From the NCBI GenBank assembly GCA_016179865.1, contig JACPCJ010000106.1, positions 8,950 through 72,949 of the forward strand: 64,000 bases of DNA. The letters run 5' to 3'. Shown here piece after piece: positions 1-64,000 of the stretch. Made by a program: the position numbers and the translations under genes. Origin of the DNA: Actinomycetota bacterium (GTDB lineage: Bacteria > Actinomycetota > Acidimicrobiia > IMCC26256 > JACPCJ01). Numbering within the stretch: position 1 is the first letter of the stretch; the number at the start of each line of letters is the position of its first letter. Under the pieces are notes generated by a model. It was not told the origin of the DNA. It made no database searches and was given only the letters and a program-made list of their open reading frames with translations.

Positions 1-2
1 GC

Positions 3-950
3 TACGAGGTCCACGACGAGCGCCATGGTGAGTTCTGGCTCGCGTCGTGCGGGGCGTTGATGGACGTCGAGCCCATGGGCGAGGAGTTCGTGCTTGCCAT
101 GTGCCACGACATCGAGGACCCGACCTTCGACGCCACCGCGTGTGCCACCAACCCCCGGGCCCGGGTGCGCCCGGTCCACCGCCCGCCCCGGGTCTCCGCC
201 GATGACCACCCGCACTGCCGCTGGACCGTCGACATCGACCCTGCGGTGCCGCCGATCCGAGAGCCCGAAGGGGCGCATCGGCTCGCGGGTTCGGCGGCGG
301 CCTCCGTGGAGCTCCGGCGTCCGGGCTGGGACGCTGGTGCGGGAGCACGCGACTACTCGGGACCCTTCGACCCTGAGCTCCACCTGGAGCGCTTTGACCG
401 CCCGACGCTGTCCCTCGTCCTGGAGGAGGTGTGCCTTCAGGGCCAGCTCCTCTCCCGATCGTTCATGCTCGCCCTCGAGGACCGCTTCGGGCGCGACGCC
501 GCCGCCCGGATCGGACGGAAACAGTCCACCGGCATCGCCGGGCTGACCGCCCGCCGGCTGGCCCGGTTCCTTGGATCCCCTCCCGGTCTCGACGGCATCG
601 CCCGTGTGCTGGCACTCCACCCTGCCTTCCTCCCGCGGGCGTACGTCGACTTCAGGATCGAGTCTGAGGATCGTCAGTTGTTGGTCTCGATGTACCCGTG
701 TCCCGCGCTCGACGAGGCGGACGGGCTGACCTGGGCCGCGCTGCTGCTGGGCGGCGACGAACCCCTCGCCGCCCTCGTCCAGGCCGTCGATCCTCGTGCG
801 GGCGTCACCCGCGCTCCATCACCCCACGGCGACGCCGCCGCGACGTGGTTGGTTCAGGTCGACGCCGCTGCGCCACCCGCCCCCGAGCCGCCCGAAGTGG
901 CGGTGACGCTCTTCAGCACCGGCGCCGACTTCCGGTTCAGCCCCGGCTGA
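3..950 (+). CDS. Conserved actinobacterial hypothetical protein, 5' truncated by the window edge
   Basis: Frame is open from base 3 (YEVHDERHGEFWLASCGALMDVEP...MCHDIEDPTFDATA) to TGA at 948-950; codon usage fits the genome. Confidence 0.75.
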   Translation, partial: YEVHDERHGEFWLASCGALMDVEPMGEEFVLAMCHDIEDPTFDATACATNPRARVRPVHRPPRVSADDHPHCRWTVDIDPAVPPIREPEGAHRLAGSAAASVELRRPGWDAGAGARDYSGPFDPELHLERFDRPTLSLVLEEVCLQGQLLSRSFMLALEDRFGRDAAARIGRKQSTGIAGLTARRLARFLGSPPGLDGIARVLALHPAFLPRAYVDFRIESEDRQLLVSMYPCPALDEADGLTWAALLLGGDEPLAALVQAVDPRAGVTRAPSPHGDAAATWLVQVDAAAPPAPEPPEVAVTLFSTGADFRFSPG

Positions 951-1149
951 GGGCTCGCTGAATCGGGGCCTTGGTCTTCCGCGACCGGCCCTTGATGTTC
1001 CAAACACCACTGACCGCGCAATCCGTTCGCGCCCCTGACTGTCGCCGTGCATCCGCGCGCGCCCGGGCGATGGGAGTGCTGAGTGGTGCCTCCCCCCTGC
1101 CACTGAGACAGCAACACCAGCCAGCGACACACCCCGAAAGGAGGTCCGT

Positions 1150-1323
1150 ATGCACGGACTCACGACATGGATCAGCGAGAGGGTTCGCGACGACGAGACG
1201 GGTGCCACCGCGGTCGAATACGGCCTCCTCGCGGCGCTCATCGCCGTCGTCATGGCGGTCGGTGCGGCGTTCCTGGGCGAACAGCTCAAGGCGCTGTTCG
1301 ACTTCATCGGCGGATCCCTCTAG
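1150..1323 (+). CDS. flp: Flp family type IVb pilin (57 aa; not in the ORF track)
   Basis: MHGLTTWISERVRDDETG|ATAVEYGLLAALIAVVMAVGAAFLGEQLKALFDFIGGSL has the G|xxxxEY prepilin/Flp motif; strong SD (AAAGGAGG) just upstream; first gene of the tad cluster. Confidence 0.95.
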   Translation: MHGLTTWISERVRDDETGATAVEYGLLAALIAVVMAVGAAFLGEQLKALFDFIGGSL

Positions 1324-1386
1324 CCCGAAGGGATGGGCATCCGCCGGGAGCCCGCAGAGGGCTCCCGGCGGCTGCCACCGTCGCCG

Positions 1387-1788
1387 ATGAACTTCCGCAG
1401 AGACGAGCGGGGCGTCGTGGCCGTGGAACTGGCCTTCGTCCTCCCCATCCTCGTCCTCCTCCTCTTCGGGATCGTGGAGTGCGCCATCACCTACAACCGC
1501 GCCCAGGCCCTCCACGCCGCCGCCCGAGAGGGCGCCCGCGTCGCGTCGCAGTCGTACGCCACGTCGGGCGAGATCGAGGCCCGGGTCCGCGACGCACTGG
1601 AGCCCATCTCCTTTGCCAACCCCGTGGCCGTGGTGATCTCCCCCTCCTCCGGGCGGCCCTGCAACCTGCGCACCGGGGCGCCCGTCACCGTTTCCGTGAC
1701 CGTCGACGACGAGGTTGACATCCCCTTGTGGCCGTCCAGCCCGATGACGGTGACCCTCGAAGGCAAGGGCGAGTTCCGATGCGAGTGA
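1387..1788 (+). CDS. tadE: TadE-like pseudopilin
   Basis: DERG|VVAVELAFVLPILVLLLFGIVE...AAREGAR motif. Confidence 0.9.
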   Translation: MNFRRDERGVVAVELAFVLPILVLLLFGIVECAITYNRAQALHAAAREGARVASQSYATSGEIEARVRDALEPISFANPVAVVISPSSGRPCNLRTGAPVTVSVTVDDEVDIPLWPSSPMTVTLEGKGEFRCE

Positions 1789-2741
1789 ACGGTTTGGCCG
1801 ACGAGAGCGGGATCTCGGTGCTCATGGTGTCGGTCTCGATCATCGCCCTCTTCGGGTCGGCCTCCATCGCCGTCGACCTCGGCAACCTTTGGATGACCCG
1901 GCGCCACGTCATCGTGGCCGCCGCCGCCGCCGCCCTCGCCGCCGCCTCCGACTACGCCGTCGGCCAAGACGGCTGCGCCGTTGCTCCGGACTACGTCTCC
2001 CGCAACGACTCCGACGCCACCCTCACCGGCTGCGGCGGCGTGCCGACGGGGCCGACGTCGGGCTACGTCACCGTCGACGCCCAGACGCCCGTCGACTACG
2101 CGTTTGCCGGGGTGATCGGCTTTCCCGACCGTCCGGTGGACGCGGGCACGGCGGCGGCGTGGGGCGTGCCCGCCGGGGTGGCCGGCCTGCGGCCTTTCGG
2201 GCTCTGCAAGGACGACCCCAGCTTCGCCGCCTGGGCCGCCAATCCGAGTGGCATCTCTCCGCCGGCGCGGGTGCCCTACACCAACAACCCGACCGATTGC
2301 GGAGGGGCTCCGGGGAACTGGGGGATCATCGACCTCGACGACGTCCGTCCGGTCGCCAACGACGACATCAAGGAATGGACCCGCTACGGGTACCCCGGCT
2401 TCGTGCGCCCCGGCCACGTCGGCGGCGACACGGGGGCGCTTTCCAACAGCCTCGACGACGCGCTCGCCGCCGTCCGCCAGCAGCGTTTCCCGATCCCGGT
2501 GTTCGACCGGGTGGTGGGCGAGGGATCGAACGCCCGCTTCCACATCATCGGCTTCGTCGGCATCCAACTCGTGAACTGGAAGACGACCGGCGCCGAGCAG
2601 ACCCGGTACCTCGAGGTGCGCTTTACCGAGATGGTGGCGTCGGGGGAGTGCTGCGATCCCGGGGCGACTGACTACGGCCTGCGCGCCGTCCACATTTGCG
2701 AGGTCGACCCGAGCTTCGACCCCGCCCACTGCCAGTCCTGA
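1779..2741 (+). CDS. tadG: TadG-like pilus assembly protein
   Basis: DESG|ISVL prepilin-like N-terminus, AVDLG...AAALAAA motif, Cys-containing C-terminal region. Confidence 0.8.
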   Translation: MRVNGLADESGISVLMVSVSIIALFGSASIAVDLGNLWMTRRHVIVAAAAAALAAASDYAVGQDGCAVAPDYVSRNDSDATLTGCGGVPTGPTSGYVTVDAQTPVDYAFAGVIGFPDRPVDAGTAAAWGVPAGVAGLRPFGLCKDDPSFAAWAANPSGISPPARVPYTNNPTDCGGAPGNWGIIDLDDVRPVANDDIKEWTRYGYPGFVRPGHVGGDTGALSNSLDDALAAVRQQRFPIPVFDRVVGEGSNARFHIIGFVGIQLVNWKTTGAEQTRYLEVRFTEMVASGECCDPGATDYGLRAVHICEVDPSFDPAHCQS

Positions 2742-2775
2742 ACGACCCAGACCACGCGAGCAACAGGAGTCCACG

Positions 2776-3633
2776 GTGCGACGTCGTGAACGAAATCAGT
2801 TCGAAGCCAAGCCCAAGGAGCCGGGCGGCCGGCGGGTACGAGGCGCCGTCGCCGCCATCGTCCTGGCGTCGGTCGGAGCCGTGGGGCTCGTGACCTTCGT
2901 CAAGGGCGCCGAGGACCGCGCCCTGGCCGGTGAGCGCTTGGTCACCGTCTTCGTGGTGAAGGACCGCGTCGAGGCGGGGACGCCGGCCGAGGAGATCAAG
3001 GGCCACGTTCGCACTGAGCGTGTTCCGGCCAAGGTGCGCGCCCGCGGAGCCGTCACCGACATCGAGAGCCTCGGAGGCCGGGTGGCGAGCGTCGACCTCG
3101 TGGCCGGCGAACAGGTGACCGTCGAGCGGTTCATCTCTCCTGAGGTGTTCGGCCGCACCGGTGGCCAGGTCGACATCCCCGAGGGCAAGCTCGAAGTCAC
3201 CGTCTCGCTCGAGCCGCAGCGGGCCGTGGGCGGCGTGCTGCGGCCCGGGAGCACGGTGGCGGTGCTGGCGTCGTTCGAGCCCTTCGACGTGTCGGGCGGC
3301 ACCGACGTCGACGGTGCGTCCGTCCCCGCGGGGGGCAAGACGCCGAACTCCACCCACCTCATCCTCCACAAGGTGGTGGTGACCAACGTGCAGTCGGCCC
3401 AGACCTTCAGCTTCGGGATGGGCGAGGGTCAATCGGGAGCCGGGGCAGACGAGGACGGCGAGACCGCTCCGGCGCCGTCGGAAAGCCTGCTTGTGACCAT
3501 GGCGCTCGACGCCCCCGCTGTCGAGCAGGTGGTTTTCGCCGCCGAGCACGGCACGGTGTGGTTGGCCATCGAACCGACTGACGCCCCCGAGGAGGGGACC
3601 CGCGTTCAGACCAGAGGGACGATCTACGAATGA
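2776..3633 (+). CDS. cpaB: Flp pilus assembly protein CpaB/RcpC (SAF domain)
   Basis: N-terminal TM helix, SAF-like region, AVGGVLRPG motif; position in tad operon. Confidence 0.88.
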   Translation: MRRRERNQFEAKPKEPGGRRVRGAVAAIVLASVGAVGLVTFVKGAEDRALAGERLVTVFVVKDRVEAGTPAEEIKGHVRTERVPAKVRARGAVTDIESLGGRVASVDLVAGEQVTVERFISPEVFGRTGGQVDIPEGKLEVTVSLEPQRAVGGVLRPGSTVAVLASFEPFDVSGGTDVDGASVPAGGKTPNSTHLILHKVVVTNVQSAQTFSFGMGEGQSGAGADEDGETAPAPSESLLVTMALDAPAVEQVVFAAEHGTVWLAIEPTDAPEEGTRVQTRGTIYE

Positions 3634-4877
3634 CTGAGTCGACGATCACCCAAGCCGCGTCCGTGGTCGTGGCCACGCCGGTTGAAGCCTTCGAGGCACG
3701 CGTTCGTCAGGTCCTCACGCCCGAGGGCGGTGAACCTGTCAACGGCGAGGTGCGCCGGTGGGGCGACGGCCTCGACGATCCCGATCCCGCCAGCACGGTC
3801 GACGCCATCGCCGCCCTCGGTCCTGACGTGGTCGCGATCGGGCCCGGCCTGGCCTTTGACGACTGGGTCCGGCTGGCCGAGGCCTTCGACCGCCAGCACC
3901 CCGAGATCGACCTGGTGTTGTTCGCCGAGCCCACTCCTCGCCTCTACGAGGTAGCCCTCCGCACGGGCGTGCGCCAGGTCGTCCCACCCGAGGCCGACGA
4001 CGACGACGTGCGGGCGGCCCTCGAAGAGGCCCTGGCCACGGCGGGCCGACGACGTGCCAACCTGCTCGGGGTGCCCGTCTCCGGCCCCAAGGGCCACGTG
4101 GTGGCGATCGTCGGACCCAAGGGGGGCGTGGGGAAGACCACCATCGCCACCAACCTCGCCGTCGGCCTGGCCGCCATCGCGCCCCGGGAGGTCGTGCTGA
4201 TCGACCTCGACCTCCAGTTCGGTGACGTCGCCCACGCCCTGCGCATCGACCCCGACCGCACCATCGCCGACGCCCTGCGCTTCGACGCCTACCGCGACAT
4301 CACCTCGCTCAAGGCATTTCTGACGCCCCACCCCAGCGGCGCCTACGTGTTGTGTGCTCCCGACTCGCCTGCAGCCGTCGACGAGATCGAGGCCGAGCGG
4401 GTGGGGCAGGTGGTGCGCATGATCGGCGAGGCCTTTCCGTACGTCGTGGTTGACACGGCGTCGGGCCTCGACGAGTTCATGCTCGCCGGAGCCGAGGCCG
4501 CCACCGATCTCGTCATGGTGGGTGTGACCGACGTGCCGTCCGTTCGGAGCATGCGCAAGGAGGCCGAGGCGCTCGACCGCATCGGCATGACGACCCAGGC
4601 CCGACACTTCGTCCTCAACCGAGCCGACCGAGAAGTCGGGCTGTCGCTCAGCGACATCGAGGAGACGGTCGGCATGCCCGTCGACGTTGCCGTGCCCAGC
4701 TCCGTGATCGTCACCGTGTCGGTGAACCAGGGCATCCCGATCGTGGCCCAGGCCGAGGCGTCACCACCCAAGGACGCGCTGCTGCGTCTCGTCGGGCGCT
4801 TTGCCGAGGTGCCCGTTGTCATGCCCAAGGGTCGGTTCGCACGTCGCAAGGAAGAGAGGAAGGGGAAGGATCGATGA
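3630..4877 (+). CDS. cpaE: CpaE/TadZ MinD-like ATPase with degenerate receiver domain
   Basis: GPKGGVGKTT deviant Walker A, DLDLQFGD motif. Confidence 0.9.
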   Translation: MTESTITQAASVVVATPVEAFEARVRQVLTPEGGEPVNGEVRRWGDGLDDPDPASTVDAIAALGPDVVAIGPGLAFDDWVRLAEAFDRQHPEIDLVLFAEPTPRLYEVALRTGVRQVVPPEADDDDVRAALEEALATAGRRRANLLGVPVSGPKGHVVAIVGPKGGVGKTTIATNLAVGLAAIAPREVVLIDLDLQFGDVAHALRIDPDRTIADALRFDAYRDITSLKAFLTPHPSGAYVLCAPDSPAAVDEIEAERVGQVVRMIGEAFPYVVVDTASGLDEFMLAGAEAATDLVMVGVTDVPSVRSMRKEAEALDRIGMTTQARHFVLNRADREVGLSLSDIEETVGMPVDVAVPSSVIVTVSVNQGIPIVAQAEASPPKDALLRLVGRFAEVPVVMPKGRFARRKEERKGKDR

Positions 4878-6307
4878 AACTCGGAGAGCGACTGAAGCAG
4901 GTCGAGGTCGAGGAGGCGTCGTCGTCGACCCGCCCGCAACTGGTCTCGAATGACCCCGCCGCCTGGGGCCGCGCCCACGCCCCGGCCGGGCCCCGGTCGG
5001 TGGACGCCCTCGACGACCTGAAGCAGCGGACCCAGCAGGCGCTCTTCGCACGCCTCGGGTCGCGCCTGTACGACTCGTCGCTGGACGCCGACGCCCTCCA
5101 CACCATGGTGATGGACGAGCTCGAGGAGCTGATGGCCGAGGAGGAGATCCCCCTCACGGTCGAGGAGCGCCAGCGGATCGTCGCCGAGATCAGCCAGGAC
5201 GTCCTGGGCTATGGGCCCCTCGAGCGCTACCTGGCCGACCCGAGCGTCACCGAGATCATGGTGAACACGGCGGACTCCATCTACATCGAGCGCGACGGGA
5301 AGATCGTGCCCACCCCATCGCGGTTCTTCAGCGACGAGCACCTGCGCCGAGCCATCGAGCGGATCGTCTCGCAGGTGGGGAGGCGGATCGACGAGTCGTC
5401 GCCCATGGTCGACGCCCGCCTCGCCGACGGGTCCCGGGTCAACGCCATCATCCCCCCGCTTTCGGTGGACGGGCCGATGCTCACGATCCGGAAGTTCTCC
5501 CGCAAGGCTCTGTCGACCGACGACCTCGTCGCCATCGGGACGCTCACCCCTGACACCGTCGAGTTTCTGTCCGCCTGCGTGAACGGGCGGCTCAACGTGC
5601 TCGTCAGCGGGGGCACCGGTGCCGGGAAGACCACCCTCCTCAACGTCCTCTCGTCGTTCATCCCCGAAGACGAACGCATCGTCACCATCGAAGACTCCGT
5701 CGAGCTGCGGATGCACCAGGAGCACCTGGTGCGGCTCGAGAGCCGGCCGCCCAACATCGAGGGGAAGGGCCAGGTTGCCATCCGCGACCTGGTGCGCAAC
5801 TCGCTGCGCATGCGGCCCGATCGGATCATCGTCGGCGAGGTCCGGGGCGGCGAGGCCCTCGACATGCTCCAGGCCATGAACACGGGGCACGACGGCTCGC
5901 TCTCGACCCTTCACGCCAATTCCCCGCGCGACGCCCTCTCGCGGCTGGAGACCATGGTGCTGATGGCGGGAATGGACCTGCCGGTGCGGGCCATCCGGGA
6001 ACAGATCGCCTCGGCCATCGACCTCGTCGTGCACATGTCGCGCCTTCGGGACGGCACCCGTCGGGTTACCCACGTCTCCGAGGTCGGCTACATGGAGGGC
6101 GAGGTCATCTCGCTCTCCGACATCTACCTGTTCGACTACGGGGCCGGCATCGACGACCGGGGACGGTTCATCGGCACGATGAAGCCCACGGGCTTGCGGC
6201 CGGCCTTCAGCGACAAACTCGAACAACTCGGCATCGCCCTGCCCGCGGGCGTGTTCGGCGTGGACGACGCCGTCGCCCTGCTCGAGGAGATGAGGAACTA
6301 CCGGTGA
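4874..6307 (+). CDS. tadA: Pilus assembly ATPase CpaF/TadA
   Basis: GGTGAGKTT Walker A, TIEDSVEL, LRMRPDRIIVGEVRG, NTGHDGS motifs. Confidence 0.95.
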   Translation: MKLGERLKQVEVEEASSSTRPQLVSNDPAAWGRAHAPAGPRSVDALDDLKQRTQQALFARLGSRLYDSSLDADALHTMVMDELEELMAEEEIPLTVEERQRIVAEISQDVLGYGPLERYLADPSVTEIMVNTADSIYIERDGKIVPTPSRFFSDEHLRRAIERIVSQVGRRIDESSPMVDARLADGSRVNAIIPPLSVDGPMLTIRKFSRKALSTDDLVAIGTLTPDTVEFLSACVNGRLNVLVSGGTGAGKTTLLNVLSSFIPEDERIVTIEDSVELRMHQEHLVRLESRPPNIEGKGQVAIRDLVRNSLRMRPDRIIVGEVRGGEALDMLQAMNTGHDGSLSTLHANSPRDALSRLETMVLMAGMDLPVRAIREQIASAIDLVVHMSRLRDGTRRVTHVSEVGYMEGEVISLSDIYLFDYGAGIDDRGRFIGTMKPTGLRPAFSDKLEQLGIALPAGVFGVDDAVALLEEMRNYR

Positions 6308-8262
6308 CGCGCGCCCTGGTCAGGCGCCGACGCCGGCGACGCTGGCCCACGCTGGGCTGGCGCCGGGCGCTGGTGTTTTTCAGCGCTTGGGCGCTCGTGG
6401 TCGACCTCGCGGCGGCGCAGGCGGCCGCCGCCCAGACCAAGGCGCCCCTGGAGTTGGTCGACCTGGACACGACCTCGCGGCCCTACGTGACGGTCACCGT
6501 GGCCGTTCCGCGCGAGCTCGCCGCCGCTGAGCTCGGGCCCCAGAACTTCACGGTCACGGAGGACGGCGAGCCGCGGAAGGCCGCCGTGACCCGCGTCCCC
6601 GGCGACACCCTGGAGGTCGTCCTCGTCATCGACGCCTCCGGCAGCATGCTCGGCGAGCCGCTGGCGGCGGCCAAGGCGGCGGCCCAGGGCTTCGTGGCCG
6701 CCATGCCCGCCGGGACGCGCATCGCCGTGGTGGGTTTCGGCAACGCACCCGACGTCGTGGCCGGCTTTGGCCGCGACGAGCTGACGGCGGCGATCGACGG
6801 GCTGACGGCCAAGGGCGAGACCGCGCTCTACGACGCCGTGGTGACGGGGGTCGAGCAGTTCGCTGCCGGTGGCGAGGGCGCCGCCCGCCGCTACACCGTC
6901 CTCCTCTCGGACGGGGGCGACACGGCGAGCGCCCGGACCATCGAAGAGGCGGTGGCGGCGCTGACGGCGGCCGACACTGGGTTCTCCGCCGTGGCCCTGG
7001 CGACGGCGGAGAGCGACCTCGGTGCCCTCGGCCAGCTCGCTCAGGCCACCGGCGGCAAGGTGGTCGCCGCCAGCGACCCGTCAGAACTGGCAGCCGCATA
7101 CGACGCCATCGCCGGGAAGATCGTCAACCAGTACGAGGTGCGATATCGATCGGAGGCCGAGGGCAAGACGCGTGTCGAGGTGGAGGTCGCGGCCGACGGG
7201 GTCGTCGCCGAGTGGCGGGACACCGTCGACTTCGACCCGCTCCCGGCGCCGGAGATGGCCCCGGCACCCGAGCCGCCCCGACCCTCCAGCGCCGGCGGCC
7301 CCGGGCTCTGGGCACAGGCTTGGTGGCTGTACATCGGCGTCGTGCCCGTTGGCCTCGCGCTCTTCATCGCCTCCTGGCTGCTCCTCGCGACCCGCCGACC
7401 CCGACCGCGCAGGCGGCTCGCCCGCGAACTGGGCGTTGGCGCCGACGCGGCGCCCTCCGCCTTCACCGGCCTCAGCGAGCGGGCCAGCGCGCTGGCGGAG
7501 CGGGTCCTGGCCCGCGGAGGGCGGTCGAGCCGGCTCAACGCCGCGCTGGAACGGGCCGGCCTCATGGTGCGCCCGGGCGAGTTCGTGGTGGCGGCGGGGA
7601 GTGTGGTCATCGCCGGCTCGGCGGCTGCGCTCCTCGTCTTCGGTGCACTTGGCGCCGTCGTGGTGACCGGTGGGCTGGGGGCAGCAGCGTGGTTCGGCCT
7701 GGCCGGCGCTGCCCGCCGTCGCCAGCGCCGCCTCGCCGACCAACTCGGCGACACCCTGCAGCTTCTGGCCGGGAGTCTGCGCAGCGGCCACGGGCTCATC
7801 CAGGCGCTCGACATGGTGACCCGGGAGGCGGAATCTCCCACGGCCGAGGAGTTCCACCGGGTGATCGTGGAGGCACGTCTCGGTCGAGACCTCTCCGACG
7901 CCCTCGACGCCCTCGCTCGCCGCTCCGGCAGCGAAGACATGGAGTGGGTGGTTCAGGCCATCCGCATTCACCGGGAGGTCGGCGGCGACCTGGCCGAGAT
8001 CCTCGACCGGGTCGGCGAGACGATCCGCGACCGCAACCGCGTGCGGGGTCAAGTGCGGTCGCTGACCGCCGAGGGCCGCCTGTCGGCCATCATCCTCATG
8101 GCGTTGCCCTTCCTGGTCGGGGCCTGGATGTGGTTCACCAACCGTCCGTACGTCGCCGAGCTGTTCGAGCGATCCGAAGGGCGGATGCTGCTGGGCGTCG
8201 GCGGGTTCCTCATGACGATGGGAGCCGTGGTGATGAAGCGGCTCGTGAAACCGGAGTTCTGA
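6304..8262 (+). CDS. tadB: TadB (T2SS F-family) fused to an N-terminal VWA domain
   Basis: DASGSM MIDAS motif, TALYDA and LLSDG in the N-terminal half; C-terminal T2SSF region (GSLRSG...GGDLAEILD...TAEGRLSA). Confidence 0.88.
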   Translation: MTRALVRRRRRRRWPTLGWRRALVFFSAWALVVDLAAAQAAAAQTKAPLELVDLDTTSRPYVTVTVAVPRELAAAELGPQNFTVTEDGEPRKAAVTRVPGDTLEVVLVIDASGSMLGEPLAAAKAAAQGFVAAMPAGTRIAVVGFGNAPDVVAGFGRDELTAAIDGLTAKGETALYDAVVTGVEQFAAGGEGAARRYTVLLSDGGDTASARTIEEAVAALTAADTGFSAVALATAESDLGALGQLAQATGGKVVAASDPSELAAAYDAIAGKIVNQYEVRYRSEAEGKTRVEVEVAADGVVAEWRDTVDFDPLPAPEMAPAPEPPRPSSAGGPGLWAQAWWLYIGVVPVGLALFIASWLLLATRRPRPRRRLARELGVGADAAPSAFTGLSERASALAERVLARGGRSSRLNAALERAGLMVRPGEFVVAAGSVVIAGSAAALLVFGALGAVVVTGGLGAAAWFGLAGAARRRQRRLADQLGDTLQLLAGSLRSGHGLIQALDMVTREAESPTAEEFHRVIVEARLGRDLSDALDALARRSGSEDMEWVVQAIRIHREVGGDLAEILDRVGETIRDRNRVRGQVRSLTAEGRLSAIILMALPFLVGAWMWFTNRPYVAELFERSEGRMLLGVGGFLMTMGAVVMKRLVKPEF

Positions 8263-8265
8263 TCG

Positions 8266-9192
8266 ATGCTCGATCTCCCGCTTCCTGTCTACGGATACGT
8301 CGGCGCCGTCGTGCTCTCTGTTCCCGTGCTGTGGTGGTCGGTGGCGAGCGCCGACCCGCCCGGCCACCTCGTGCGGACGAACCTCATTCGGGGGAGGGCG
8401 CGGCCGAGCGACGTGCGCGAGGTCGAGCTGACCCGGTCGGCCCGGGAACGCCTGCTCGAACCGATCCTGGGGCTGTGCTCGCGCACCGCCCGCCGTCTGG
8501 TGCCCTCGACGATGGTGACGTCGCTCGAGAACCGGATCGCCCGAGCGGGGATGACGGGGCGATGGCCGGTCGAGCGGGCGCTGGCCATGAAGCTGATCAT
8601 CGGGCTGAGCGGGTTCGGCGTGGGCCTCCTGGCCATCGCCTCGAATCCGTCCCCCCGGTCGGTGCTCCTGACTGTGGCCCTCGCCGGCGCCGGTTCGAGC
8701 GCCCCCGAGATCTTGCTCGCCCAGCGGGCCCGGGCGCGCCAGGCCGTTGTCCTCCGCAAGCTGCCGGACACGCTCGACGAAATCACCATCAGCGTCGAGG
8801 CCGGGCTCGGCTTCGAAGCAGCCATGGCCGAGGCGGGCCGGTCGGGGAGCGGGCCCCTGGCTGAGGAATTGATCCGCACGTTGCAGGACATCCAGCTCGG
8901 GGTGCCCCGCTCTGCGGCCCTGTCCAACTTGGTGAACCGCACCGACGTGCCCGACCTCCGGCACTTCGTGATCGCCGTCCGTCAGGCTGAGCAGTACGGC
9001 GTGCCCATCGCCCAGGTGTTGCGGGTGCAGTCGAAGGAGATGCGTGAGCGGCGCCGCCAGCGGGCCGAGGAGCGGGCCATGAAGATGCCGGTCAAGATCC
9101 TCATTCCGACCGTCTTCTTCATCCTTCCTGCCCTCTTCATCGTCATCCTCGGGCCCGCCGTCCTCCGCCTCGCCGACAGCCTGGGCCGGTGA
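8266..9192 (+). CDS. tadC: TadC (T2SS F-family)
   Basis: LPDTLD...VEAGLGFEAA...AEERAMKMPVKILIP motifs. Confidence 0.92.
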   Translation: MLDLPLPVYGYVGAVVLSVPVLWWSVASADPPGHLVRTNLIRGRARPSDVREVELTRSARERLLEPILGLCSRTARRLVPSTMVTSLENRIARAGMTGRWPVERALAMKLIIGLSGFGVGLLAIASNPSPRSVLLTVALAGAGSSAPEILLAQRARARQAVVLRKLPDTLDEITISVEAGLGFEAAMAEAGRSGSGPLAEELIRTLQDIQLGVPRSAALSNLVNRTDVPDLRHFVIAVRQAEQYGVPIAQVLRVQSKEMRERRRQRAEERAMKMPVKILIPTVFFILPALFIVILGPAVLRLADSLGR

Positions 9193-9351
9193 CAGCTTCG
9201 GGCGTCTCGGCAGGATTCGAGTCCCGCCCCGCTGCCGATACACCCGCCGATGGGGAAGGGCCGCGGCGCAGATCTTCCGGGGGGGCCGTGCATCGAGGCC
9301 CCGTCGAGCGATGGGTCGGGCGGGAGGCCATCGACTCATGAAACGGGCTCG

Positions 9352-9912
9352 ATGCCAGGACGCACCGCTCGCAAGACCCGATCCGCGCCGGCGCTCACGC
9401 CCGCCGAGGTCAAGGGTTTGGTTGCGTCCGCGCGCCAGGGCGATCGGGACGCCTTTGGGATGCTTTATGAGGAATATCGACGCCGAATCTTCAACCTGGC
9501 GCGGTTCTCCCTCCCGTTCGCGGCGGCCGAAGACGTGGTGGCTGAGACGTTCGTGCGAGCGTGGGTGGCCCTGCCCCGTTACCGCGACGTGGGAGTGCCC
9601 TTCGTCGCTTGGCTGTACGGCATCGCCCGCCACGTTGTGGCCGACGCCCAGCGGGTCGGGTGCCGGGTTGAGCCCCGAGCGGAGCCCCGCCTCGACGTCG
9701 TGGAGCCGAGGGACCACGACCTGGACCGCCTCACCCTCGGCGCCGCCCTCGATCGGCTTCCTGACGAGCAGCGGCGCGTGATCGAACTCAAATTTTTGGC
9801 CGGCCTCACCAACGGCGAGGTCGCGGCGGCGTTGGGCAAGACCCCGGGGGCAGTGAACACGCAGCAGTGGCGTGCCCTCGCCACGCTCCGGACATTTCTG
9901 GAGGAAGCATGA
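9352..9912 (+). CDS. ECF RNA polymerase sigma factor
   Basis: GDRDAFGMLYEEY, AEDVVAETF, FVAWLYGIARH region 2 and a region-4 HTH; start uncertain (9250 or 9352). Confidence 0.9.
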   Translation: MPGRTARKTRSAPALTPAEVKGLVASARQGDRDAFGMLYEEYRRRIFNLARFSLPFAAAEDVVAETFVRAWVALPRYRDVGVPFVAWLYGIARHVVADAQRVGCRVEPRAEPRLDVVEPRDHDLDRLTLGAALDRLPDEQRRVIELKFLAGLTNGEVAAALGKTPGAVNTQQWRALATLRTFLEEA

Positions 9913-10727
9913 TGCGCCGACTTTCGCGGGCTCTGCTCGCCGACCTCGACCGCTGGGAAGCGGGTTCGATCGGGATCGACGACCTCGCCACCCGCCACCC
10001 CGACCACGCCGAGGTGCTGACCGAGATGCATGCCTTGGTGACCATGCTGACCGTCGCGCCCGAGCGTGCTCCCGGGCCGTCTTGGAAGGAACTGTCGGCG
10101 ATGCTGCCGGCGCAGTGTTCCGCCTCGGCCACGGAGCGCCGGGGCCTGCCCCGAAGCCTGGCGGTCAAGAGCGTGGTCGCCGCCTTCCTGGCCGGGGCCG
10201 TCGCTGCCCCCGCCACCGCCGCCGCCCAGAGAGGCAACGACGCTGCCGCCGGGGCGCCGGCGCCCGGTGGTGCGTCTCGGGATCCGGCGGCGGTCGTGGT
10301 CGAGTCGGCCGACCCGACACCGGCCAGGGCCGAGCAGACGGTCGTCATCGACGACGTGGCGCTTGCGGCTGCACCCGAAGCCATCGATGAGGTATCCGCC
10401 CCGGAGACACCGAGTGAATCACGCGACGCCCCCGAGGAGGTCGCTCCCGCGCCGGCCACGTCACCCGTGTCGGGACCCGCGACCGAGCCGGCGTCGCCGC
10501 CGGCGGCCGCACCCGAAGATGCGCAGGCGACCCCTGACCCCACTGCGGATGACCCGGAGCCAGACCCGGAGCCAGACCCGGCTCCGGAGCCGAGCCCGGC
10601 ACCGGACTCAGGAACCGCTTCAGCGCCCGAGTCTGATGGCCGGGGGAGAAGCGGGGACGCTCCGGGCCACGGAGGTACGCCCCCCGGCCAGGCCGGCCGA
10701 CCGGACCGGGCGAACGGCAAGAAGTAG
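9909..10727 (+). CDS. Putative anti-sigma factor with TM segment and Pro/Ala/Glu-rich tail
   Basis: ATGA overlap with the ECF stop; cytoplasmic N-terminus, hydrophobic segment, low-complexity C-terminus. Confidence 0.55.
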   Translation: MMRRLSRALLADLDRWEAGSIGIDDLATRHPDHAEVLTEMHALVTMLTVAPERAPGPSWKELSAMLPAQCSASATERRGLPRSLAVKSVVAAFLAGAVAAPATAAAQRGNDAAAGAPAPGGASRDPAAVVVESADPTPARAEQTVVIDDVALAAAPEAIDEVSAPETPSESRDAPEEVAPAPATSPVSGPATEPASPPAAAPEDAQATPDPTADDPEPDPEPDPAPEPSPAPDSGTASAPESDGRGRSGDAPGHGGTPPGQAGRPDRANGKK

Positions 10728-11288
10728 TCAGACCTCCCGGCCCAGGAGGGCGAGGAGGCGTCGGTGCGCGGGGGCGTCCTCGGCGCATTCCACCTCAGGC
10801 CCGAACACGCCCGGCATCCGGAAGTTGTCGATGGGCATCTGCTGGGCGATGCCGAGGATGGTGTTGGCGAGATCCACGTCGATGGAGCCCTCCTGCCCGG
10901 TGGCGATGGCGGTGTCGGCGACGTGGGTGAAGATCTCCAGGGCGCTGAAGGTTGCGCCCTGCTCGCCCGGCACCTCGCCGAAGGGCATCATCACGTTGCG
11001 CTCCAGCACACCCGGCTGGTTCCACGCCTCGACGAGTTCCTTGCCCGCCTGGCGGAAGCCGGTGGCGGGGTCGTCGCCTACGAAGTCCTCGCTCATCAAT
11101 TCGGCCGCAACCCGGTGCTCGTTCACCCCGATGGCGATGAGCTTGGCGGCGCCCGTGAGGTGGTTCGTCAGTGCCTTGACGTCGAACTCGGCGCACGGCG
11201 TGGAGTCGCCGAGCTGGCCGGGCTGGATGCCGTCCAAGATGGTCTGGCCGTTGGAGACGGCCTGCTCGATGAACTGAACGGGATTCAT
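10728..11288 (-). CDS. TIGR03086-like DinB/MDMPI metal-binding protein
   Basis: TPCAEFDVKALTNH, HVADTAIATGQ and RLLALLGR motifs. Confidence 0.85.
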   Translation of the reverse strand: MNPVQFIEQAVSNGQTILDGIQPGQLGDSTPCAEFDVKALTNHLTGAAKLIAIGVNEHRVAAELMSEDFVGDDPATGFRQAGKELVEAWNQPGVLERNVMMPFGEVPGEQGATFSALEIFTHVADTAIATGQEGSIDVDLANTILGIAQQMPIDNFRMPGVFGPEVECAEDAPAHRRLLALLGREV

Positions 11289-11371
11289 TTCCCCTCCTGG
11301 TGGTGGCTTGGTCGTGGGTGAGCGTTGACACCCTACGCGCGTCTGCCCGGTCGCGCGCGAGGCTGGATTTC

Positions 11372-12565
11372 TTGACCCTCGATCCCACGCAGCTCGCCGA
11401 GGTGAGCGACCCGTACCCGTTGTACGCGGCCCAGCGGGCAGAGGCTCCGGTCGCCCGGGCGCCGTCGGGCTTCTGGTGCGTGACCGGCTACGACGAAGCG
11501 GAGGCTGTGCTGCGCGACTCGCGGTCGACGACGGGGCCCATCGGGGCCCGCTACCGCGAGGCGCTGCCCGACGGCTCGGCGGCCCGCACCGAGCTCGGCC
11601 GCCGGATCAACCTCATCGACCCCCCCGACCACACGCGGGTCCGGGGTCTGGTTGGCAAGGCGTTCACGCCCCGCCGGGTCGAGCAGATGCGGGAGTGGAT
11701 CGCCACCCTTGCCGACCGGCTGCTGGCCGACGCCGAGACCATCGCCACCATCGAGGGAGCCGTCGACCTCCTGCCCGTGGTGGCCCACCCCCTTCCGTCG
11801 CTCGTGATCTCGGAATTGCTCGGCGTTCCCGGAACCGACCGGGCGCTCCTGTCGGAGCTGACCGAGGCCACGGCACCCCTGCTCGGCGTCTCGGTGCCGG
11901 CCGACGACTGGGAACGCGGACTTGATGCCAGCGAGCGCTTCGCCGAGTACGTCGAGGGCCTGCTCGCCGAGCGGGCCCAGGCCCCAGGCGACGACTTGCT
12001 GTCGGCGCTCATCGCCGCCGAGGAAGAGGGCGACCGGCTCACCCACGAGGAGCTGATGTCGCTCGTGGTCACGCTCTACGCCGCCGGCCATCGCACCACC
12101 CGCGACCTCTTCACCAACGGCCTCGCCGCCCTTCTCCGCGCCGAGCCGGCCCAGCGCGCGGCGGCCGCCGACGACCCCAAGCGGGCAACCGAGGAATTCG
12201 TGCGCTTCGCCACCCCGACGCACTTCGTGGGCCGGGTGCCCGTGGAGCCCATGGAAGTCGCCGGGGAGGCCATCGGCCCCTACGAACCCGTCCTCGTGTT
12301 CCTCGCCGCCGCCAACCGCGACCCCCGCCGCTTCGCCGATCCCGAACGCCTCGACGTCACCCGCGCCCCCGACCCACCGCCCCTCTCGTTCGCCCTCGGC
12401 CCCCACTTCTGCCTCGGCGCCTCCCTCGCACGCACCGAGGTCGAGATCCTGGTGGGTGCCACCCTCCGCCGCTGGCCTGAGATGTCTTCCGCGGAAGACG
12501 ACCACGGCTGGTGGACGGCGGGCCCGTTCCGGGGCTTGAAGTCGCTGCGGGTGCGCCTGGGCTGA
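11372..12565 (+). CDS. Cytochrome P450
   Basis: DPPDHTRVR, EFVR (ExxR) and FALGPHFCLG heme motif; I-helix reads AAGHRTT. Confidence 0.93.
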   Translation: MTLDPTQLAEVSDPYPLYAAQRAEAPVARAPSGFWCVTGYDEAEAVLRDSRSTTGPIGARYREALPDGSAARTELGRRINLIDPPDHTRVRGLVGKAFTPRRVEQMREWIATLADRLLADAETIATIEGAVDLLPVVAHPLPSLVISELLGVPGTDRALLSELTEATAPLLGVSVPADDWERGLDASERFAEYVEGLLAERAQAPGDDLLSALIAAEEEGDRLTHEELMSLVVTLYAAGHRTTRDLFTNGLAALLRAEPAQRAAAADDPKRATEEFVRFATPTHFVGRVPVEPMEVAGEAIGPYEPVLVFLAAANRDPRRFADPERLDVTRAPDPPPLSFALGPHFCLGASLARTEVEILVGATLRRWPEMSSAEDDHGWWTAGPFRGLKSLRVRLG

Positions 12566-12653
12566 GCGAGAAGGCAAGGGTGGCGGAATTCACGCGTCTG
12601 CGGTCACACCCCCGTGCTTGGATGGTGGCCCAGCGAGACGAGGGGGCGCCGCG

Positions 12654-13541
12654 GTGGCTGACGTGACGATGTTCGAGCGAGACACGACGCCGGAGGCGGA
12701 TCCGGCGGGTCCGGGCCGGTACCGGTCGGTGATGACCGAGAACTGGCAAGCTCCGATCCTCCCCCACGGGGGAATCGTGACCGCCGTGGCCCTGCGGGCC
12801 ATGGAGATGGAGCTCGCTCGCCCCGACCAGAAGCTCCGGTCGGTTACCACGGTGTTCGCCGCTCAGGTGCCACCCGGCCCGGTCGAAATCGACGTCGCCG
12901 TCCTCCGACGCGGCAAGGCGGCGTCCCAGGCCATCGCCACCGTTCGCCCGCAGGGCGCGGACGCCGGGCACACGGCGGTGGCCGTCTTCGGTGCCACCCG
13001 GCCCGGGTTCGAGTTCACCGACCTCTCCATCCCCGAGGTCCCGCCGCCCGAGGATTGTCCGAGCAACCGCGACATCGAAGAGCGCGAGCAGCCGTGGGCG
13101 TCGGCCACCTTCTGGCACCACGCCGAGAGCCGGATCGCCCGGGGGCACCCTTGGTGGGACGAGGAATGGGAGCCCGACGGCACTTCTGAGCGGTGCTACT
13201 GGATGCGTTTCGACGAGCCACCGCTGCGCGACGACGGCACCCTCGATCCCCTCGCCGTGGTGGCCCTGTGCGACACCATGCCCGGGGCGGTGGGGGAGCG
13301 CATGGGCCCCGGGCAGCCCATGTGGTTCGCGCCCAGCGCCGACCTGACCATCCACCTGTTCCAGGACGCCACCGCCGAGTGGCTGCTCGCCCGCAACCGC
13401 GCCCGCCACGCCGGCGAGGGGTATGCATCGCTCGAGATGGAGATGTGGGACGTCGAGCGCGGCCTCATCGCCTACGCCACGCAGATGATGATCTTCAGCT
13501 TCCCCGACGGCCCGCCCGAGAACCCCCACCCACCGGTCTGA
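12654..13541 (+). CDS. Acyl-CoA thioesterase (double hotdog, TesB-like)
   Basis: PHGG, VLRRGK, LCDTMPG and SADLTIH motifs. Confidence 0.85.
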   Translation: MADVTMFERDTTPEADPAGPGRYRSVMTENWQAPILPHGGIVTAVALRAMEMELARPDQKLRSVTTVFAAQVPPGPVEIDVAVLRRGKAASQAIATVRPQGADAGHTAVAVFGATRPGFEFTDLSIPEVPPPEDCPSNRDIEEREQPWASATFWHHAESRIARGHPWWDEEWEPDGTSERCYWMRFDEPPLRDDGTLDPLAVVALCDTMPGAVGERMGPGQPMWFAPSADLTIHLFQDATAEWLLARNRARHAGEGYASLEMEMWDVERGLIAYATQMMIFSFPDGPPENPHPPV

Positions 13542-13587
13542 ACGTCTCAACCGCGGCAGTGCACCGGTCCGCATACGCTGCGGCCTC

Positions 13588-13956
13588 GTGGGGGACGCCG
13601 TCTTCAGCCGTGCCGAGGCGGACGCGTTGCTGGTCGAACTGCGTTCGGCGATCGATGAGCTGATTGCCCTGCGCGCCGACCTCACGGCCGCCGTCCACGC
13701 CCACGAAGAAGGCGACGAGTCGGTGCCGCTGGCCGACCTGAAGGGGATGGACGCCCGCCTCGCCGAGGTGCTGGACCTGTTCCGCGTCCACGGTGTCGAC
13801 GTGAAGGGGTGGGCGCCCCTCCTCCTCGACTTCCCGCTCGCGCCCGACGGGGCGATCCTGCTCTGTTGGCTCGAGGGTGAGGACCAGATCGGTTGGTATC
13901 ACGACGCTCGCCAAGGATTTGCCGGCCGCCGCCGGCTCGACGATCTGCCCGACTGA
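13588..13956 (+). CDS. DUF2203-like protein
   Basis: F...EA N-terminus, LLDFP, LLCWLEGE...WYH...GFAGRR motifs. Confidence 0.8.
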   Translation: MGDAVFSRAEADALLVELRSAIDELIALRADLTAAVHAHEEGDESVPLADLKGMDARLAEVLDLFRVHGVDVKGWAPLLLDFPLAPDGAILLCWLEGEDQIGWYHDARQGFAGRRRLDDLPD

Positions 13957-13969
13957 CGAGGGGGACTCG

Positions 13970-14716
13970 ATGGCCCTGAACACCATGCAGGAGCAGATGT
14001 GCTCGGAGAGCCGATGGGACTTCTCCGATCTGTCGGCGCTCTACATCAACTGCACGCTCAAGCGGTCCCCCGAGCCGTCGCACACCCAGGGGCTGGCCGA
14101 CCTCTCCATCGCCATCATGGAGAAGAACGGGGTGACCACTGAGACCATCCGCGCCGTCGACTACGACATCGCCCCCGGCGTCTACGCCGACATGACCGAG
14201 CACGGCTGGCCCACGGACGACTGGCCGGCGATCGCCGAGAAGGTGATGGCCGCCGACATCCTCGTCCTGCTCAGCCCGATCTGGCTGGGTGAGAAGTCGT
14301 CGATCTGCACCAAGGTGATCGAGCGCCTGTACGGGAACTCGCACATGCTCAACGACGAGGGCCAGTACGCCTACTACGGGCGGGTCGGCGGCTGCATCAT
14401 CACCGGCAACGAGGACGGCGCCAAGCACTGCGCCATGAACATCCTCTACTCCCTCCAGCACCTCGGATACGTGATCCCGCCCCAGGCCGACTCGGCGTGG
14501 CTGGGAGAGGCGGGCCCCGGCCCCTCCTACCTGGACCCCGGTTCGGGGGGACCCGAGAACGACTTCACGAACCGCAACACCACCTTCCTGACTTGGAACC
14601 TCCTCCACCTGGCCCGCATGATCAAGGACGCCGGGGGCATTCCCGCCCACGGGAACCAGCGGGCGAGCTGGGACGCCGGGTGCCGGTTCGACTTCGCGAA
14701 CCCCGACTACCGGTAG
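13970..14716 (+). CDS. Flavodoxin-like NAD(P)H-dependent FMN reductase family protein
   Basis: NCTLKRSPEPSHT, SPIWLGE and TGNEDG motifs. Confidence 0.85.
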   Translation: MALNTMQEQMCSESRWDFSDLSALYINCTLKRSPEPSHTQGLADLSIAIMEKNGVTTETIRAVDYDIAPGVYADMTEHGWPTDDWPAIAEKVMAADILVLLSPIWLGEKSSICTKVIERLYGNSHMLNDEGQYAYYGRVGGCIITGNEDGAKHCAMNILYSLQHLGYVIPPQADSAWLGEAGPGPSYLDPGSGGPENDFTNRNTTFLTWNLLHLARMIKDAGGIPAHGNQRASWDAGCRFDFANPDYR

Positions 14717-14721
14717 GGACC

Positions 14722-14768
14722 GTAAAGGTCACGAACCGGTGCTGGGACGGGGGTAATTGACCGTTAGG
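14722..14768. repeat. Dispersed imperfect palindrome, family C (second copy 50024-50068)
   Basis: TAAAGGTCACGAACCG...GGGGTAATTGACCGTTAGG closely matches 50024-50068. Confidence 0.7.
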
Positions 14769-14776
14769 GAGGATTG

Positions 14777-17071
14777 ATGGAGGACCACTTCGAGGGCCGG
14801 ATCGGGCGCTACTGGTGGGACGCCGAGCCGTGGTGGCCCAACCCGGTCCGGCCGCCCGAGGGGGCGCCGAACATCCTGATCGTGGTGCTCGACGACGTGG
14901 GCTTCGCCCAGGTCGGGTGTTTCGGCTCCGACATCGCCACCCCCAACCTCGACGCCCTCGCCGCCGCGGGGCTGCGCTACACGAACTTCCACACCACGGC
15001 CCTGTGCTCGCCCACCCGCGCCTGCGTGCTCACGGGGCGCAACCACCACACCTGTGGGATGGGGCGCATCATCGAGCTGGCGGCGGGATTCCCTGGTTAC
15101 CACGCGCGCATTCCCCGGTCGTGCGGGTTCCTCCCCGAGATGCTCACTCCACACGGCTACGCGGCGTGGGCCGTCGGCAAGTGGCACCTGACCCCCGAGG
15201 ACGAGACCCACCTCGGGGCGACGCGGGAGCGCTGGCCGCTGGGTCGGGGGTTCGAGCGCTACTACGGCTTCATCAACGGGGGCGAGACCCACCAGTTCGC
15301 CCCCGAGCTGGTCTACGACAACCACTTCGTTGACCCGCCCCGCTCGATCGAGGAGGGCTACCACCTCACCGAAGACCTGGTGGACAAGGCCGTGGAGTTC
15401 GTGAGCGACCTGCGCCAGGTTGACCCGGCCAAGCCCTTCCTCCTCTGGTTCGCCACCGGCGCGTGCCACTCGCCCCACCACGCGCCCCCGGAGTGGATCG
15501 AGCGCTACGCGGGGGCTTTCGACGACGGCTGGGACGCCTGGCGGGAGCGGACCTTCGCCCGTCAGGTGGCCGAGGGCATCGTTCCCGCCCACACCGAGCT
15601 GTCACCCCGGCCCGACTGGGTGCCGGCGTGGGCCGACCTTCCTGAGGGCACGCGCCGGCTCTATGCCCGTTACATGGAGGCGTTCGCCGGCTACCTCTCG
15701 CACACCGACCACCACCTCGGCCGCCTCCTCGACTTCCTGGCCGGGACGGGAGAGCTCGACAACACCATGGTGATGGTGCTCTCCGACAACGGGGCCTCCT
15801 CGGAAGGTGGCCCGACCGGTTCGATCAACGACGTGCGGCTGTGGAATGGCCTGCCTCGCACGGTCGAAGAGGCCCTCGATCGCATCGGCGAGATCGGGGG
15901 GCCCCGGGCCCACAACAACTACCCCTGGGGGTGGACGGTCGCCGGCAACACCCCCTTCCGCCGCTGGAAGCGCGAGACGCACGAGGGAGGAGTGGCCGAC
16001 CCGCTCATCGTGTCGTGGCCGGCTCGCATGGCCGGAGCCGGGGGCGACCGGGGCGACGGGCTGCGCCGCCAGTACGTGCACGCCATCGATCTCGCCCCCA
16101 CCATCCTCGAGGCCATCGGGATCGAGCCGCCGGCCGAGATCCGCGGCGTGCGCCAGGTTCCGGCCGAAGGGACATCGTTTCTCCGCTCGCTCACCGACCC
16201 GGCGGCCCCCGAGCACCACGTGACCCAGTACTACGAGATGTTCGGCTGCCAGGCCATCTACCACGACGGCTGGAAGGCCGTGACGTACCACCCCATCCAG
16301 GATGACAAGCCCGGCCTGGACCGGGCCGAGTGGGAGTTGTACGACCTGCGCGCCGACCCATCGGAGTGCCACGACCTGGCGTCCGAGCAACCCGAGAGGC
16401 TGGCGGAAATGGTGGAGCTGTGGTGGCGAGAGGCCGAGGCGCACGATGTGCTGCCCCTGGACAACCGCCCCTTCTCGGAGTTCATCTTCGACCGGCCGGA
16501 CGGGCTGGCGGCGCGCGACCGCTACGTGTATCGGCCCGGCGGGGGGATGGTGCCCGAGTTCGTCGCCGTCAACGTGCGCAATCGCTGGCACCGCGTGACG
16601 GCGGAGATTGACGTCCCCGAGGGTGGCGTGGAGGGCGTCATCCTCGCCCAGGGCTCGTACCTGGGCGGGTGGGCCTTCTACGTCGTCGACTCCACCCTCC
16701 GGTACGTACACAACCTCTCGGGGCTGGAGGAGCACCGGGTGGCGTCGCCCCAGCCGCTCGCGCCGGGTCACCACGTGGTGGGCTTCCAGTTCCGCCCCGG
16801 CGACCACGGGTCCGGCGAGGTGGACCTCGTCGTGGATGGTGAGGTCGTCGGAAGCGGTTCGATCCCGCGGTTCACGTGGACGCGCTTCTCGCTTACCGGC
16901 CACGGTCTCACGTGCGGGAGGGGGCTGGCCCCGGCCGTGAGCGACGAGTTCGTCGCACCGTTCCGCTTCACGGGTGGGCTCAGCGAGGTCGTGGTCGAGG
17001 TCGAGCCGCGGGGTGAGCTGACCGAGGCCGAGGCGGAGGCCGAGGCTCAGGCCGCCATCACCACCCAATGA
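14777..17071 (+). CDS. Arylsulfatase (formylglycine-dependent)
   Basis: PNILIVVLDDVG, CSPTRACVLTGRN (CxPxR), GKWHL and SDNG motifs. Confidence 0.95.
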   Translation: MEDHFEGRIGRYWWDAEPWWPNPVRPPEGAPNILIVVLDDVGFAQVGCFGSDIATPNLDALAAAGLRYTNFHTTALCSPTRACVLTGRNHHTCGMGRIIELAAGFPGYHARIPRSCGFLPEMLTPHGYAAWAVGKWHLTPEDETHLGATRERWPLGRGFERYYGFINGGETHQFAPELVYDNHFVDPPRSIEEGYHLTEDLVDKAVEFVSDLRQVDPAKPFLLWFATGACHSPHHAPPEWIERYAGAFDDGWDAWRERTFARQVAEGIVPAHTELSPRPDWVPAWADLPEGTRRLYARYMEAFAGYLSHTDHHLGRLLDFLAGTGELDNTMVMVLSDNGASSEGGPTGSINDVRLWNGLPRTVEEALDRIGEIGGPRAHNNYPWGWTVAGNTPFRRWKRETHEGGVADPLIVSWPARMAGAGGDRGDGLRRQYVHAIDLAPTILEAIGIEPPAEIRGVRQVPAEGTSFLRSLTDPAAPEHHVTQYYEMFGCQAIYHDGWKAVTYHPIQDDKPGLDRAEWELYDLRADPSECHDLASEQPERLAEMVELWWREAEAHDVLPLDNRPFSEFIFDRPDGLAARDRYVYRPGGGMVPEFVAVNVRNRWHRVTAEIDVPEGGVEGVILAQGSYLGGWAFYVVDSTLRYVHNLSGLEEHRVASPQPLAPGHHVVGFQFRPGDHGSGEVDLVVDGEVVGSGSIPRFTWTRFSLTGHGLTCGRGLAPAVSDEFVAPFRFTGGLSEVVVEVEPRGELTEAEAEAEAQAAITTQ

Positions 17072-18099
17072 TCGCCGGCGTTGACCTCGACGTCTTGGCC
17101 GAGTGGATGGACGGTGAGGGTCTGGGCGGTGGCCCGGTGGAGGACGCGCGGCTGCTGACGGGCGGGACCCAGAACATCCTCGTTCGCTTCCGGCGGGCCG
17201 AACGTGAGTACGTCCTCCGTCGCCCACCCATCCACAAACGGACCAACAGCGACGAGACCATGCGCCGTGAGGCGAGGGTGCTCGCCGCCCTGGCGGGAAG
17301 CGACGTGCCGCACCCCGCCTTCATCGCCGGCTGCCCCGACGAAGGTGTCCTCGGCGCCGCCTTCTATCTGATGGAGCCCGTCGACGGGTTCAACCCCACG
17401 ACCGCGCTCCCGCCCCTCCACGCCGGTGACCCGGCCGTTCGGCACGCCATGGGCCTCGAGATGCCCGACGCCATCGCCGCCCTCCACCGGGTCGACTTCC
17501 TGGCCGCCGGACTCGACGGCTTCGGTAAGCCCGACGGCTACCTGGAGCGCCAGGTCGATCGATGGCGGAGCCAGCTCGAGTCGTACTCGGAGCTGGAGGG
17601 GTACCCGGGCCCCGAAATTCCCGGGGTCGACGCCGTGGCGGACTGGCTCGACGCCAACCGGCCGGAGCCGTCAGCGCCCGGGGTGATTCACGGGGACTTC
17701 CACCTGGCCAACGTCCTCTTCGACCCGACTTCGCACCGGATGCTCGCCATGGTGGACTGGGAGCTGAGCACGTTGGGCGACCCCCTGGTCGACCTCGGAC
17801 AGCTCCTCGCCACCTGGCCCGCTTCCGACGATGACCCGGGCGCCATGATGCTGACCGTCCAGCCGTGGGGCGGCTTTCCCGCGCCGGAGGAGCTGGTGGC
17901 GAGGTACGCGCAGGGCAGCAACCGAGATCTCACCGCCGCGAATTGGTACGAGGTCCTCGCTTGCTACCGGCTCGGGATCATTCTGGAAGGAACGCATGCC
18001 CGGGCCTTCGCAGGGAAGGCTCCCAAGGAGGTGGGAGACCTCCTCCACGGCGCGACCCTGGCGCTCTTCGCCCGCGCCCGCCGCCGCGCCGGCGTCTGA
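17068..18099 (+). CDS. Phosphotransferase family protein (APH/ACAD10-like kinase)
   Basis: VLRRPP, HGDFHLANV and DWELSTLGDP motifs. Confidence 0.9.
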   Translation: MIAGVDLDVLAEWMDGEGLGGGPVEDARLLTGGTQNILVRFRRAEREYVLRRPPIHKRTNSDETMRREARVLAALAGSDVPHPAFIAGCPDEGVLGAAFYLMEPVDGFNPTTALPPLHAGDPAVRHAMGLEMPDAIAALHRVDFLAAGLDGFGKPDGYLERQVDRWRSQLESYSELEGYPGPEIPGVDAVADWLDANRPEPSAPGVIHGDFHLANVLFDPTSHRMLAMVDWELSTLGDPLVDLGQLLATWPASDDDPGAMMLTVQPWGGFPAPEELVARYAQGSNRDLTAANWYEVLACYRLGIILEGTHARAFAGKAPKEVGDLLHGATLALFARARRRAGV

Positions 18100-18102
18100 T
18101 CG

Positions 18103-18147
18103 TGTGTGAGTATCTGGTTGCGGATCCCGCAACCAGATACTCACACA
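18103..18147. repeat. Perfect 21-bp-arm hairpin, REP-like family A (possible bidirectional terminator)
   Basis: TGTGTGAGTATCTGGTTGCGG-ATC-CCGCAACCAGATACTCACACA between convergent genes. Confidence 0.85.
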
Positions 18148-18168
18148 GCTGCTGCGGGCGGGTTCCCG

Positions 18169-21100
18169 TCAGATCTGGATCGGCTCGGGGCAGGCCTGGA
18201 AGCGGATGTGGCCCAGTTCGAGATCCAGCTCGAAGGGCGGCTGGCAGACGTGGACGCCCCTCGGGCTCCAGTCGGTGGCGCCCCGGTTGTCGGTCACCGT
18301 CCAGATGATGCGGTAGTCGCGGTGCCCCTCCACGTAGGTGTGCTTCAGGCGCGACCCGGCCACGTCGGTCCCGGTCTTCACCGTGTTGGGCGTGCCGTCG
18401 CCCCACTCGACCTCGATCTTGACGATCTGGCCGTCGGGGTCGTTACTCAGGTCGGTGAAGGTCATCTCTTCGCCCGCCCGGGGTCGTAGCGGCGAGTACG
18501 CCAGGTTGGCCGTCGGCGGCTGGTTGATGAGCCCCACGTCGATGGTCGTGACCACCTCGTCCACCTGGCCGTCGTTGTCGGTCGTCCGCAGCCGGATGTC
18601 GAACTCGCCCTCTTCCACGCCGTAGTCGTGGAACGGGTTGCGGGCCGTCGAGTCGACGGTCCCGTCGTCCTCGAAGTCCCACGCGTAGGTCCACCCGGTG
18701 GGCGGGGCGTCGGCAGCGTTCGCATGGGTACTCGTGTCGGTGAACTGCACCTGACCGGGCTCGATGACCTCGACGTCGAAGTCGGCCGCGGGTGGAACGT
18801 GGGCCACCGTGATCGTCTTCGTCGTCGTGTCGTCGAGATTGTGGTTGTCGCTCACCCGGAGATCGCACGTGTAGCTGCCGCCGTCGGCGAACTTGTGCGA
18901 CGGGTTGGTGGCGCTCGACGTGAACCCGTCGGAGCAGCTCCAGGCACGGGCCGCGATCGACCCGTCGGGGTCGGTGCTCGTGTCGGTGAGCTGGACCGTC
19001 TGGGTCTCGTTGGGCGACGCGGGCGAGAACGAGTAGTCGGCCAGCGGCCACCGCAGCGTGCGCACGATGTCGTCGGTCTGGCCGTCGTTGTCGGTCACCG
19101 CGAGCTTCACCGTCGACGAGCTCGGGCTCGACCCGAAGTCGTGCTGGGGGTTGCGGGCCGTCGAGTCCACCGTCCCGTCGTTGTCGAAGTCCCAGGCATA
19201 CGCCCAGCCGGTCGGCGGCGCGTCGGGGCCGTTCGGGTGCGTGCTCTGGTCGGTGAACTGGACCACCCCGGTCCCGTCGTCGTCCTGGGTGAACCCGGCC
19301 ACCGGGGCCACGTGGCTCACCGTCACGCTCTTGGTCTCGCCATCGGTGAGGCCGTCGTTGTCGGTGACGGTGAGGGTGCACGAGTAGGTCGCCCCGTCGG
19401 CGAACTTGTGCGTCGGGTTGGCGGCGCTCGACGTGAACCCGTCGGAGCAGCTCCAGGCACGGGCCGCGATCGACCCGTCAGGGTCGGTGCTCGTGTCGGT
19501 GAACTGCACCGTTGCGGTCTCGTCGGGTGACGACGGCGAGAACGTGAAGTTGGCCGTGGGCCGCACCTTCACGCGGAAGGTGACGGTGCGGTCGTTGTTC
19601 TCCTCGTTGAGCTCCCGCACCACGTTGGCCGGGTCGCCGGTGACCCGGAGCGAGTGGTTGCCGAAGGTCGCCGGCGTCCATCCGAAGTCAAGCGTCGCCG
19701 ACGCGCCGGCGGCGAGGTTCACCGTCTGGTCAGCCCCGACGGGCGCGCCGGCGTCGGCCAGACGGAAGGCGGCCCCGGTCACGTCGCGCGTCCCGGCGTT
19801 GCGCACCGTCGCCCGCACCGTCTGGGGCTCGTTGACGATCCCGTTCCCGATCACGGTGACGCTGTCGACCACAAGGTCGGCCGCGTTCGGCTCGTACACG
19901 AACACCTTGCCCGTATGGGCCTCGGAGTCGGTGACGGTGAAGAAGCCGGTCCCCACGACGATCTCGAGGAGGTCGTCGTCGCCGTCGACGTCGGCGATCA
20001 GCGGTCCGCCACTGGCGGCGTCGCCGGTGATCGTCTGGCGCCACTCTTCGGCTCCGTCCACAGCACTCACCACGAGCAGCTCCGAGGCCGGGGTGCCGGT
20101 CTCGGGGTCGCCCTCGAGGATGGTGGCGATCTCCAGGGTGCCATCGGAGTCGAGGTCAGCGATCGACACGCCGGCAGCGGTCAGGTCCCGCTCGTAGGCG
20201 ACGCCCCGGAGCGGGTCGCTGCCCTGGGATGCCCAGTGGTTCGCTCCCGTCCGGTTGTCGAACGTGGCCAGGCGGTTCCCGACTTGGGCCACGATCTCGG
20301 GCTGCCCGTCGCCATCGAGATCAGCGGCGGCCAGCGGGTTGATGGTGGCGGGCTTCAGCTCCAGGCGCCAGAGCTCGGCGCCCGTCCGCCCGTTGAGTGC
20401 GATCAGGACGTTGCGGTCCGGGTTTTGCGCTGCGGGCAGGGTCTTGGGCACCGGAATCAGCAGGGTCATTGATCTCCTTCTCCCAGAGAATCTGGCCGGG
20501 GTTGGCGCCGGAGAGGGCAACGACTTTGTCGTCGACGGCGGTGCCATCCACCGAAACGTGGACCTCACACTCACCAAGGAGAATGCCCTCGGGTGCGCCG
20601 GAACCGAACACGACGTCGTTCTTCCCGTCGCCGTTCAGGTCGGTGATGACGGGCGTCGAGGCAAGCAGAGCGTCCCCTCGGGAGAACTGCCACGACTCGG
20701 TGGCGCTTCCGCCCTCGCCGTTCAGGCCGTGCACGAAGTAGCTGATGCTCTGGGCCTCGATCTCGGCGCTCGGCGCGCCGGCGTTCGGGCATCCGGGTTC
20801 CTGGGTGCCGAGGCTGACGGAGAGGAGCGCCTCGTCGGCTCCGAACACGACCTCGGGGTTCGTGGCTTCGCCGTCGGTGTTGGCGGCGTGGACGCCGCCG
20901 AGGATGCCGACGATCTGCTCGCCGAGGTCGTCCCAGTTGTTGTCCTGGTACGTCCACTGCTGGGCGCCGGTGTGTGATCGGGCGATGAGGCGCTCGTCGT
21001 CGGGGGTGAGGAGCGGGTTGCCCTTCATGTAGACGACCTCGCCCTTGTTGTCGTTGTCGATCTCGGCGTTGTCGCCGGGGATGGCGAAGATGAAGCTGTC

Positions 21101-21505
21101 GCCCTCGTCCTGGGCCCAGTCGACCGCCCCGCCGGTGCCCTCACGAGCCTCGACCTTGTGGTGGAACTCGAAGCTGGGGGGGTTGGGCGGCGTGATCTGC
21201 ACGGCGACGTCGCTGGAGTTCACGACCACTTCGGGCGTGCCGTCGTTGTCGAGGTCGGCGACCGTCGGAGGTCCGAGCACTGGGTAGGCGATGTTTTGCT
21301 GCCACTTCAGGCGCGCGAACCCGCCCTGGCCGGCGGTGAAGGCGCTCGTGCCAACGGCCTGACCGGTGTGGCCGAGGTCGTGCCGGAAGGTTGGCCATGA
21401 CCCCGTCTCGGGTGACCACGCCGCCTGCGCCTCGCTCGGCACCAGAACAGCAACGACCATCGTGAGCGCGCTCGCGAGCGCGACGCGCAACCGCCCCTTC
21501 ACCAT
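18169..21505 (-). pseudogene. Secreted FG-GAP/beta-propeller + CARDB + multiple PKD domain protein, split by a frameshift near 20420-20470
   Basis: Signal peptide (MVKGRLRVALASALTMVVAVLVPSEAQA) and DLDNDG/DLNGDG repeats in ORF 20321-21505 continue as DLDGDG repeats, CARDB and PKD (WDFDNDG, WGDG) in the overlapping frame 18169-20577. Confidence 0.7.
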
Positions 21506-21704
21506 CACGACCTCCCCATTCGTGACGGGCCCCCGCCCGTGCATGGCCGGGCGACGCTGGTGCTCCCCGTTCGGGGTGACACCCGCGTCACCTTCCCCCC
21601 TCTCGACGCACGAGTTCGCGTGGCGTGACGGAATCTGCGCGCGAGACGTGGCGCGATCACGGATGGTGGCGGTGCCAGCGCAGGGAGCGCCGGGATTGTT
21701 GACC

Positions 21705-22562
21705 TCAGCGGTACCGGCGGTCGAGGTCGAAGTGATGGGGGGCGTCGACTGCGCCACCGAATTCGTCGAAGGTGACGAGCCGGTCGAGGTGATCGCGGAG
21801 CGTCCCCTCCGCCCGCAGGACGGCCAGCGTTTCCTTCAGAGCCTTGGTCATCGAGAACAGCCCCGAGAGCGGAGACACGATCAGGTCGTAACCGAGGTCG
21901 TGCAGTTCGGAGGGAGTCAGGAGGGGCGTCTTGCCCGTCTCGATCATGTTGGCGACCCGGACAACCCCGGGCACCGCGGCCGCCACTTTCTCGAGTTCGG
22001 CTACCGACTCGGGGGCCTCGACGAAGACGGCGTCGACGCCGAGGTCGGCGGCCAGGCGGGCCCGCTCGATCGCCTCTTCGAGGTCGATGGCGGCACGAGC
22101 GTCGGTGCGGGCGGTGATGAACAGGTGCTCGCGATGCTCGACCGCCGCCCGCAGCTTCGACAGCCACTCCTCCCGCGGGACGACCTCCTTGCCCTCCATG
22201 TGCCCGCACCGCTTCGGCCACACCTGGTCCTCGATGAAGATCCCGGTAGCCCCGGCGTCTTCCCACATCCGGATGGTGCGAATGGTGTTGAGGGCGTTGC
22301 CGTGGCCGGTGTCGCCGTCGACGACGACCATGGTCTCGGGCGATGCACGGCAGACCCGGCGGGCAACCTCCGCCATCTCCGCCTGGGTGAGGTAGCCCAG
22401 GTCGGGAAGCCCGAGCTGGGTCCCGGCCACGCTGTAGCCGGAGAGGAACACGGTGTCGAAGCCGGCCGCGGCACAGAGCCGCGCCGAGAGTGCGTCCCAC
22501 ACCCCGGGCATGAGCACGGGCTCGCCGGCCTGGAGTCGCCGCCGCAGGTCGTCGCCGTTCAC
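21705..22562 (-). CDS. Isocitrate lyase/PEP mutase family (methylisocitrate lyase-like)
   Basis: PGVWDALSA, DGDTGHG, IEDQVWPKRCGH and ARTDA motifs; likely GTG start at 22562. Confidence 0.9.
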   Translation of the reverse strand: MNGDDLRRRLQAGEPVLMPGVWDALSARLCAAAGFDTVFLSGYSVAGTQLGLPDLGYLTQAEMAEVARRVCRASPETMVVVDGDTGHGNALNTIRTIRMWEDAGATGIFIEDQVWPKRCGHMEGKEVVPREEWLSKLRAAVEHREHLFITARTDARAAIDLEEAIERARLAADLGVDAVFVEAPESVAELEKVAAAVPGVVRVANMIETGKTPLLTPSELHDLGYDLIVSPLSGLFSMTKALKETLAVLRAEGTLRDHLDRLVTFDEFGGAVDAPHHFDLDRRYR

Positions 22563-22687
22563 GCGATTCGACCGTTTCTCCACGCTTCCATTGGGAGGGA
22601 CGCTATCGGGCCCGTCCGGCACGAGGCGGGCGAACCCGCGGCCGGGGCTCTTCATGAATCGCGGGGTCGCGCCGAACAGGAAGGCAG

Positions 22688-23797
22688 ATGGCTGTTCCCC
22701 TGGCGTCGTGGAACGGCGAGGGGGCCTTCGCACGCCTTTACGCGGAGCACTCGCCGAGGGTCGCCGGCCTGGCGCGCCGGCTCGTGGCCCGACGCGACCT
22801 CGTCGACGACGTGGTTCAGGAGACCTTCCTCCGTGCCTACCGCATCGGCCTGCACCTCGACACGGATGGCGACGACGCCCGCGACCCCTGGCCGTGGCTC
22901 GCCCACGTGGCCCGCAACGTCTGTCACGACGTTCACCGCCGGGCTTGCGTGGTCGCCGTCGTGCCGATCGAGGGCGCCGACTTCCCGAGCTCAGAGCCAG
23001 GGCCGGACGCGGCCGCTGAAGACCGCGCCCGCGCCCATCTGATCGGACAGGCGCTCGCCAACCTGCCGACCGGCCAGCAGGAACTCTTGCGGCAGCACCA
23101 CGTCGACGGCCTGCCCTGTGGAGTTATCGCCAGGGAAGGGCACACGACGACGGAAGGCGTGAAGTCGGCCCTCCGACGAGCCCGGGCGGCGTTCCGTGCC
23201 CGGTACGAGGGCTGGCGGGGCCTCTGGCCCGAGGTCGCCGGGGGTGGACTCTCGCGCCTCGGGTACGCCCTGCGCTCGGGTGGGGCGCGAATCCCGATCC
23301 CCGCCATGCGCCCCGGCGTGGCCGGTGCCTTGGCGGCGCTCTTCGCCCTTGGGATGGCCGTACCCAGCGGGCGGGCATCGGAGGTGGTCGACCCCGACTC
23401 GCGAGCTCTGGCGCCTCCGCAGTCCAGCGCCGCGCCCGACCCAGTGCCCGAATCCTCCTCTGCCCACGCCCAGCCGGTTGCGAGTAACCCGGCGGTGGCG
23501 CCCGAGATCCCCGTGGGTGGGCGGCTCATCAGCTTCCAGCCTCCCGAGTCCCCAGATGTGCCGCCCACCCCGGCTTCAACCCCCGGCCCCTCGGTCGCCG
23601 GCCCCGCCCCGGAGGCCCCGACCACGTCACCCGTCGTGGCTCCCCCGACTCCAGGAGTGGACGTCCCCCTGCCGGCCCTGCCCCCGCTACCCGACCCCGC
23701 CTCCATCCCGGGTGCGGGGGGTGTCGACGACTTGGCGCCGGTCACGGCGCCCCTCCTCGACCTCGTCGGCGGCCTGGCCGCGCCCCTCCTCGGATAG
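22688..23797 (+). CDS. ECF sigma factor with C-terminal TM/Pro-rich extension
   Basis: DDVVQETFLRAY, PWLAHVARN, region 4 VKSALRRAR, then hydrophobic helix and Pro-rich tail. Confidence 0.8.
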   Translation: MAVPLASWNGEGAFARLYAEHSPRVAGLARRLVARRDLVDDVVQETFLRAYRIGLHLDTDGDDARDPWPWLAHVARNVCHDVHRRACVVAVVPIEGADFPSSEPGPDAAAEDRARAHLIGQALANLPTGQQELLRQHHVDGLPCGVIAREGHTTTEGVKSALRRARAAFRARYEGWRGLWPEVAGGGLSRLGYALRSGGARIPIPAMRPGVAGALAALFALGMAVPSGRASEVVDPDSRALAPPQSSAAPDPVPESSSAHAQPVASNPAVAPEIPVGGRLISFQPPESPDVPPTPASTPGPSVAGPAPEAPTTSPVVAPPTPGVDVPLPALPPLPDPASIPGAGGVDDLAPVTAPLLDLVGGLAAPLLG

Positions 23798-23921
23798 CGC
23801 CACCCGGCGCGAACCGGGCGCGTCTTCGCACACCTGTCGGCTCGCGAGCCACCGCGCCCCGCGTGCTGCGTGTTCCTTCGTGGACGGGCGTCCACATTGG
23901 CGGAACACAGGAGGCGATTCC

Positions 23922-24662
23922 ATGAGAACACCCCGGAGGACACGACTGATGGCAGCGGTGGCAACAGGTGGACTGGCACTGACGGCTTGGGTCGGCGCCT
24001 TGGCGCCGGCCCGGGCGCAACTCGCCGACCCGGGAGCCGGCGTTGGTGACGCGGTGGGCGACGTGGGCCAGACGGTGAACGACGCCGTCGACGGCGCCCA
24101 GTTGACCGTCGACGACACCGTCGCCACTGCTACCGACGCGGTGAACCAGGTCGTCGACGGCGTCCAGGACACCGTCAGTGGCCTGCTCGACGACCCCGCC
24201 GACCCGAAGCCCAACCCCGACCCCGGTTCGGGCGGTGGCAACGAGGGAACCCTGCCGTCCGGCCCCGCGACCAACCCCTCGGGGCAAGCGGGAACGGCGC
24301 CGGAGAGTTCCGCGGCGTCGCCGGCGTCGTCGACCGTCGAGCCTGCTCCCTCGGCCGCCGGTCCGAGTTCGGGGCCGGTGGGGGTGACCACGCCCGGGCC
24401 GCGAACCGGTGACGGGAGCAGGGGTCGGTTCCTCCCGACGACCCGTGTCATGGCGGTGCGCGACGCCGAACCCGACGTCGGCGTGCGCGAGCCGGGCACG
24501 GACGTCTCCCCGGCCTCCCTGCCCCGGCCGCTGGTGCTGGCCGCGGCCGGGCTCCTGACGGCCGTCGCGCTCGGGCTCGCCTGGGCCGCGTCGCCTGGCA
24601 GTTCAGCGGTCCCCGCCCGCTGGCCACGTCGACTGCCAGCGGCGATCCCGGTGCGAGCCTGA
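23922..24662 (+). CDS. Secreted/membrane-anchored low-complexity protein
   Basis: SD GGAGG; signal peptide ending ARA; acidic helical repeats (DAVGDVGQTVNDAVD); C-terminal TM. Confidence 0.6.
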   Translation: MRTPRRTRLMAAVATGGLALTAWVGALAPARAQLADPGAGVGDAVGDVGQTVNDAVDGAQLTVDDTVATATDAVNQVVDGVQDTVSGLLDDPADPKPNPDPGSGGGNEGTLPSGPATNPSGQAGTAPESSAASPASSTVEPAPSAAGPSSGPVGVTTPGPRTGDGSRGRFLPTTRVMAVRDAEPDVGVREPGTDVSPASLPRPLVLAAAGLLTAVALGLAWAASPGSSAVPARWPRRLPAAIPVRA

Positions 24663-24680
24663 GCCGGCGGCCCTCCTGCG

Positions 24681-24727
24681 GTGTGTGAGTGCCCGGTTGC
24701 GGAATCCGCAACCGGGCACTCACACAC
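24681..24727. repeat. Perfect hairpin, REP-like family A
   Basis: GTGTGTGAGTGCCCGGTTGCGG-AAT-CCGCAACCGGGCACTCACACAC; homologous to 18103-18147 with compensatory changes. Confidence 0.85.
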
Positions 24728-24732
24728 AGGAA

Positions 24733-26166
24733 TCAGCGAGGAGCGCCGGGCGCCACCTTGGGCCATGGGCGTTCCCGCTCGACGGCGAGCGCGAGGTCGA
24801 GGAGGAGGGCGTCCTCGAGGTGGCGCCCAATGATCTGCATGCCGACGGGGAGCGGGGTTCCCGACGGCGTTGCGTCCTCCCCGATAGGGGGCAGCGTGCC
24901 GACCGGGATCGACACCGCCGGGTTGCCGACGATGTTGGCGGGGATCGTCAGGGCACCGTTGTTCTCGGGGCCGACGGGCTGGGTGCCCACCCGAAGGTTC
25001 AGGCCAATCTCAGCCGGGTAAGCCACGTCGGGGTTGGTGGCGGCGATGATGAAGTCGGCCTCGTCGAAGACGGCGGCCATCGTCTCGTTGGCCTCGATGC
25101 GCTGCTCCTCGACCCGGGCCGCCATCTCGAGGTTGTAGTGCTCACTGGCCAGCTTCATGCCGAAGGCGATCTCCATGGTGAGGTCGGGTTCGCACTCGGG
25201 ATACAGGTCCTTCAGCTCTCGCAGGAGCTGCGACAGGTTGGCCATGGCCCACTCGACCCCGAGGCCGGGGAGCTTGACGGGCACGTCGATGAGTTCGAGA
25301 CCGAGATCCTTGGCCAGCGCCTCGCCGGCGGCGACGATCATCTCGGCGACGTCGGGGCGGACGACCGCCGACCCGAGGTCGGGGGCGATCACCGCCTTCT
25401 TGCCGGCGAGGTCGTGACTGCCGAGGTCGCGCTCCCAGCCTTCGACCTTGGCAAGGCTGTAGGGGTCACGGCTGTCGTGGCCGGCGCAGACGTCGTACCA
25501 CCGGGCCACGTCGCGCACCGACCGCGACTGGCAGCCGAGCACGACGGTCAGGGGTGCAATCTCGCAGAAGGGGCCCCGGGGGATGCGTCCCGCGGTGCCC
25601 TTCATCCCCAGGAGGCCGCTGAAGGCGGCCGGGATCCGAATCGACCCGCCCCCGTCGCCGCCGCTGGCGATGGGCACCAACCCGCCGGCCACCGCCGAAG
25701 AGCTGCCGCCGGATGAACCTCCCGCGGTGCGGGTTGGGTCCCACCCGTTGCCCGTGACGCCGTGCATCTTGGTGACGCTCACGTTGAGGCCGCCGAACTC
25801 GCTCGCCGTGCACTGCCCCACGGGGACGGCGCCGGCGGCGACGAGCCGGTCGAACCACGTCTTGGAGTAGGTGGCGACGCGGTCCTTGAAGGCCAGCGAC
25901 GCCTCGGTGTGGGGCCAGCCGGGAACCGGGTCGAGTTCTTTGATCCCGACCGGAACCCCGCCGAATGGGAGCGAGGGGTCGGCGTTCTTTACCCGCTCGC
26001 GGGCCTCCTCGGTGGCGACGTAGCAGAAGGCGTTCAGCTCCGACGCCTCGATGGCGCCCAGACACGCCTCGAGTTCTTCGGCCGGCGAGCGCTCGCCGGA
26101 GCGGAAGGCGTCCACGAGCGAGGAGGCGTCGTCGAGCCAGGGACCGTCGGTGTGTGAGGTAGGCAT
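24733..26166 (-). CDS. Amidase signature family protein
   Basis: GVPVGIKEL, GGSSGGSS and GGDGGGSIRIPA motifs. Confidence 0.93.
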   Translation of the reverse strand: MPTSHTDGPWLDDASSLVDAFRSGERSPAEELEACLGAIEASELNAFCYVATEEARERVKNADPSLPFGGVPVGIKELDPVPGWPHTEASLAFKDRVATYSKTWFDRLVAAGAVPVGQCTASEFGGLNVSVTKMHGVTGNGWDPTRTAGGSSGGSSSAVAGGLVPIASGGDGGGSIRIPAAFSGLLGMKGTAGRIPRGPFCEIAPLTVVLGCQSRSVRDVARWYDVCAGHDSRDPYSLAKVEGWERDLGSHDLAGKKAVIAPDLGSAVVRPDVAEMIVAAGEALAKDLGLELIDVPVKLPGLGVEWAMANLSQLLRELKDLYPECEPDLTMEIAFGMKLASEHYNLEMAARVEEQRIEANETMAAVFDEADFIIAATNPDVAYPAEIGLNLRVGTQPVGPENNGALTIPANIVGNPAVSIPVGTLPPIGEDATPSGTPLPVGMQIIGRHLEDALLLDLALAVERERPWPKVAPGAPR

Positions 26167-26240
26167 GGTGCAAACGGTACAGGGGTCCTATCCTGACCCG
26201 CAGGTCAAGTCAGACGAACGACGCGGGAGGGGGCGCCGGC

Positions 26241-27974
26241 ATGCATGACCTGGTGATCCGCGGGGGCACGGTTGTCGATGGGACCGGCGGTGACCGGTTC
26301 AGCGCCGACGTCGCCATCGACGGGGGAGTCATCGCTGACGTCGGCCGGGTCACAGGGCCGGGCCGAGAGGAGATCGACGCCGACGGGCTCCTCGTCACCC
26401 CCGGCTTCGTCGACATCCACACCCACTACGACGGCCAGGTGTCGTGGGACCCGTACTTGACGCCGTCGTCTCTCCATGGCGTCACCACCGTGGTGATGGG
26501 CAACTGCGGGGTGGGTTTCGCTCCCATCCGCCCCGACCACCACGATTTCCTGATCTCCCTCATGGAGGGGGTCGAAGACATCCCCGGCACCGCCCTCGCC
26601 GAGGGCATCACCTGGGAGTGGGAGAGTTTCCCCGAGTACCTGGACGCCGTCGAGCGGGTGCCCCACGCGCTCGACATCGGCGCCCAGGTGCCCCACGGGG
26701 CGCTGCGGGCCTACGTGATGGGAGAGCGCGGGGCCGCCCGGGAGGACGCCTCGGCGGACGAGATCGACGAGATGACCCGCCTGACCCGGGAGGCGATCGG
26801 CGCCGGCGCCCTTGGGTTCACCACCTCGCGCACCGTGCGCCACCGCACGAGCGCGGGCGACTACACACCGTCGCTCGGCGCCGTTCCCGCCGAGTTGTGG
26901 GGGATCGGGCGGGCCCTCGCCGATGTGGGCGCCGGGGTGTTCGAGCTGGTGTCGGACTTCGAGGACTTCGAGGGCGAGTTCGCCATGATTCGCGAGCTGG
27001 CCGGGTCGACGGGGCGCCCGCTCTCGGTGTCGCTCAGCCAGCACGACGCCGTCCCGGATGGTTGGCGCGAGTTTCTGAAGCGGATCGACGAAGCCAACGA
27101 CGACGGAATGAAGGTGACGGCCCAGGTGGCGTGCCGAGCCATCGGCGTCATGCTGGGCCTCGAGGCCAGCCTGCATCCCTTCGTCGCCCACCCGTCATAC
27201 GGGCCGCTCCACCTCCTCCCTCTCGCGGAGAAGGTGGCGAGGATGTCGGACCCCGACACCCGCGCCCAGATCCTCTCGGAAGAACCCGCCTTTGGTGGGC
27301 CCTTCCGTCAGTTCGCCGAGAGCTTCCACAAGATGTTCGCCCTCGGTGACCCTGCCGACTATGAGCCGGCTCCCGACCAGAGCGCCCAGGCCATCGCCGA
27401 GGCCCGAGGGGTGCGGCCCGAAGAGGTGGTCTACGACATGCTCTTGGCCCGCGACGGCCACGAGCTCATCTACTACCCGCTGTTCAACTACGCCCACGGC
27501 AACCTCGACGCCGCCCGGGAGATGATGCTGCACGAGCACACGGTGCTCGGGCTGTCCGACGGGGGGGCCCATTGCGGGGCCATCTGTGACGCCAGCTTCC
27601 CGACCACCCTGCTGACGCTGTGGGCCCGCGACCGCACCCGGGGCGAGCGACTCCCGCTGGAATGGGTGGTGCGAGCGCAGACCCGCGAGACGGCCGAGGC
27701 CGTCGGTCTGTGCGACCGGGGGTTGGTGGCCCCCGGGTTCAAGGCCGACCTCAACGTGATCGACTTCGACAACCTGGAACTTCCCCCGCCGCGGATCGTG
27801 CACGACCTCCCAGCGGGAGGGAAGCGTCTCACCCAGGGTGCCCGCGGCTACACGGCGACCGTGTGCTCGGGCACCGTCACCTTCCGCGAAGGCGAGCCGA
27901 CCGGAGCCCTCCCCGGCCGCCTGGTCCGGGGCGCCCAGCCCACCCTCAACGCGGCGCCCGCGCGTTCCGGCTGA
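26241..27974 (+). CDS. N-acyl-D-amino-acid deacylase / amidohydrolase
   Basis: [22 protein letters not shown] and SDGGAH motifs. Confidence 0.92.
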
Positions 27975-27995
27975 CGCCCCGGTAGCGTCGGGGAC

Positions 27996-28805
27996 TTGGC
28001 GGATCAGCTCATTCTCGAGGCCCGCGGGCTCATCAAGGAGTACGGTGAGGGCGGGATGGCGCAGCGGGTGCTCGACGGCGTCGACCTCGCCGTCAGCCCG
28101 GGTCGGTTCGTCGCCATCATGGGCCCGTCGGGATCGGGCAAGTCGACCCTCCTGCATCTTCTCGGCGGACTCGACACGCCGACGGCGGGCGACGTTCACG
28201 TCGACGGCGTGCCCCTCTCGGACCTCTCGGACCGGGAGCGGACGCTGCTCCGCCGCGACCGGATCGGCATCGTGTACCAGTTCTTCAACCTGGTGCCGGT
28301 GCTGACGGCGGCCGAGAACATCGCCCTCCCCGCCGTCATCAGCGGCATCGCGCCCAAGACCTACGGCCCCCGGGTCGACGAGGTCATCGACCTCGTCGGT
28401 CTCGACGGGGAGCGTGACAAGCTCCCCAACCAGCTCTCGGGGGGCCAGCAGCAGCGGGCCGCCATCGGGCGGGCGTTGCTGTCCGAGCCGTCGATCATCC
28501 TGGCCGACGAGCCAACAGGCAACCTCGACCTCCGCACGGGCTTCGGCGTGTTGGCACTGTTGGTCGCCGCTCAGCAGGACCTCGGCCAGACGGTTGTGAT
28601 GGTCACGCATGACCCGCTCATTGCCGCCCACGCCGACGAGGTGCACCTCTTGCGCGACGGGGCCTTTGCTGCCGACCTGACCGTCTCCGAACAGGTCTCG
28701 AGCGAGGCGGCCGCCGACCCCACTCACGAGTCGCGGGGCCGAGCCGTCCTGGAGTGGCTCCAGGAGTTGGGAGCGGCCGGGCCCGCGCGCTCGGCCGTGC
28801 ACTGA
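27996..28805 (+). CDS. ABC transporter ATP-binding protein (LolD/MacB type)
   Basis: [17 protein letters not shown] and DEPTGNLD motifs. Confidence 0.93.
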
Positions 28806-28817
28806 CGCGGCCCGCGA

Positions 28818-31319
28818 GTGAGGTCCCTCACCGCCGTCTCCCAGCGCAGCCTCCGGCGACGGAAGGGCCGCTACGCGCTCACCGCCCTCGGCATCGCCCT
28901 CGGGGTCGGCATTGTCTTCGCTGTCGTGCTGACGAGCGGTGCGACCTCACGAGCGCTCGACCGTTTCGTGAGTGGTTTCACCGGCGACGCCGACGTGGTC
29001 GTGCATCCGTCGGGCACCTTCGACAGCGGGCTTGACCCCCGGGCCGTGGAGGCCGTGGAGAGGGATCCCGACGTGGAGCGGACGGTCGAGCGGTTCATGT
29101 TCCGCAGCTCGTTCGAACTCCGGGGTGAAGACATCGACTTTCGCGACTACATCGACGTCCACGGCTTCGACTTCGACCAGGCATCCGCCGTCCACAACTT
29201 CGTGCTCGCCCGCGGGCGTCTTCCGGAGCCGGGCCGGAAGGAGGTGCTGATCACGCCGGTGATCGAGAGCCGGGTGGGCGACGACGTCACCCTCGCGACG
29301 GCGAAGGGCCGCCAGCGTGTCCGCATCGTGGGAGAGCTGGCGGACGAGGGGGCCGCCATCGCCAACGGCGGCCGGGTCGTCTACACGACGATCGAGACGG
29401 CCCGTGCCATTCAGGACGCACCGGGCCAAGTGAGCCAGCTCGACCTGGTCCTCGGCGACGGCGTCGATACCGGGGAGTGGGTCGACGCCCACTCCGGTCG
29501 CCTCCCCGGCGGCGCGGTGGTGCGCGACGCGGCCGACCTCGCCTCTGGGTTCCGGGACTTCCTGGCCAGCGTGCAGGGGGCACTCACCATCGTCGCCGCC
29601 ATTGCCCTCTTCGTGGGCGCCTTCCTGATCTTCCTGACGTTCTCGGTGGCGGTGGCCGAGCGCACTCGGTTCTACGGCACCATCCGCGCCCTCGGTGCCC
29701 AGCCGGGTCAGGTCCGGCGCCTGGTGTTGGGCGAGGCCGTCCTCCTCGGCGTCGTGGCCAGCCTCGCCGGTCTCGGTGTGGGGTACGCGCTGTCGCTCCT
29801 CAGCCTGGGCCTCGTGAACTCCCTGATCGACGTCGGGTCGGTCACCCTCGAGGACCCCTGGGGGCCGGCCATCATGGCGGTGGCTCTCGGGACCGGCGTT
29901 TCCTTTGTGTCTTCGCTGATCCCTGCCCGCCGCGCTGCCAGCCTGAGCCCCGTCGCGGCCATGCGCGACGAGGCGGTCGACGGCCACGACCGCATCCGAG
30001 TGGTGCCACGAGCCGCGCTGCTCGTCGTCGGGGTCACGTTGACCCTCGTGAGCGGCAGCATCCTCGTGCAGGCCTTCGGCCTGCTCCTCATCATGCTCGG
30101 GGCCGTACTGCTCACCCCGGCCGTCCTCCGGCCCCTGGCCCGTGTCCTCGGGCGGATTACGGCACGGGCGGGCCGGGGGGTGGGAGACGTCGCCGTGATG
30201 CACCTGGTTAAGGAGCGCAGCCGCTCGGCGTACACCCTGGCCCTGGTCATGGTGGTGCTGGCGGCGATCATCGCCATCGGATCCAGCAACGCCTCGATGG
30301 CCAACTCGCTCGACGAGGTGGTCGACCGCCAGTTCGGGAGCGACCTGGTGGTCAGCGCCCCCAACACGTTTTCGGCCGACTTCGAGGATCGGCTGCGCGC
30401 GGTCGACGGCATCCGCTCTGTCTCCGAGACGCGGGTCGGTTTCGTCGAGATCCTCGAGGGTGACGGGTCGTCGTTCGGTCAGGAGTTTCTCTTGATCATC
30501 GACCCCGAGACGTACTTCGACGTGTCGAGCTTCCCCTGGGCCGACGGCGGCGACCGCGACGCCCGCGGCCGCCTTGCCCGGGGCGGGCAGGTGTTGCTTA
30601 GCGAGCCGCAGGCGGAAGACCTCGGCGTGGAGGTCGGGGGTCGGGTACGGGTGCAGACGCTGAAGGGCGCTCGCGACTTCACCCTCGCCGGCACGTTCAC
30701 CGTCCTCGGATTCAACGACGCCCTGGTGGTGAACCTCGACGACGGGGCGCGGTACTTCGGAGCCGACGAGCCCATGGGGTACCTCATCGACGTGGAGCCA
30801 GGAGTTGCCGTCGAAGGCGTCCGGCGAACCCTGAAGGACACGCTCGGCGGGCGCTACGACTTCGAGTTGGAGAGCGCCGAGGACGTGAAGGCCTTCGCCC
30901 GGAGCCAGCTTCAGGGGTTCTTCGGGATCGGTTACGCCGTCCTTCTGGTGGCCGTGATCATCGGGATCCTCGGCCTCGCCAACACGCTGATCGTCAGCGT
31001 CATCCAGCGCACCCGCGAGATCGGGGTCCTCCGCTCGACGGGCGTGCTCCGGGGCCAGCTCCGGGCCATGGTGCTGGCCGAGGCCGCCACCCTCATGCTG
31101 GCGGCGTGGGTTCTGTCGCTTCCCCTCGGGTTCATCCTCACCAGGGTGGCGGTCCAGGTGTTCGGCGCGTCACTCGGGTTCACCGTCGACTTCTACTGGC
31201 CGTGGGGCCTGCTCCCGTTCCTGCTCCTCTTGGCGCTCGTCGCCGGGGTCGTGGCCTCGCTCGGCCCGGCGCGGCGGGCGGCGCGGCTCGACCCGGTCGT
31301 GGCTCTCCGCTTCGACTGA
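28818..31319 (+). CDS. FtsX/MacB-like ABC permease (duplicated)
   Basis: Two MacB-periplasmic + FtsX TM modules; QRTREIGVLRSTG and PARRAA motifs. Confidence 0.9.
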   Translation: MRSLTAVSQRSLRRRKGRYALTALGIALGVGIVFAVVLTSGATSRALDRFVSGFTGDADVVVHPSGTFDSGLDPRAVEAVERDPDVERTVERFMFRSSFELRGEDIDFRDYIDVHGFDFDQASAVHNFVLARGRLPEPGRKEVLITPVIESRVGDDVTLATAKGRQRVRIVGELADEGAAIANGGRVVYTTIETARAIQDAPGQVSQLDLVLGDGVDTGEWVDAHSGRLPGGAVVRDAADLASGFRDFLASVQGALTIVAAIALFVGAFLIFLTFSVAVAERTRFYGTIRALGAQPGQVRRLVLGEAVLLGVVASLAGLGVGYALSLLSLGLVNSLIDVGSVTLEDPWGPAIMAVALGTGVSFVSSLIPARRAASLSPVAAMRDEAVDGHDRIRVVPRAALLVVGVTLTLVSGSILVQAFGLLLIMLGAVLLTPAVLRPLARVLGRITARAGRGVGDVAVMHLVKERSRSAYTLALVMVVLAAIIAIGSSNASMANSLDEVVDRQFGSDLVVSAPNTFSADFEDRLRAVDGIRSVSETRVGFVEILEGDGSSFGQEFLLIIDPETYFDVSSFPWADGGDRDARGRLARGGQVLLSEPQAEDLGVEVGGRVRVQTLKGARDFTLAGTFTVLGFNDALVVNLDDGARYFGADEPMGYLIDVEPGVAVEGVRRTLKDTLGGRYDFELESAEDVKAFARSQLQGFFGIGYAVLLVAVIIGILGLANTLIVSVIQRTREIGVLRSTGVLRGQLRAMVLAEAATLMLAAWVLSLPLGFILTRVAVQVFGASLGFTVDFYWPWGLLPFLLLLALVAGVVASLGPARRAARLDPVVALRFD

Positions 31320-31330
31320 TGACCCCGTCC

Positions 31331-31380
31331 GAACTTGGCTTCTTGCCCCGCCCCAGGGTGCGGGGCGAGAAGCCAAGTTC
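31331..31380. repeat. Hairpin, REP-like family B (GAACTTGG...CCAAGTTC ends)
   Basis: GAACTTGGCTTCTTGCCCCGC...GCGGGGCGAGAAGCCAAGTTC between convergent genes. Confidence 0.8.
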
Positions 31381-31382
31381 AC

Positions 31383-31844
31383 TCAGCCCTTGTGCGCTTG
31401 CAGGGCGGACAGGGCCTCGTCGGCGTGCGTCTCGAAGCGGGTCTCGCTCTTGATGACGTCGAGGAGCCGGAAGTCGGTGTCGATGACGAAGGTCATCCGC
31501 CGGTTCAACAGCGGACCCCAGCGCTTTACCCCGAAGGCGTCGGCGACGCGCTGGTCAAGGTCGGAAAGGATCGGGAAGTTCAGCCCGTACTTCTCGCGGA
31601 AGCCCACCTGCCGGTCGACGGCGTCGGCGCTGATGCCAACCGGCGTGGCGTCGAAGGCGGCGAACTCGTCGACGAGGTCGCGGAAGTGGCAGGCCTCGGC
31701 TGTGCACCCCGGGGTCATGGCCTTCGGATAGAAGAACAGGACGACCGGCCCGAGGGCAAGGAAGTCCGAGAGCCGCACGGTGCGGCCCTCGTCATCGACG
31801 GCGTCGAAGTCGGGCACGAGATCGTGCGGCTTCACGAGCGTCAC
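31383..31844 (-). CDS. bcp: Peroxiredoxin (BCP/PrxQ)
   Basis: FFYPKAMTPGCTAEACHFRD motif. Confidence 0.9.
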   Translation of the reverse strand: MTLVKPHDLVPDFDAVDDEGRTVRLSDFLALGPVVLFFYPKAMTPGCTAEACHFRDLVDEFAAFDATPVGISADAVDRQVGFREKYGLNFPILSDLDQRVADAFGVKRWGPLLNRRMTFVIDTDFRLLDVIKSETRFETHADEALSALQAHKG

Positions 31845-31883
31845 ACTACGGCCCGGTTTGCGAGACGGGGAGGTCGGCGCCGG

Positions 31884-31907
31884 TATAGTAGTTACTGATC
31901 AGTAACT
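31884..31907 (+). promoter_or_regulatory. -10-like TATAGT followed by a perfect 18-bp palindromic operator
   Basis: TATAGT at 31884-31889 and AGTTACTGATCAGTAACT at 31890-31907, upstream of the acyl-CoA dehydrogenase/TetR operon. Confidence 0.75.
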
Positions 31908-31954
31908 TCGGTGGCGGAGCCCGGAGGCCTGCTGCCCGCGACCTGGAGCGTGCC

Positions 31955-33163
31955 ATGGCCGAGTTCTCCCTCCAGCTTCCCGACGAGGTCGTCGAGGTCC
32001 GTGACTGGGTGCACGGGTTCGCCGAAGAGGTGATCCGCCCCGTCGCCCACGAGTACGACGAAAAGGAAGAGACGCCCTGGCCCGTCATCGAAGAGGCGGC
32101 CAAGATCGGCCTCTACTCCGCCGACTCCTTCGGCACGTGGTTCCTCGAGCCCAGCGGGCTCATGATGGTGGTGGTCAACGAGGAGCTGTTCTGGGGTGAC
32201 GCCGGCATCGGCCTCTCCCTCATGGGCACCGGCCTCGGCGTGGCCGCCATCGCTGGTAACGGCACGCCCGAGCAGGTGATGACCTGGGTCCCCGAGTGCT
32301 TCGGCACCCCGGGCGATCTCAAGTTGGCCGCCTTCTGTGTCACCGAACCCGGCGCCGGCTCCGACGTGTCCAACCTCCGCACCAAGGCCGTCAAAGACGG
32401 GGACGACTGGGTGCTGAACGGCCAGAAGGTGTTCGCCACCAACGGCGGTATCGCCGACGTGCACATCGTGGTGGCCAGTGTCGACCCCGAGCTGAAGTCG
32501 CGGGGTCAGGCCAGCTTCGTCATTCCTCCCGGTACGCCCGGCCTGGCCGCGGGCAAGAAGGAGAAGAAGCACGGCATCCGGGCCAGCCACACCGGGGAGG
32601 TGCTGCTCGACGACTGCCGCGTCCCGTCCGAGTGCCTGCTCGGCGGGGAAGAAAAGCTGGAGGAGCGGCTGGGGCGAGCCCGGGAGGGCAAGAAGACCGG
32701 CGTGCAGGCGGCCATGAGCACGTTCGAGGCCACCCGCCCCATCGTCGCTTCGCAGGCCCTCGGCATCGCCCGGGCGGCCTACGAGTTTGCCCTCGACTAC
32801 GCCAAGGAGCGCGAGGCCTTCGGCAAGAAGATCATCGAGAACCAGTCGATCGCCTTCAACCTGGCCGACATGAAGATGGAGATCGACGCCGCCCGCCTGC
32901 TCGTGTGGCGGGCCGCCTGGATGGCCAAGCACGGCGGCAAGTTCGAGGCCGCCGAGGGCTCGATGAGCAAGCTCAAGGCCGGCGAGGTGGCGGTGTGGGT
33001 GACCGAGCGGGCGATCCAGATCCTCGGGGGCTACGGCTATATCCGTGACTTCCCCGTCGAGCGCTGGCACCGCGACTCGAAGATCTACACGATCTTCGAG
33101 GGCACGTCGGAGATCCAGCGGCTCGTGATCGCCCGTGCCATCTCCGGAATCCACATCACTTGA
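31955..33163 (+). CDS. Acyl-CoA dehydrogenase
   Basis: TEPGAGSD, LNGQKVF, QILGGYGY and IFEGTSEIQR motifs. Confidence 0.95.
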   Translation: MAEFSLQLPDEVVEVRDWVHGFAEEVIRPVAHEYDEKEETPWPVIEEAAKIGLYSADSFGTWFLEPSGLMMVVVNEELFWGDAGIGLSLMGTGLGVAAIAGNGTPEQVMTWVPECFGTPGDLKLAAFCVTEPGAGSDVSNLRTKAVKDGDDWVLNGQKVFATNGGIADVHIVVASVDPELKSRGQASFVIPPGTPGLAAGKKEKKHGIRASHTGEVLLDDCRVPSECLLGGEEKLEERLGRAREGKKTGVQAAMSTFEATRPIVASQALGIARAAYEFALDYAKEREAFGKKIIENQSIAFNLADMKMEIDAARLLVWRAAWMAKHGGKFEAAEGSMSKLKAGEVAVWVTERAIQILGGYGYIRDFPVERWHRDSKIYTIFEGTSEIQRLVIARAISGIHIT

Positions 33164-33170
33164 TCGCCCC

Positions 33171-33809
33171 TTGAGCGTCCGTCTGCGCGCCCACGACCGC
33201 CGGCGCCAGCTCCTCCGCGTCGCCCGCGGCGTGTTCGCCGCCACCGGCTTCCACGCCACGTCGATGGACGACGTGGCCGAGGCCGCCGGGGTCACCAAGC
33301 CCGTCCTGTACCAGCACTTCGCGAACAAGCGCGCCCTGTACGTCGAGCTGCTGGAGGACGTCGGCCTGCGCCTCGTCGAGGAGATCGGCCAGGAGACGGG
33401 CCGGGCCCGAACCGGGCGGGAGCAGGTGGAGCGCGGGTTTCGGGCCTACTTCCGTTTCGTGGCCGAGAACCAGGCTGCGTTCCGGCTCCTCTTTGGCGCT
33501 TCGGTACGCAACGACCGTGAGTTCGCGGCCGTTGCCGAGCGGGTCGTGTCCGAAGTGGCCGAAGTCGTGTCGGGCCTCATCGACGTGGATGCCGCACCGG
33601 AGCAGCGACTCGCCTTGGCCCACGCCGTTGTGGGGATGGCCGAGGCGACGAGCCGGCGCGTGGTCAGCGGGCAGGCCACCGGCGACGAAACCGATCCTTC
33701 GCTCCTGGCGTCGTGGCTCTCTGAGCTGGCGTGGTACGGCCTCCGGGGGATCCGCCCTGTTTCCCGCTCAGAGGGCCGCTCGGGCCCTGGGCCTCTCGCC
33801 ACCCCCTGA
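33171..33809 (+). CDS. TetR/AcrR family transcriptional regulator
   Basis: GFHATSMDDVAEAAGVTKPVLYQHF HTH. Confidence 0.93.
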   Translation: MSVRLRAHDRRRQLLRVARGVFAATGFHATSMDDVAEAAGVTKPVLYQHFANKRALYVELLEDVGLRLVEEIGQETGRARTGREQVERGFRAYFRFVAENQAAFRLLFGASVRNDREFAAVAERVVSEVAEVVSGLIDVDAAPEQRLALAHAVVGMAEATSRRVVSGQATGDETDPSLLASWLSELAWYGLRGIRPVSRSEGRSGPGPLATP

Positions 33810-33820
33810 TCAGGTGTGAG

Positions 33821-34070
33821 AAAAGGGATGCTTCCCGCGTACCTGTCGCGCTGACGGCGCGCGACCACTGTTCCTTTGTCCTTTGTGCGTAGGCAAGCAG
33901 GAGGAACGGCGGGGGGCTGTCGAATCTGGTGCCCGTGAGCAATGGACCTCGCCGTCAGACGCCGGGCTTTCAGCGCCCTCACGAGTCGGCGCGACCCGAC
34001 CCGGCCCAGTTCGCCTCCCGGCACTCCCTGCTCGCCCGTCGCCAGCAGCGGGTCCGCCACCGCATCCGCC
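33821..34070 (-). ncRNA. Candidate structured ncRNA (~245 nt; 6S/Ms1-like possibility); strand tentative
   Basis: Intergenic between convergent genes; terminal pairings GGATGC/GCATCC and CCCGC/GCGGG, internal CTGACGGCG/CGCCGTCAG and GTTCCT/AGGAAC; U-tract at the minus-strand 3' end. Confidence 0.5.
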
Positions 34071-34104
34071 GCCGACCTATCTACTAGATCGACGCCGGCC
34101 CCGT

Positions 34105-34151
34105 TTCTCGAGCAAGTTCCCCACGTGACGCGGGGGAAACTCGCTCGAGAA
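34105..34151. terminator. Hairpin downstream of the aldo/keto reductase
   Basis: TTCTCGAGC(A)AGTT-CCCC...GGGG-AAACT(C)GCTCGAGAA imperfect inverted repeat. Confidence 0.6.
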
Positions 34152-34154
34152 GCG

Positions 34155-35168
34155 TCACACAGAAGACTTGAAGACGGGCTCGATGCGGGGGACGAAGCCG
34201 TCGAACCCGCCGTCCCAGACCTCGTCGAGGCGGGCGCGCTCTTCCGGGGTCAGGGGGAGGTCGGACGCCGCCGCGTACTCCCGAACCTGCGCCTCGGTCG
34301 TGCACGTCGGGAGGACCGTCGTGATCCCAGCGAAGGCGAGCAGGCCACCGACCGCGGCCTGACCAATGGTGCGCCCCATGTCGGGGCCGGCGAGAAACTC
34401 GACGTGGGTCTTTTTGTCGAGCAGGTCGAGGAGCTCCTGCTGGCGACGGTGGCTGCGGTGGTCGTCGGGCGCAAACTCGGTCTCGGGTGTGACGCCACCG
34501 GTGAGGACGTCGGACGCATGGGGCACCCGGGCGATGATGCCGGCGCGGCCCTCCTCCACGGGGGGCTGGGCCAGGAACGTGCGCCCGGGCTCCTGCTCGA
34601 GAATGTTCATCACCGTCTGGAGCGACACGATCGGTCGCTCGGCGAGGGCCTCGACCCCCTCGTCGACCCACCCGATGGCGGGCCCCAGCGCCACGCCGAG
34701 TTCGCGCACCAACCCGTCGGCCTTCATCTTCTCCAACTCGACCCACAGGTCGTCGGCGCGAATCGGGTCGATGGTGGTGTTGTGGAGCTGGTACAGGTCG
34801 ATGTGGTCGGTCTGGAGTCGGCGGAGTGATTCCTCGAGCTGGCGCCGGACGCCGGCGGGGTTCCAGTCGTGCGGTCGCTCGGAGTGTCCGGGCGCGATGC
34901 GGGGCGCCGAGATGTCGTATCCACACTTGGTGGTGAGCACGATCTCGTCACGCGTGCGTCCGAGGATCTTGGCCAGCATCTCCTCGCCCGCTCCGTCCTC
35001 GCCGTATACGGGCGCGGTGTCGAAGAACGTGATCCCGGAGTCGAGGGCGGCGTGAACCAACCCGGCCGGGTCTTCCACCTCCCCCCACCAGCCCATGGCG
35101 AGGGTCCAGGCGCCGAAACCGACCTCCGAGACGACCAGATCGCTCTGTCCGAACCTGCGGTAGCGCAT
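34155..35168 (-). CDS. Aldo/keto reductase
   Basis: SEVGFG, FFDTAPVYG and SLRRLQTDHIDLYQLH motifs. Confidence 0.93.
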   Translation of the reverse strand: MRYRRFGQSDLVVSEVGFGAWTLAMGWWGEVEDPAGLVHAALDSGITFFDTAPVYGEDGAGEEMLAKILGRTRDEIVLTTKCGYDISAPRIAPGHSERPHDWNPAGVRRQLEESLRRLQTDHIDLYQLHNTTIDPIRADDLWVELEKMKADGLVRELGVALGPAIGWVDEGVEALAERPIVSLQTVMNILEQEPGRTFLAQPPVEEGRAGIIARVPHASDVLTGGVTPETEFAPDDHRSHRRQQELLDLLDKKTHVEFLAGPDMGRTIGQAAVGGLLAFAGITTVLPTCTTEAQVREYAAASDLPLTPEERARLDEVWDGGFDGFVPRIEPVFKSSV

Positions 35169-35194
35169 CTTGTTCCTTGTCGGGGACGCGGTCT

Positions 35195-36301
35195 TCAGTC
35201 GTAAACGATCACGGAGCGGGCGACCTCGCCCTTCTGCATGGCGTCGAAGGCCTCGTTCACCTGGCCGTTGTCGATCTCGCGGGAGATCAGCTCGTCGAGC
35301 ATGAGCTTCCCGTCCTGGTAGAGCGACACGAGCTTCGGGATGTCGGTGCCCACGTTCGATGACCCGTACCAGCAGCCCTTGATGCTCTTCTCGGCCACGA
35401 CGAGCCCGAGAAAGGCCGGCAGCTCGATCATGACCTCCATGTTGGGTACGCCGACGAGGATGGCTTGCCCGCCGCGCCGGGTCATGTTGATGGTCTGGTC
35501 GATGGTGGCCTTGAGGCCGATGACCTCGAAGGCCAGGTCGGCGCCCCGCTGCTGCGTGAGCGACATGACGCCGGACACGGCGTCACCCTCCCCGGCGTTC
35601 ACGGTGTCGGTGGCGCCGAACTTCTGGGCGAGTTCGAGCTTTCCCTCCACCATGTCGACGGCGATGATCTGCTCAGCGCCGGCCAGCTTGGCGCCCTGGA
35701 TCACGTTGAGGCCGACCCCTCCGCAGCCGACGACGGCCACCGTGTCGCCCTCGCGAATCCGGGCGGTATTGAGGGCGGCGCCGACGCCGGTCAGCACGCC
35801 GCAGCCGATGAGAGCGGCCTGCTTCAGGGGCATGTCGGGATCGATCTTCACGACGCCGATCGCCGGCACCACCGTCTCCTCCGAAAACGTGCCGCAGGCC
35901 GACATTTGGAAGATCGGGCTCCCGTCACGGCTGAAGCGGGGGGTGCCGTCGAGCAGGCCGCCCGAGACCAGGGCGATGTTGGCGGCCTCGCAGAGCTGAC
36001 CCTGTTCCCGGGCGCAGAAGAAGCATGTGCCGCACTGGGGCACGAAGGAGAGGACGACGTGGTCGCCGGGCGCGACGTTGGTCACACCCTCGCCGACCTC
36101 GGTGATCACGCCCGCACCCTCGTGGCCGAGGACGCACGGGGTGGGCAGGAGGATGGTGCCGTTCTGGACCGACAGGTCGGAATGGCAGACGCCCGACGCC
36201 GCCATCTTGACTTTGACCTCGCCCGCTTTGGGGGCCTCGAGGTCGAGGTCGAGCAACTCCATGGGCTCGTTGAGGGCGGGGAGTACGGCGGCCTTGGGCA
36301 T
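35195..36301 (-). CDS. Zn-dependent alcohol dehydrogenase (class III-like)
   Basis: GVCHSD, GHEGAG, CGTCFFC structural Zn site and GCGGVG. Confidence 0.95.
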   Translation of the reverse strand: MPKAAVLPALNEPMELLDLDLEAPKAGEVKVKMAASGVCHSDLSVQNGTILLPTPCVLGHEGAGVITEVGEGVTNVAPGDHVVLSFVPQCGTCFFCAREQGQLCEAANIALVSGGLLDGTPRFSRDGSPIFQMSACGTFSEETVVPAIGVVKIDPDMPLKQAALIGCGVLTGVGAALNTARIREGDTVAVVGCGGVGLNVIQGAKLAGAEQIIAVDMVEGKLELAQKFGATDTVNAGEGDAVSGVMSLTQQRGADLAFEVIGLKATIDQTINMTRRGGQAILVGVPNMEVMIELPAFLGLVVAEKSIKGCWYGSSNVGTDIPKLVSLYQDGKLMLDELISREIDNGQVNEAFDAMQKGEVARSVIVYD

Positions 36302-36334
36302 GTTCGCTCCTATTCTCTGTCGCTCGTTGCCGAG

Positions 36335-36466
36335 CTACCGCGGGCGCTTGGCCCAGCGATCGCTCCAGGTCACGCTGGACATGACGTACGCCGATGCCGC
36401 GAGCACCGCGGCGGCGATGATGATGGTTGCGACGACGTAGCCGACCTGGGCGGCGTGCCAATTCAT
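36335..36466 (-). CDS. Small single-TM protein (43 aa)
   Basis: MNWHAAQVGYVVATIIIAAAVLAASAYVMSSVTWSDRWAKRPR, co-oriented with its neighbours. Confidence 0.45.
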   Translation of the reverse strand: MNWHAAQVGYVVATIIIAAAVLAASAYVMSSVTWSDRWAKRPR

Positions 36467-36536
36467 CTGCCGGCGAAGCCTAGACCCGCTGGTCAAGTTC
36501 CTGCGAAGGCGTCCCCTGCGTGTCGGCAGCCCCGAT

Positions 36537-36583
36537 TTCTTGACGGTGGATTCCGCGCATACCGCGGAATCCACCGTCAAGAA
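36537..36583. terminator. Perfect 21-bp-arm hairpin
   Basis: TTCTTGACGGTGGATTCCGCG-CATAC-CGCGGAATCCACCGTCAAGAA. Confidence 0.8.
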
Positions 36584-37569
36584 CGGGGATGGAGGCCGGA
36601 GCCTCGTTCCCGGTCCTCACGTTCGGCGGCGGCCACGCCGTAGCCGATGACCATCGACGGCAGCAGGCTGACGCTGGCCACCACGAGGCAGCCGATGATG
36701 GCCGAGATGGTCCAGGCTGGGAGGTCCCAGTACAGGGCGACGCCGAAGAGCAGGACGGCCAGGGCCAGGGCGCCGAAGCCGACCCGCCGTCCCGTCTCCG
36801 CCCAGGCCGCGTAGCGAGCGCGCTGGACCGTGATGCGATCGGATGATGCGGCACGCCCCGAGGTCAGGTGGCGAGAGAGGGCTTCCAGAGCGTCGGCCAC
36901 CTCGCGGGGCGCCACAAGCATGTGCAGGTGCCCAGCGTCGAGGCTGACGACCCGCCATCCCCGTCGCCCGGCGGAGGAGGCGGCGTCCTCGTAAGCGGCC
37001 GAGAGCAGCAGGTAACCGCACGGCGCGTCCGGGAACGACGCCGGCACGGCGATCGGTTCCTCGAACAGCCGGAGGGGGAGTGGCTCCAGTTCTTCCGCGA
37101 ACCGGTCGCGCAAGGTCTCGTCGGGAACCAGGGCGGCGAGCACGGCGTCACTCCACCACTCCGCCCAGGGCGGGACCCGCCCGTCTGCGGCCAGGCCGCG
37201 GATCCGCTGAACGGACTCCGGTGGCGCGTCGTCGAACCGAGTGGCCCGGTTCACCGGCAGCCCGGCGTCGACGAAGACGTAACCGACGACCGGGTTGGTC
37301 AGGGTGTCCCCGGCGGCGGGCAGCACGGCCCCCGCCCCCGAGTGACCCACCAGCACGACCGGTGCCGTCCGGCTGTGGGCCTCGACGGCCTGGCGAACCT
37401 GCTCGGCGTGGTGGTGCAAGAGGGTGCCGGGGGTGGAGTCGGGGTTGTCGAGGCGGGGGAGCACGACGTCGTGGCCGCGCCGACGCAGCTCCTCAGCCAC
37501 GAGCGTCCACGTCAGCGACCCGACGAGCGGGCTGTGCACGAGCACGAAGACGGGGGCGTCTAGGGCCAT
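36577..37569 (-). CDS. Alpha/beta hydrolase fused to a C-terminal 2-TM domain
   Basis: LVHSPLVG, GHSGAG nucleophile, GHLHM catalytic His, then two hydrophobic helices. Confidence 0.8.
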   Translation of the reverse strand: MALDAPVFVLVHSPLVGSLTWTLVAEELRRRGHDVVLPRLDNPDSTPGTLLHHHAEQVRQAVEAHSRTAPVVLVGHSGAGAVLPAAGDTLTNPVVGYVFVDAGLPVNRATRFDDAPPESVQRIRGLAADGRVPPWAEWWSDAVLAALVPDETLRDRFAEELEPLPLRLFEEPIAVPASFPDAPCGYLLLSAAYEDAASSAGRRGWRVVSLDAGHLHMLVAPREVADALEALSRHLTSGRAASSDRITVQRARYAAWAETGRRVGFGALALAVLLFGVALYWDLPAWTISAIIGCLVVASVSLLPSMVIGYGVAAAEREDRERGSGLHPRS

Positions 37570-38651
37570 GTCCACCCGGCGAGATCGAAGAGTTCCTGGA
37601 GTCGGCCGGGGAGCAGTTCCAGCGCAAGGTGCCGGCGGGCGACATCGAGGTTCTTCTCCAGCGTCGCCGACTCGTCGCGCATCCCGATGAGCACGGCGGC
37701 CAGGGTTTCGGGGTCCGATGCCGACAAGAACTCGAAGCCCAGCCCGCGCAGCTCATCCATCACGGGGTAGTCACCGGCGGCGAGGGGCCGCCGGTGGGCG
37801 ACGGACTCGATCACGGGGTTGCCGAACCCCTCCCACGTCGAGGGGAAGGCGACGAGATCGCAAGCGGCGTAGGCATCACCGACGGGTTGGGCCGCGGCGC
37901 GGATCACCCCGACGCGGGTGCCGCGCAGCAAGTCGTCGAGGAGCGGCCCGTATCCGTCTTCGGCCGGGCCGGGGAGCCAGTAATGGATCCGGTGTCCGGG
38001 CAGGCGGGTATCGAGGGCGGCGCACAGGGCGAGCGCCCCGGGCACGTTCTTGCGGGCGATGGCGCGCACCGGGTGCAGCACGAGCAGGTCGCCGTCGTCG
38101 AGCCCCAGCGCCTCCCTCGTTTGGTCGCGGTTTCCCGGAGGCGGGTCGAGGTCGAAGTGGTTCCGCACCAGGTGTGCGGTGATCCCCCGGTCCCCGAGCT
38201 CTCGGCTGGACAGCTCGTTGATGGTCACGTGGAGGGCGTGCTCGAGGCGGGGCGGGAGCTCGTCGACGTGCTCGTATTCGGCCCGCTGCCACGGGAGGTC
38301 GTGGTGGCGGAGGATGACCCGACCGTGCGTCGCGATGACCTTCGCCACGACCCGGGCGGCGGGAAGGTTGAGGGGGAGCGACAGAAGGTTCTCGACGACG
38401 ACGAGGTCGGCTCCCTCGAGGGCGGCCTCCACGGCGACGGGGGGCGGGTCCACGTTCCCATCCGGTCCCCTGGGAAGGGCCAGCTCGGGGACGATGGCGT
38501 CGTCGCGCCGCCCTCCATCGAGGATCTCGCCGGCCAACCGCCGGGTGCGAAAGCCGAGTGTGGCGAGCGCGGACTCCCACTTGGCGGCCTCGACGGAGAC
38601 GCCGTCGGTGCCGCCGAGGCGGAACGAGACGAACACCGCCGTGGGGGCCAC
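37560..38651 (-). CDS. GT4-like glycosyltransferase
   Basis: GGTDGVSVEAAKW, HHDLPWQR, RAIARKN and PSTWEGFGNPVIE motifs. Confidence 0.88.
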   Translation of the reverse strand: MAPTAVFVSFRLGGTDGVSVEAAKWESALATLGFRTRRLAGEILDGGRRDDAIVPELALPRGPDGNVDPPPVAVEAALEGADLVVVENLLSLPLNLPAARVVAKVIATHGRVILRHHDLPWQRAEYEHVDELPPRLEHALHVTINELSSRELGDRGITAHLVRNHFDLDPPPGNRDQTREALGLDDGDLLVLHPVRAIARKNVPGALALCAALDTRLPGHRIHYWLPGPAEDGYGPLLDDLLRGTRVGVIRAAAQPVGDAYAACDLVAFPSTWEGFGNPVIESVAHRRPLAAGDYPVMDELRGLGFEFLSASDPETLAAVLIGMRDESATLEKNLDVARRHLALELLPGRLQELFDLAGWTWP

Positions 38652-38671
38652 GGGACGACGATAGAGCGGAG

Positions 38672-39340
38672 CTACCCGAGGCGGGGAAGGCGGCGGTTGA
38701 TGGCGTCGAGCACGGCCTTGGCCACCGCCTCTTGCTCCTGGTGGAGCCGCACCACGGCCGAGCCGGAAATGATCTGCTCCTCCGGCGGTACGACGGCGAC
38801 CACCGTCACCACCGCCACGTCGTTGATCCCGACCCGCACGATCTGCGCGCTGTCGACGTCGAGGCACTCGGCGGCGGGGACGAGCTGGCGCAGCGCGTCG
38901 AGCGTCGCCGCGCCCACGAGGCGGTGGCGCGCGGTCGAGGCGATGGTTCCCTCGGCGAAGCCCACGGCCTCGATCTCTTCAATGGCGAGCGTGACGCGGA
39001 CGAGGGTGCGCAGGCCCGAAGCCTCCGCGGTGATGCCCGTGATGGCCGGGCGTGGTGACACGCCGGCGTCGGGCTCGCGCTCGTCGGTGACCTGATCGCT
39101 CTCGAGTTGTACGACCGAGACGATGCGACGGTCGAGGTCGAGGCCGAAGCGAGCCAGCGCCACCGATTGGATGTCGCGCACGATCTGCTTCGCCGGCTTG
39201 CCGGGGCGCGCCAGCACGTGCACTTCGGTGGGCTGCTCGCCCTCGCCCACGATGCGCACGCCCGTGACGTCGGGCAGCCGACACAGCGCCTGCTCGACCT
39301 CCTCGAGGTCCACACCTCCCGTGCCCTCCGCGCCCTCCAT
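38672..39340 (-). CDS. Conserved hypothetical cytoplasmic protein, divergent from the peptide/HD-GYP genes
   Basis: EVHVLA...KQIVRDIQSV...RIVSVVQ and AVAKAVLDAINRR motifs; start could be 39355, 39340 or 39313. Confidence 0.8.
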   Translation of the reverse strand: MEGAEGTGGVDLEEVEQALCRLPDVTGVRIVGEGEQPTEVHVLARPGKPAKQIVRDIQSVALARFGLDLDRRIVSVVQLESDQVTDEREPDAGVSPRPAITGITAEASGLRTLVRVTLAIEEIEAVGFAEGTIASTARHRLVGAATLDALRQLVPAAECLDVDSAQIVRVGINDVAVVTVVAVVPPEEQIISGSAVVRLHQEQEAVAKAVLDAINRRLPRLG

Positions 39341-39858
39341 ACGTGTTCGGAGCATAGGGGTCGCGCGCGCAGCGTGAGGGGACGCCCAGAAATCACCCCG
39401 CAATCCTGAGGTGTGATCATGAAGGTCACGATGCGTGGCATTTCCCCAATGCGGCGGGAGTCCATGTCCGAGAAATTCTCGGGAACCACTTGATTCGCGG
39501 CCTCCGAACCGCTTGACTCTCCATTCACCGCATCGACGGCAACGGATGGATGCGGGCGGAGTGGGCCTGTTCGGGCCCAGGGCCTGGCCACCAAGACGCT
39601 GGCTCGGCGCGCCACCCACGCGAACCACGGGGGTGGGGTGCCGGACGGCAGGGAGGTGCGCGGGACACGAAGCGGATGAGCTTGACAACCTGACGCGCCG
39701 CGGATCGCCGCGGGCGGAGCCGGCAGGGCCTCGCCCGGGCCCCCGTTTCGGATTCGATATGAACCGATTCGGTGTGCCCGGAGCGGAGCGGACCCCATAC
39801 CAGCGGAGCGGATTGCCCCCACACGCAGGGAGTGATCAACCGCCAAGGAGGGGTGTCC

Positions 39859-39948
39859 ATGAGAACAGCCTTCGTCCGGCTCGCAGCCGTAGCGACGGTA
39901 ATCGTGGCTTCCCTTGCCACCGGTGGCCTCGGCTACCGGTGGGAGTGA
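39859..39948 (+). CDS. Small 29-aa peptide, putative signal precursor (not in the ORF track)
   Basis: SD AAGGAGG at 39845-39851, ATG 39859, TGA 39946-39948; MRTAFVRLAAVATVIVASLATGGLGYRWE. Confidence 0.75.
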   Translation: MRTAFVRLAAVATVIVASLATGGLGYRWE

Positions 39949-39982
39949 CGGGAGAGGTCGTCGCATCTCATCGCCCACACCA

Positions 39983-40029
39983 ACTTGGTTTCTCTTCTGC
40001 GCTCTGGTGTGAGAAACGAAACCAAGTTC
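39983..40029. repeat. Hairpin, REP-like family B
   Basis: AACTTGGTTTC...GAAACCAAGTT; a related copy lies inverted at 61331-61377. Confidence 0.75.
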
Positions 40030-40084
40030 CTGGGATGGGCTGAGAGAGGGAAGCATACCGTCACAGCGCTGGTATCTGGCGGGT

Positions 40085-41389
40085 GTGACGGCCACCGCAG
40101 GGGTCGTCGCCACGTTCATCGCGCGCGCGGGAATTTCCAATATGGAAGCCTTCGCGACCTTCGCTCTGGTTGCCATGGGAGCCGAGCTGATCAGCGTCCG
40201 GCTTCCGAATGGCGCCACCGCATCCGCGCTCATGGTGCCCGTGATCGCCGCCGTATACGCCCTCGGCGTCGGCGGCACGTACTGGGCCGGCGCCCTGGTC
40301 GCCGCCTTCGGCGGGCTCTACCTTCCCGACCTTCGTGGCGCCCGCTTCGATCGGGTCATCTTCAACAGCGCCATGCTGCTGCTCGCCGGAACGGGGGCGG
40401 CCGCCGTCTTCGCCGTGCTCGACCCCGCCGCGCACCCGTCGGTGCCCGCGTTCCTTTTCGCCACCGTGCCCGCCGGCCTCGTGTTCCTCGGCCTCAATGT
40501 GGCGCTCTTGGTGCCGATGCTGGCCCTCGACCAGGGTCGGCCGGCGCGCGAGTTCCTCGCCAGCCTGTCGCCCTTCCACGCGCAGTACATCCCCTTTGCC
40601 ATCATCGGCACCGGCCTGGGGTGGGTCTACCTGGTGACGGGGCCGCTCATCATTCCGTTGGCCGTTGCGCCGGTGCTCGTCGCCCGCCAGACCTTCCGTT
40701 CATACCTGGCCCTGCGTGACGCCCACGAGCAGACCCTTCGGACGCTGGTGCGCACGCTGGAACGCAAGGACCCGTACACGGCCGGGCACGTCGAACGGGT
40801 CGCCACGTACGCCCGCTACATCGGAGAGGAGCTCGGCCTCTCTGAGATCCGCCAGGAGCGGCTCCGGTACGCGGCGCTGATGCACGACGTCGGCAAGCTG
40901 GTGGTCTCCAATCACCTCCTGCGCAAGCCCGACCGCCTGACCGCCGAGGAGTACGAGCGGGTACGCCTGCATGAGGCGGTGTCGGTCGAGCTCCTGCGCC
41001 GGATCGACTTCCTGCGACCGATCGCCACGTCGGCTTCGCCCCGCTATGCGCGGTACGACGCCCGCGGGCCGACCGATCCCATCGAGCCCTACGTGATCGT
41101 GGTCGCCGACGCCTACGACGCCATGACCTCGACCCGCCCCTACCGCCGGGCTCTGCCGCAGCCGGTCGCCTTCTCTGAACTCCGTCGGCACGCGGGCACC
41201 CAGTTCCACCCGGCCTGCGTGGAGGCCCTCATCCGGGCACTGGACCGGCGCGAAGAACGCCACGGGCTCGGCCACGAGGAGCAAGTGGTCGTCTTCGACA
41301 CCGAGCCTCCCGTGCGGGGCCCCGGCTCGGCGGGTCTCGGTGACCTGGCTCCGAACGCGCCACCCCGCGTGCCGGAGCGTCACGCGTGA
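40085..41389 (+). CDS. Membrane-bound HD-GYP-family protein (multi-TM sensor + HD domain)
   Basis: About 6-7 TM helices, then KDPYTAGHVERVA, HDVGK, DAYDAMTSTRPYR and AGTQFHP; the HHE/GYP segment is degenerate. Confidence 0.9.
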   Translation: MTATAGVVATFIARAGISNMEAFATFALVAMGAELISVRLPNGATASALMVPVIAAVYALGVGGTYWAGALVAAFGGLYLPDLRGARFDRVIFNSAMLLLAGTGAAAVFAVLDPAAHPSVPAFLFATVPAGLVFLGLNVALLVPMLALDQGRPAREFLASLSPFHAQYIPFAIIGTGLGWVYLVTGPLIIPLAVAPVLVARQTFRSYLALRDAHEQTLRTLVRTLERKDPYTAGHVERVATYARYIGEELGLSEIRQERLRYAALMHDVGKLVVSNHLLRKPDRLTAEEYERVRLHEAVSVELLRRIDFLRPIATSASPRYARYDARGPTDPIEPYVIVVADAYDAMTSTRPYRRALPQPVAFSELRRHAGTQFHPACVEALIRALDRREERHGLGHEEQVVVFDTEPPVRGPGSAGLGDLAPNAPPRVPERHA

Positions 41390-42648
41390 GTACCACGCAC
41401 ATCTCGGTTTCGCCGGCGCGCCGCGTCAGCGACCCCGGTGCACCGCGCCTGCGCGCCGACGTTTCGCTCGTTCTGGCGCTCGCCGCCCTGGTGGCGGTCA
41501 CGGTCGCCCTCACCACGACCGGCGACTGGGGCCGGGTGGCAGCCCTCGGCGCGGCGCTCGTGGTTGGTGAACTGCTGGTGGTCGAGCTCATGGACGAGAC
41601 CACCCTTCCACTCTCGCTGATGGTGCTCGTGCCGCTCGTCGCCGAGGCGGGCCTCGCCCCCACGCTCCTCGCCACCGCCGGAGCCACGGGCGCCGCCGCC
41701 ATCCTGGCTCGCCACGCGTCGCTCCGGAGTTGGGCGTCCACCGTGGGGGCGAGAACCACCACCGCCGCCGCGGCGTGGGCAGTCTTCTGGGGCGCGGACC
41801 GCCTCCTCCGGGGGGGCGGCGGTCTGGCGGCGTCGGCGCTGCCGGCCACGGCTGCGGCGGCGTCGCTCCTCGCCCTGGTACTTGCCGAGCGGCGGCTGCG
41901 GCGGGCGGGGTCCTTCCACGGCGCCCGCGGCCACGGCGCCTTCTTCGCCGTGGCGGCGAGCGGGGTGCTCACGGCGATCGGCAGCGCCGGGGTCGACGGG
42001 CGGGGCGGCATGGGCCTGTGGGCCCTGGTCGTCTTCGCCGTCCCCGCGCTCTCGGCGAGGTGGGCCTTCGGTCGTTTGCACGCCATCCGGCGGACGTACG
42101 ACCAGACCATCGACGTCCTTTCCGTGGTCCCCGAGATGGGGGGCCGGGCCCGCCCCGGCCACTCTCGCCGCGTCGCCGAGCTGTGCGTCGACACGGGTCG
42201 GATGCTTGGCCTCTCGGCTCCGGCGCTCGAAGACCTGGAGCGTGCCGCCCTCCTGCACGCGCTCGGATCGGTGACGTTCGACGATCACGATCCTCCCGGA
42301 ACCTCCCGCGGGCCCCGTGAAGTCGCGGGCGCGACGGTCGGCGTGCTGGCCGACGAGGAGCGTCTCTCCCGCCCGGCCGGCCTCGTGGCCGGGATGGCGG
42401 GGGAACCGGTCACCCTCACCGACGAGGAACTTCTGGCGGCCCGCGTGCTCAGAGCGGCGGCGTCCTTCGAAGAAGTGGCCGGCGGCGACCCGTCGCGGGC
42501 CCGGCTGGCGCTGGCGACGACGATCGAGCTCGGCGGGTCGGCTCGCCCGTCAGGTCGCCCGTCAGCTCAAGACGGGACTGACCGACGAGTCGTGGCCGCC
42601 CTGGCCCGCGTCGTCACCCGGCGGGCCCTCGTGAGCCATCGCGGGTAG
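41386..42648 (+). CDS. Second membrane protein with a degenerate HD-GYP-like domain
   Basis: Multi-TM N-terminus, GHSRRVA, ALLHALG (HD replaced by HA); GTGA overlap with the upstream gene. Confidence 0.75.
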   Translation: MSTTHISVSPARRVSDPGAPRLRADVSLVLALAALVAVTVALTTTGDWGRVAALGAALVVGELLVVELMDETTLPLSLMVLVPLVAEAGLAPTLLATAGATGAAAILARHASLRSWASTVGARTTTAAAAWAVFWGADRLLRGGGGLAASALPATAAAASLLALVLAERRLRRAGSFHGARGHGAFFAVAASGVLTAIGSAGVDGRGGMGLWALVVFAVPALSARWAFGRLHAIRRTYDQTIDVLSVVPEMGGRARPGHSRRVAELCVDTGRMLGLSAPALEDLERAALLHALGSVTFDDHDPPGTSRGPREVAGATVGVLADEERLSRPAGLVAGMAGEPVTLTDEELLAARVLRAAASFEEVAGGDPSRARLALATTIELGGSARPSGRPSAQDGTDRRVVAALARVVTRRALVSHRG

Positions 42649-43188
42649 CCGCCCACCTCGTCGCCGCGGCGGGCGGGACGCCCGGAAGATCACGTCGAGA
42701 AGGCCCACGCCAAGGATCAGGTCGCCGAAGCTGATCGCCCGGTCGATCGGCTCGGGCAGGAGCACGATCTGGCCCAGGGAGCGCAGGGCGGCGGCGTCGT
42801 TCTCGGGCACGTGGGTGACCGACTCCTCGAGCTCGCGCATCCGGACGTCACTGGCATCCTCGGGCAAACGCGTTGGCATGCCGCCGTTGACGGCGACGAC
42901 CAGGGTGTTGAGCGCCACACCGATCAAGACCACCGACATGCCCGTGAGTCGGAGGTTCCGGGCGCAGAACACGACGAGGGCGCCGTAGGAGCCGAGGTAT
43001 ACGGCCAGGCCGGCCGACTCGGGCCAGCCGTCGGTTGGAGACCAGAGGCCGAGGGCGAGTTGGGCTGCGAGGGCGAGTGGCGGGAGGACGATCCAGCGCA
43101 CCCGAGCGTCGGCCAGACGCCCAAGGCGGCCTTGGCCGACCACTGCGGTGCAGGCGCCGAGCGCGATCGCCACGGCGATCAGTTCCAA
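42562..43188 (-). CDS. DUF5317-like membrane protein
   Basis: GRLGRL...W, NLRLTGM, GVALNTLVVAVNGGMP, H...LG and SFGD motifs; likely TTG start at 43188. Confidence 0.8.
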   Translation of the reverse strand: MELIAVAIALGACTAVVGQGRLGRLADARVRWIVLPPLALAAQLALGLWSPTDGWPESAGLAVYLGSYGALVVFCARNLRLTGMSVVLIGVALNTLVVAVNGGMPTRLPEDASDVRMRELEESVTHVPENDAAALRSLGQIVLLPEPIDRAISFGDLILGVGLLDVIFRASRPPRRRGGRLPAMAHEGPPGDDAGQGGHDSSVSPVLS

Positions 43189-43361
43189 TTTGCCTTGCTC
43201 CCTCGGCTGTTCCGGCCTCGCTCGCCTGTCGCCGGGCCTCCTTCGGGGTCCCCGCCCGGCGCCAATTTGCCTTGCTCCCTCGTCCGTTCCGGTCTCGCTC
43301 GCCTGTCGCCGGGCACCCCTCTGTCGCCGGGCACCCCTGAGGGGTCCCCGCCCGGCGCCAA
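43185..43361 (-). repeat. Two tandem copies of a ~77-bp dispersed repeat (third copy at 62837-62910)
   Basis: CCAATTTGCCTTGCTCCCTCG...GGGGTCCCCGCCCGGCG occurs twice; the second copy has an 18-bp internal duplication (43303-43320 and 43321-43338). Confidence 0.85.
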
Positions 43362-43401
43362 CAGCCACCGTACCGCCGGCGTCTCTGATAGATACGGACC
43401 C

Positions 43402-44193
43402 GTGACTGACGATGCGAGTGCCGAGGTTCTATACGCCGTCGACGGCGCAGTGGCGCGAGTGACGATCAACCGCGAGGAACGCCGCAACTCGATGTCGTAC
43501 GGCGTGATGACGGGCCTGCGAGAGGCGATGGCGAGCGCGAAGGCCGACGACGCCGTTCGGGTGTTGGTGCTGACGGGGGCGGGCGAGAAGGCCTTCTGTG
43601 CCGGGGCCGACCTCGGGGGGATCGGGGAGAACCCGAGCGCGGCCGACGTCCACGAGGGGCGGGGAGAACTCGCGGCGCTCTTCCGTGACATGTGGTCGCT
43701 CGGCAAGCCGACCGTTGCTCGGGTGCGGGGCTACGCCCTGGCCGGGGGGTTCGGTCTGGCGCTGGCGTGTGACTTCGTGATCGCGGCCGACGACGCCCAG
43801 TTCGGCACCCCCGAGATCGACGTCGGCCTGTGGCCGTACATGATCACCGTGCCCCTGCTCCGCTCCATGCCGCCCAAGAAGGCGCTGGAGCTGATGATGA
43901 CCGCGCGCCGGGTCGGTGCCACCGAAGCGGAGCGCATCGGGTTCGTGAACCGGGTGACCCCGGTTGATGAGCTCGACGGCGCTGTCGACGAGCTGTGCGC
44001 CACCCTCGCTTCGAAGTCGCCGGTCATCATGCGCTGGGGTCGCGACGCCTTCTACCGAGTGCTCGACATGACCGCCGACGACGCCCTCGCTTACCTCCAG
44101 CCCATGCTCTCGGTCACCACCTACACCGAGGACACGGCCGAGGGCATCGCCGCCTTCGTGGAGAAGCGCCCTCCGGAGTGGAAGGGCCGCTAG
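43402..44193 (+). CDS. Enoyl-CoA hydratase/isomerase
   Basis: AFCAGADL, GYALAGG and FGTPEIDVG motifs. Confidence 0.92.
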   Translation: MTDDASAEVLYAVDGAVARVTINREERRNSMSYGVMTGLREAMASAKADDAVRVLVLTGAGEKAFCAGADLGGIGENPSAADVHEGRGELAALFRDMWSLGKPTVARVRGYALAGGFGLALACDFVIAADDAQFGTPEIDVGLWPYMITVPLLRSMPPKKALELMMTARRVGATEAERIGFVNRVTPVDELDGAVDELCATLASKSPVIMRWGRDAFYRVLDMTADDALAYLQPMLSVTTYTEDTAEGIAAFVEKRPPEWKGR

Positions 44194-45053
44194 CCCGCGC
44201 TCGCTTCTGCTCTCTCACGCCGTCCGTACGCCGGGAAGAACGGCAGAACCGACTCGCGCACAACGAGCACGACGAAGAAGACCGCCACCGCCGTCGCCGC
44301 GATCGTGGCCCCGCCATCGGTGCGGGCGTGATGGCTGATGACCAGCCCGGCGACCGCCGACGCCGATCCGAGCGCAACGGCCGTCGCCATCATGGCCGGC
44401 ACCCGGCGCACGACGAGCGCGGCCGTGGCCGGTGGCCCGACGAGGAGCCCGAACACGAGCAGGGTGCCCACGGCCCGGAACGACGAGACGACGGCGGCGG
44501 CGACCAGCACCAACAGCGCCAGGTGGGCGACGCGCGGATGGAGCCCGAGCACTTCGGCCTTCTGCTCGTTGAACGCCATCACGAGGAAGGGTCGGTAGAA
44601 CACGGCGACGGCGATGGCCGTCCCGACCAGGACGGCCACGGCGAGGATGAGATCGCCGGCGCCGATCTCGAAGACGTCGCCGAACAGGATCTCGCCGAGC
44701 TCCTCGGCCTCCATCCCGGCCCTGGAGGCAATCACCACGCCCAGGGCGAGGAGCCCCACGAACAGCAGCCCCACCCCGGTTTCCTCGGCGAGGTTGGTGC
44801 GGCGGGTGACGAGGTGGATTCCTCCCACCATGACCAGCGCCCCCGCCGCTGCGCCGAGCGTCGGGTCGATCCCGATCAGGAAGGCGACCGTGATGCCCGG
44901 GAGCACGCCGTGGGCGAAGGCATCGCCGATGAAGCTGAGGCCCCGGATGACCACCCAGGTCCCGACGAGCGAGGTCGTACCGACCACGAGGAGGGCGGCG
45001 ACGAGTGCCCGACGGGCGTCGTCAGTGCGGAAGGCGTCGAGGAACCAGTCCAT
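44190..45053 (-). CDS. Zn/Mn ABC transporter permease (ZnuB/AztB-like)
   Basis: SFIGDAFAHGVLPG, LFGD and AVGTLLV motifs. Confidence 0.92.
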   Translation of the reverse strand: MDWFLDAFRTDDARRALVAALLVVGTTSLVGTWVVIRGLSFIGDAFAHGVLPGITVAFLIGIDPTLGAAAGALVMVGGIHLVTRRTNLAEETGVGLLFVGLLALGVVIASRAGMEAEELGEILFGDVFEIGAGDLILAVAVLVGTAIAVAVFYRPFLVMAFNEQKAEVLGLHPRVAHLALLVLVAAAVVSSFRAVGTLLVFGLLVGPPATAALVVRRVPAMMATAVALGSASAVAGLVISHHARTDGGATIAATAVAVFFVVLVVRESVLPFFPAYGRRERAEASAG

Positions 45054-45068
45054 CGGGCTTGTCGAAAA

Positions 45069-45083
45069 TAGGAATCATTCTTA
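45069..45083. promoter_or_regulatory. Putative Zur/Fur box in the divergent promoter
   Basis: TAGGAAT-C-ATTCTTA, a 7-1-7 AT-rich near-palindrome between divergent metal ABC genes. Confidence 0.65.
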
Positions 45084-45093
45084 GAATCAGGAT

Positions 45094-45912
45094 ATGACCG
45101 CAGGCTCGGCCGCGCAATCTGTCGCCAACCAGGCTTCCGATCCCGTTGCTCGCGCGCGCGGCCTCGTCGTGGCCTACGGCCCCCGGGTGGCCATCGCATC
45201 CTCAGACTTCGAGGTTCCGTCCGCGTGCGTGACGGCGGTCATCGGCCCCAACGGCTCGGGGAAGTCGACCCTGCTCCATGCCTTGGCGGGCTTGGTCCGT
45301 CCGCACTCCGGCACCCTTGAGGTGCTGGGCGGTGCCCCGGAACACGCACACGACCGGGTCGCCTACGTCCTCCAGACCGCCGGCGTCAACCGAGTGCTTC
45401 CGGTGACCGTCGGCGAGGTGGTGGCCATGGGCCGCTACGGAGGTCGCGGGCTCATCGGGCGGTGGCGACCCGACGACCGCGAGGCGGTGGATCATGCGCT
45501 GGCCCGCCTCGACATCGTCGACCTCGCCGGACGTCACCTGCGTGAGCTGTCGACCGGACAGCGCCAGCGCGCCTTGGTCGCCCAGGGCCTGGCCCAGCAG
45601 GCGGACGTGCTCCTCCTCGACGAGCCCGTGACGGCGCTCGACATCCCGTCGCACGAGGCCATCGACGTCGTCATCGAGGAGGAGGTGGCGAGCGGGCGGA
45701 CGGTTGTCATCACGACCCACGACCTCGACGAAGCCCGGCGGGCCGACCACGTGCTGCTTCTCGGGGGGCGGGTGGTGGCGGAGGGCTCGCCCGGCGAGGT
45801 GCTCACCGACGAGCGGTTGCTCGAGGCCTACGGCGCCCACCTGCTGCACGCCGAGCCCGGTGACGGGCAGCGGGCCGTGAGCATCGATGACCCCCACCAC
45901 CACACCCACTGA
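45094..45912 (+). CDS. Zn/Mn ABC transporter ATP-binding protein (ZnuC/AztA-like)
   Basis: GPNGSGKST, LSTGQRQR, LLLDEP, THDL and a His-rich tail. Confidence 0.92.
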   Translation: MTAGSAAQSVANQASDPVARARGLVVAYGPRVAIASSDFEVPSACVTAVIGPNGSGKSTLLHALAGLVRPHSGTLEVLGGAPEHAHDRVAYVLQTAGVNRVLPVTVGEVVAMGRYGGRGLIGRWRPDDREAVDHALARLDIVDLAGRHLRELSTGQRQRALVAQGLAQQADVLLLDEPVTALDIPSHEAIDVVIEEEVASGRTVVITTHDLDEARRADHVLLLGGRVVAEGSPGEVLTDERLLEAYGAHLLHAEPGDGQRAVSIDDPHHHTH

Positions 45913-45919
45913 CCCCCTC

Positions 45920-45982
45920 CGAATTTGGCCTCCCCGACAGAGGATGGGCGCGCCTCATGCGACGGCAGGGAGGCCAAGTTCG
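45920..45982. repeat. Hairpin, REP-like family B
   Basis: CGAATTTGGCCTCCC...GGGAGGCCAAGTTCG between convergent genes. Confidence 0.7.
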
Positions 45983-45988
45983 GAGCGG

Positions 45989-46642
45989 TCACGCGCAGCA
46001 GGTGTCCTCGAGGCTCTCGGCGTGCCAGGCGTCTCGCGCCTCGCGGGCGGCGAAGAAGGCGATACCCAGGCCCGCCACCGGGTCGGCCCACCACCACCCG
46101 AGGCCGGCGCGCAGGGCCAGGCCGACCAGGAGGATGGCCGACAGCCACGCGCACAGCATCGTCTGGCGAGCCTCGGCGACCGCCGCGCTGGATCCGAGGA
46201 CGGGCGCCAGCGCCGCCTTGGCTCGGGCGAGCCAGGGCATGAACGCGAGCGAGAGGGCCGCCACAATCATCCCCGGCGTACTCGCCTCCGGCTCCGAGCC
46301 GGTGGCGAGGTCGCGGGTCGCTTCGAACACCACGTAGGCGGCGAGGGCGGCGAACGACAGGGCGACGAGGCGGACGGCGCGGCGGTCGAAGGGTTCCATG
46401 CACTCGTCGCGGCGTTCCTGATGCAGTCGCCACGCCAGCACCAGCGCCGCCGACACCTCGATGCCGGAGTCGAGGCCGAAGCCGATCAGGCTGACCGACC
46501 CGGCGGCGATCCCGGCGCTGACCGCCACCACCCCTTCGACGACGTTCCACCAGATGGTGAGGCGGTTGAGGCGCCGCAGCCTGCGTACCGCGCCGGCACG
46601 GGCGGGATCGGGACTGGGAATCGTTCCTGCTCGCGGCTCCAC
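45989..46642 (-). CDS. Cation (Co/Zn/Cd) transporter, short CDF-like
   Basis: WNVVEG, GFGLDSGIE, WWADP motifs and a C-terminal CC. Confidence 0.85.
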   Translation of the reverse strand: MEPRAGTIPSPDPARAGAVRRLRRLNRLTIWWNVVEGVVAVSAGIAAGSVSLIGFGLDSGIEVSAALVLAWRLHQERRDECMEPFDRRAVRLVALSFAALAAYVVFEATRDLATGSEPEASTPGMIVAALSLAFMPWLARAKAALAPVLGSSAAVAEARQTMLCAWLSAILLVGLALRAGLGWWWADPVAGLGIAFFAAREARDAWHAESLEDTCCA

Positions 46643-46700
46643 TGGCGAAGTGTAGTGCGTCGGTTCTCAGCAATTCTCAGATCCGGTAGGGTAGTTCGCG

Positions 46701-47138
46701 ATGACCGCCGAACTTCACGTCCTGGCGGCGGCGCGCCTGCGCCGGGAGGACCAGCGCTACACGAGCAACCGGAGGGCCCTCGTCGACGCGCTCCAGGCCG
46801 CCGACGGCCCGCTCACCATCCCCGAGCTCCTGGAGCGGTGCCCTGGTGTCCCCCAGAGCTCGGCCTACCGGAACCTGGCCCTGCTCGAACAGGCCCGGGT
46901 GGTTCACCGAATCGTCACCACTGACGAGTTCGCCCGCTTCGAGCTCACCGAGGAGCTGACCGAAGACCACCACCACCACCTCATCTGTTCGCGGTGCGGA
47001 TCGGTTACCGACTTCTCGGTCCCCCCGTCCCTCGAGCGGCGGCTCGAAAAGGCCCTCGACGAGGTCGCCGGCGCGACCGGGTTCGCGGCGGAGCACCACC
47101 GGTTCGACCTCGTCGGTCGCTGCGCCGACTGCGCGTAG
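46701..47138 (+). CDS. Fur family transcriptional regulator (Zur-like)
   Basis: SSAYRNL, HHHHLICSRCG and C-terminal CADC. Confidence 0.9.
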   Translation: MTAELHVLAAARLRREDQRYTSNRRALVDALQAADGPLTIPELLERCPGVPQSSAYRNLALLEQARVVHRIVTTDEFARFELTEELTEDHHHHLICSRCGSVTDFSVPPSLERRLEKALDEVAGATGFAAEHHRFDLVGRCADCA

Positions 47139-47160
47139 CGCGGCGCCTCGGCGGGTGGCG

Positions 47161-47811
47161 TCAGCTGCCGGCGGCCAGACGTTCGAGCCGGGCGAAGAGC
47201 GCCTCCGGCGCCATCTCACCGCTGGCCCGTTCCGCGACCGTGCCGTCACCGTCGACGAACACCCAGAACGGGGTGCCCGACAGGCCGTAGGCCGTCGCCA
47301 CCGACGAGTCTTCATCGTCGACGAGGACCGGTAGGGGCCAGCCGGCCTTGTCCAGCCACTCGTCGGGAGGGAAGTTCCCGCGCCGAGGGGCGACGAGGGT
47401 CGAGACGCTGACCAGCCGAACGCCCTCGGGGGTGGGGTGGTCAGCCAGGTAGGCGGTCAGGGCCTCGACCTCGGCCTGGCAGTGCGGGCACCAGTGGGCG
47501 AGAAACACGATGGCCTGGGGGCCGTCGCCGGGGAGGACGACGGGCGAGCCGGCGAAGTCTTCGCCGGAGACCGCTGGAGCGGGGTCACCCACGGCGTCGT
47601 CGCTCCCGCCCGCTGCGTACTCGGGCAGGACGGATCCTCCGGCCTCGACCGGCGCTGTGACCCCCTCCAGTGACACGTCGTCTCCGCCGAGGCCGGCAAC
47701 GACGGCGGCGACGCCACCGAGGACGACCACGGCCACGGCGAGCGTGAAGGGGCTGACCCTCCTTCGCTTGGCAGGCCGCTTGACGGGACGGATCTTGCGC
47801 TTGTTACTCAT
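47161..47811 (-). CDS. TlpA-like thiol-disulfide oxidoreductase
   Basis: N-terminal TM, FLAHWCPHC and GTP motifs. Confidence 0.88.
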   Translation of the reverse strand: MSNKRKIRPVKRPAKRRRVSPFTLAVAVVVLGGVAAVVAGLGGDDVSLEGVTAPVEAGGSVLPEYAAGGSDDAVGDPAPAVSGEDFAGSPVVLPGDGPQAIVFLAHWCPHCQAEVEALTAYLADHPTPEGVRLVSVSTLVAPRRGNFPPDEWLDKAGWPLPVLVDDEDSSVATAYGLSGTPFWVFVDGDGTVAERASGEMAPEALFARLERLAAGS

Positions 47812-48343
47812 GGCTCTCCAGTGGTGCGGGGCGGCCGAGGGCGATCATCAGCAGCCCGACGAAGAGGAAGGCGCTCCCAGCCTCGTAGGCGAGGGTGATA
47901 AATCCGAACTTCCAGAACCAGGGTGCTGTGCAGGGTGCGGCCAGGTCGCAGGCGCCCTCGGCGGCGAGCCGGGGCACGTGCTCGATGAGGTTGTGGTACA
48001 GCGAAATCGGAAGGCCGATGACGGCAAGGGTGAGCGCGTACGGCCGCACGCCGCGGTCGCCGCGCACCACGAGGATCACCGCCAGCGGGTACATGAGGAT
48101 GCGCTGGTACCAGCACAGCTCGCAGGGCACGAAGTGTTCGACCTCGCTGAAGTACAGCGACCCCGCGGTGGCGACCCCTGCCACCAACGCCCCGAGGCGG
48201 ATTGCTTCGGAGCCGGCGGCGCTGAGCAGCGACGCCGCCCAGTGGCGGCCCCTTCCTGCAACGAGTGCGGCCACGACGGCCACCGACGCCACATTTGTCA
48301 GGAGAGCGAGGAGGGCGGTGAAGGTGATGACCGAGCCGGTCAT
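47804..48343 (-). CDS. dsbB: Disulfide bond formation protein B (DsbB/BdbC)
   Basis: GSLYFSE...PCELCWYQRILMYP and a second Cys pair. Confidence 0.9.
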   Translation of the reverse strand: MTGSVITFTALLALLTNVASVAVVAALVAGRGRHWAASLLSAAGSEAIRLGALVAGVATAGSLYFSEVEHFVPCELCWYQRILMYPLAVILVVRGDRGVRPYALTLAVIGLPISLYHNLIEHVPRLAAEGACDLAAPCTAPWFWKFGFITLAYEAGSAFLFVGLLMIALGRPAPLESHE

Positions 48344-48411
48344 GGGGCGCTCAGCCTATGGGGCTGCCCTCGAAGGATCGGCGTCGGGATGGCGCCGGTA
48401 GTCTGCCCACC

Positions 48412-50010
48412 ATGACGGAATCGAAAGGCCCGGTCTCTCCGGGGGGCGGCGACCTTCACGATTGGGGCCCCCTCGTCGGTGATCTCAAGGAGCGGCGTGA
48501 ACATGCCCTCGGGATGGGAGGCCCCGAGCGGATCGAGCGCCAGCATTCGCTCGGCAAGCTCACCGTTCGGGAGCGGCTCGACCTGCTCCTCGATCGCGGC
48601 ACCTGGGTCGAGTACGGCCTCCTGGCCGATCACATGGACCCGGGGTTCGGTGACCGGCACCTGGCCGCCGACGGGTGCGTCACCGGCGTAGGCGAGATCG
48701 ACGGCCGCCGGGTGGCCATCGCCGCCTACGACTTCACCGTCATGGCCGGGTCGATGGGAGCCGTTGGCGAGTTCAAGGTGGCTCGCATGCGGGAGTTGGC
48801 CTTGCACCAGCGCGTCCCCATGATCTGGCTGCTCGACTCGGCCGGCGCCCGCATCCAGCAGTCGGCGGGCTCCACGTTCGCCGGCGCCGGGGCCCTGTTC
48901 CGGGAGCAGGTGGCGATGAGCGGGGTGGTCCCGATGGTGGCGGCGATGCTCGGCCACTGCGCGGCGGGCACCGCCTACATCCCCGCCCTCGCCGACTTCG
49001 TTCCCATGGTGAAGGGCGTTTCGTCGATGGCCCTGGGGGGCCGTCACCTCGTGAAGGCCGCCGTCGGAGAGGACGTGACCGAGGAGGAGATGGGCGGCTC
49101 CGAAGTGCACACGAAGATCTCGGGCTGCGCCGACCTCGAGGTGGCCGACGACAAGGAGTGCCTCGAGATCGTGCGGAAGTACCTCTCGTACTTCCCGGCC
49201 CACAACGGCGAGCAGCCGCCGTCGGTCACCAGCACCGACCCCGTCGACCGGCGAACCGAGGAGCTGTACGACATCGTGCCCACGGCCCCCCGGCGGGCCT
49301 ACGACATGTACAAGGTGGTGGCCGCCGTGGTCGACGACGGCGACTACCTCGCCATCAAGCCCGAGTTCGCCAAGAACCTCGTCACCGTGCTGGCCCGGAT
49401 CGGCGGCCATCCCGTCGGCGTCGTCGCCAACCAGCCCAAGGTGCTGGGGGGCGCCCTCGACGTCGACTCCGCCGACAAGGCGGCCCGGTTCGTGTGGCTG
49501 TGCGATGCCTTCAACATCCCGCTCGTGTTCCTTCACGACGTCCCCGGTTTCATCGTGGGTTCGGCGGTCGAGAAGCAGGGGATCATCCGTCACGGCGCCA
49601 AGATGCTGTTCGCCGTCTCCGAGGCCACGGTGCCCAAGGTCAGCGTGGTGCTCCGCAAGAGCTACGGGGCCGGCTACTTCGTCATGAACGGGCTGGCCTA
49701 CGAGGCCGACTACATCGTCGGCTGGCCGACGGCCGAGATCTCGGTCATGGGTCCCGACGGCGCCGTCAACATCATCTTCCGGAAGGAACTCGAGGCCATC
49801 GAGGACGAGGAGGAGCGTGCTCAGCGCCGCCTTGAGATGGCCGAGGAAATCCGTCGCACGATCGATCCCTACATCGCCGCCGGCCACGCCCGCATCGACG
49901 ACGTGATTGACCCCGCCGAGACCCGTCACGCCATCTGGCGTGGCCTCCAGGTGGCCCGCGACAAGCAGGTCGACCGCCCGTGGCGCAAGCACGGTGTGCT
50001 CCCCGTCTGA
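48412..50010 (+). CDS. Acyl-CoA carboxylase carboxyltransferase (beta) subunit
   Basis: GKLTVRER, DFTVMAGS, DSAGARIQ, DVPGF and RKHG motifs. Confidence 0.95.
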   Translation: MTESKGPVSPGGGDLHDWGPLVGDLKERREHALGMGGPERIERQHSLGKLTVRERLDLLLDRGTWVEYGLLADHMDPGFGDRHLAADGCVTGVGEIDGRRVAIAAYDFTVMAGSMGAVGEFKVARMRELALHQRVPMIWLLDSAGARIQQSAGSTFAGAGALFREQVAMSGVVPMVAAMLGHCAAGTAYIPALADFVPMVKGVSSMALGGRHLVKAAVGEDVTEEEMGGSEVHTKISGCADLEVADDKECLEIVRKYLSYFPAHNGEQPPSVTSTDPVDRRTEELYDIVPTAPRRAYDMYKVVAAVVDDGDYLAIKPEFAKNLVTVLARIGGHPVGVVANQPKVLGGALDVDSADKAARFVWLCDAFNIPLVFLHDVPGFIVGSAVEKQGIIRHGAKMLFAVSEATVPKVSVVLRKSYGAGYFVMNGLAYEADYIVGWPTAEISVMGPDGAVNIIFRKELEAIEDEEERAQRRLEMAEEIRRTIDPYIAAGHARIDDVIDPAETRHAIWRGLQVARDKQVDRPWRKHGVLPV

Positions 50011-50029
50011 CCTCCTAGAGCCCTAAAGG

Positions 50030-50803
50030 TCACGAACCGAGGTGGGGCCGGGGGTAGTTGACCGTTAGGAAGTCCTCCCAGGTCACGGTGCCGACGGCCT
50101 GGTCAGGGCAGGTGTGGACGCCGTCCCGGAAGGCCCGGCCGATGCGGCCGGGGACGGGAAGGGAGACGATCGGGCGGCGCTTGCCGCGGGAGCGCAACCA
50201 GGCCCGAACGAGGTCGGCGAACGCACGGACCTCGGGGCCACCCGTGTCGGCAACCCGCCCCGACGGCCCGGCGGTGACCAGGCCCACCAGTACGGCCGCG
50301 TACTCCGCGGTGTCGACGGGTTGGAACACGAAGCCCCGCCCGACGGGAACCGCGGGCAGGCGCGTGACGGGTCGCAGCCCGGTGTCCAGGAGGTCGTGGA
50401 ACTGGGTCGCGCGAGCGATGGTCCACGGAACGTGTCCCGCCTCCACGACTTGCTCGGCTTCCCACTTCCGCCGGTAGTACGGGAAGGGGTGGCGGTCGAC
50501 GCCGACGATTGACGGGTAGATCACGTGCTCGACGCCGCCCGCGGCGGCCGTGTCGAGCAACCGTCGGGTTCCTTCGACGTCGACGGCCCGGCTCTTGCGG
50601 AAGGGGCTCGTGGCCGCGTGCACGACCACCTCGACGCCCTCAAGCGCCGCCTCGAGCCCCTCGCCGGTCCGCAGGTCGCCCCGGGCGCAGTCGGCGCGGT
50701 CCTGGCGTGAAAGCACTCGGGTCTCGTGGCCCGCCTCCGTGAGGGCGGGGACGAGCACCCGTCCCAGCATTCCTGTCCCACCGGTCACCAGAACTCGGGC
50801 CAC
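50030..50803 (-). CDS. NAD(P)-dependent SDR/NmrA-like oxidoreductase
   Basis: VTGGTGMLG, YYRRK and RATQFH motifs. Confidence 0.88.
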   Translation of the reverse strand: MARVLVTGGTGMLGRVLVPALTEAGHETRVLSRQDRADCARGDLRTGEGLEAALEGVEVVVHAATSPFRKSRAVDVEGTRRLLDTAAAGGVEHVIYPSIVGVDRHPFPYYRRKWEAEQVVEAGHVPWTIARATQFHDLLDTGLRPVTRLPAVPVGRGFVFQPVDTAEYAAVLVGLVTAGPSGRVADTGGPEVRAFADLVRAWLRSRGKRRPIVSLPVPGRIGRAFRDGVHTCPDQAVGTVTWEDFLTVNYPRPHLGS

Positions 50804-50823
50804 GTCGCGTAGTGTGCCCCGGC

Positions 50824-51045
50824 ATGGGCATTGAGGTCCGGGCCGAGATCACGGCCAACGTCTGGCAGGTGGTGGCGGAGGTGGGCCAGATGGTCGCCGA
50901 GGGCGACGAACTGGTGATCCTCGAGTCGATGAAGATGGAGATCCCCGTCGAGGCACCGGTGTCGGGGACGCTGACCGAGCTGCACGTCGAGCCCGAGCAG
51001 CAGGTGCAGGAGGGCGATCTCATCGCTCTCATCGACGACGCGTAG
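50824..51045 (+). CDS. Biotin/lipoyl carrier protein
   Basis: ILESMKMEIPV biotinylation motif. Confidence 0.93.
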   Translation: MGIEVRAEITANVWQVVAEVGQMVAEGDELVILESMKMEIPVEAPVSGTLTELHVEPEQQVQEGDLIALIDDA

Positions 51046-51066
51046 AGCGTCGTCCGAGACGGCCCG

Positions 51067-51837
51067 ATGTCGATCGACTGGGAAGAGCGGGGCGCGGTCG
51101 GCCTCGCCACCATCAACCGCCCCGAGCGGCGCAACGCCCTCGACGCCGAGCACTGCGACGCGCTGCGGGAGCGCCTCGAATCCCAGGCCGGCCTCAGGGC
51201 CCTCGTGATCACCGGTGCCGGGTCGGCGTTCTGCGCCGGCGCCGACCTCGGAACGAGGTTTGAAGACGGGCACCAGCCCTCCGAACCCGCCGATCCCTTC
51301 CACGACGTGCTCCAACGGCTCCTCGACGCCGTCGCCGAGCACCCGCTCCCGGTCATCGCCGCTGTGAATGGGGCCGCCCTCGGGGCCGGCACCCAGCTGG
51401 CGGTGGCGTGTGACCTGCGGGTCTCCTCGCCCGAGGCCGTGTTCGGCATCCCAGCGGCGCGCCTCGGCATCATGATCTCGGCCGCCAGCACGGAGCGCAT
51501 CGTCCGGGTCGTCGGACACGCCCACGCCGCCGAGATGCTCATCACGGGCCGCCGTTACGCCGCCGAGGACGCGCATCGGGTCGGCCTCGCGCATCGCGTC
51601 GCCCAACACGCGCTCGCCGACGCCCTCTCCTGGGCTGAGGAGATCGCCGAGCTGGCGCCGCTCTCGGTCCAAGGCCACAAGCGTTCACTCAACCTGGTCG
51701 CCGCCGCCTCGGCGCTCGGCGACGCCGGCCGGGCCGAGATCGCCGGGCTCATCGCAGAAACGGTGGCGTCCGACGACCTGCGCGAGGGCGTCGCCGCCTT
51801 CAACGAAAAGCGGCCGCCGAGCTTCACGGGCCGGTGA
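51067..51837 (+). CDS. Enoyl-CoA hydratase/isomerase
   Basis: AFCAGADL, GAALGAG and ACDLR motifs. Confidence 0.9.
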   Translation: MSIDWEERGAVGLATINRPERRNALDAEHCDALRERLESQAGLRALVITGAGSAFCAGADLGTRFEDGHQPSEPADPFHDVLQRLLDAVAEHPLPVIAAVNGAALGAGTQLAVACDLRVSSPEAVFGIPAARLGIMISAASTERIVRVVGHAHAAEMLITGRRYAAEDAHRVGLAHRVAQHALADALSWAEEIAELAPLSVQGHKRSLNLVAAASALGDAGRAEIAGLIAETVASDDLREGVAAFNEKRPPSFTGR

Positions 51838-52133
51838 CCCCGGTCGTTGCTTCTTCGCCCGTCACATAGCGGGGTAGAGAAGCAAAGTTCGTGGGGGGAC
51901 GGTGACGATTCTCACACCGGGGTGAGCAGGAGTTCCGGGGGCCGGCGGGCGCCTCGTCGACCGACGTCGAGGGGCGTGGCCTGCTCCCCGCAACGGGTGG
52001 TCCAAGCGCCCTTGTAGGTCTTTTGGGGCTGTTCGGACTGGGCCCTGCGATCCTTCGCCAGATCCGTCGATAACTGGCTAATTCCGGCAATTCTTACTCA
52101 ATCCCAGCCGGCACGACGCCGATACCACGTTCC

Positions 52134-54044
52134 GTGGGAGAGGTGCGCGCGTCGGGCGCGCGAAATCGAGCCCTGGCGGCCGTGGCCGCCGGCGCGGCTG
52201 TGGTCTCGACGGCCGTCTTCGTCTTGCCCGACAACGCCTACGCCGCGACCTACACCGTCACCAAGACCGCCGACACCGCCGACGGCGCGTGCGACGCCGA
52301 CTGCTCCCTCCGCGAGGCAGTCATGGCCGCCAACGCCTCGGCCGGATCCGATCTGATCCAGCTCTCCAGCGGTACTTACCGTCTCACGATCTTCAACCTT
52401 GGGGGTGACGACGACTTCAGCGTCAGCGGAGACCTCGACGTCCGCGACTCCATCACCATCCGGGGCGACGGGGAGACCGTCACGACCATCGACGCCAGCG
52501 CTGTTCCTGACCGTGTCATCGAGACCGTCAGCGGTGCGCTCGCCCTCGACGATCTCACCCTCGCCGGCGGCAACGGGGTCAGCGCCGGCGCCGGCATCCA
52601 GCACAATTCGACCGGGGCCCTCACGCTCACCAACACCACGGTGAGGGACAACGCCGCCCGCTCCGTGACTGCCGACGCGTCGGGCGGGGGGGTCGAGGTC
52701 AACGCGACGGCGGCGGTGAGCATCACGGACTCGGAGATCTCGAACAACGACGCCACGAGCACCGTGGACAGCGCCGAGGGTGGTGGTATCGAGTTCGCCC
52801 GCGGCAGCCTGACGATCACGCGATCCCTGATCGATGGGAACGAAGCCTGGGGTGCGACCCGGGCGAATGGAGGCGGCATCGACGGGGGATACGACCTGAT
52901 CTCGCTCGTGGACTCGACCGTGAGGTCGAACACCGCTCACGGCGTGGCTCAAGGATCGGACGGCGGGGCGCTCTCCCACGCCCAGGGCAACGTGGCGGTG
53001 ACCGGGTCAACCGTTTCCGGGAATGTCGCCTCCTCCGACAACCTCATCTGGGTGGGCGAGGGCGCGGGGCTCCACCTTTCCCAGGGCTCGGTGACGGTCA
53101 CGAACTCCACGATTTCTGGGAACAGCTCGGACGACACTCCGGGGGTGTACGCCGGGCACGGGTCGGTGACCCTGCGGTATGCGACGGTCGCCGGCAACAC
53201 GGGGTCGGGCGCTGTCGGTACGGCGTCGGCGACGCTCAGCCTGACCGGCACCATCGTGTCGGGGAATACCGAGCCGCAGTGCACCGATCCGGTGATTTCC
53301 GGCGGCGGCAACGTCGACTCGGGGAGCTCGTGCGGGCTCTCGGGCTCGTCCGACCGATCGAGCACCGATCCCATGCTGGATCCGCTCGCCGACAACGGGG
53401 GGGCGACCCAGACGCGCTCTCTTGGGAATTCCAGCCCCGCCATCGACCTCGCTGGCGATTGCTCCGCGTACGTGACCACCGACCAGCGGGGTGAGGCCCG
53501 TCCCGCGGACGGAAATGGTGACGGGACGAGCGCGTGTGACGCCGGGGCGTATGAAGTCCCGCCCGGTGGCGGCGGGGGCGGGTCCACCACCACCACAACG
53601 CCGCCTCCTCCACCACCGCCACCACCACCGCCCGAGACGACCACCACCACCACGGCCGTCACCGATCCGACGACGACTACTACGACGACGGTGCCTTCCT
53701 CGTCGCCCACCACCACGACGACGAGACCGGCAACCGCGGATGACGAGGTCTCGGGACGGGAGGAGCAGGCCTTGAGGGGGTCCGAACGATCTCGCTCGAA
53801 CGCCGAGGACCACTCGCGTGACCGGGGTCGGCTGTCTCTCGCCGGCGACCAGAAGCTGCCCCTGGCGGCGGACGTCGAGACGAGCACCGGTTGCACGGGT
53901 GCGGGTGTCGTCGGCGGCGTCATCGGCGGGGCGATCGTGGGGCTCATGGCGATGGCATCCCGCTGGCTCCCCCTCGGACTGGCGCGGCGTCGTCGTGAAG
54001 AGGACGACGACGAGGACGACCACGCCGGCCAGGCCCAGGCATAG
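52134..54044 (+). CDS. CSLREA-domain beta-helix surface protein with choice-of-anchor Q-like domain
   Basis: DCSLREAV, GGG(I/V) beta-helix repeats, DPMLDPLADNGG..T, DQRG..RP and CDAGAYE; Pro/Thr linker; C-terminal TM followed by RRRR. Confidence 0.88.
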   Translation: MGEVRASGARNRALAAVAAGAAVVSTAVFVLPDNAYAATYTVTKTADTADGACDADCSLREAVMAANASAGSDLIQLSSGTYRLTIFNLGGDDDFSVSGDLDVRDSITIRGDGETVTTIDASAVPDRVIETVSGALALDDLTLAGGNGVSAGAGIQHNSTGALTLTNTTVRDNAARSVTADASGGGVEVNATAAVSITDSEISNNDATSTVDSAEGGGIEFARGSLTITRSLIDGNEAWGATRANGGGIDGGYDLISLVDSTVRSNTAHGVAQGSDGGALSHAQGNVAVTGSTVSGNVASSDNLIWVGEGAGLHLSQGSVTVTNSTISGNSSDDTPGVYAGHGSVTLRYATVAGNTGSGAVGTASATLSLTGTIVSGNTEPQCTDPVISGGGNVDSGSSCGLSGSSDRSSTDPMLDPLADNGGATQTRSLGNSSPAIDLAGDCSAYVTTDQRGEARPADGNGDGTSACDAGAYEVPPGGGGGGSTTTTTPPPPPPPPPPPETTTTTTAVTDPTTTTTTTVPSSSPTTTTTRPATADDEVSGREEQALRGSERSRSNAEDHSRDRGRLSLAGDQKLPLAADVETSTGCTGAGVVGGVIGGAIVGLMAMASRWLPLGLARRRREEDDDEDDHAGQAQA

Positions 54045-54213
54045 GCATAGGCATAGGCCCGGCCTGAGCCCGGGCCCGGGCCCGGGCAAGAAAGCCCAGG
54101 ATTCGGCACGGCGTAGGCGCTCCCGCGGGGAGCGGTCGGCTGGCGGTTCGCCCCCCTCGGGGGAGCGTCCGTAGACTTTTTCCCCTGCCCGCCGGTCTGC
54201 AGCGCTGTACTCG

Positions 54214-54936
54214 GTGGGTCGTTTCCAGGGAGGAATCCCGCTGCAGCCCCTCGTTGCCCACCTCCGCTCGGCCGTCACCGTGCTCGGCCGCTACCCAGCC
54301 CTCGCCGGCGTCGATCTCGACGTCGCGGAGGGCGAGGTTGTTCTGCTCACGGGCCCGAACGGCGCCGGCAAGACCACCCTCCTTCGCCTCCTTGCCGGGC
54401 TGGCGCCGCTGACCGGAGGCCACGCCGAGGTCTTGGGTCACGACCTGCGTCAGGATCGCCGGGCCGTGCGCCGCCACGTGGCCGTCCTCGGGCACGAGAC
54501 CTTCTGCTACGAGGACCTGACCGTCCGGGAGAACCTGCGCTTCCACGCCCGCGCCGCCGGAGGATCCGTCGAGTCCGCCGACGCTGCCATCGAACGGGTG
54601 GGCCTGATCCGATCGGCCGACACCCCTCACCGGCTCCTTTCCGCCGGCCAGCGCCGCCGCCTGGCGCTGGGCGTGGTGGCGACCCGTCCGGCGCGCCTGC
54701 TGCTGCTCGACGAGCCCCACGCCGGTCTCGACGCCGCCGGGAGAGTGGTGCTCGACGACCTGATCGGGGCGGCCGGTGCTGAGGGCGTGACGGTTGTGAT
54801 GGCGAGTCACGAACTGGAGCGGGCCCGACCCCTCGCCACGAGAGAGGTGGCGATGGCGGGCGGCTACGCCGCCAGCGGTGTACTCGACCACGAACCGAGG
54901 CCTGCACGCTCCCGAACGACCGGAGCGCTTGTCTGA
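54214..54936 (+). CDS. ccmA: Heme ABC exporter ATP-binding protein CcmA
   Basis: GPNGAGKTT, LSAGQRRR and LLDEP; first gene of the ccm cluster. Confidence 0.9.
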   Translation: MGRFQGGIPLQPLVAHLRSAVTVLGRYPALAGVDLDVAEGEVVLLTGPNGAGKTTLLRLLAGLAPLTGGHAEVLGHDLRQDRRAVRRHVAVLGHETFCYEDLTVRENLRFHARAAGGSVESADAAIERVGLIRSADTPHRLLSAGQRRRLALGVVATRPARLLLLDEPHAGLDAAGRVVLDDLIGAAGAEGVTVVMASHELERARPLATREVAMAGGYAASGVLDHEPRPARSRTTGALV

Positions 54937-55613
54937 TGCGGCGCTTCGCGGGATCGGTGTTGCTCGTGGCCGGGAAGGACCTGCGCATCGAGGGAAGGTC
55001 GCGGGTCACGACCAACCAGGTCCTGCCGTTCGCCGGCCTCGTGCTCTTGCTGTTCGCGTTCGCCCTCGACCCCGACCGGGGCCTCCTGCCCCGGGTGGCG
55101 CCCGGGCTGTTCTGGGTGGCGGTACTCCTGGCCGCGCTGCTGGCCGTGTCCCGCGCCTTCGCCGTCGAGGCCGAGAACGGGGCGCGCGACGGGCTGCGGC
55201 TCTCGGTGCTCGACCCGGCTGCCGTCTACCTCGGCAAGGCCGCCGGCGTGGCGGCCCAGCTCGTCGCCCTGGAGGCGGTGCTCGCCGCGGGGTTGTTCGT
55301 GCTCTACGACGTGGACGCCCACCAGGTGTGGCTGCTGGCGCTCAGCGCGGGGCTCGCGACCGCGGGGCTGGCCGCCGCCGGTAGCGTCTACGGAGCGCTG
55401 GCGGCCGGGCTCCGGGTGCGCGAGACCCTCCTGCCTCTGTTGCTGCTCCCGGTCGTGGCGCCCGTCATGCTGGGGGCGACGCGGGCGTGGGAGGCAGCCC
55501 TCAACGGGGTGCCCTCCGACGCCTGGCCCTGGGTGCAGGTGATGGCCGCGTTCGCCGTGATGTACACGGCGCTTGGCGTCATCGCCTTCGGGCCCCTGCT
55601 GGAGGAATCATGA
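54936..55613 (+). CDS. ccmB: Heme exporter protein CcmB
   Basis: KDLRIE, PGLFW and LLPLLLLP motifs. Confidence 0.9.
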   Translation: MRRFAGSVLLVAGKDLRIEGRSRVTTNQVLPFAGLVLLLFAFALDPDRGLLPRVAPGLFWVAVLLAALLAVSRAFAVEAENGARDGLRLSVLDPAAVYLGKAAGVAAQLVALEAVLAAGLFVLYDVDAHQVWLLALSAGLATAGLAAAGSVYGALAAGLRVRETLLPLLLLPVVAPVMLGATRAWEAALNGVPSDAWPWVQVMAAFAVMYTALGVIAFGPLLEES

Positions 55614-56404
55614 AGGAGACGGCGACCACGCGGACCTGGCTGACCCCGGTGCTCGGCGTCCTCGCCCTGGGCTCGTTGGCCGTCCTGGCCGTCCTCGGCC
55701 TCTGGGTGGCGCCCCCCGACGCCGTGCAGGGTGACGCCCAGCGCCTCATGTACGTCCACGTGCCGACGGCGACGCTGGCCTATGTCGCCTTCGGGGTCAC
55801 GTCCCTGGCGTCGGCCCTCTACCTGTGGCGCCGCACCCGCGCCCCGCGCTGGGACCGGCTGGCCGCTTCCTCGGCGGAACTCGGCGTCGTGTTCACCGGC
55901 CTCACGCTGGTGCTGGGCATGCTCTGGGGCCGGCCGGTGTGGGGCGTCTACTGGACGTGGGACGCCCGGCTGGTGTCGACGGCGGTGCTGTTCTTCCTCT
56001 ACCTCGGCTACCTCGCCCTGCGCCGGGTGATCGTCGACCCCGACGCCCGGGCCCGCCGGTGCGCGGTGGCGGCGCTGGTCGCGTTCGCGGACATCCCGAT
56101 CGTCCACTACTCGGTGGAGTGGTGGCGCAGCCTCCATCAGGACAGCACCCTGCTCCCGGGTGGGCGGCTCGATCCCGAGATCAGCGGCGACATGCTGGTG
56201 GCGCTGCTCTGGGGGATGGTCGCCTTTGCGCTGACCTACGCCTACCTGCTCGTGCGCCGGTGCCGCCTCGCCGCCATGGAGGAGGGCCTCGAACAGCGCG
56301 TCCTCGACGTGGCCGTCGCCGAGCGACGTGCGGAGGCCGCCCCGGTGGCGGCCCCGGTGGCCACCCCGGTGCCGGCCCCGGTCACGGGTGGCGGACGGGC
56401 GTGA
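55610..56404 (+). CDS. ccmC: Cytochrome c biogenesis protein CcmC
   Basis: YVHVP, WGRPVWGVYWTWDARL (WWD domain) and WRSLHQ. Confidence 0.93.
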   Translation: MKETATTRTWLTPVLGVLALGSLAVLAVLGLWVAPPDAVQGDAQRLMYVHVPTATLAYVAFGVTSLASALYLWRRTRAPRWDRLAASSAELGVVFTGLTLVLGMLWGRPVWGVYWTWDARLVSTAVLFFLYLGYLALRRVIVDPDARARRCAVAALVAFADIPIVHYSVEWWRSLHQDSTLLPGGRLDPEISGDMLVALLWGMVAFALTYAYLLVRRCRLAAMEEGLEQRVLDVAVAERRAEAAPVAAPVATPVPAPVTGGGRA

Positions 56405-56526
56405 TGGAGAACGCCGGATACGTCGTCACCGGGTGGGTGTTGACGGGTGGGGTGCTCCTCTTTTACGCGCTCGACGTCGCTCGCCGAACTCGCCGGGCCC
56501 GGCGCACGCTCGCCGACGACCGGTGA
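56404..56526 (+). CDS. ccmD: CcmD-like small membrane protein (40 aa)
   Basis: MENAGYVVTGWVLTGGVLLFYALDVARRTRRARR: one TM plus a basic tail, between ccmC and ccmE. Confidence 0.7.
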   Translation: MENAGYVVTGWVLTGGVLLFYALDVARRTRRARRTLADDR

Positions 56527-56948
56527 CCCTGACCCGCCGGCTGCGCCTTCGCTACGTGCTCCCGCTGGCCGCCAGCTTGGGAGCGGTGGCGTGGCTCGTG
56601 GCCGGGCCGCTGCGCTCGAACATCGAGTACTTCCGCACACCGACCGAGGCCCTGGCGGCACTCGCCGACGGCGAGGACGGTCGCTTCCGCCTGGCGGGCG
56701 AGGTCGTGACCGGGTCGGTCGAGGAGACGGCGGACGGGGTCACCTTCGACGTGACCGACGGGGCCAACACGGTGAGCGTCATCCACCGGGGCAGCCCGCC
56801 GGAACTGTTTGGCGACGAGGTGCCGGTGGTGTGTGAGGGGCGCTGGGCCAAGGCGGGCGCGACGTTCGAATCGGACCGGATCCTGATCCGGCACGGGAAC
56901 GAGTACCGCCCGCCCGAGGTGACGACGACGTCGGGGCCCGCGTCATGA
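56523..56948 (+). CDS. ccmE: Heme chaperone CcmE
   Basis: YFRTPTE, RLAGEV, PELF and HGNEY (HxxxY). Confidence 0.92.
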   Translation: MTLTRRLRLRYVLPLAASLGAVAWLVAGPLRSNIEYFRTPTEALAALADGEDGRFRLAGEVVTGSVEETADGVTFDVTDGANTVSVIHRGSPPELFGDEVPVVCEGRWAKAGATFESDRILIRHGNEYRPPEVTTTSGPAS

Positions 56949-56955
56949 CCCCGAA

Positions 56956-57017
56956 TTCCTGCGTCTGTGTCGCGTTACGGCGCGTATGCACCCCTAACGC
57001 AACACAGACACGGGGAA
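56956..57017. repeat. Intergenic hairpin inside the ccm operon
   Basis: TTCCTGCGTCTGTGTCGCGTTA...TAACGCAACACAGACACGGGGAA imperfect inverted repeat. Confidence 0.65.
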
Positions 57018-57030
57018 GGGGCGTCGGCCG

Positions 57031-59076
57031 ATGAAGGCGGGGCTCGGTACCCTCGCCGTCGCCGTCGGGCTCAACGGGTCGGCCCTCGGCGTCGCCGTCT
57101 TGGCCCTTGGGCTGCGCCGGGGCGACGAGCGGCTTCTCGTCGCCGGGCGCCGGTTCGTGTGGGTCGTCGTCGGTGCGGCCGTCGCCGCCGCCGGCGCCAT
57201 GGAATGGGCGCTCGTCAGCCATGACTTCTCGCTCCAGTACGTCGTCGACAACCACGCCCGGGCGACGCCGCTCCTGTACACGATCGCCAGCCTTTGGGGC
57301 GCCCTCGAGGGATCCATCCTGCTGTGGGCCCTGGTCCTCGGCGGCTACCTGGCCTTTGCGGCGCGCAAGTTCCGTGATCGGGCGGGCGATCCGTTGGTGG
57401 CGTGGGCGACGCTCACCGGCCTGGTGGTGGCGGCCTTCTTCTTCGGGCTGATGATCGGCCCCGCCAACCCCTTCCATCTGGTCGGCGGCCCCACTCCGAC
57501 CGACGGCGCCGGGCCCAACCCCCTCCTCCAGAACCACCCGCTGATGGCCTTCCACCCGCCGATGCTCTACCTCGGGTACGTCGGCTTCACGGTGCCCTTC
57601 ATGTTCGCCATCGCTGCCCTCGTGACTGGGCGCCTCGGTGAAGGCTGGCTCGTGGCCACCCGGCGGGCGACGCTGATCGCCTGGGGCTTCCTCACTACCG
57701 GGATCATCCTCGGCGGTTGGTGGAGCTACGAGGTCCTCGGGTGGGGTGGGTACTGGGCGTGGGACCCGGTCGAGAACGCCTCCTTCCTGCCCTGGCTCAC
57801 CGCCACCGCCTACCTCCACTCGGTGATGGTGCAGGAGCGGCGGGGGATGCTCCGGGTGTGGAACCTGTCGCTCCTCGTCGCCACCTTCGCCCTGACCATC
57901 CTGGGCACCTTCCTTACCCGTTCCGGGGTCATCAACTCGGTCCACTCCTTCACCCAGTCGGCCATCGGGCCGGCGCTGCTTGGCTTTCTCGGGGTGGTGG
58001 TCGCCGCCGGGGTGGGGCTCATCGGCTGGCGGGGTGACCGCCTGCGGGCGCCGGGGCAGATCGACTCGCCCGTGTCGCGAGAGGGTGCCTTCCTCGCCAA
58101 CAACGTGCTGTTCGCCGGCTTCGCCTTCGTGGTTCTCCTCGGGACGGTGTTCCCGCTGGTGGCCGAGGCCCTCAACGGCCGCCAGCTTTCGGTGGGCGAG
58201 CCGTACTTCGATCGCATGACGGTTCCCATCGGAATCGCGCTTCTCTTCCTGATGGCCGTCGCTCCGGCGCTCCCGTGGCGCGTCGCCAGCGCAGGCGTCC
58301 TGCGCCGGCGCCTCGCTGGGCCGGCGTGGTTCGCGGCCGTGACCATGCTGGGGTTGGCGCTGGCGGGCGCCCGAGGCGTCGCCCAGATCCTGGCCTTTGG
58401 CCTCGGCGCCTTCGCGGTGGGGGGCATCGTCCGTCAGGTGGTCACCGCGGTGCGATCGCGCATGCGGGCCGACGGTTCGGGTCCGGCGCGCGCCCTCCGG
58501 GACGTCACGGCTGGGAACCGGCGCCTCTACGGTGGCCTGATCGTCCACGTGGGCGTCGTGATCGTCGCCGTGGCGCTGGCCGCTTCGCAGGGGTACGGGG
58601 TCAAGCGCGAGTTCCGCCTGTCGAAGGGCGAGTCGGCCACGCTCAACGGGTACCGGCTCACCTTCGTCGGCCGTCAGGTCACCGAGACGCCCCAGAAGCG
58701 CACGGTGGCGGCTCGGGTGGAGGTGGCGCGCGGGGGCGACGTCCTCGGCGTCTACGAGCCGGCCGTCCAGATCTTCCCCAACGCCACCCAGGCGATCGGG
58801 ACGCCCTCGGTGCGGACGGGCCTGGCGGAAGACCTCTACCTCACGCTGGTCAGTTCGCCGACCGACACCGAGGAGGTGACCATCGGTGCCGCCGTGAACC
58901 CGATGGTGCTGTGGCTGTGGATCGGGGGCGGGGTCATGGCCCTGGGGACGGCGGCGGCGGTGTGGCCGACTCGGCGACGGCGAGCGGTGCATCCCGGCGA
59001 CGGCGCTTCTCGAGAAGGTTCTCCCCCTGATGCGTGGGAATCTCGCTCGAGAACGCTGACGGAGGCGGCCCGATGA
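57031..59076 (+). CDS. ccmF: Heme lyase CcmF
   Basis: WGALEGS, NPLLQ, HPPMLYLGY, WGGYWAWDPVENAS and SVHSF motifs. Confidence 0.95.
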   Translation: MKAGLGTLAVAVGLNGSALGVAVLALGLRRGDERLLVAGRRFVWVVVGAAVAAAGAMEWALVSHDFSLQYVVDNHARATPLLYTIASLWGALEGSILLWALVLGGYLAFAARKFRDRAGDPLVAWATLTGLVVAAFFFGLMIGPANPFHLVGGPTPTDGAGPNPLLQNHPLMAFHPPMLYLGYVGFTVPFMFAIAALVTGRLGEGWLVATRRATLIAWGFLTTGIILGGWWSYEVLGWGGYWAWDPVENASFLPWLTATAYLHSVMVQERRGMLRVWNLSLLVATFALTILGTFLTRSGVINSVHSFTQSAIGPALLGFLGVVVAAGVGLIGWRGDRLRAPGQIDSPVSREGAFLANNVLFAGFAFVVLLGTVFPLVAEALNGRQLSVGEPYFDRMTVPIGIALLFLMAVAPALPWRVASAGVLRRRLAGPAWFAAVTMLGLALAGARGVAQILAFGLGAFAVGGIVRQVVTAVRSRMRADGSGPARALRDVTAGNRRLYGGLIVHVGVVIVAVALAASQGYGVKREFRLSKGESATLNGYRLTFVGRQVTETPQKRTVAARVEVARGGDVLGVYEPAVQIFPNATQAIGTPSVRTGLAEDLYLTLVSSPTDTEEVTIGAAVNPMVLWLWIGGGVMALGTAAAVWPTRRRRAVHPGDGASREGSPPDAWESRSRTLTEAAR

Positions 59077-59636
59077 AGCGCCGCCGGATCGCTCTGTTCG
59101 CCGCCGGCGCCGTGCTGGTGGCGTTCCTCGCCTTCACCGTCGTGCTGGCGCTCGGGCTCGACGGCGAGTCCGCCGAGTACCGGGGGACGGCCCTTCTCGG
59201 CGACCCGGTCCCCGACCTGGTTCTGCCCACCCTCGACGGCGGCGAGGTCGCCCTGGCCGAGCTCGACGGCAAGGCCGTCATCATCAACTTCTGGAACTCG
59301 TGGTGCATCCCATGCAAGGAGGAGGAGCCGGCGCTCAAGGCCTTCTACGCCGCCCACGCGGGGGAGAGCGACTTCGAGATGATCGGGATCGTGCGGGACG
59401 ACAGCGAGTCGGCCATCCGCAAGTGGGTCGAGACCCACGGGACGGCCTGGACGGTCGCCTTCGATCCCAGCGCCCGGGCGTCGGTCGACTTCGGCACCAC
59501 GGGCCAGCCGGAGACATTCGCCGTGGCGCCCAACGGCCGCATCGCCGCGCTTCAGCGGGGGCGGGTGAGCATCGACGACCTCGAGAACATGCTCGCCCTG
59601 GCCCGCGGGGAGCGGCCGTCGGGGGGCGGGGGATGA
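59073..59636 (+). CDS. ccmG: Thiol-disulfide reductase CcmG/TlpA
   Basis: NFWNSWCIPC and GQPET motifs. Confidence 0.88.
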   Translation: MKRRRIALFAAGAVLVAFLAFTVVLALGLDGESAEYRGTALLGDPVPDLVLPTLDGGEVALAELDGKAVIINFWNSWCIPCKEEEPALKAFYAAHAGESDFEMIGIVRDDSESAIRKWVETHGTAWTVAFDPSARASVDFGTTGQPETFAVAPNGRIAALQRGRVSIDDLENMLALARGERPSGGGG

Positions 59637-60127
59637 GGCTCGGTCGGTGGTCTCTGGTGGCGGCCGGGATGCTCGCCGTCGCCGCCCTGGTGGTCGCCGC
59701 CGGGTCGAACGGTACGGACGACTCTGCCAGCGCCCGGGTCGAACACCTCAGCGAGCAGCTCCGGTGCCCAACCTGCCAGGGCCTATCGGTGGCCGACAGC
59801 CCGGCCTCCACGGCTCGGGCCATCCGCGAAGACGTTGCCCGACGGGTGGCCGCCGGGGAGACCGACGCCGAGATCAAGGCCGCCTACGTCGACCGTTACG
59901 GCGAGTGGATTCTCCTCCGCCCCCGCGGGTCGGGCGTCGCCGTGGTGGTGTGGGCGGTCCCGGTGGCGGCGCTGGTGCTCGCCGGGGCCGGCCTGGCGGC
60001 GGCGTTCCGGCGCTGGCGGCGCCAGGCCCCCGCCCAGCCGACGGCCGACGATCGGGCGCTCGTGGAGCGTGAGCTCGACGAGCGAGGACGGGTGGAGCGG
60101 GCGCGCTCGGAACGGCCCGAGCCGTGA
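59633..60127 (+). CDS. ccmH: Cytochrome c biogenesis protein CcmH
   Basis: LRCPTCQG and YGEWILLRP motifs. Confidence 0.92.
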   Translation: MRLGRWSLVAAGMLAVAALVVAAGSNGTDDSASARVEHLSEQLRCPTCQGLSVADSPASTARAIREDVARRVAAGETDAEIKAAYVDRYGEWILLRPRGSGVAVVVWAVPVAALVLAGAGLAAAFRRWRRQAPAQPTADDRALVERELDERGRVERARSERPEP

Positions 60128-60837
60128 GCGCAGGCGCCGACGACCTCACCGCGACCTGGCTCGACGAGGAGCGCGAGTTCCTTCTCCGCTCGATCGAGGA
60201 CCTCGATCGCGAGCGCGCCGAGGGCAATCTCGACGACGCCGACTACCAGCTCCTGAGGGACGAGTACACAGCCCGGGCCGCCGCTGTCCTGGGGGTGCGG
60301 TCTGGTGACGGCGAGTCCGCACCCGAGCCGCCGCCCGACCGAACCCGATGGTGGATCGTCTCTGGGGTCGTCGTCTTCGCCGTGGTGGCGGCGGTGCTGC
60401 TGGCCCGTTCACTCGGCGAGCGGCTTCCGGGCGACACCGTCACGGGCAACGAGCAGATCCGCAACCCGCTGTCGCAGGCTGACGAACTGCTGGCGCGCGG
60501 CGAAGCTGCCGACGCCCTGCGGCTGTACGACGAGGCGGCGGCTGCCGACCCCGGCGATGCCGAACCGCGCGCCAAGGCAGCCTTCGTCGTGTTCAACGCC
60601 GGGCTCGTCGACGAGGCGCTCTCGCGCTTGCAGGAGGCGGAACTGGCCGACCCGGCCTTTGCCGACACGTACTTCTTCCGGGCGCTCGTGCTCGTGCAAG
60701 GGAAGGACGATCCAGAGGGAGCGCGCGCTGCTCTGGCCAGGTATCTCGAACTTGCCCCCGAGGGTCAGTACGCCGAGGATGCCCAGATCGTTCTCGATGA
60801 GATCGACGAACCGCCGACTGAAGAAGGGACACCCTGA
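60124..60837 (+). CDS. ccmI: CcmI-like TPR protein
   Basis: LLRSIEDLDRE...G...DY N-terminus, TM segment, TPR repeats. Confidence 0.75.
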   Translation: MSAGADDLTATWLDEEREFLLRSIEDLDRERAEGNLDDADYQLLRDEYTARAAAVLGVRSGDGESAPEPPPDRTRWWIVSGVVVFAVVAAVLLARSLGERLPGDTVTGNEQIRNPLSQADELLARGEAADALRLYDEAAAADPGDAEPRAKAAFVVFNAGLVDEALSRLQEAELADPAFADTYFFRALVLVQGKDDPEGARAALARYLELAPEGQYAEDAQIVLDEIDEPPTEEGTP

Positions 60838-61313
60838 TGGCTCAGCCACCGCCCATGCAGATTGACACCGAGGCCATCTTCCAGGTGCGGCTCCAGACCA
60901 GCCGCGGCGACATCCTGATGGAGCTCGACCCGGGGCTGGCGCCGGTCACCGTCAACAACTTCGTGTCTCTCGCCCGGGACGGCTACTACGACGGACTCAC
61001 CTTCCACCGTGTGGTGCCCGAGTTCGTCATCCAGGGTGGGTGCCCGCGAGGCGACGGGACCGGTGGGCCTGGATACCAGTTTGGAGACGAGCCGGTGAAG
61101 GGTGAGTACACGCTCGGAGCCGTGGCCATGGCCAACGCCGGGCCCGACACGAACGGATCCCAGTTCTTCATCTGCATCGACGACTGCACGCGGAAGCTCG
61201 AGCCGCTGTACAACCTCTTCGGCTACGTGATCGAGGGGATGGACGTGGCGCTGTCGGTGCAGAAGGGCGACACCATCGACGCCGTCAGCGTCATGGAGCG
61301 CGCCACCGACTGA
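60837..61313 (+). CDS. Cyclophilin-type peptidyl-prolyl isomerase
   Basis: FHRVVPEFVIQGG and MANAGPDTNGSQFFI motifs. Confidence 0.95.
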   Translation: MAQPPPMQIDTEAIFQVRLQTSRGDILMELDPGLAPVTVNNFVSLARDGYYDGLTFHRVVPEFVIQGGCPRGDGTGGPGYQFGDEPVKGEYTLGAVAMANAGPDTNGSQFFICIDDCTRKLEPLYNLFGYVIEGMDVALSVQKGDTIDAVSVMERATD

Positions 61314-61330
61314 CCCTCGGTCTCTCCATT

Positions 61331-61377
61331 CTTGGTTTCGTTTCTCACACCAACGCGAGGCAAAGAACCCAAGTTCG
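61331..61377. repeat. Hairpin, REP-like family B
   Basis: CTTGGTTTCGTTTCTCACACCA...CCAAGTTC; its first 22 bp are the exact reverse complement of 40005-40026. Confidence 0.7.
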
Positions 61378-61402
61378 GAGGGGGGTGGCCGATACTGGTG
61401 GG

Positions 61403-61969
61403 ATGAACGCGTCGGGAGCGTTTCTCGTGGCGGCGGTGGCGTTGGTTGTGCTGCTGCTCGGCGGCGCGGTGTCCTTCAACCGGTTCGTGTCGCAGCGGAA
61501 CCACGTGCGCGAGGCGTGGGCGAACGTCGACACGGAGCTGCGACGCCGCTACGACCTCATCCCCAACCTCGTGGAAACGGTCCGCGGCTACGCGGCCCAT
61601 GAGCAGGCGACGCTGGAGGCGGTGACCCGGGCCCGCACCGCGGCAGCGGGGGACGCCGGGCCGCCGGGGAGCCAGGCGTCAACCGAGCGGGGTCTCGTGC
61701 GTTCTCTGCGGGACCTCCTCGCTCTTGCCGAGCGCTACCCCGACTTGAAGGCGAACGAGCGCTTCGCCGATCTCCAGGACCAGCTCGTCGAAACCGAAGA
61801 CCGGATCCAGCTCGCCCGGCGCATCTACAACGCCAACGTGCGGGACCTCAACCGCCGGGTGCAGGCCTTCCCGTCCAACGTGGTGGCAGCGGTCATGCGC
61901 ATCGACGAGGCCGAGTACTTCGAGATCGAGGAGGCCATTCGCTCAGGACCGGCACCGGCCGCCGTGTAA
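61403..61969 (+). CDS. lemA: LemA family protein
   Basis: RRYDLIPNLVETV, ERYPDLKA and YNANV...FPSN motifs. Confidence 0.93.
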   Translation: MNASGAFLVAAVALVVLLLGGAVSFNRFVSQRNHVREAWANVDTELRRRYDLIPNLVETVRGYAAHEQATLEAVTRARTAAAGDAGPPGSQASTERGLVRSLRDLLALAERYPDLKANERFADLQDQLVETEDRIQLARRIYNANVRDLNRRVQAFPSNVVAAVMRIDEAEYFEIEEAIRSGPAPAAV

Positions 61970-62008
61970 CGAGGCCGCGGCCTCCAGCCGGGGGCGAAAC
62001 GTGCCGAT

Positions 62009-62953
62009 GTGTCCACCGTGAACTGGCTCGATCTCATCGGCGCGCTCCCGTGGCGGGTGGGCAAGCCCGACTCCGAGGCGAACCCGCCGAGTCTCGAGGT
62101 GATCGGGCTCGTCGGTCTGCTCATGGTGGGAGTCCTGGCGTGGGACACGGCGCCCTACGTCCTGATCAGCATTGCGTTGGCCGAAGCCCTCGTCATTGGC
62201 TTCATCGTCACCTCGGCCGTCCGGCGGGTGAAGCGGCACCGCCGCGACGAGGAACACGTCGAGCGAATCGCCGAGCGTGCCGGTCTCCGGCGGGCCCAGC
62301 CGGGTGAGTTCAACCTGTACGCGCTGCCGTTCCCGATCTTCCGGGCCGGCGAGTGGCAGGGCTTCGACCACGTGTGGGTGGGGGAGTGGGGCGACGACAA
62401 GGTGTGGGTCTTCGACTTCTGGAACGGCTACGAGCTGCGGGGCCAGGACGTGGAAGACCACTTCACCTGCGCCGCCATCGAACTGCGCCATGCCGACTGC
62501 CCGAAGCTCTCGGTCACCCGCGAGAACCCGTGGTCACGAACCTGGGGGCACCTCGGGTGGCGCGACATCGAGGTGGAGTCGGACGACTTCAACCGCCGCT
62601 TCGACGTGAGCGGCGACGACGAGCGCTTCGCCTTCGCCTTCTTGGCGCCCTCCATGATCGACTGGCTTCAGCGAACACCGAAGCAATTCGAGTTCGCCGT
62701 CGAAGGTCCGTGGCTGCTGTGCCGGTCGCGCTGGCTCCCAACCGCCCGTTGGTGGGATCTCCTGCGCATGATTCGTGATTTCCGCGGGCGGATGCCGAAG
62801 ACGATCCCACGCCTCTTCCCCGATACTGTCCGACCGTTGGCGCCGGGCGGGGACCCCTCAGGGGTGCCCGGCGACAGGCGCGCGAGGCCGGAACGGCCGA
62901 GGGAGCAAAGCCAGAATGCGAGCGGTTCTGTGCAAGGAGTACGGCCCGCCTGA
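62009..62953 (+). CDS. Membrane protein downstream of lemA; C-terminus runs through a repeat element
   Basis: Two TM helices, ESDDFNRRFDV motif (DUF3137-like); the last ~40 codons derive largely from the 62837-62910 repeat. Confidence 0.6.
   Translation: MSTVNWLDLIGALPWRVGKPDSEANPPSLEVIGLVGLLMVGVLAWDTAPYVLISIALAEALVIGFIVTSAVRRVKRHRRDEEHVERIAERAGLRRAQPGEFNLYALPFPIFRAGEWQGFDHVWVGEWGDDKVWVFDFWNGYELRGQDVEDHFTCAAIELRHADCPKLSVTRENPWSRTWGHLGWRDIEVESDDFNRRFDVSGDDERFAFAFLAPSMIDWLQRTPKQFEFAVEGPWLLCRSRWLPTARWWDLLRMIRDFRGRMPKTIPRLFPDTVRPLAPGGDPSGVPGDRRARPERPREQSQNASGSVQGVRPA
62837..62910 (+). repeat. Third copy of the ~77-bp dispersed repeat
   Basis: TTGGCGCCGGGCGGGGACCCCTCAGGGGTGCCCGGCGACAG...GAGGGAGCAA matches the reverse complement of the 43185-43361 units. 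Confidence 0.85.
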
Positions 62954-63896
62954 GAGCCTCGTCGTCGAGGACGTCGATCCGCCCCCGTTACACGACGCGG
63001 GGGTGCGGATCCGGGTGCACGCCGCGGGGGTGAACTTTCCCGACGTCCTCATGATCAAGGGCGAGTACCAGTTCAAGCCGCCCTTCCCGTTTTCGCCCGG
63101 GGGCGAGGTGGCGGGCGAGGTGCTGGAGGTCGGCCCCCAGGTCGAGGGTGTCGCTCCGGGTGACCGGGTGCTGAGCGTCACGGGCGTGGGCGCCTTCGCC
63201 GAGGAAGTGGTGGCGAACGGCCCGTCGGTGATGCGGATCCCCGACTCGATGGACTGGACGAGCGCGGCCGCCCTGGGCATGACCTACGGCACGTCGGTGT
63301 ACGCCCTCGCGAAACGGGCGTCGCTCGCCGAGGGGGAGTGGCTGCTGGTGCACGGCGCGAGTGGGGGTGTCGGCCTCTCCGCAGTGGAGATCGGTCGGGC
63401 GCTCGGAGCGCGCGTCATCGCCACCGGTGGTGACAACGAGAAGCTCAAGATCGCCGGCGAGCGAGGTGCCGACCACATCATCAACTACCGGGAAGCGGCT
63501 TCCTTCAAGGACGCCGTGAAGGAGATCACCGAGGGCGCCGGTGCCGACGTCATCTACGACCCCGTGGGCGGCGACGTGATGAAGGAGTCGCTCCGGTGCA
63601 TCAGCTGGGGCGGCCGCCTGTTGGTCATCGGGTTCGCCAGCGGCGACATCCCCGACCTGCCCGCCAACCTGATCCTGCTGAAGAGCTGCCAGGTGGTCGG
63701 GGTGTTCTGGGGGGCGTACGCCATGCAGTGGCCGGAGCAGGCGAAGGACGACTTCGACCAACTCTTCCGGTGGTGGGACGAGGGCGCGATCGCGCCGCAC
63801 GTGTCGCACACGTTCCCGCTCGAGCGCACGGCCGACGCCCTGTACGCCCTCATCAACCGGGAAGTCGTGGGCAAGGCCGTCGTCACGCTCGACTAA
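62916..63896 (+). CDS. NADPH:quinone oxidoreductase (MDR family)
   Basis: AGVNFPD, PGGEVAG, HGASGGVG and YDPVGG motifs. Confidence 0.92.
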   Translation: MRAVLCKEYGPPESLVVEDVDPPPLHDAGVRIRVHAAGVNFPDVLMIKGEYQFKPPFPFSPGGEVAGEVLEVGPQVEGVAPGDRVLSVTGVGAFAEEVVANGPSVMRIPDSMDWTSAAALGMTYGTSVYALAKRASLAEGEWLLVHGASGGVGLSAVEIGRALGARVIATGGDNEKLKIAGERGADHIINYREAASFKDAVKEITEGAGADVIYDPVGGDVMKESLRCISWGGRLLVIGFASGDIPDLPANLILLKSCQVVGVFWGAYAMQWPEQAKDDFDQLFRWWDEGAIAPHVSHTFPLERTADALYALINREVVGKAVVTLD

Positions 63897-63901
63897 CGGG
63901 C

Positions 63902-63941
63902 TACTTGTCTCGACCTGACTAATACAAGTACAATACAAGTA
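63902..63941 (+). promoter_or_regulatory. Putative GntR autoregulatory operator
   Basis: TACTTGT...ACAAGTA inverted repeat plus direct repeat AATACAAGTA x2 abutting the ATG. Confidence 0.55.
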
Positions 63942-64000
63942 TGCGGTACCTCGATGTCGCCGAAGAACTCCGCCGCCTGATCGGCACGGGTGGGTACGGC
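63941..64000 (+). CDS. GntR family regulator, N-terminus (truncated by the window edge)
   Basis: MRYLDVAEELRRLIGTGGYG resembles a GntR wHTH start. Confidence 0.6.
   Translation, partial: MRYLDVAEELRRLIGTGGYG

Follow-up and report, generated by a model that had tools for sequence, protein, structure and literature searches.

The closest described counterparts of the locus reported here are HdgA and HdgB of Streptomyces venezuelae (vnz24090/vnz24095), which, according to the part of the paper that introduces them, are produced from one operon, are both membrane-bound and join a membrane domain to an HD-GYP domain, the second copy being degenerate; the pair, the only one studied, is reported to have no phenotype, and the authors suspect that activating signals were missing (PMC6205966). 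HdgA/HdgB and TM1467 of Thermotoga maritima are relatives of the MASE9-HD-GYP type. MASE9 domains are also fused to GGDEF-EAL, and the sections of the work that deal with them describe outer loops that are short and poorly conserved, propose that the ligand binds within the membrane, and give HHExh(D/N)GxGYP as the defining motif of HD-GYP domains (10.1101/2021.11.05.467447).

The window analyzed here is a 64,000-nucleotide stretch of an Actinomycetota contig (JACPCJ010000106.1), from a genome that is 70% complete. An ORF check located all five genes proposed in an earlier note on this DNA (Table 1): the 29-residue ORF with its strong Shine-Dalgarno (SD) sequence does lie directly upstream of the coupled HD pair, the DUF5317 gene converges on that pair from the opposite strand, and the hypothetical gene, here termed DIV, is divergent. 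The two membrane-HD genes are joined by a GTGA overlap and are translationally coupled, and the 3' end of the second is overlapped by 87 nt of the DUF5317 gene. The suggestion that DUF5317 and the divergent family often adjoin HD-GYP genes was borne out: DUF5317 and DIV co-occur with the HD pair. As a membrane-plus-HD operon with a degenerate second HD domain, the pair resembles HdgA/HdgB; in contrast to HdgA/HdgB, the first HD domain of the window also lacks the HH and GYP residues, and the module has a small ORF, DUF5317, a divergent gene and an RNA leader, none of which is mentioned in the cited part of the HdgA/HdgB account. Our literature search returned no description of this gene set with its RNA leader, and no sigma-70 promoter or terminator was found in 39300-40200.

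Table 1. Features of the locus, with coordinates in the window.
Feature	Coordinates	Strand	Basis or remark
DIV (divergent conserved protein, 222 aa)	38672..39340	-	ORF call
Long-range helix, 5' arm	39716..39733	+	conserved in relatives
AGCG-repeat RNA element	39777..39854	+	covariation; model R1
29-aa micropeptide ORF	39859..39948	+	SD AAGGAGG at 39845-39851
Strong hairpin between peptide and first sensor gene	39982..40028	+	17-nt arms, z -3.37
First membrane-HD gene, HdgA position	40085..41389	+	HD_5 70.7 bits
Second membrane-HD gene, HdgB position	41386..42648	+	HD_5 21.4 bits (below cut-off)
DUF5317 gene, TTG start	42562..43188	-	PF17248 63.6 bits (cut-off 25)

The membrane domains of the pair are MASE9-like. 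The Pfam model PF20972 is matched by 35 of 56 aligned homologues at an E-value of 0.01 or better; the window sensor has no direct match to it, and scores 5.3e-49 against a MASE9-like profile that was built with the window sensor included. The membrane domain of the second protein is homologous to that of the first (profile-profile E 2.6e-40). The description of the cytoplasmic domains as HD-GYP-like stands in part: the first gives a clear HD_5 match and retains E, H, HD.GK and D (the HD dyad, N-terminal acidic residue, first His and last Asp), but HHExh(D/N)GxGYP is absent from both window domains, and the second, with its low HD_5 score, is degenerate, carrying HA in place of HD. The motif is likewise missing from all 28 order-level loci and present in 78 of the 83 other loci. 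Its loss from both HD domains of the order makes c-di-GMP hydrolysis doubtful, and nucleotide or partner binding is, judging by these residues, the more likely role of the pair there; most other lineages, Bacillota included, have as output an HD-GYP phosphodiesterase that is intact by its motif.

The micropeptide consists of a basic N-terminus, an uncharged hydrophobic core, G-G-L and a short aromatic tail, and has no match in Pfam or NCBIfam. A profile built from 23 peptides of other genomes, without the window ORF, ranked it first among the 13,655 small SD-bearing ORFs of its own genome, by a narrow margin (7.5 bits, next 7.0), and gave no matches in 30 LspA control loci. It is single-copy in the source genome and, by comparison with its nearest relative (pS 0.37, pN 0.09), is under purifying selection. 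The proposal that such an ORF recurs near DUF5317/HD-GYP loci proved correct across phyla: with all co-occurrence counts in this study inflated by synteny inherited among kin, the peptide was found in 27 of the 32 held-out loci that contain a MASE9-like gene and in none of the 8 that lack one (a strict rule leaves 5 of the 32 without a peptide), and, in other taxa, in 15 of 48 DUF5317 loci of at least 5 kb against none of 29 chance-pattern loci. The other-taxa loci came from a motif scan of named genomes; 40 of its 120 loci had matched by chance and were used as controls. In total 108 peptides of 23-46 aa were collected, from 98 of 190 loci. A MASE9-like gene lies downstream of 76 of them and divergent from 11, while 13 precede DUF5317 and 8 are placed otherwise, linkage to MASE9 or DUF5317 genes being fixed in 100. 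The G(G/A)xxxW-type ending suggested from the window alone has its general counterpart in a G-A followed by a variable tail of 4-6 residues (66 of the 75 peptides with that motif; median 5), with Trp at one of the final four positions in 52 of 87. Three peptides of this set of 87 that are probably false members (L148_1218, L163_1293, L080_9882) were left out of the helix-arm and selection comparisons and of the tail lengths and are still in profile PEP2. Cysteine is absent from the window peptide, and 7 of the 87 have one at any position. The hydrophobic core, the G-A and the aromatic tail persist from phylum to phylum, even where the AGCG leader described below is absent. The sequence drifts freely in some lineages, and in three loci (L033, L034, L036) DUF5317 and DIV are retained, along with a weak copy of the RNA element, with no recognizable peptide.

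Comparison did not support DUF5317 as a necessary partner of the peptide. In families without DUF5317, where 37 of 40 genomes had no match at E 0.1, an altered small ORF persists before MASE9 genes, so DUF5317 is not required for the peptide-MASE9 gene pair; in two of these families it encodes a charged, amphipathic product rather than a membrane-spanning helix. DUF5317 is usually present once per genome alongside several peptide-sensor pairs, and at MASE9 loci away from DUF5317 the canonical peptide shape was seen in 15 of 20 cases in genomes with DUF5317 as opposed to 4 of 38 in genomes without. Residues N78, G90, N94, G155, D156 and G162 are invariant in the family. Of the two candidate catalytic Asp, the second, D156, is kept in 81 of 81 by alignment column count; the first, D140 (75 of 81), is Gln in the window protein. 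A catalytic role for this Asp pair is putative. Like LspA (Peptidase_A8), DUF5317 has four hydrophobic segments, the third of which holds G-x3-N, and two Asp 16 residues apart that flank a beta-hairpin before the last helix. The profile comparison, however, stayed within shuffle range (HHalign score 19, E 0.027; shuffle maxima 18.3 and 21.2, reversed 21.1), and its placing of both Asp in register is not significant. Fold searches with the DUF5317 model (pLDDT 88.5) gave generic helical matches only (best Z 6.7 over 54 residues), with LspA not listed; a PDB sequence search was empty, the ESM Atlas had no usable named match, and no paper on the family appeared in the literature searched. LspA substrates carry a lipobox Cys, which the window peptide lacks, and the source genome encodes a separate true LspA.

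Upstream of the peptide lies an RNA element made up of two AGCG words, a hairpin with a third AGCG in its loop, and then the SD sequence; in relatives a long-range helix closes around both this leader and the peptide ORF. RNAalifold on a plain MAFFT alignment returned no pairs, and the 8-bp stem was chosen by eye, on the very alignment used to test it; there 63% of cells are paired against 48.9% after shuffling (0 of 500 shuffles reach this) and covariation is 0.303 against 0.157 shuffled and at most 0.201 in slid controls. The element is present in 19 of 22 held-out loci with DIV and in none of 71 without. Model R1 gives 36 bits on the window copy, which is itself part of the model. This strong copy is the only one in the source genome, where no regulon of the element was seen, and the element is single-copy in 28 of 30 positive genomes. 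A closing helix of at least 12 bp occurs in 37 of 51 DIV-positive loci, compared with 21.6% of cross-locus pairings and 11% of shuffles; that of the window is degenerate (10 bp, located elsewhere), with no good partner just 3' of the peptide stop, and the loop AGCG is degenerate too. The link between RNA leader and DIV had no place in the earlier reading. In 38400-43600 Rfam 15 gave no known riboswitch or other RNA with E-values allowed up to 5; nothing relevant appeared at E up to 10 in locus L177, and in the scanned DIV loci no match reached the gathering score. Four loci without DIV (L155, L158, L197, L187) carry c-di-GMP riboswitches at the leader position, before the peptide. Cultured carriers of an intact module include Thermosediminibacter litoriperuensis DSM 16647 (L210), in which DIV, RNA, peptide, MASE9-HD-GYP and DUF5317 share one strand, and Thermus (L165), T. 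thermophilus matching both PF17248 and PF20972. The hairpin 3' of the window peptide is not common to its family relatives and is unaligned in L072-L074; a conserved terminator-like hairpin at this place was rejected as a general feature (15 of 76 have a z of -2 or lower).

The window DIV has no Pfam match, an empty PDB sequence search and only unnamed Atlas clusters. Its model (pLDDT 90.7) consists of a small N-terminal alpha/beta domain, which resembles ZnT/CzcD C-terminal domains (Z about 8), and a C-terminal domain with the regulatory fold of LeuA/citramalate synthase. Residues 96-219 match 3f6g (VIA) with Z 9.0 and rmsd 3.1 over 109 aligned positions, about 1 Z above unrelated rows that match the other domain; Foldseek pairs DIV with LeuA 1sr9 (E 1.2e-5), and LeuA_dimer is matched by 2 of 35 homologues. 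The allosteric domain of LeuA binds a branched-chain amino acid at its dimer interface. DIV differs from LeuA in standing alone, fused to the small N-terminal domain and without a catalytic barrel. Its co-occurrence with the RNA element and its conserved Lys/Arg residues lead us to predict that DIV binds the RNA leader, whereas its best fold matches are amino-acid or metal binders, not RNA binders. Fold matches of DIV to dsRBD and uS5 were weak rows and were set aside.

Our tentative preference is for a membrane micropeptide that is gated by RNA and acts as regulator of the cognate MASE9 sensor, with DUF5317 as an accessory. The peptide would likely insert in the membrane and bind the MASE9-like domain of the adjacent sensor, its synthesis would likely be gated by the predicted structured leader together with DIV, and DUF5317 would likely serve as a membrane enzyme in an accessory role, trimming or clearing the hydrophobic form of the peptide. 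The observed base comprises the ORF, its conservation and MASE9 adjacency, the covarying leader, the co-occurrence of DIV and the riboswitches of four loci; from it we infer translation, binding, cleavage, the DIV-RNA contact and the direction of regulation. Structure prediction of the peptide with the sensor domain, as proposed earlier, gave a complex score of 0.37 against 0.00 for the best of three controls, the runs agreeing in at least 71% of contacts with a partner pLDDT of at least 56. Of 157 solved pairs 116 reach the mark, as do 2 of 215 mismatched ones. The pass is nevertheless a weak one, since scores of 0.60 or under hold 18 of the solved pairs and both passing mismatches; the prediction thus lends weak support to peptide-MASE9 binding. 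Against the preferred reading are the Gln at 140 and the degenerate loop AGCG and closing helix of the window copy, and the 13 peptides that precede DUF5317 rather than MASE9. MgrB and SafA, which act on PhoQ, are small single-pass membrane regulators of sensors. The module resembles them in pairing a hydrophobic product of 25-35 residues with a membrane sensor and, in some loci, in feedback control by the messenger of its pathway; it differs in that the peptide adjoins its target gene, has a dedicated candidate enzyme and an RNA-plus-protein leader, and would act on MASE9, not a PhoQ-type kinase. The CD1980.2 family of Clostridioides difficile, small membrane-associated proteins downstream of c-di-GMP riboswitches, was compared by description; CD1980.2 has 58 aa against 23-46 aa here, and the part of the account concerned with it draws no link to MASE9, HD-GYP neighbors or DUF5317 (PMC13724677).

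The Agr-like cassette first proposed for the locus holds insofar as conserved peptide, sensor and DUF5317 occur together, but no AgrB or AgrD feature was found and DUF5317 is dispensable in some lineages. Agr, the Phr pentapeptides, ComX/ComQ/ComP and SHP/Rgg are Gram-positive peptide signals, and the module shares with them a short precursor, a membrane-targeting N-terminus, a multi-pass receptor, a candidate membrane enzyme and a variable tail of about five residues. The AgrD precursor has a ring-forming Cys or Ser and an acidic C-terminal tail; the window peptide has neither a ring-forming Cys nor an acidic C-terminal recognition tail, its own tail being short and terminal, and it matches AgrD in neither Pfam nor NCBIfam. 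Enzyme and receptor families differ as well, and the predicted RNA leader control sets the module apart. A scheme in which DUF5317 cuts after G-A, so that the exported tail activates the MASE9 sensors of neighboring cells in a density-dependent manner, would account for the signal-peptide-like shape, for the two conserved Asp, for several peptide-sensor pairs per DUF5317 and for the way canonical peptides track DUF5317. We regard it as doubtful: the ORF is kept in families without DUF5317, the riboswitches before the peptide point to intracellular feedback, D140 is lost here while the peptide is still under purifying selection, the outer loops of MASE9 are short and poorly conserved, and neither the window DUF5317 protein (E 0.1) nor the rest of the source genome, 70% complete, gave an AgrB match. 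Rather doubtful, too, is the broader proposal of an undescribed widespread system in which DUF5317 is an intramembrane aspartic peptidase that frees a pentapeptide, MASE9 its receptor whatever the output, and DIV a ligand-sensing RNA switch in the riboswitch's role.

The small ORF could instead be a leader whose translation opens the long-range helix and couples or attenuates the sensor genes, the peptide itself being incidental. The helix that encloses the ORF in most DIV-positive loci, the 76 peptides on the same strand upstream of the sensor and the free drift in some lineages agree with this, yet we hold it to be unlikely, as the 11 peptide genes that diverge from the sensor gene are in no position to serve as its leader ORFs, 13 more precede DUF5317, pN is well below pS, core and ending persist where the AGCG leader is absent, and the window copy lost the closing arm and kept the peptide. 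It is quite unlikely that the peptide belongs to DUF5317, as its subunit or its substrate, and that MASE9 senses not the peptide but a DUF5317 product (e.g. a modified lipid or peptide). The peptides directly before DUF5317, several of them in Chloroflexota with no MASE9-like gene in the fetched flank, and the tracking of canonical shape with DUF5317 speak for such an arrangement, but canonical peptides also sit beside MASE9 genes far from DUF5317 (the 15 of 20 above), and peptides persist where DUF5317 was not found. Type I toxin mRNAs hold a short basic-hydrophobic peptide inside a long-range helix, a likeness that invites comparison with a membrane-damaging product silenced by 5'-3' pairing of its mRNA and unrelated to the sensor; a single copy in the source genome, the fixed MASE9/DUF5317 linkage, riboswitch control in four loci and the lack of an Rfam antisense RNA in 38400-43600 make this very improbable.

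No ligand is known for MASE9 sensors. The module supplies a concrete candidate, together with a candidate processing enzyme, a predicted structured RNA that has no Rfam entry and a candidate protein partner for that RNA. Were the preferred, membrane-retained form of the peptide correct, it would be among the most widely spread micro-protein regulators known; were the peptide exported instead, c-di-GMP enzymes and kinases of at least four phyla would be under the control of a peptide signal. The c-di-GMP output proposed earlier fits the HD-GYP domains of many lineages but is not general: both HD domains are degenerate here, and a scan of 13 other MASE9-like fusions showed 7 to be histidine kinases, so the output is not always c-di-GMP. 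MASE9-like domains thus extend beyond HD-GYP and GGDEF-EAL fusions. A peptide lies near 12 of these 13 GGDEF-EAL or kinase fusions, and peptide-flanked MASE9-like sensors carry three kinds of output domain, namely HD-GYP, GGDEF-EAL and kinase.

The small ORF beside the membrane-HD genes is real. The five ORFs that the earlier note had claimed for this region (the peptide, two membrane proteins with HD domains, here called sensors, a DUF5317 protein and a divergent conserved protein, DIV) are all present at the positions it gave, and the two sensor genes are translationally coupled, as it had proposed, through a GTGA overlap. NCBIfam gave no name to any of the five products, and neither the peptide nor DIV had a Pfam match; a close homologue of the DUF5317 protein carries the label Acidimicrobiia, so that the host probably belongs to this class. 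The peptide begins with a basic stretch, runs on into a hydrophobic core free of charges (best 13-residue hydropathy 2.48) and then G-G-L, and ends in five residues that include a Trp.

Table. Features of the window discussed in the text.
Feature	Coordinates	Strand	Remark
Family 4 glycosyltransferase gene	37560-38660	-	directly downstream of DIV; mannosylglucosylglycerate synthase-like
DIV gene	38672-39340	-
TTGA(C/A)AAC(C/T)G-like word	39680-39697		some 30 nt upstream of the leader's 5' arm
AGCG-repeat RNA leader	39777-39854	+
29-codon peptide ORF	39859-39948	+	seven-base SD
Open frame 5' of the first sensor GTG	40044-40085
In-frame ATA	40055		follows a GAGAGGG word
First sensor gene	40085-41389	+	HD_5, 70.7 bits
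Second sensor gene	41386-42648	+	HD_5, 21.4 bits (below cut-off)
DUF5317 gene	42562-43188	-	Pfam, 63.6 bits
Imperfect tandem repeat	43185-43361		units of ~77-96 nt

A survey of DUF5317 neighbourhoods, which the earlier note had called for, recovered a recurring small ORF. Twenty-three peptides chosen by eye from 40 DUF5317 loci of a phylum sample, with the window peptide left out, provided a profile and a fixed rule. Of 40 held-out order-level loci, 32 have a MASE9-like gene, and 27 of these carried the peptide where expected; none of the other 8 did. Three off-position ORFs in this set reached 9-10 bits. In a second sample, 120 loci from a motif scan of named genomes, it was found in 15 of 48 true DUF5317 loci of at least 5 kb versus 0 of 29 chance matches, with representatives in Clostridia, Thermus, Chloroflexota and Gaiellaceae. 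Further peptides came to light under looser rules. Of the 13,655 SD-preceded small ORFs in its own genome, G000 (70% complete), the window ORF ranked first under the profile, with 7.5 bits vs 7.0 for the next, and 30 LspA loci scanned as a control yielded none. Comparison with its nearest relative (locus L073) gave pS 0.37 and pN 0.09, more distant pairs being near saturation. A G-A pair stands near the end of 75 of 84 peptides, and in 66 of these 75 the tail has 4-6 residues. Some survey tallies took in genomes marked unpublished (G001, G018, G048, G088, G120, G148, G174, G255), and loci L012, L016, L027 and L134 were included in profiles or backgrounds, although the claims do not rest on these alone. 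Tandem copies of the peptide gene occur in L038, L040, L055, L060, L273, L280 and L268; L060 has as many as four, of two types. Several Chloroflexota peptides (L148, L156, L161, L163, L164, L201, L206, L218) have a G-A-P or A-A-P motif and longer tails that are Gly-rich or contain Cys; these directly precede DUF5317, and their flanks show no MASE9-like gene.

The peptide-sensor link is the more basic one, since a small ORF before the sensor persists without DUF5317, and the canonical peptide shape goes with DUF5317. A census at a cut-off of 15 bits found 108 peptides in 98 of 190 loci. Of these, 76 share the strand of a MASE9-like gene and lie upstream of it, 11 diverge from one, 13 precede DUF5317 and 8 are placed elsewhere; kin are non-independent in this and all co-occurrence counts. 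Of the 201 genomes in the phylum sample, 130 matched the MASE9-like profile and 77 DUF5317. For the 40 genomes with a sensor and without PF17248, our own DUF5317 profile at E 0.1 found no match in 37 and partial matches in the remaining three. Sensor loci lying far from DUF5317 in genomes that possess it had a canonical peptide in 15 of 20 cases, as against 4 of 38 in genomes lacking it. At 22 of these 38 loci a small ORF nonetheless lay upstream of the sensor, at a distance of 130-400 nt, as judged by a loose rule drawn up once the loci had been seen; some families keep the hydrophobic core but not G-G-A, and in others the ORF is charged and amphipathic. L033, L034 and L036, which have DUF5317 but no recognisable peptide, run counter to a simple rule. 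In several DUF5317-less families (L286, L288, L293-L297, L277, L287) the peptide ORF directly follows another gene, whose end we take to resemble a ribosome hibernation factor.

MASE9 (PF20972) was matched by 35 of 56 aligned membrane domains, with no direct match for that of the window. The one relevant paper found on MASE9, in which Galperin and Chou defined the domain, suggests ligand binding inside the membrane and names HdgA as the sole studied member (10.1101/2021.11.05.467447). In Streptomyces venezuelae, hdgA and hdgB share an operon and encode membrane HD-GYP proteins, one intact and one degenerate, and the mutant is described as having no phenotype (PMC6205966, PMC13232838). The window pair shares the HdgA/HdgB layout, but its first HD domain, too, lacks HHExh(D/N)GxGYP. 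This motif is absent in 28 of 28 order-level loci and kept in 78 of 83 others. Cyclic di-GMP is probably made by the host, because G000 has seven GGDEF matches; its hydrolysis by the window pair appears doubtful from sequence. Thirteen of 16 listed non-HD MASE9-like fusions were scanned, and their outputs were GGDEF-EAL in 6 and histidine kinase in 7; a peptide was nearby in 12 of the 13. The fold of peptide with sensor domain that the earlier note had envisaged, run with membrane-domain residues 1-211 and a 31-residue in-frame form of the peptide, scored 0.37 against 0.00 for the best control, with contacts agreeing in at least 71% and partner pLDDT of at least 56. This weakly favours the pairing, but whereas 116 of 157 solved pairs and 2 of 215 mismatched pairs reached the pass mark, at scores of 0.60 or below, where 0.37 falls, only 18 of the 157 and both mismatches did so.

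DUF5317 may, at a reasonable guess, be a peptidase. All 81 sequences share N78, G90, N94, G155, D156 and G162, and 61 have H126. The candidate catalytic acidic positions are D156 and position 140 (75 Asp, 4 Gln, 1 Glu, 1 Ser); the window copy, like L073, has Gln140 and may be weakened. Signal peptidase II has an acidic pair either side of a beta-hairpin before its last helix, and the DUF5317 model (pLDDT 88.5) has two acidic positions in the same arrangement. Profile alignment with 29 LspA sequences set both Asp in register with a score of 19, within that of shuffles, and LspA was not among the listed matches in fold searches with the model. The two Gln140 copies in this family (window and L073), n=2 and close kin, accompany the two peptides with Leu for the conserved Ala.

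At loci with DIV the peptide is preceded by a pair of AGCG words, then by a hairpin whose loop bears another AGCG, and finally by the SD. A simple pattern search over 144 loci found DIV and motif together in 52, DIV alone in 15, the motif alone in 7 and neither in 70. Of 50 sequences, 32 have the third AGCG inside a hairpin loop, where arm shuffles would give 8.7. In an 8-bp stem set by hand, 63% of cells are paired vs 48.9% in shuffles (0/500), and covariation is 0.303 vs 0.157 in shuffles and at most 0.201 in slid controls. On loci outside the model, a covariance model at E 0.05 picked up 19 of the 22 with DIV and none of the 71 without it, one locus standing at E 0.051; two DIV loci without sensor gene or RNA match are left out of these counts. 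It matched 30 of 121 genomes; the 28 with E <1e-5, of which 22 had contributed to the model, all have DIV, and the two weak-match genomes do not. Leader and ORF are enclosed by a helix of at least 12 bp in 37 of 51 DIV loci and 8 of 22 others (cross-locus controls 21.6%, shuffled 11%). In the window the 5' arm and AGCG words are retained, but the loop word and 3' arm are degenerate; this copy scores 36 bits to a model that includes it. Rfam had no match to the leader. In four DIV-less loci its place is taken by a c-di-GMP-I-GGC riboswitch in L155, L158 and L197 and a c-di-GMP-II riboswitch in L187. In Bacillota the order on one strand is DIV, RNA, peptide, MASE9-HD-GYP, DUF5317. A second model match (E 0.003) lies in L034 at 3236-3309, just downstream of DIV and on its strand. 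The TTGA(C/A)AAC(C/T)G-like word, also seen in L046, L049, L053, L064 and L073, could be a promoter element or what we presume to be a boxA-like antitermination signal. By eye, GCCGA(T/C)A words often precede the peptide at DIV-less loci (L058, L075, L076, L038, L047, L055, L060); we take these to resemble sigma-28/WhiG -10 boxes.

The DIV model (pLDDT 90.7) falls into two domains, of which the C-terminal one (residues 96-219) matches the regulatory domain of LeuA/citramalate synthase (Foldseek E 1.2e-5; VIA Z 9.0, rmsd 3.1, 109 aligned), and the N-terminal one (residues 6-81) is small and resembles the C-terminal domains of ZnT/CzcD (Z ~8). Six of ten conserved K/R columns are in the N-domain. 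From its co-occurrence with the AGCG element, DIV may bind this RNA.

We tentatively favour a reading in which the RNA leader and DIV would set the amount of micropeptide, which would enter the membrane and bind its cognate MASE9 domain, switching the output, and would be trimmed or cleared by DUF5317. A secreted Agr-like signal, as first proposed, is rather unlikely. That the small ORF is a cis-acting leader ORF we hold less probable again, and slightly below it stands a peptide that is a partner of DUF5317, with which its canonical shape goes but without which a small ORF persists before the sensor. A type I toxin is highly improbable. In print, the closest precedent appears to be a family of 58-aa proteins under riboswitch control in Clostridioides difficile, likened here by membrane association and riboswitch control (PMC13724677). 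The largely open-access literature searched contained no paper on DUF5317 and, under combined search terms, nothing on this gene module.

The frame of the first sensor gene stays open 5' of its GTG, and its true but weak start may be the ATA, in a region inside a predicted hairpin. The tandem repeat, which spans the DUF5317 start, its SD and the gap to an enoyl-CoA hydratase gene, may have arisen by a recent duplication in place or be a small repeat element.

Follow-up and report, generated by a model that had tools for sequence, protein, structure and literature searches.

The window analysed here, a 64,000-nucleotide stretch of Actinomycetota DNA, carries an unannotated open reading frame of only 29 codons just upstream of a gene for a membrane sensor. 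This arrangement raises the question of whether such a short frame is a gene and, if so, what its product would do beside the sensor.

A conserved gene of 29 codons

The frame occupies positions 39859–39948 of the forward strand, from the ATG at 39859 to the TGA at 39946–39948. Its 29-residue translation consists of a basic N-terminus, a hydrophobic helix, the tripeptide Gly-Gly-Leu (Gly-Gly-Ala in the family) and a five-residue tail. A Shine-Dalgarno sequence, AAGGAGG (39845–39851, forward strand), is placed 7 nt before the ATG, and its core is invariant across 7 close loci. Position, ribosome-binding site and translation agree with those given by a first-pass annotation made from the sequence alone. 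When all the frames of 20–45 residues of the genome preceded by AGGAGG 5–9 nt before an ATG or GTG were ranked (n = 75), this peptide was the most hydrophobic (13-residue mean of 2.48; 1.95 for the runner-up). The gene is present in a single copy in the genome of the window.

The selection analysis that the first-pass annotation had proposed was carried out on 24 disjoint orthologue pairs chosen by nucleotide identity, and gave a pN/pS of 0.39 for the family, with 84, 51 and 153 substitutions at the first, second and third codon positions, respectively. For the window peptide and its closest orthologue (G004) pS was 0.37 and pN 0.09. Disrupted orthologues, which the same annotation had named among the observations that would count against its reading, are scarce. 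Among 41 related genomes searched, 29 have the receptor gene, and in 24 of these a clear, intact peptide orthologue lies upstream of it; another two (G013 and G032) contain divergent candidates that score below the control maximum, yet are accompanied by a Shine-Dalgarno sequence and the upstream box described below, and two (G031 and G037) show no peptide at the receptor. The single frameshifted copy (G030) belongs to an assembly in which the neighbouring genes are frameshifted too. The 29-codon frame is a real, conserved and unannotated gene. Its exact product was not matched in a collection of 15 billion proteins, no convincing Pfam or NCBIfam family was matched by the peptide and 54 relatives, and a search of the locus for a sigma-70 promoter or a terminator found neither.

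Anatomy of the peptide family

The orthologue collection comprises 91 distinct peptides, in which kin are counted and are not independent; loci from three unpublished genomes (G159, G185 and G058) take part in the alignments and counts, and no conclusion rests on them. The common layout is a basic and hydrophobic leader of about 24 residues, a near-invariant Ala, referred to here as the anchor (87/91), and a variable tail. The leader measures 24 residues up to the anchor in 65 peptides, the tail is five residues long in 70, and the total length is 29 residues in 53. At −11, −10 and −7 of the leader small residues are retained (entropy of 1.35–2.3 bits), and they also occupy positions −3 and −1 of a cut placed after the anchor in 85/91. 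There are 76 distinct tails, and none of their residues is conserved. Lys or Arg occurs within the last five residues in 84 peptides, Trp within the last six in 40 and an acidic residue within the last six in seven, while Cys appears anywhere in just one. In 49/91 the motif comes after a Leu-Ala-Gly that recalls a lipobox; the lipobox Cys of an LspA substrate was not found.

Several of these features bear on the first-pass annotation, which had described a leader-plus-core precursor releasing a product of 6–9 residues, possibly modified or cyclised, with a conserved C-terminal Trp motif. The leader-plus-tail anatomy holds, and it is doubtful whether this organism releases a pheromone, given the Leu at the anchor and a Gln in the DUF5317 protein (see below). 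The homologous tail is limited to the last five residues, with the family boundary falling after the residue that follows Gly-Gly; the scarcity of Cys speaks against modification or cyclisation, as does a scan of the neighbourhood in which no gene for a modifying enzyme was seen, and the Trp is far from general. Its expectation of pherotype-like divergence was borne out, since the leader is constant and the tails differ among paralogues within one genome. One genome (G012) encodes seven peptides with seven different tails and one DUF5317, and another (G025) three peptides and one DUF5317. In five of six close paralogue pairs the tail identity is 0.4–0.8 at a leader identity of 0.85–0.95; the sixth pair, a tandem duplicate, has identical tails.

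The window peptide has Leu at the anchor, where 138 of 139 clusters from a database search have Ala, although the search profile itself favours Ala-bearing matches; the sole non-Ala cluster carries the window peptide's own tail. By its sequence it is an odd member of the family, at exactly the site that a peptidase would read.

Distribution of the peptide

Among the 12 related genomes with no receptor match the peptide is present in only one (G003), a 68%-complete assembly in which a contig end cuts the receptor, and DUF5317 is retained in 11. With clear peptides in 24 of the 29 genomes that have the receptor, the peptide tracks the receptor and not DUF5317. Other receptors with no detected peptide are those of G078 and of two large genomes, G064 and G079, each with an HdgA-like gene. 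The association with DUF5317 that the first-pass annotation had suggested is nevertheless visible, as an iterated profile detected the peptide at 50 of the 80 loci that had been retrieved with DUF5317 as the only query; in short loci the figure is 8/30. The cut was set at 13 bits, and 35 LspA control loci reach at most 5.9 bits.

The 139 clusters mentioned above were retrieved with a profile from a set of 1.84 billion representatives, and 132 of them end 4–6 residues past the anchor. A search by the DNA pattern alone (box, Shine-Dalgarno sequence and start), with no protein query, found six family peptides among 119 metagenome loci, and a MASE9 or partner gene occurs at those six loci only. 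In the Bacillota, the same module is present in Natranaerobius thermophilus (NZ_CP144220.1), where the peptide has no annotated CDS, and in Subdoligranulum variabile (OY725879.1). In Euzebya pacifica a family peptide precedes a GGDEF-EAL gene. The pairing of peptide and sensor thus recurs in two bacterial phyla.

Some unusual arrangements were observed. At L043:2197–2669 the peptide gene is duplicated in tandem; the two copies have the same tail and are flanked by DUF5317 on one side and a MASE9 gene on the other. Three entries (P0052, P0066 and P0115) contain two precursor units per frame, and may be polyproteins or the result of sequencing errors at stop codons. Two orphan peptides (L058:1151–1246 and L260:1233–1322) have no adjacent receptor and are followed by an acyl-CoA carboxylase-like gene on the opposite strand, as judged by eye.

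The MASE9-like sensor

The gene downstream of the peptide (40085–41389, forward strand; the true start may lie about 10–15 codons further upstream) encodes a membrane sensor with a MASE9-like N-terminal region and an HD-GYP-type domain. It is followed at 41386–42648, on the same strand, by another membrane-protein gene, whose product has a degenerate HD domain, in an HdgB-like arrangement. Pfam MASE9 was not matched by the N-terminal domain of the window sensor; its assignment is indirect, as in the ESM Atlas the domain falls closest to MASE9 clusters (score of 0.90). A MASE9-like gene lies directly downstream of 82 of the 91 peptides, at 30–470 nt, a count that is partly circular because 24 peptides came via the receptor query, six profile seeds were added by eye and the MASE9 profile was derived from the genes downstream of peptides. 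In four further cases the gene is found in divergent orientation within 1.5 kb; two peptides are cut by contig ends and three have no MASE9 by profile, one of which precedes a degenerate membrane HD gene by inspection. The four opposite-strand sensors argue for action of the peptide in trans.

The outputs carried by the sensors are diverse. Of 37 downstream proteins, Pfam assigned HD to 28, HisKA to three, GGDEF to three, and GGDEF-EAL and GAF to one each, the remaining one being truncated; MASE9 itself (PF20972) was matched in 14 of them. The pairing is kept whatever the output domain, and there is one tail variant per paralogous sensor, so the peptide belongs to the sensor domain and not to the enzyme. 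The receptor-like neighbour is the peptide's tightest link.

A closer inspection of the output domain in the window showed that the HD motif is kept, as are the downstream Asp and Arg motifs in the HD-GYP-type domain of the window's order, and that the HHE metal ligands and the GYP loop are absent in the window sensor and in the compared relatives of the same order. Both elements are present in Natranaerobius and in loci L210–L212. As the two HD domains of the window are degenerate and neither has the GYP loop, hydrolysis of c-di-GMP is doubtful and probably not what the pair does. More likely outputs are the binding of a nucleotide or contact with a protein; the HD-GYP-type domain is probably a pseudo-enzyme or a nucleotide-binding module.

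DUF5317 and the anchor alanine

Convergent to the sensor genes, at 42562–43188 on the reverse strand, lies a gene for a DUF5317 membrane protein, the candidate peptide-processing enzyme; the source of one homologue, 55% identical, assigns it to Acidimicrobiia. The residues conserved in DUF5317 are three Asn, a Met-Pro, a Ser-x-Gly-Asp and one further Asp. In an alignment of 194 rows, three of which are partial duplicates, the first Asp is present in 167 and the second in 188. The exceptions at the first Asp are 16 long fused forms, six distinct proteins with Gln (that of the window included), one with Glu and one with Ser. In the window protein the first Asp is replaced by Gln (codon 42769–42771) and the second is intact (42721–42723), so that the aspartate pair of an LspA-like peptidase is found in the DUF5317 family and is incomplete in the window's copy. 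Among 22 longer homologues seven are fused to MFS transporters, with L041, L058, P0020 and P0036–P0040 listed as fusions. Other long fusions (P0021–P0035) do not have the first Asp, and at L179:4794–7334 of Euzebya pacifica DUF5317 is found inside a gene annotated as an EAL-domain protein.

The state of the anchor follows that of DUF5317 in several lineages. The four non-Ala peptides of the collection are those of G000 and G004, in which Gln replaces the first Asp of DUF5317, and those of G021 and G039, in which no DUF5317 was detected. DUF5317 was found in none of the four genomes of family f18, in which three of four peptides do not have the Ala, and in none of the ten genomes of family f40, in which all six peptides (from seven receptor loci) are without it. 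The f40 peptides end in Gly-Trp-x-Trp/Phe, three residues after the Gly; as they keep both box and aromatic tail, the peptide would be retained there without the putative cut. Overall, three lineages, that of the window among them, have lost the Ala, and in each of these DUF5317 was either not found or has another residue at its first Asp. The Ala is kept in three exceptions: G343, without a DUF5317 match (82% complete), and G002 and G032, in which the Asp is replaced by Glu and by Ser, respectively. Two further genomes (G009 and G029) also have the Gln in DUF5317, and neither a peptide nor a receptor was matched in them. This co-loss of Ala and of DUF5317 or its first Asp gives indirect support to DUF5317 as a candidate peptidase that would likely cut the peptide at Ala in canonical members.

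The possibility that DUF5317 is a homologue of the lipoprotein signal peptidase LspA (PF01252) was considered and did not find support. It is attractive by eye, as the Asp pairs of the two proteins follow a similar order, align in register and have their second member where the last helix begins. However, the similarity is statistically unsupported: hhalign gave a probability of 14% with six LspA sequences and of 3.7% and 1.4% with 35; five of 150 column shuffles reach the score and reversed LspA scores higher. In three fold searches LspA was not listed by Foldseek or VIA-align for the DUF5317 model (pLDDT 87), the lists being filled by helical bundles (best Z of 8.2), and the ESM Atlas returned no usable match outside DUF5317. 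The peptides, in addition, do not offer the lipobox Cys of LspA substrates.

The upstream box and the partner gene

Upstream of the peptide gene the motif AGCGRAGCG occurs twice on the forward strand, in a proximal copy at 39802–39810 and a second one at 39782–39790, preceded by another conserved non-coding motif at 39716–39733 on the same strand. The latter was found by a loose pattern in 27 of 89 leaders, mostly from the window's order, and has no Rfam match. Among the 89 peptides with enough flank, 63 have AGCGRAGCG within 200 nt upstream, about 55–90 nt from the start, against a background of 0.009 per 200 nt. The box is not enriched in the window as a whole (3 found, 3.25 expected), and its weight is due to its position before the peptides and not to its abundance. 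In the f18 and f40 loci (L407–L410 and L400–L406) an extra box is often seen right after the peptide stop or before the receptor start.

The box goes together with a divergent conserved gene, the partner gene (38672–39340, reverse strand), in both Actinomycetota and Bacillota. Box and partner are both present for 57 peptides, the box alone for two, the partner alone for none and neither for 25 (84 peptides, with kin that are not independent, after seven were dropped for short flanks). One genome (G006) keeps the partner gene without the peptide. The C-terminal domain of the partner model (pLDDT 91) has the regulatory fold of LeuA and citramalate synthase, with a Foldseek E value of 6e-6 for the LeuA regulatory domain and a Z of 9.4 over 109 residues (rmsd 3.0) for the citramalate synthase domain; the N-terminal domain is a small alpha/beta fold common to the C-terminal domains of transporters and ligases and uninformative on function. 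The model makes the partner a candidate ligand-controlled regulator and, from the co-occurrence, it would likely bind the box as a putative RNA or DNA site. Conserved RNA structure is unsupported, as RNAalifold found no consensus pairs in two leader alignments and folding of single leaders gave a mean z of −0.79 (63 leaders; −0.4 in the window), and the box may therefore be a DNA site. A riboswitch in the leader was also considered and discarded, since the window and 14 loci gave no Rfam match beyond one at chance level each.

Comparison with known systems

Small membrane proteins that regulate sensor kinases are exemplified by MgrB and SafA, both acting on PhoQ. Like them, the window peptide would be a micro-protein of one helix working on a membrane sensor within its own cell. 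No sequence relation was found, and the present peptides form a whole family in which each sensor has its own variant, the tail varies and an enzyme is a candidate for their processing. In the AgrD/AgrB/AgrC system precursor, dedicated membrane protein and membrane receptor are encoded in one locus, as they are here. The AgrD precursor has a conserved ring Cys or Ser and an acidic C-terminal follower; neither is found in the peptides, DUF5317 is not AgrB and the receptor is not AgrC-like. The ComX pheromone has an invariant Trp near its C-terminus and an adjacent ComQ transferase, in contrast to this family, with Trp in the last six residues of 40/91, and to its scanned neighbours, among which no ComQ-type enzyme is present.

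The MASE9-HD-GYP proteins presented as examples in the parts of the literature consulted are TM1467 of Thermotoga maritima and HdgA/HdgB of Streptomyces venezuelae (bioRxiv 10.1101/2021.11.05.467447; PMC6205966). In the portion of the latter report seen, the hdgA-hdgB mutant shows no phenotype, which its authors ascribe to a missing activating signal (Al-Bassam et al., PMC6205966). As far as those texts describe it, the window pair has the same organization, in which a membrane sensor with an HD-GYP-type domain and a degenerate paralogue form one operon. It differs in that the first HD domain of the window also has no HHE and GYP, and in that no peptide was found in the two large genomes with an HdgA-like gene. 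The analysis by Galperin and Chou that defines MASE9 (bioRxiv 10.1101/2021.11.05.467447), in the sections consulted, gives no ligand, predicts binding within the membrane and describes the outer loops as short and poorly conserved; the terms "peptide" and "small protein" have no occurrence in its main text.

An RRNPP propeptide is described, in the sections consulted of PMC10075063, as having 10–100 residues, a basic N-terminus and a hydrophobic region, and the window peptide falls within this description. According to the same sections, the Phr, PapR and AimP systems also resemble the present one in the short basic-hydrophobic precursor, the variable C-terminal code, the location beside the cognate receptor and the several pairs per genome. 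Compared with them as described there, the receptor here is a membrane MASE9 protein with an enzyme or kinase output instead of a cytoplasmic TPR protein, no pro-region separates helix and tail, and a dedicated DUF5317 travels along. No TPR receptor is found next to the peptide, the neighbours being the membrane HD proteins, DUF5317 and the LeuA-fold protein. The MASE9 peptides are mainly found in Actinomycetota, for which those sections name small molecules as the typical signals. By analogy, the signalling logic resembles that of the Phr, Agr and MgrB-type systems, with no component homologous by the evidence gathered here. In the literature searched, with subscription journals mostly outside its scope, no description was found of a peptide-MASE9 system, of DUF5317 or of a microprotein with HD-GYP.

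Proposed mechanism and alternatives

The reading that we favour, at slightly less than even confidence, is that the peptide would act as the dedicated ligand of the MASE9-like sensor next door, and that in this organism it would probably remain intact, the helix keeping it in the membrane and the tail being offered to the sensor. The peptide would insert with its N-terminus inside and its C-terminus outside beside the sensor and bind MASE9, the tail setting the specificity, and the partner protein would control its expression through the AGCGRAGCG box. In most lineages DUF5317, as an accessory two-aspartate membrane peptidase, would cut at the Ala and so release or remove the tail. In the window lineage this cut has probably been lost, because both the Ala (to Leu) and the first Asp (to Gln) are changed, leaving the peptide tethered to the membrane. 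A small-x-small site of the signal peptidase I type remains in the window peptide (after Ser-Leu-Ala or Thr-Gly-Gly), so that housekeeping cleavage would be possible.

The main alternative, which is the model of the first-pass annotation, is a released pheromone, in which DUF5317 or signal peptidase I would cut off the leader as a disposable signal sequence and a free tail of 4–6 residues (5–9 in the window) would diffuse between cells and be sensed by MASE9, like a Phr-type code recognised at the membrane. We regard it as possible but less probable than the tethered ligand. The prevalence of five-residue tails (70/91), the small residues at −3 and −1 (85/91), the 76 distinct tails and the paralogues with near-identical leaders and different tails all fit it well, as do the DUF5317-MFS fusions (7/22 longer homologues) and the use of one enzyme for several peptide-sensor pairs. 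It has to accommodate, however, the Leu anchor and the Gln of DUF5317 in the window, the persistence of peptides in two families in which no DUF5317 was detected, the small residues at −11, −10 and −7, which resemble a packing helix more than a disposable signal, and outer loops of MASE9 that are short and poorly conserved according to the consulted sections of bioRxiv 10.1101/2021.11.05.467447. Release remains a strong explanation for the family and a possible one in the window through signal peptidase I; canonical members may well be in the released state even if the window peptide is not. A conserved helix face of small residues, together with the fixed length (29 residues in 53/91), the one copy per sensor and the retention without DUF5317, would also suit a structural subunit serving the folding, dimerisation or stability of the MASE9 sensor, or of the HD pair, with an uninformative tail and the signal elsewhere. 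We consider this unlikely, as paralogue tails diverge faster than leaders (five of six close pairs), some receptors have no peptide, and the conserved box and partner gene suggest regulated and not stoichiometric synthesis.

Two other explanations appear very improbable. One is a modified or cyclised peptide (an AgrD-like lactone, a ComX-like prenylated Trp or a lipidated product) with DUF5317 as transferase or cyclase. The invariant Asn, Ser, Gly-Asp and Met-Pro of DUF5317 fit an enzyme and the Leu-Ala-Gly of 49/91 peptides recalls a lipobox, but Cys occurs in 1/91, Trp in 40/91 and an acidic tail in 7/91, the tail has no conserved residue, and the AgrD model (TIGR04223) matches 2 of 55 sequences at an E value of 0.1 or worse. 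The other, to which we give an equally small chance, is a cis-acting leader peptide whose translation would control the sensor operon by attenuation, as its place 30–470 nt before the sensor in 82/91, behind a conserved box with hairpin-forming sequence, might suggest. Against it stand the opposite-strand sensor of four loci, the amino-acid anatomy kept under purifying selection, and the lack in the window of a terminator-like site and of a regulatory codon run.

A more far-reaching reading, which we regard as possible but less likely than not, would be a new peptide-signalling system of Actinomycetota and Bacillota, human-gut Clostridia included. DUF5317 would represent a novel type of aspartyl peptidase in the membrane, cutting precursors of 25–30 residues at the invariant Ala; the resulting receptor-specific pentapeptide codes would be recognised within the membrane by the MASE9 domains of kinases and of c-di-GMP enzymes; the LeuA-fold regulator would give feedback on the conserved leader box; and the window lineage, as a natural variant no longer able to make the cut, would keep its ligand locked in the tethered form. 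As a ligand of MASE9, the peptide would extend gene-encoded peptide signalling to non-mycelial Actinomycetota and link it to kinases and c-di-GMP enzymes. For MASE9, a widespread domain of membrane sensors whose one studied member gave no phenotype, the peptide is a concrete candidate signal, and DUF5317 would gain a testable substrate and cut site. Both the 29-mer and its five-residue tail are cheap to synthesise, to swap between paralogues and to test on the cognate sensor, and the natural co-loss of Ala and Asp in the window offers a ready-made control pair.

Two other features of the neighbourhood were observed. Directly after the partner gene, at 37560–38867 on the reverse strand, lies a family-4-type glycosyltransferase gene, which stays beside DUF5317 in relatives without peptide and receptors (L219 and L224). 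Between DUF5317 and an enoyl-CoA hydratase gene, at 43190–43370, short imperfect repeats are present, and similar ones, seen only as odd translations of open reading frames, occur near 31300, 33800 and 45900.
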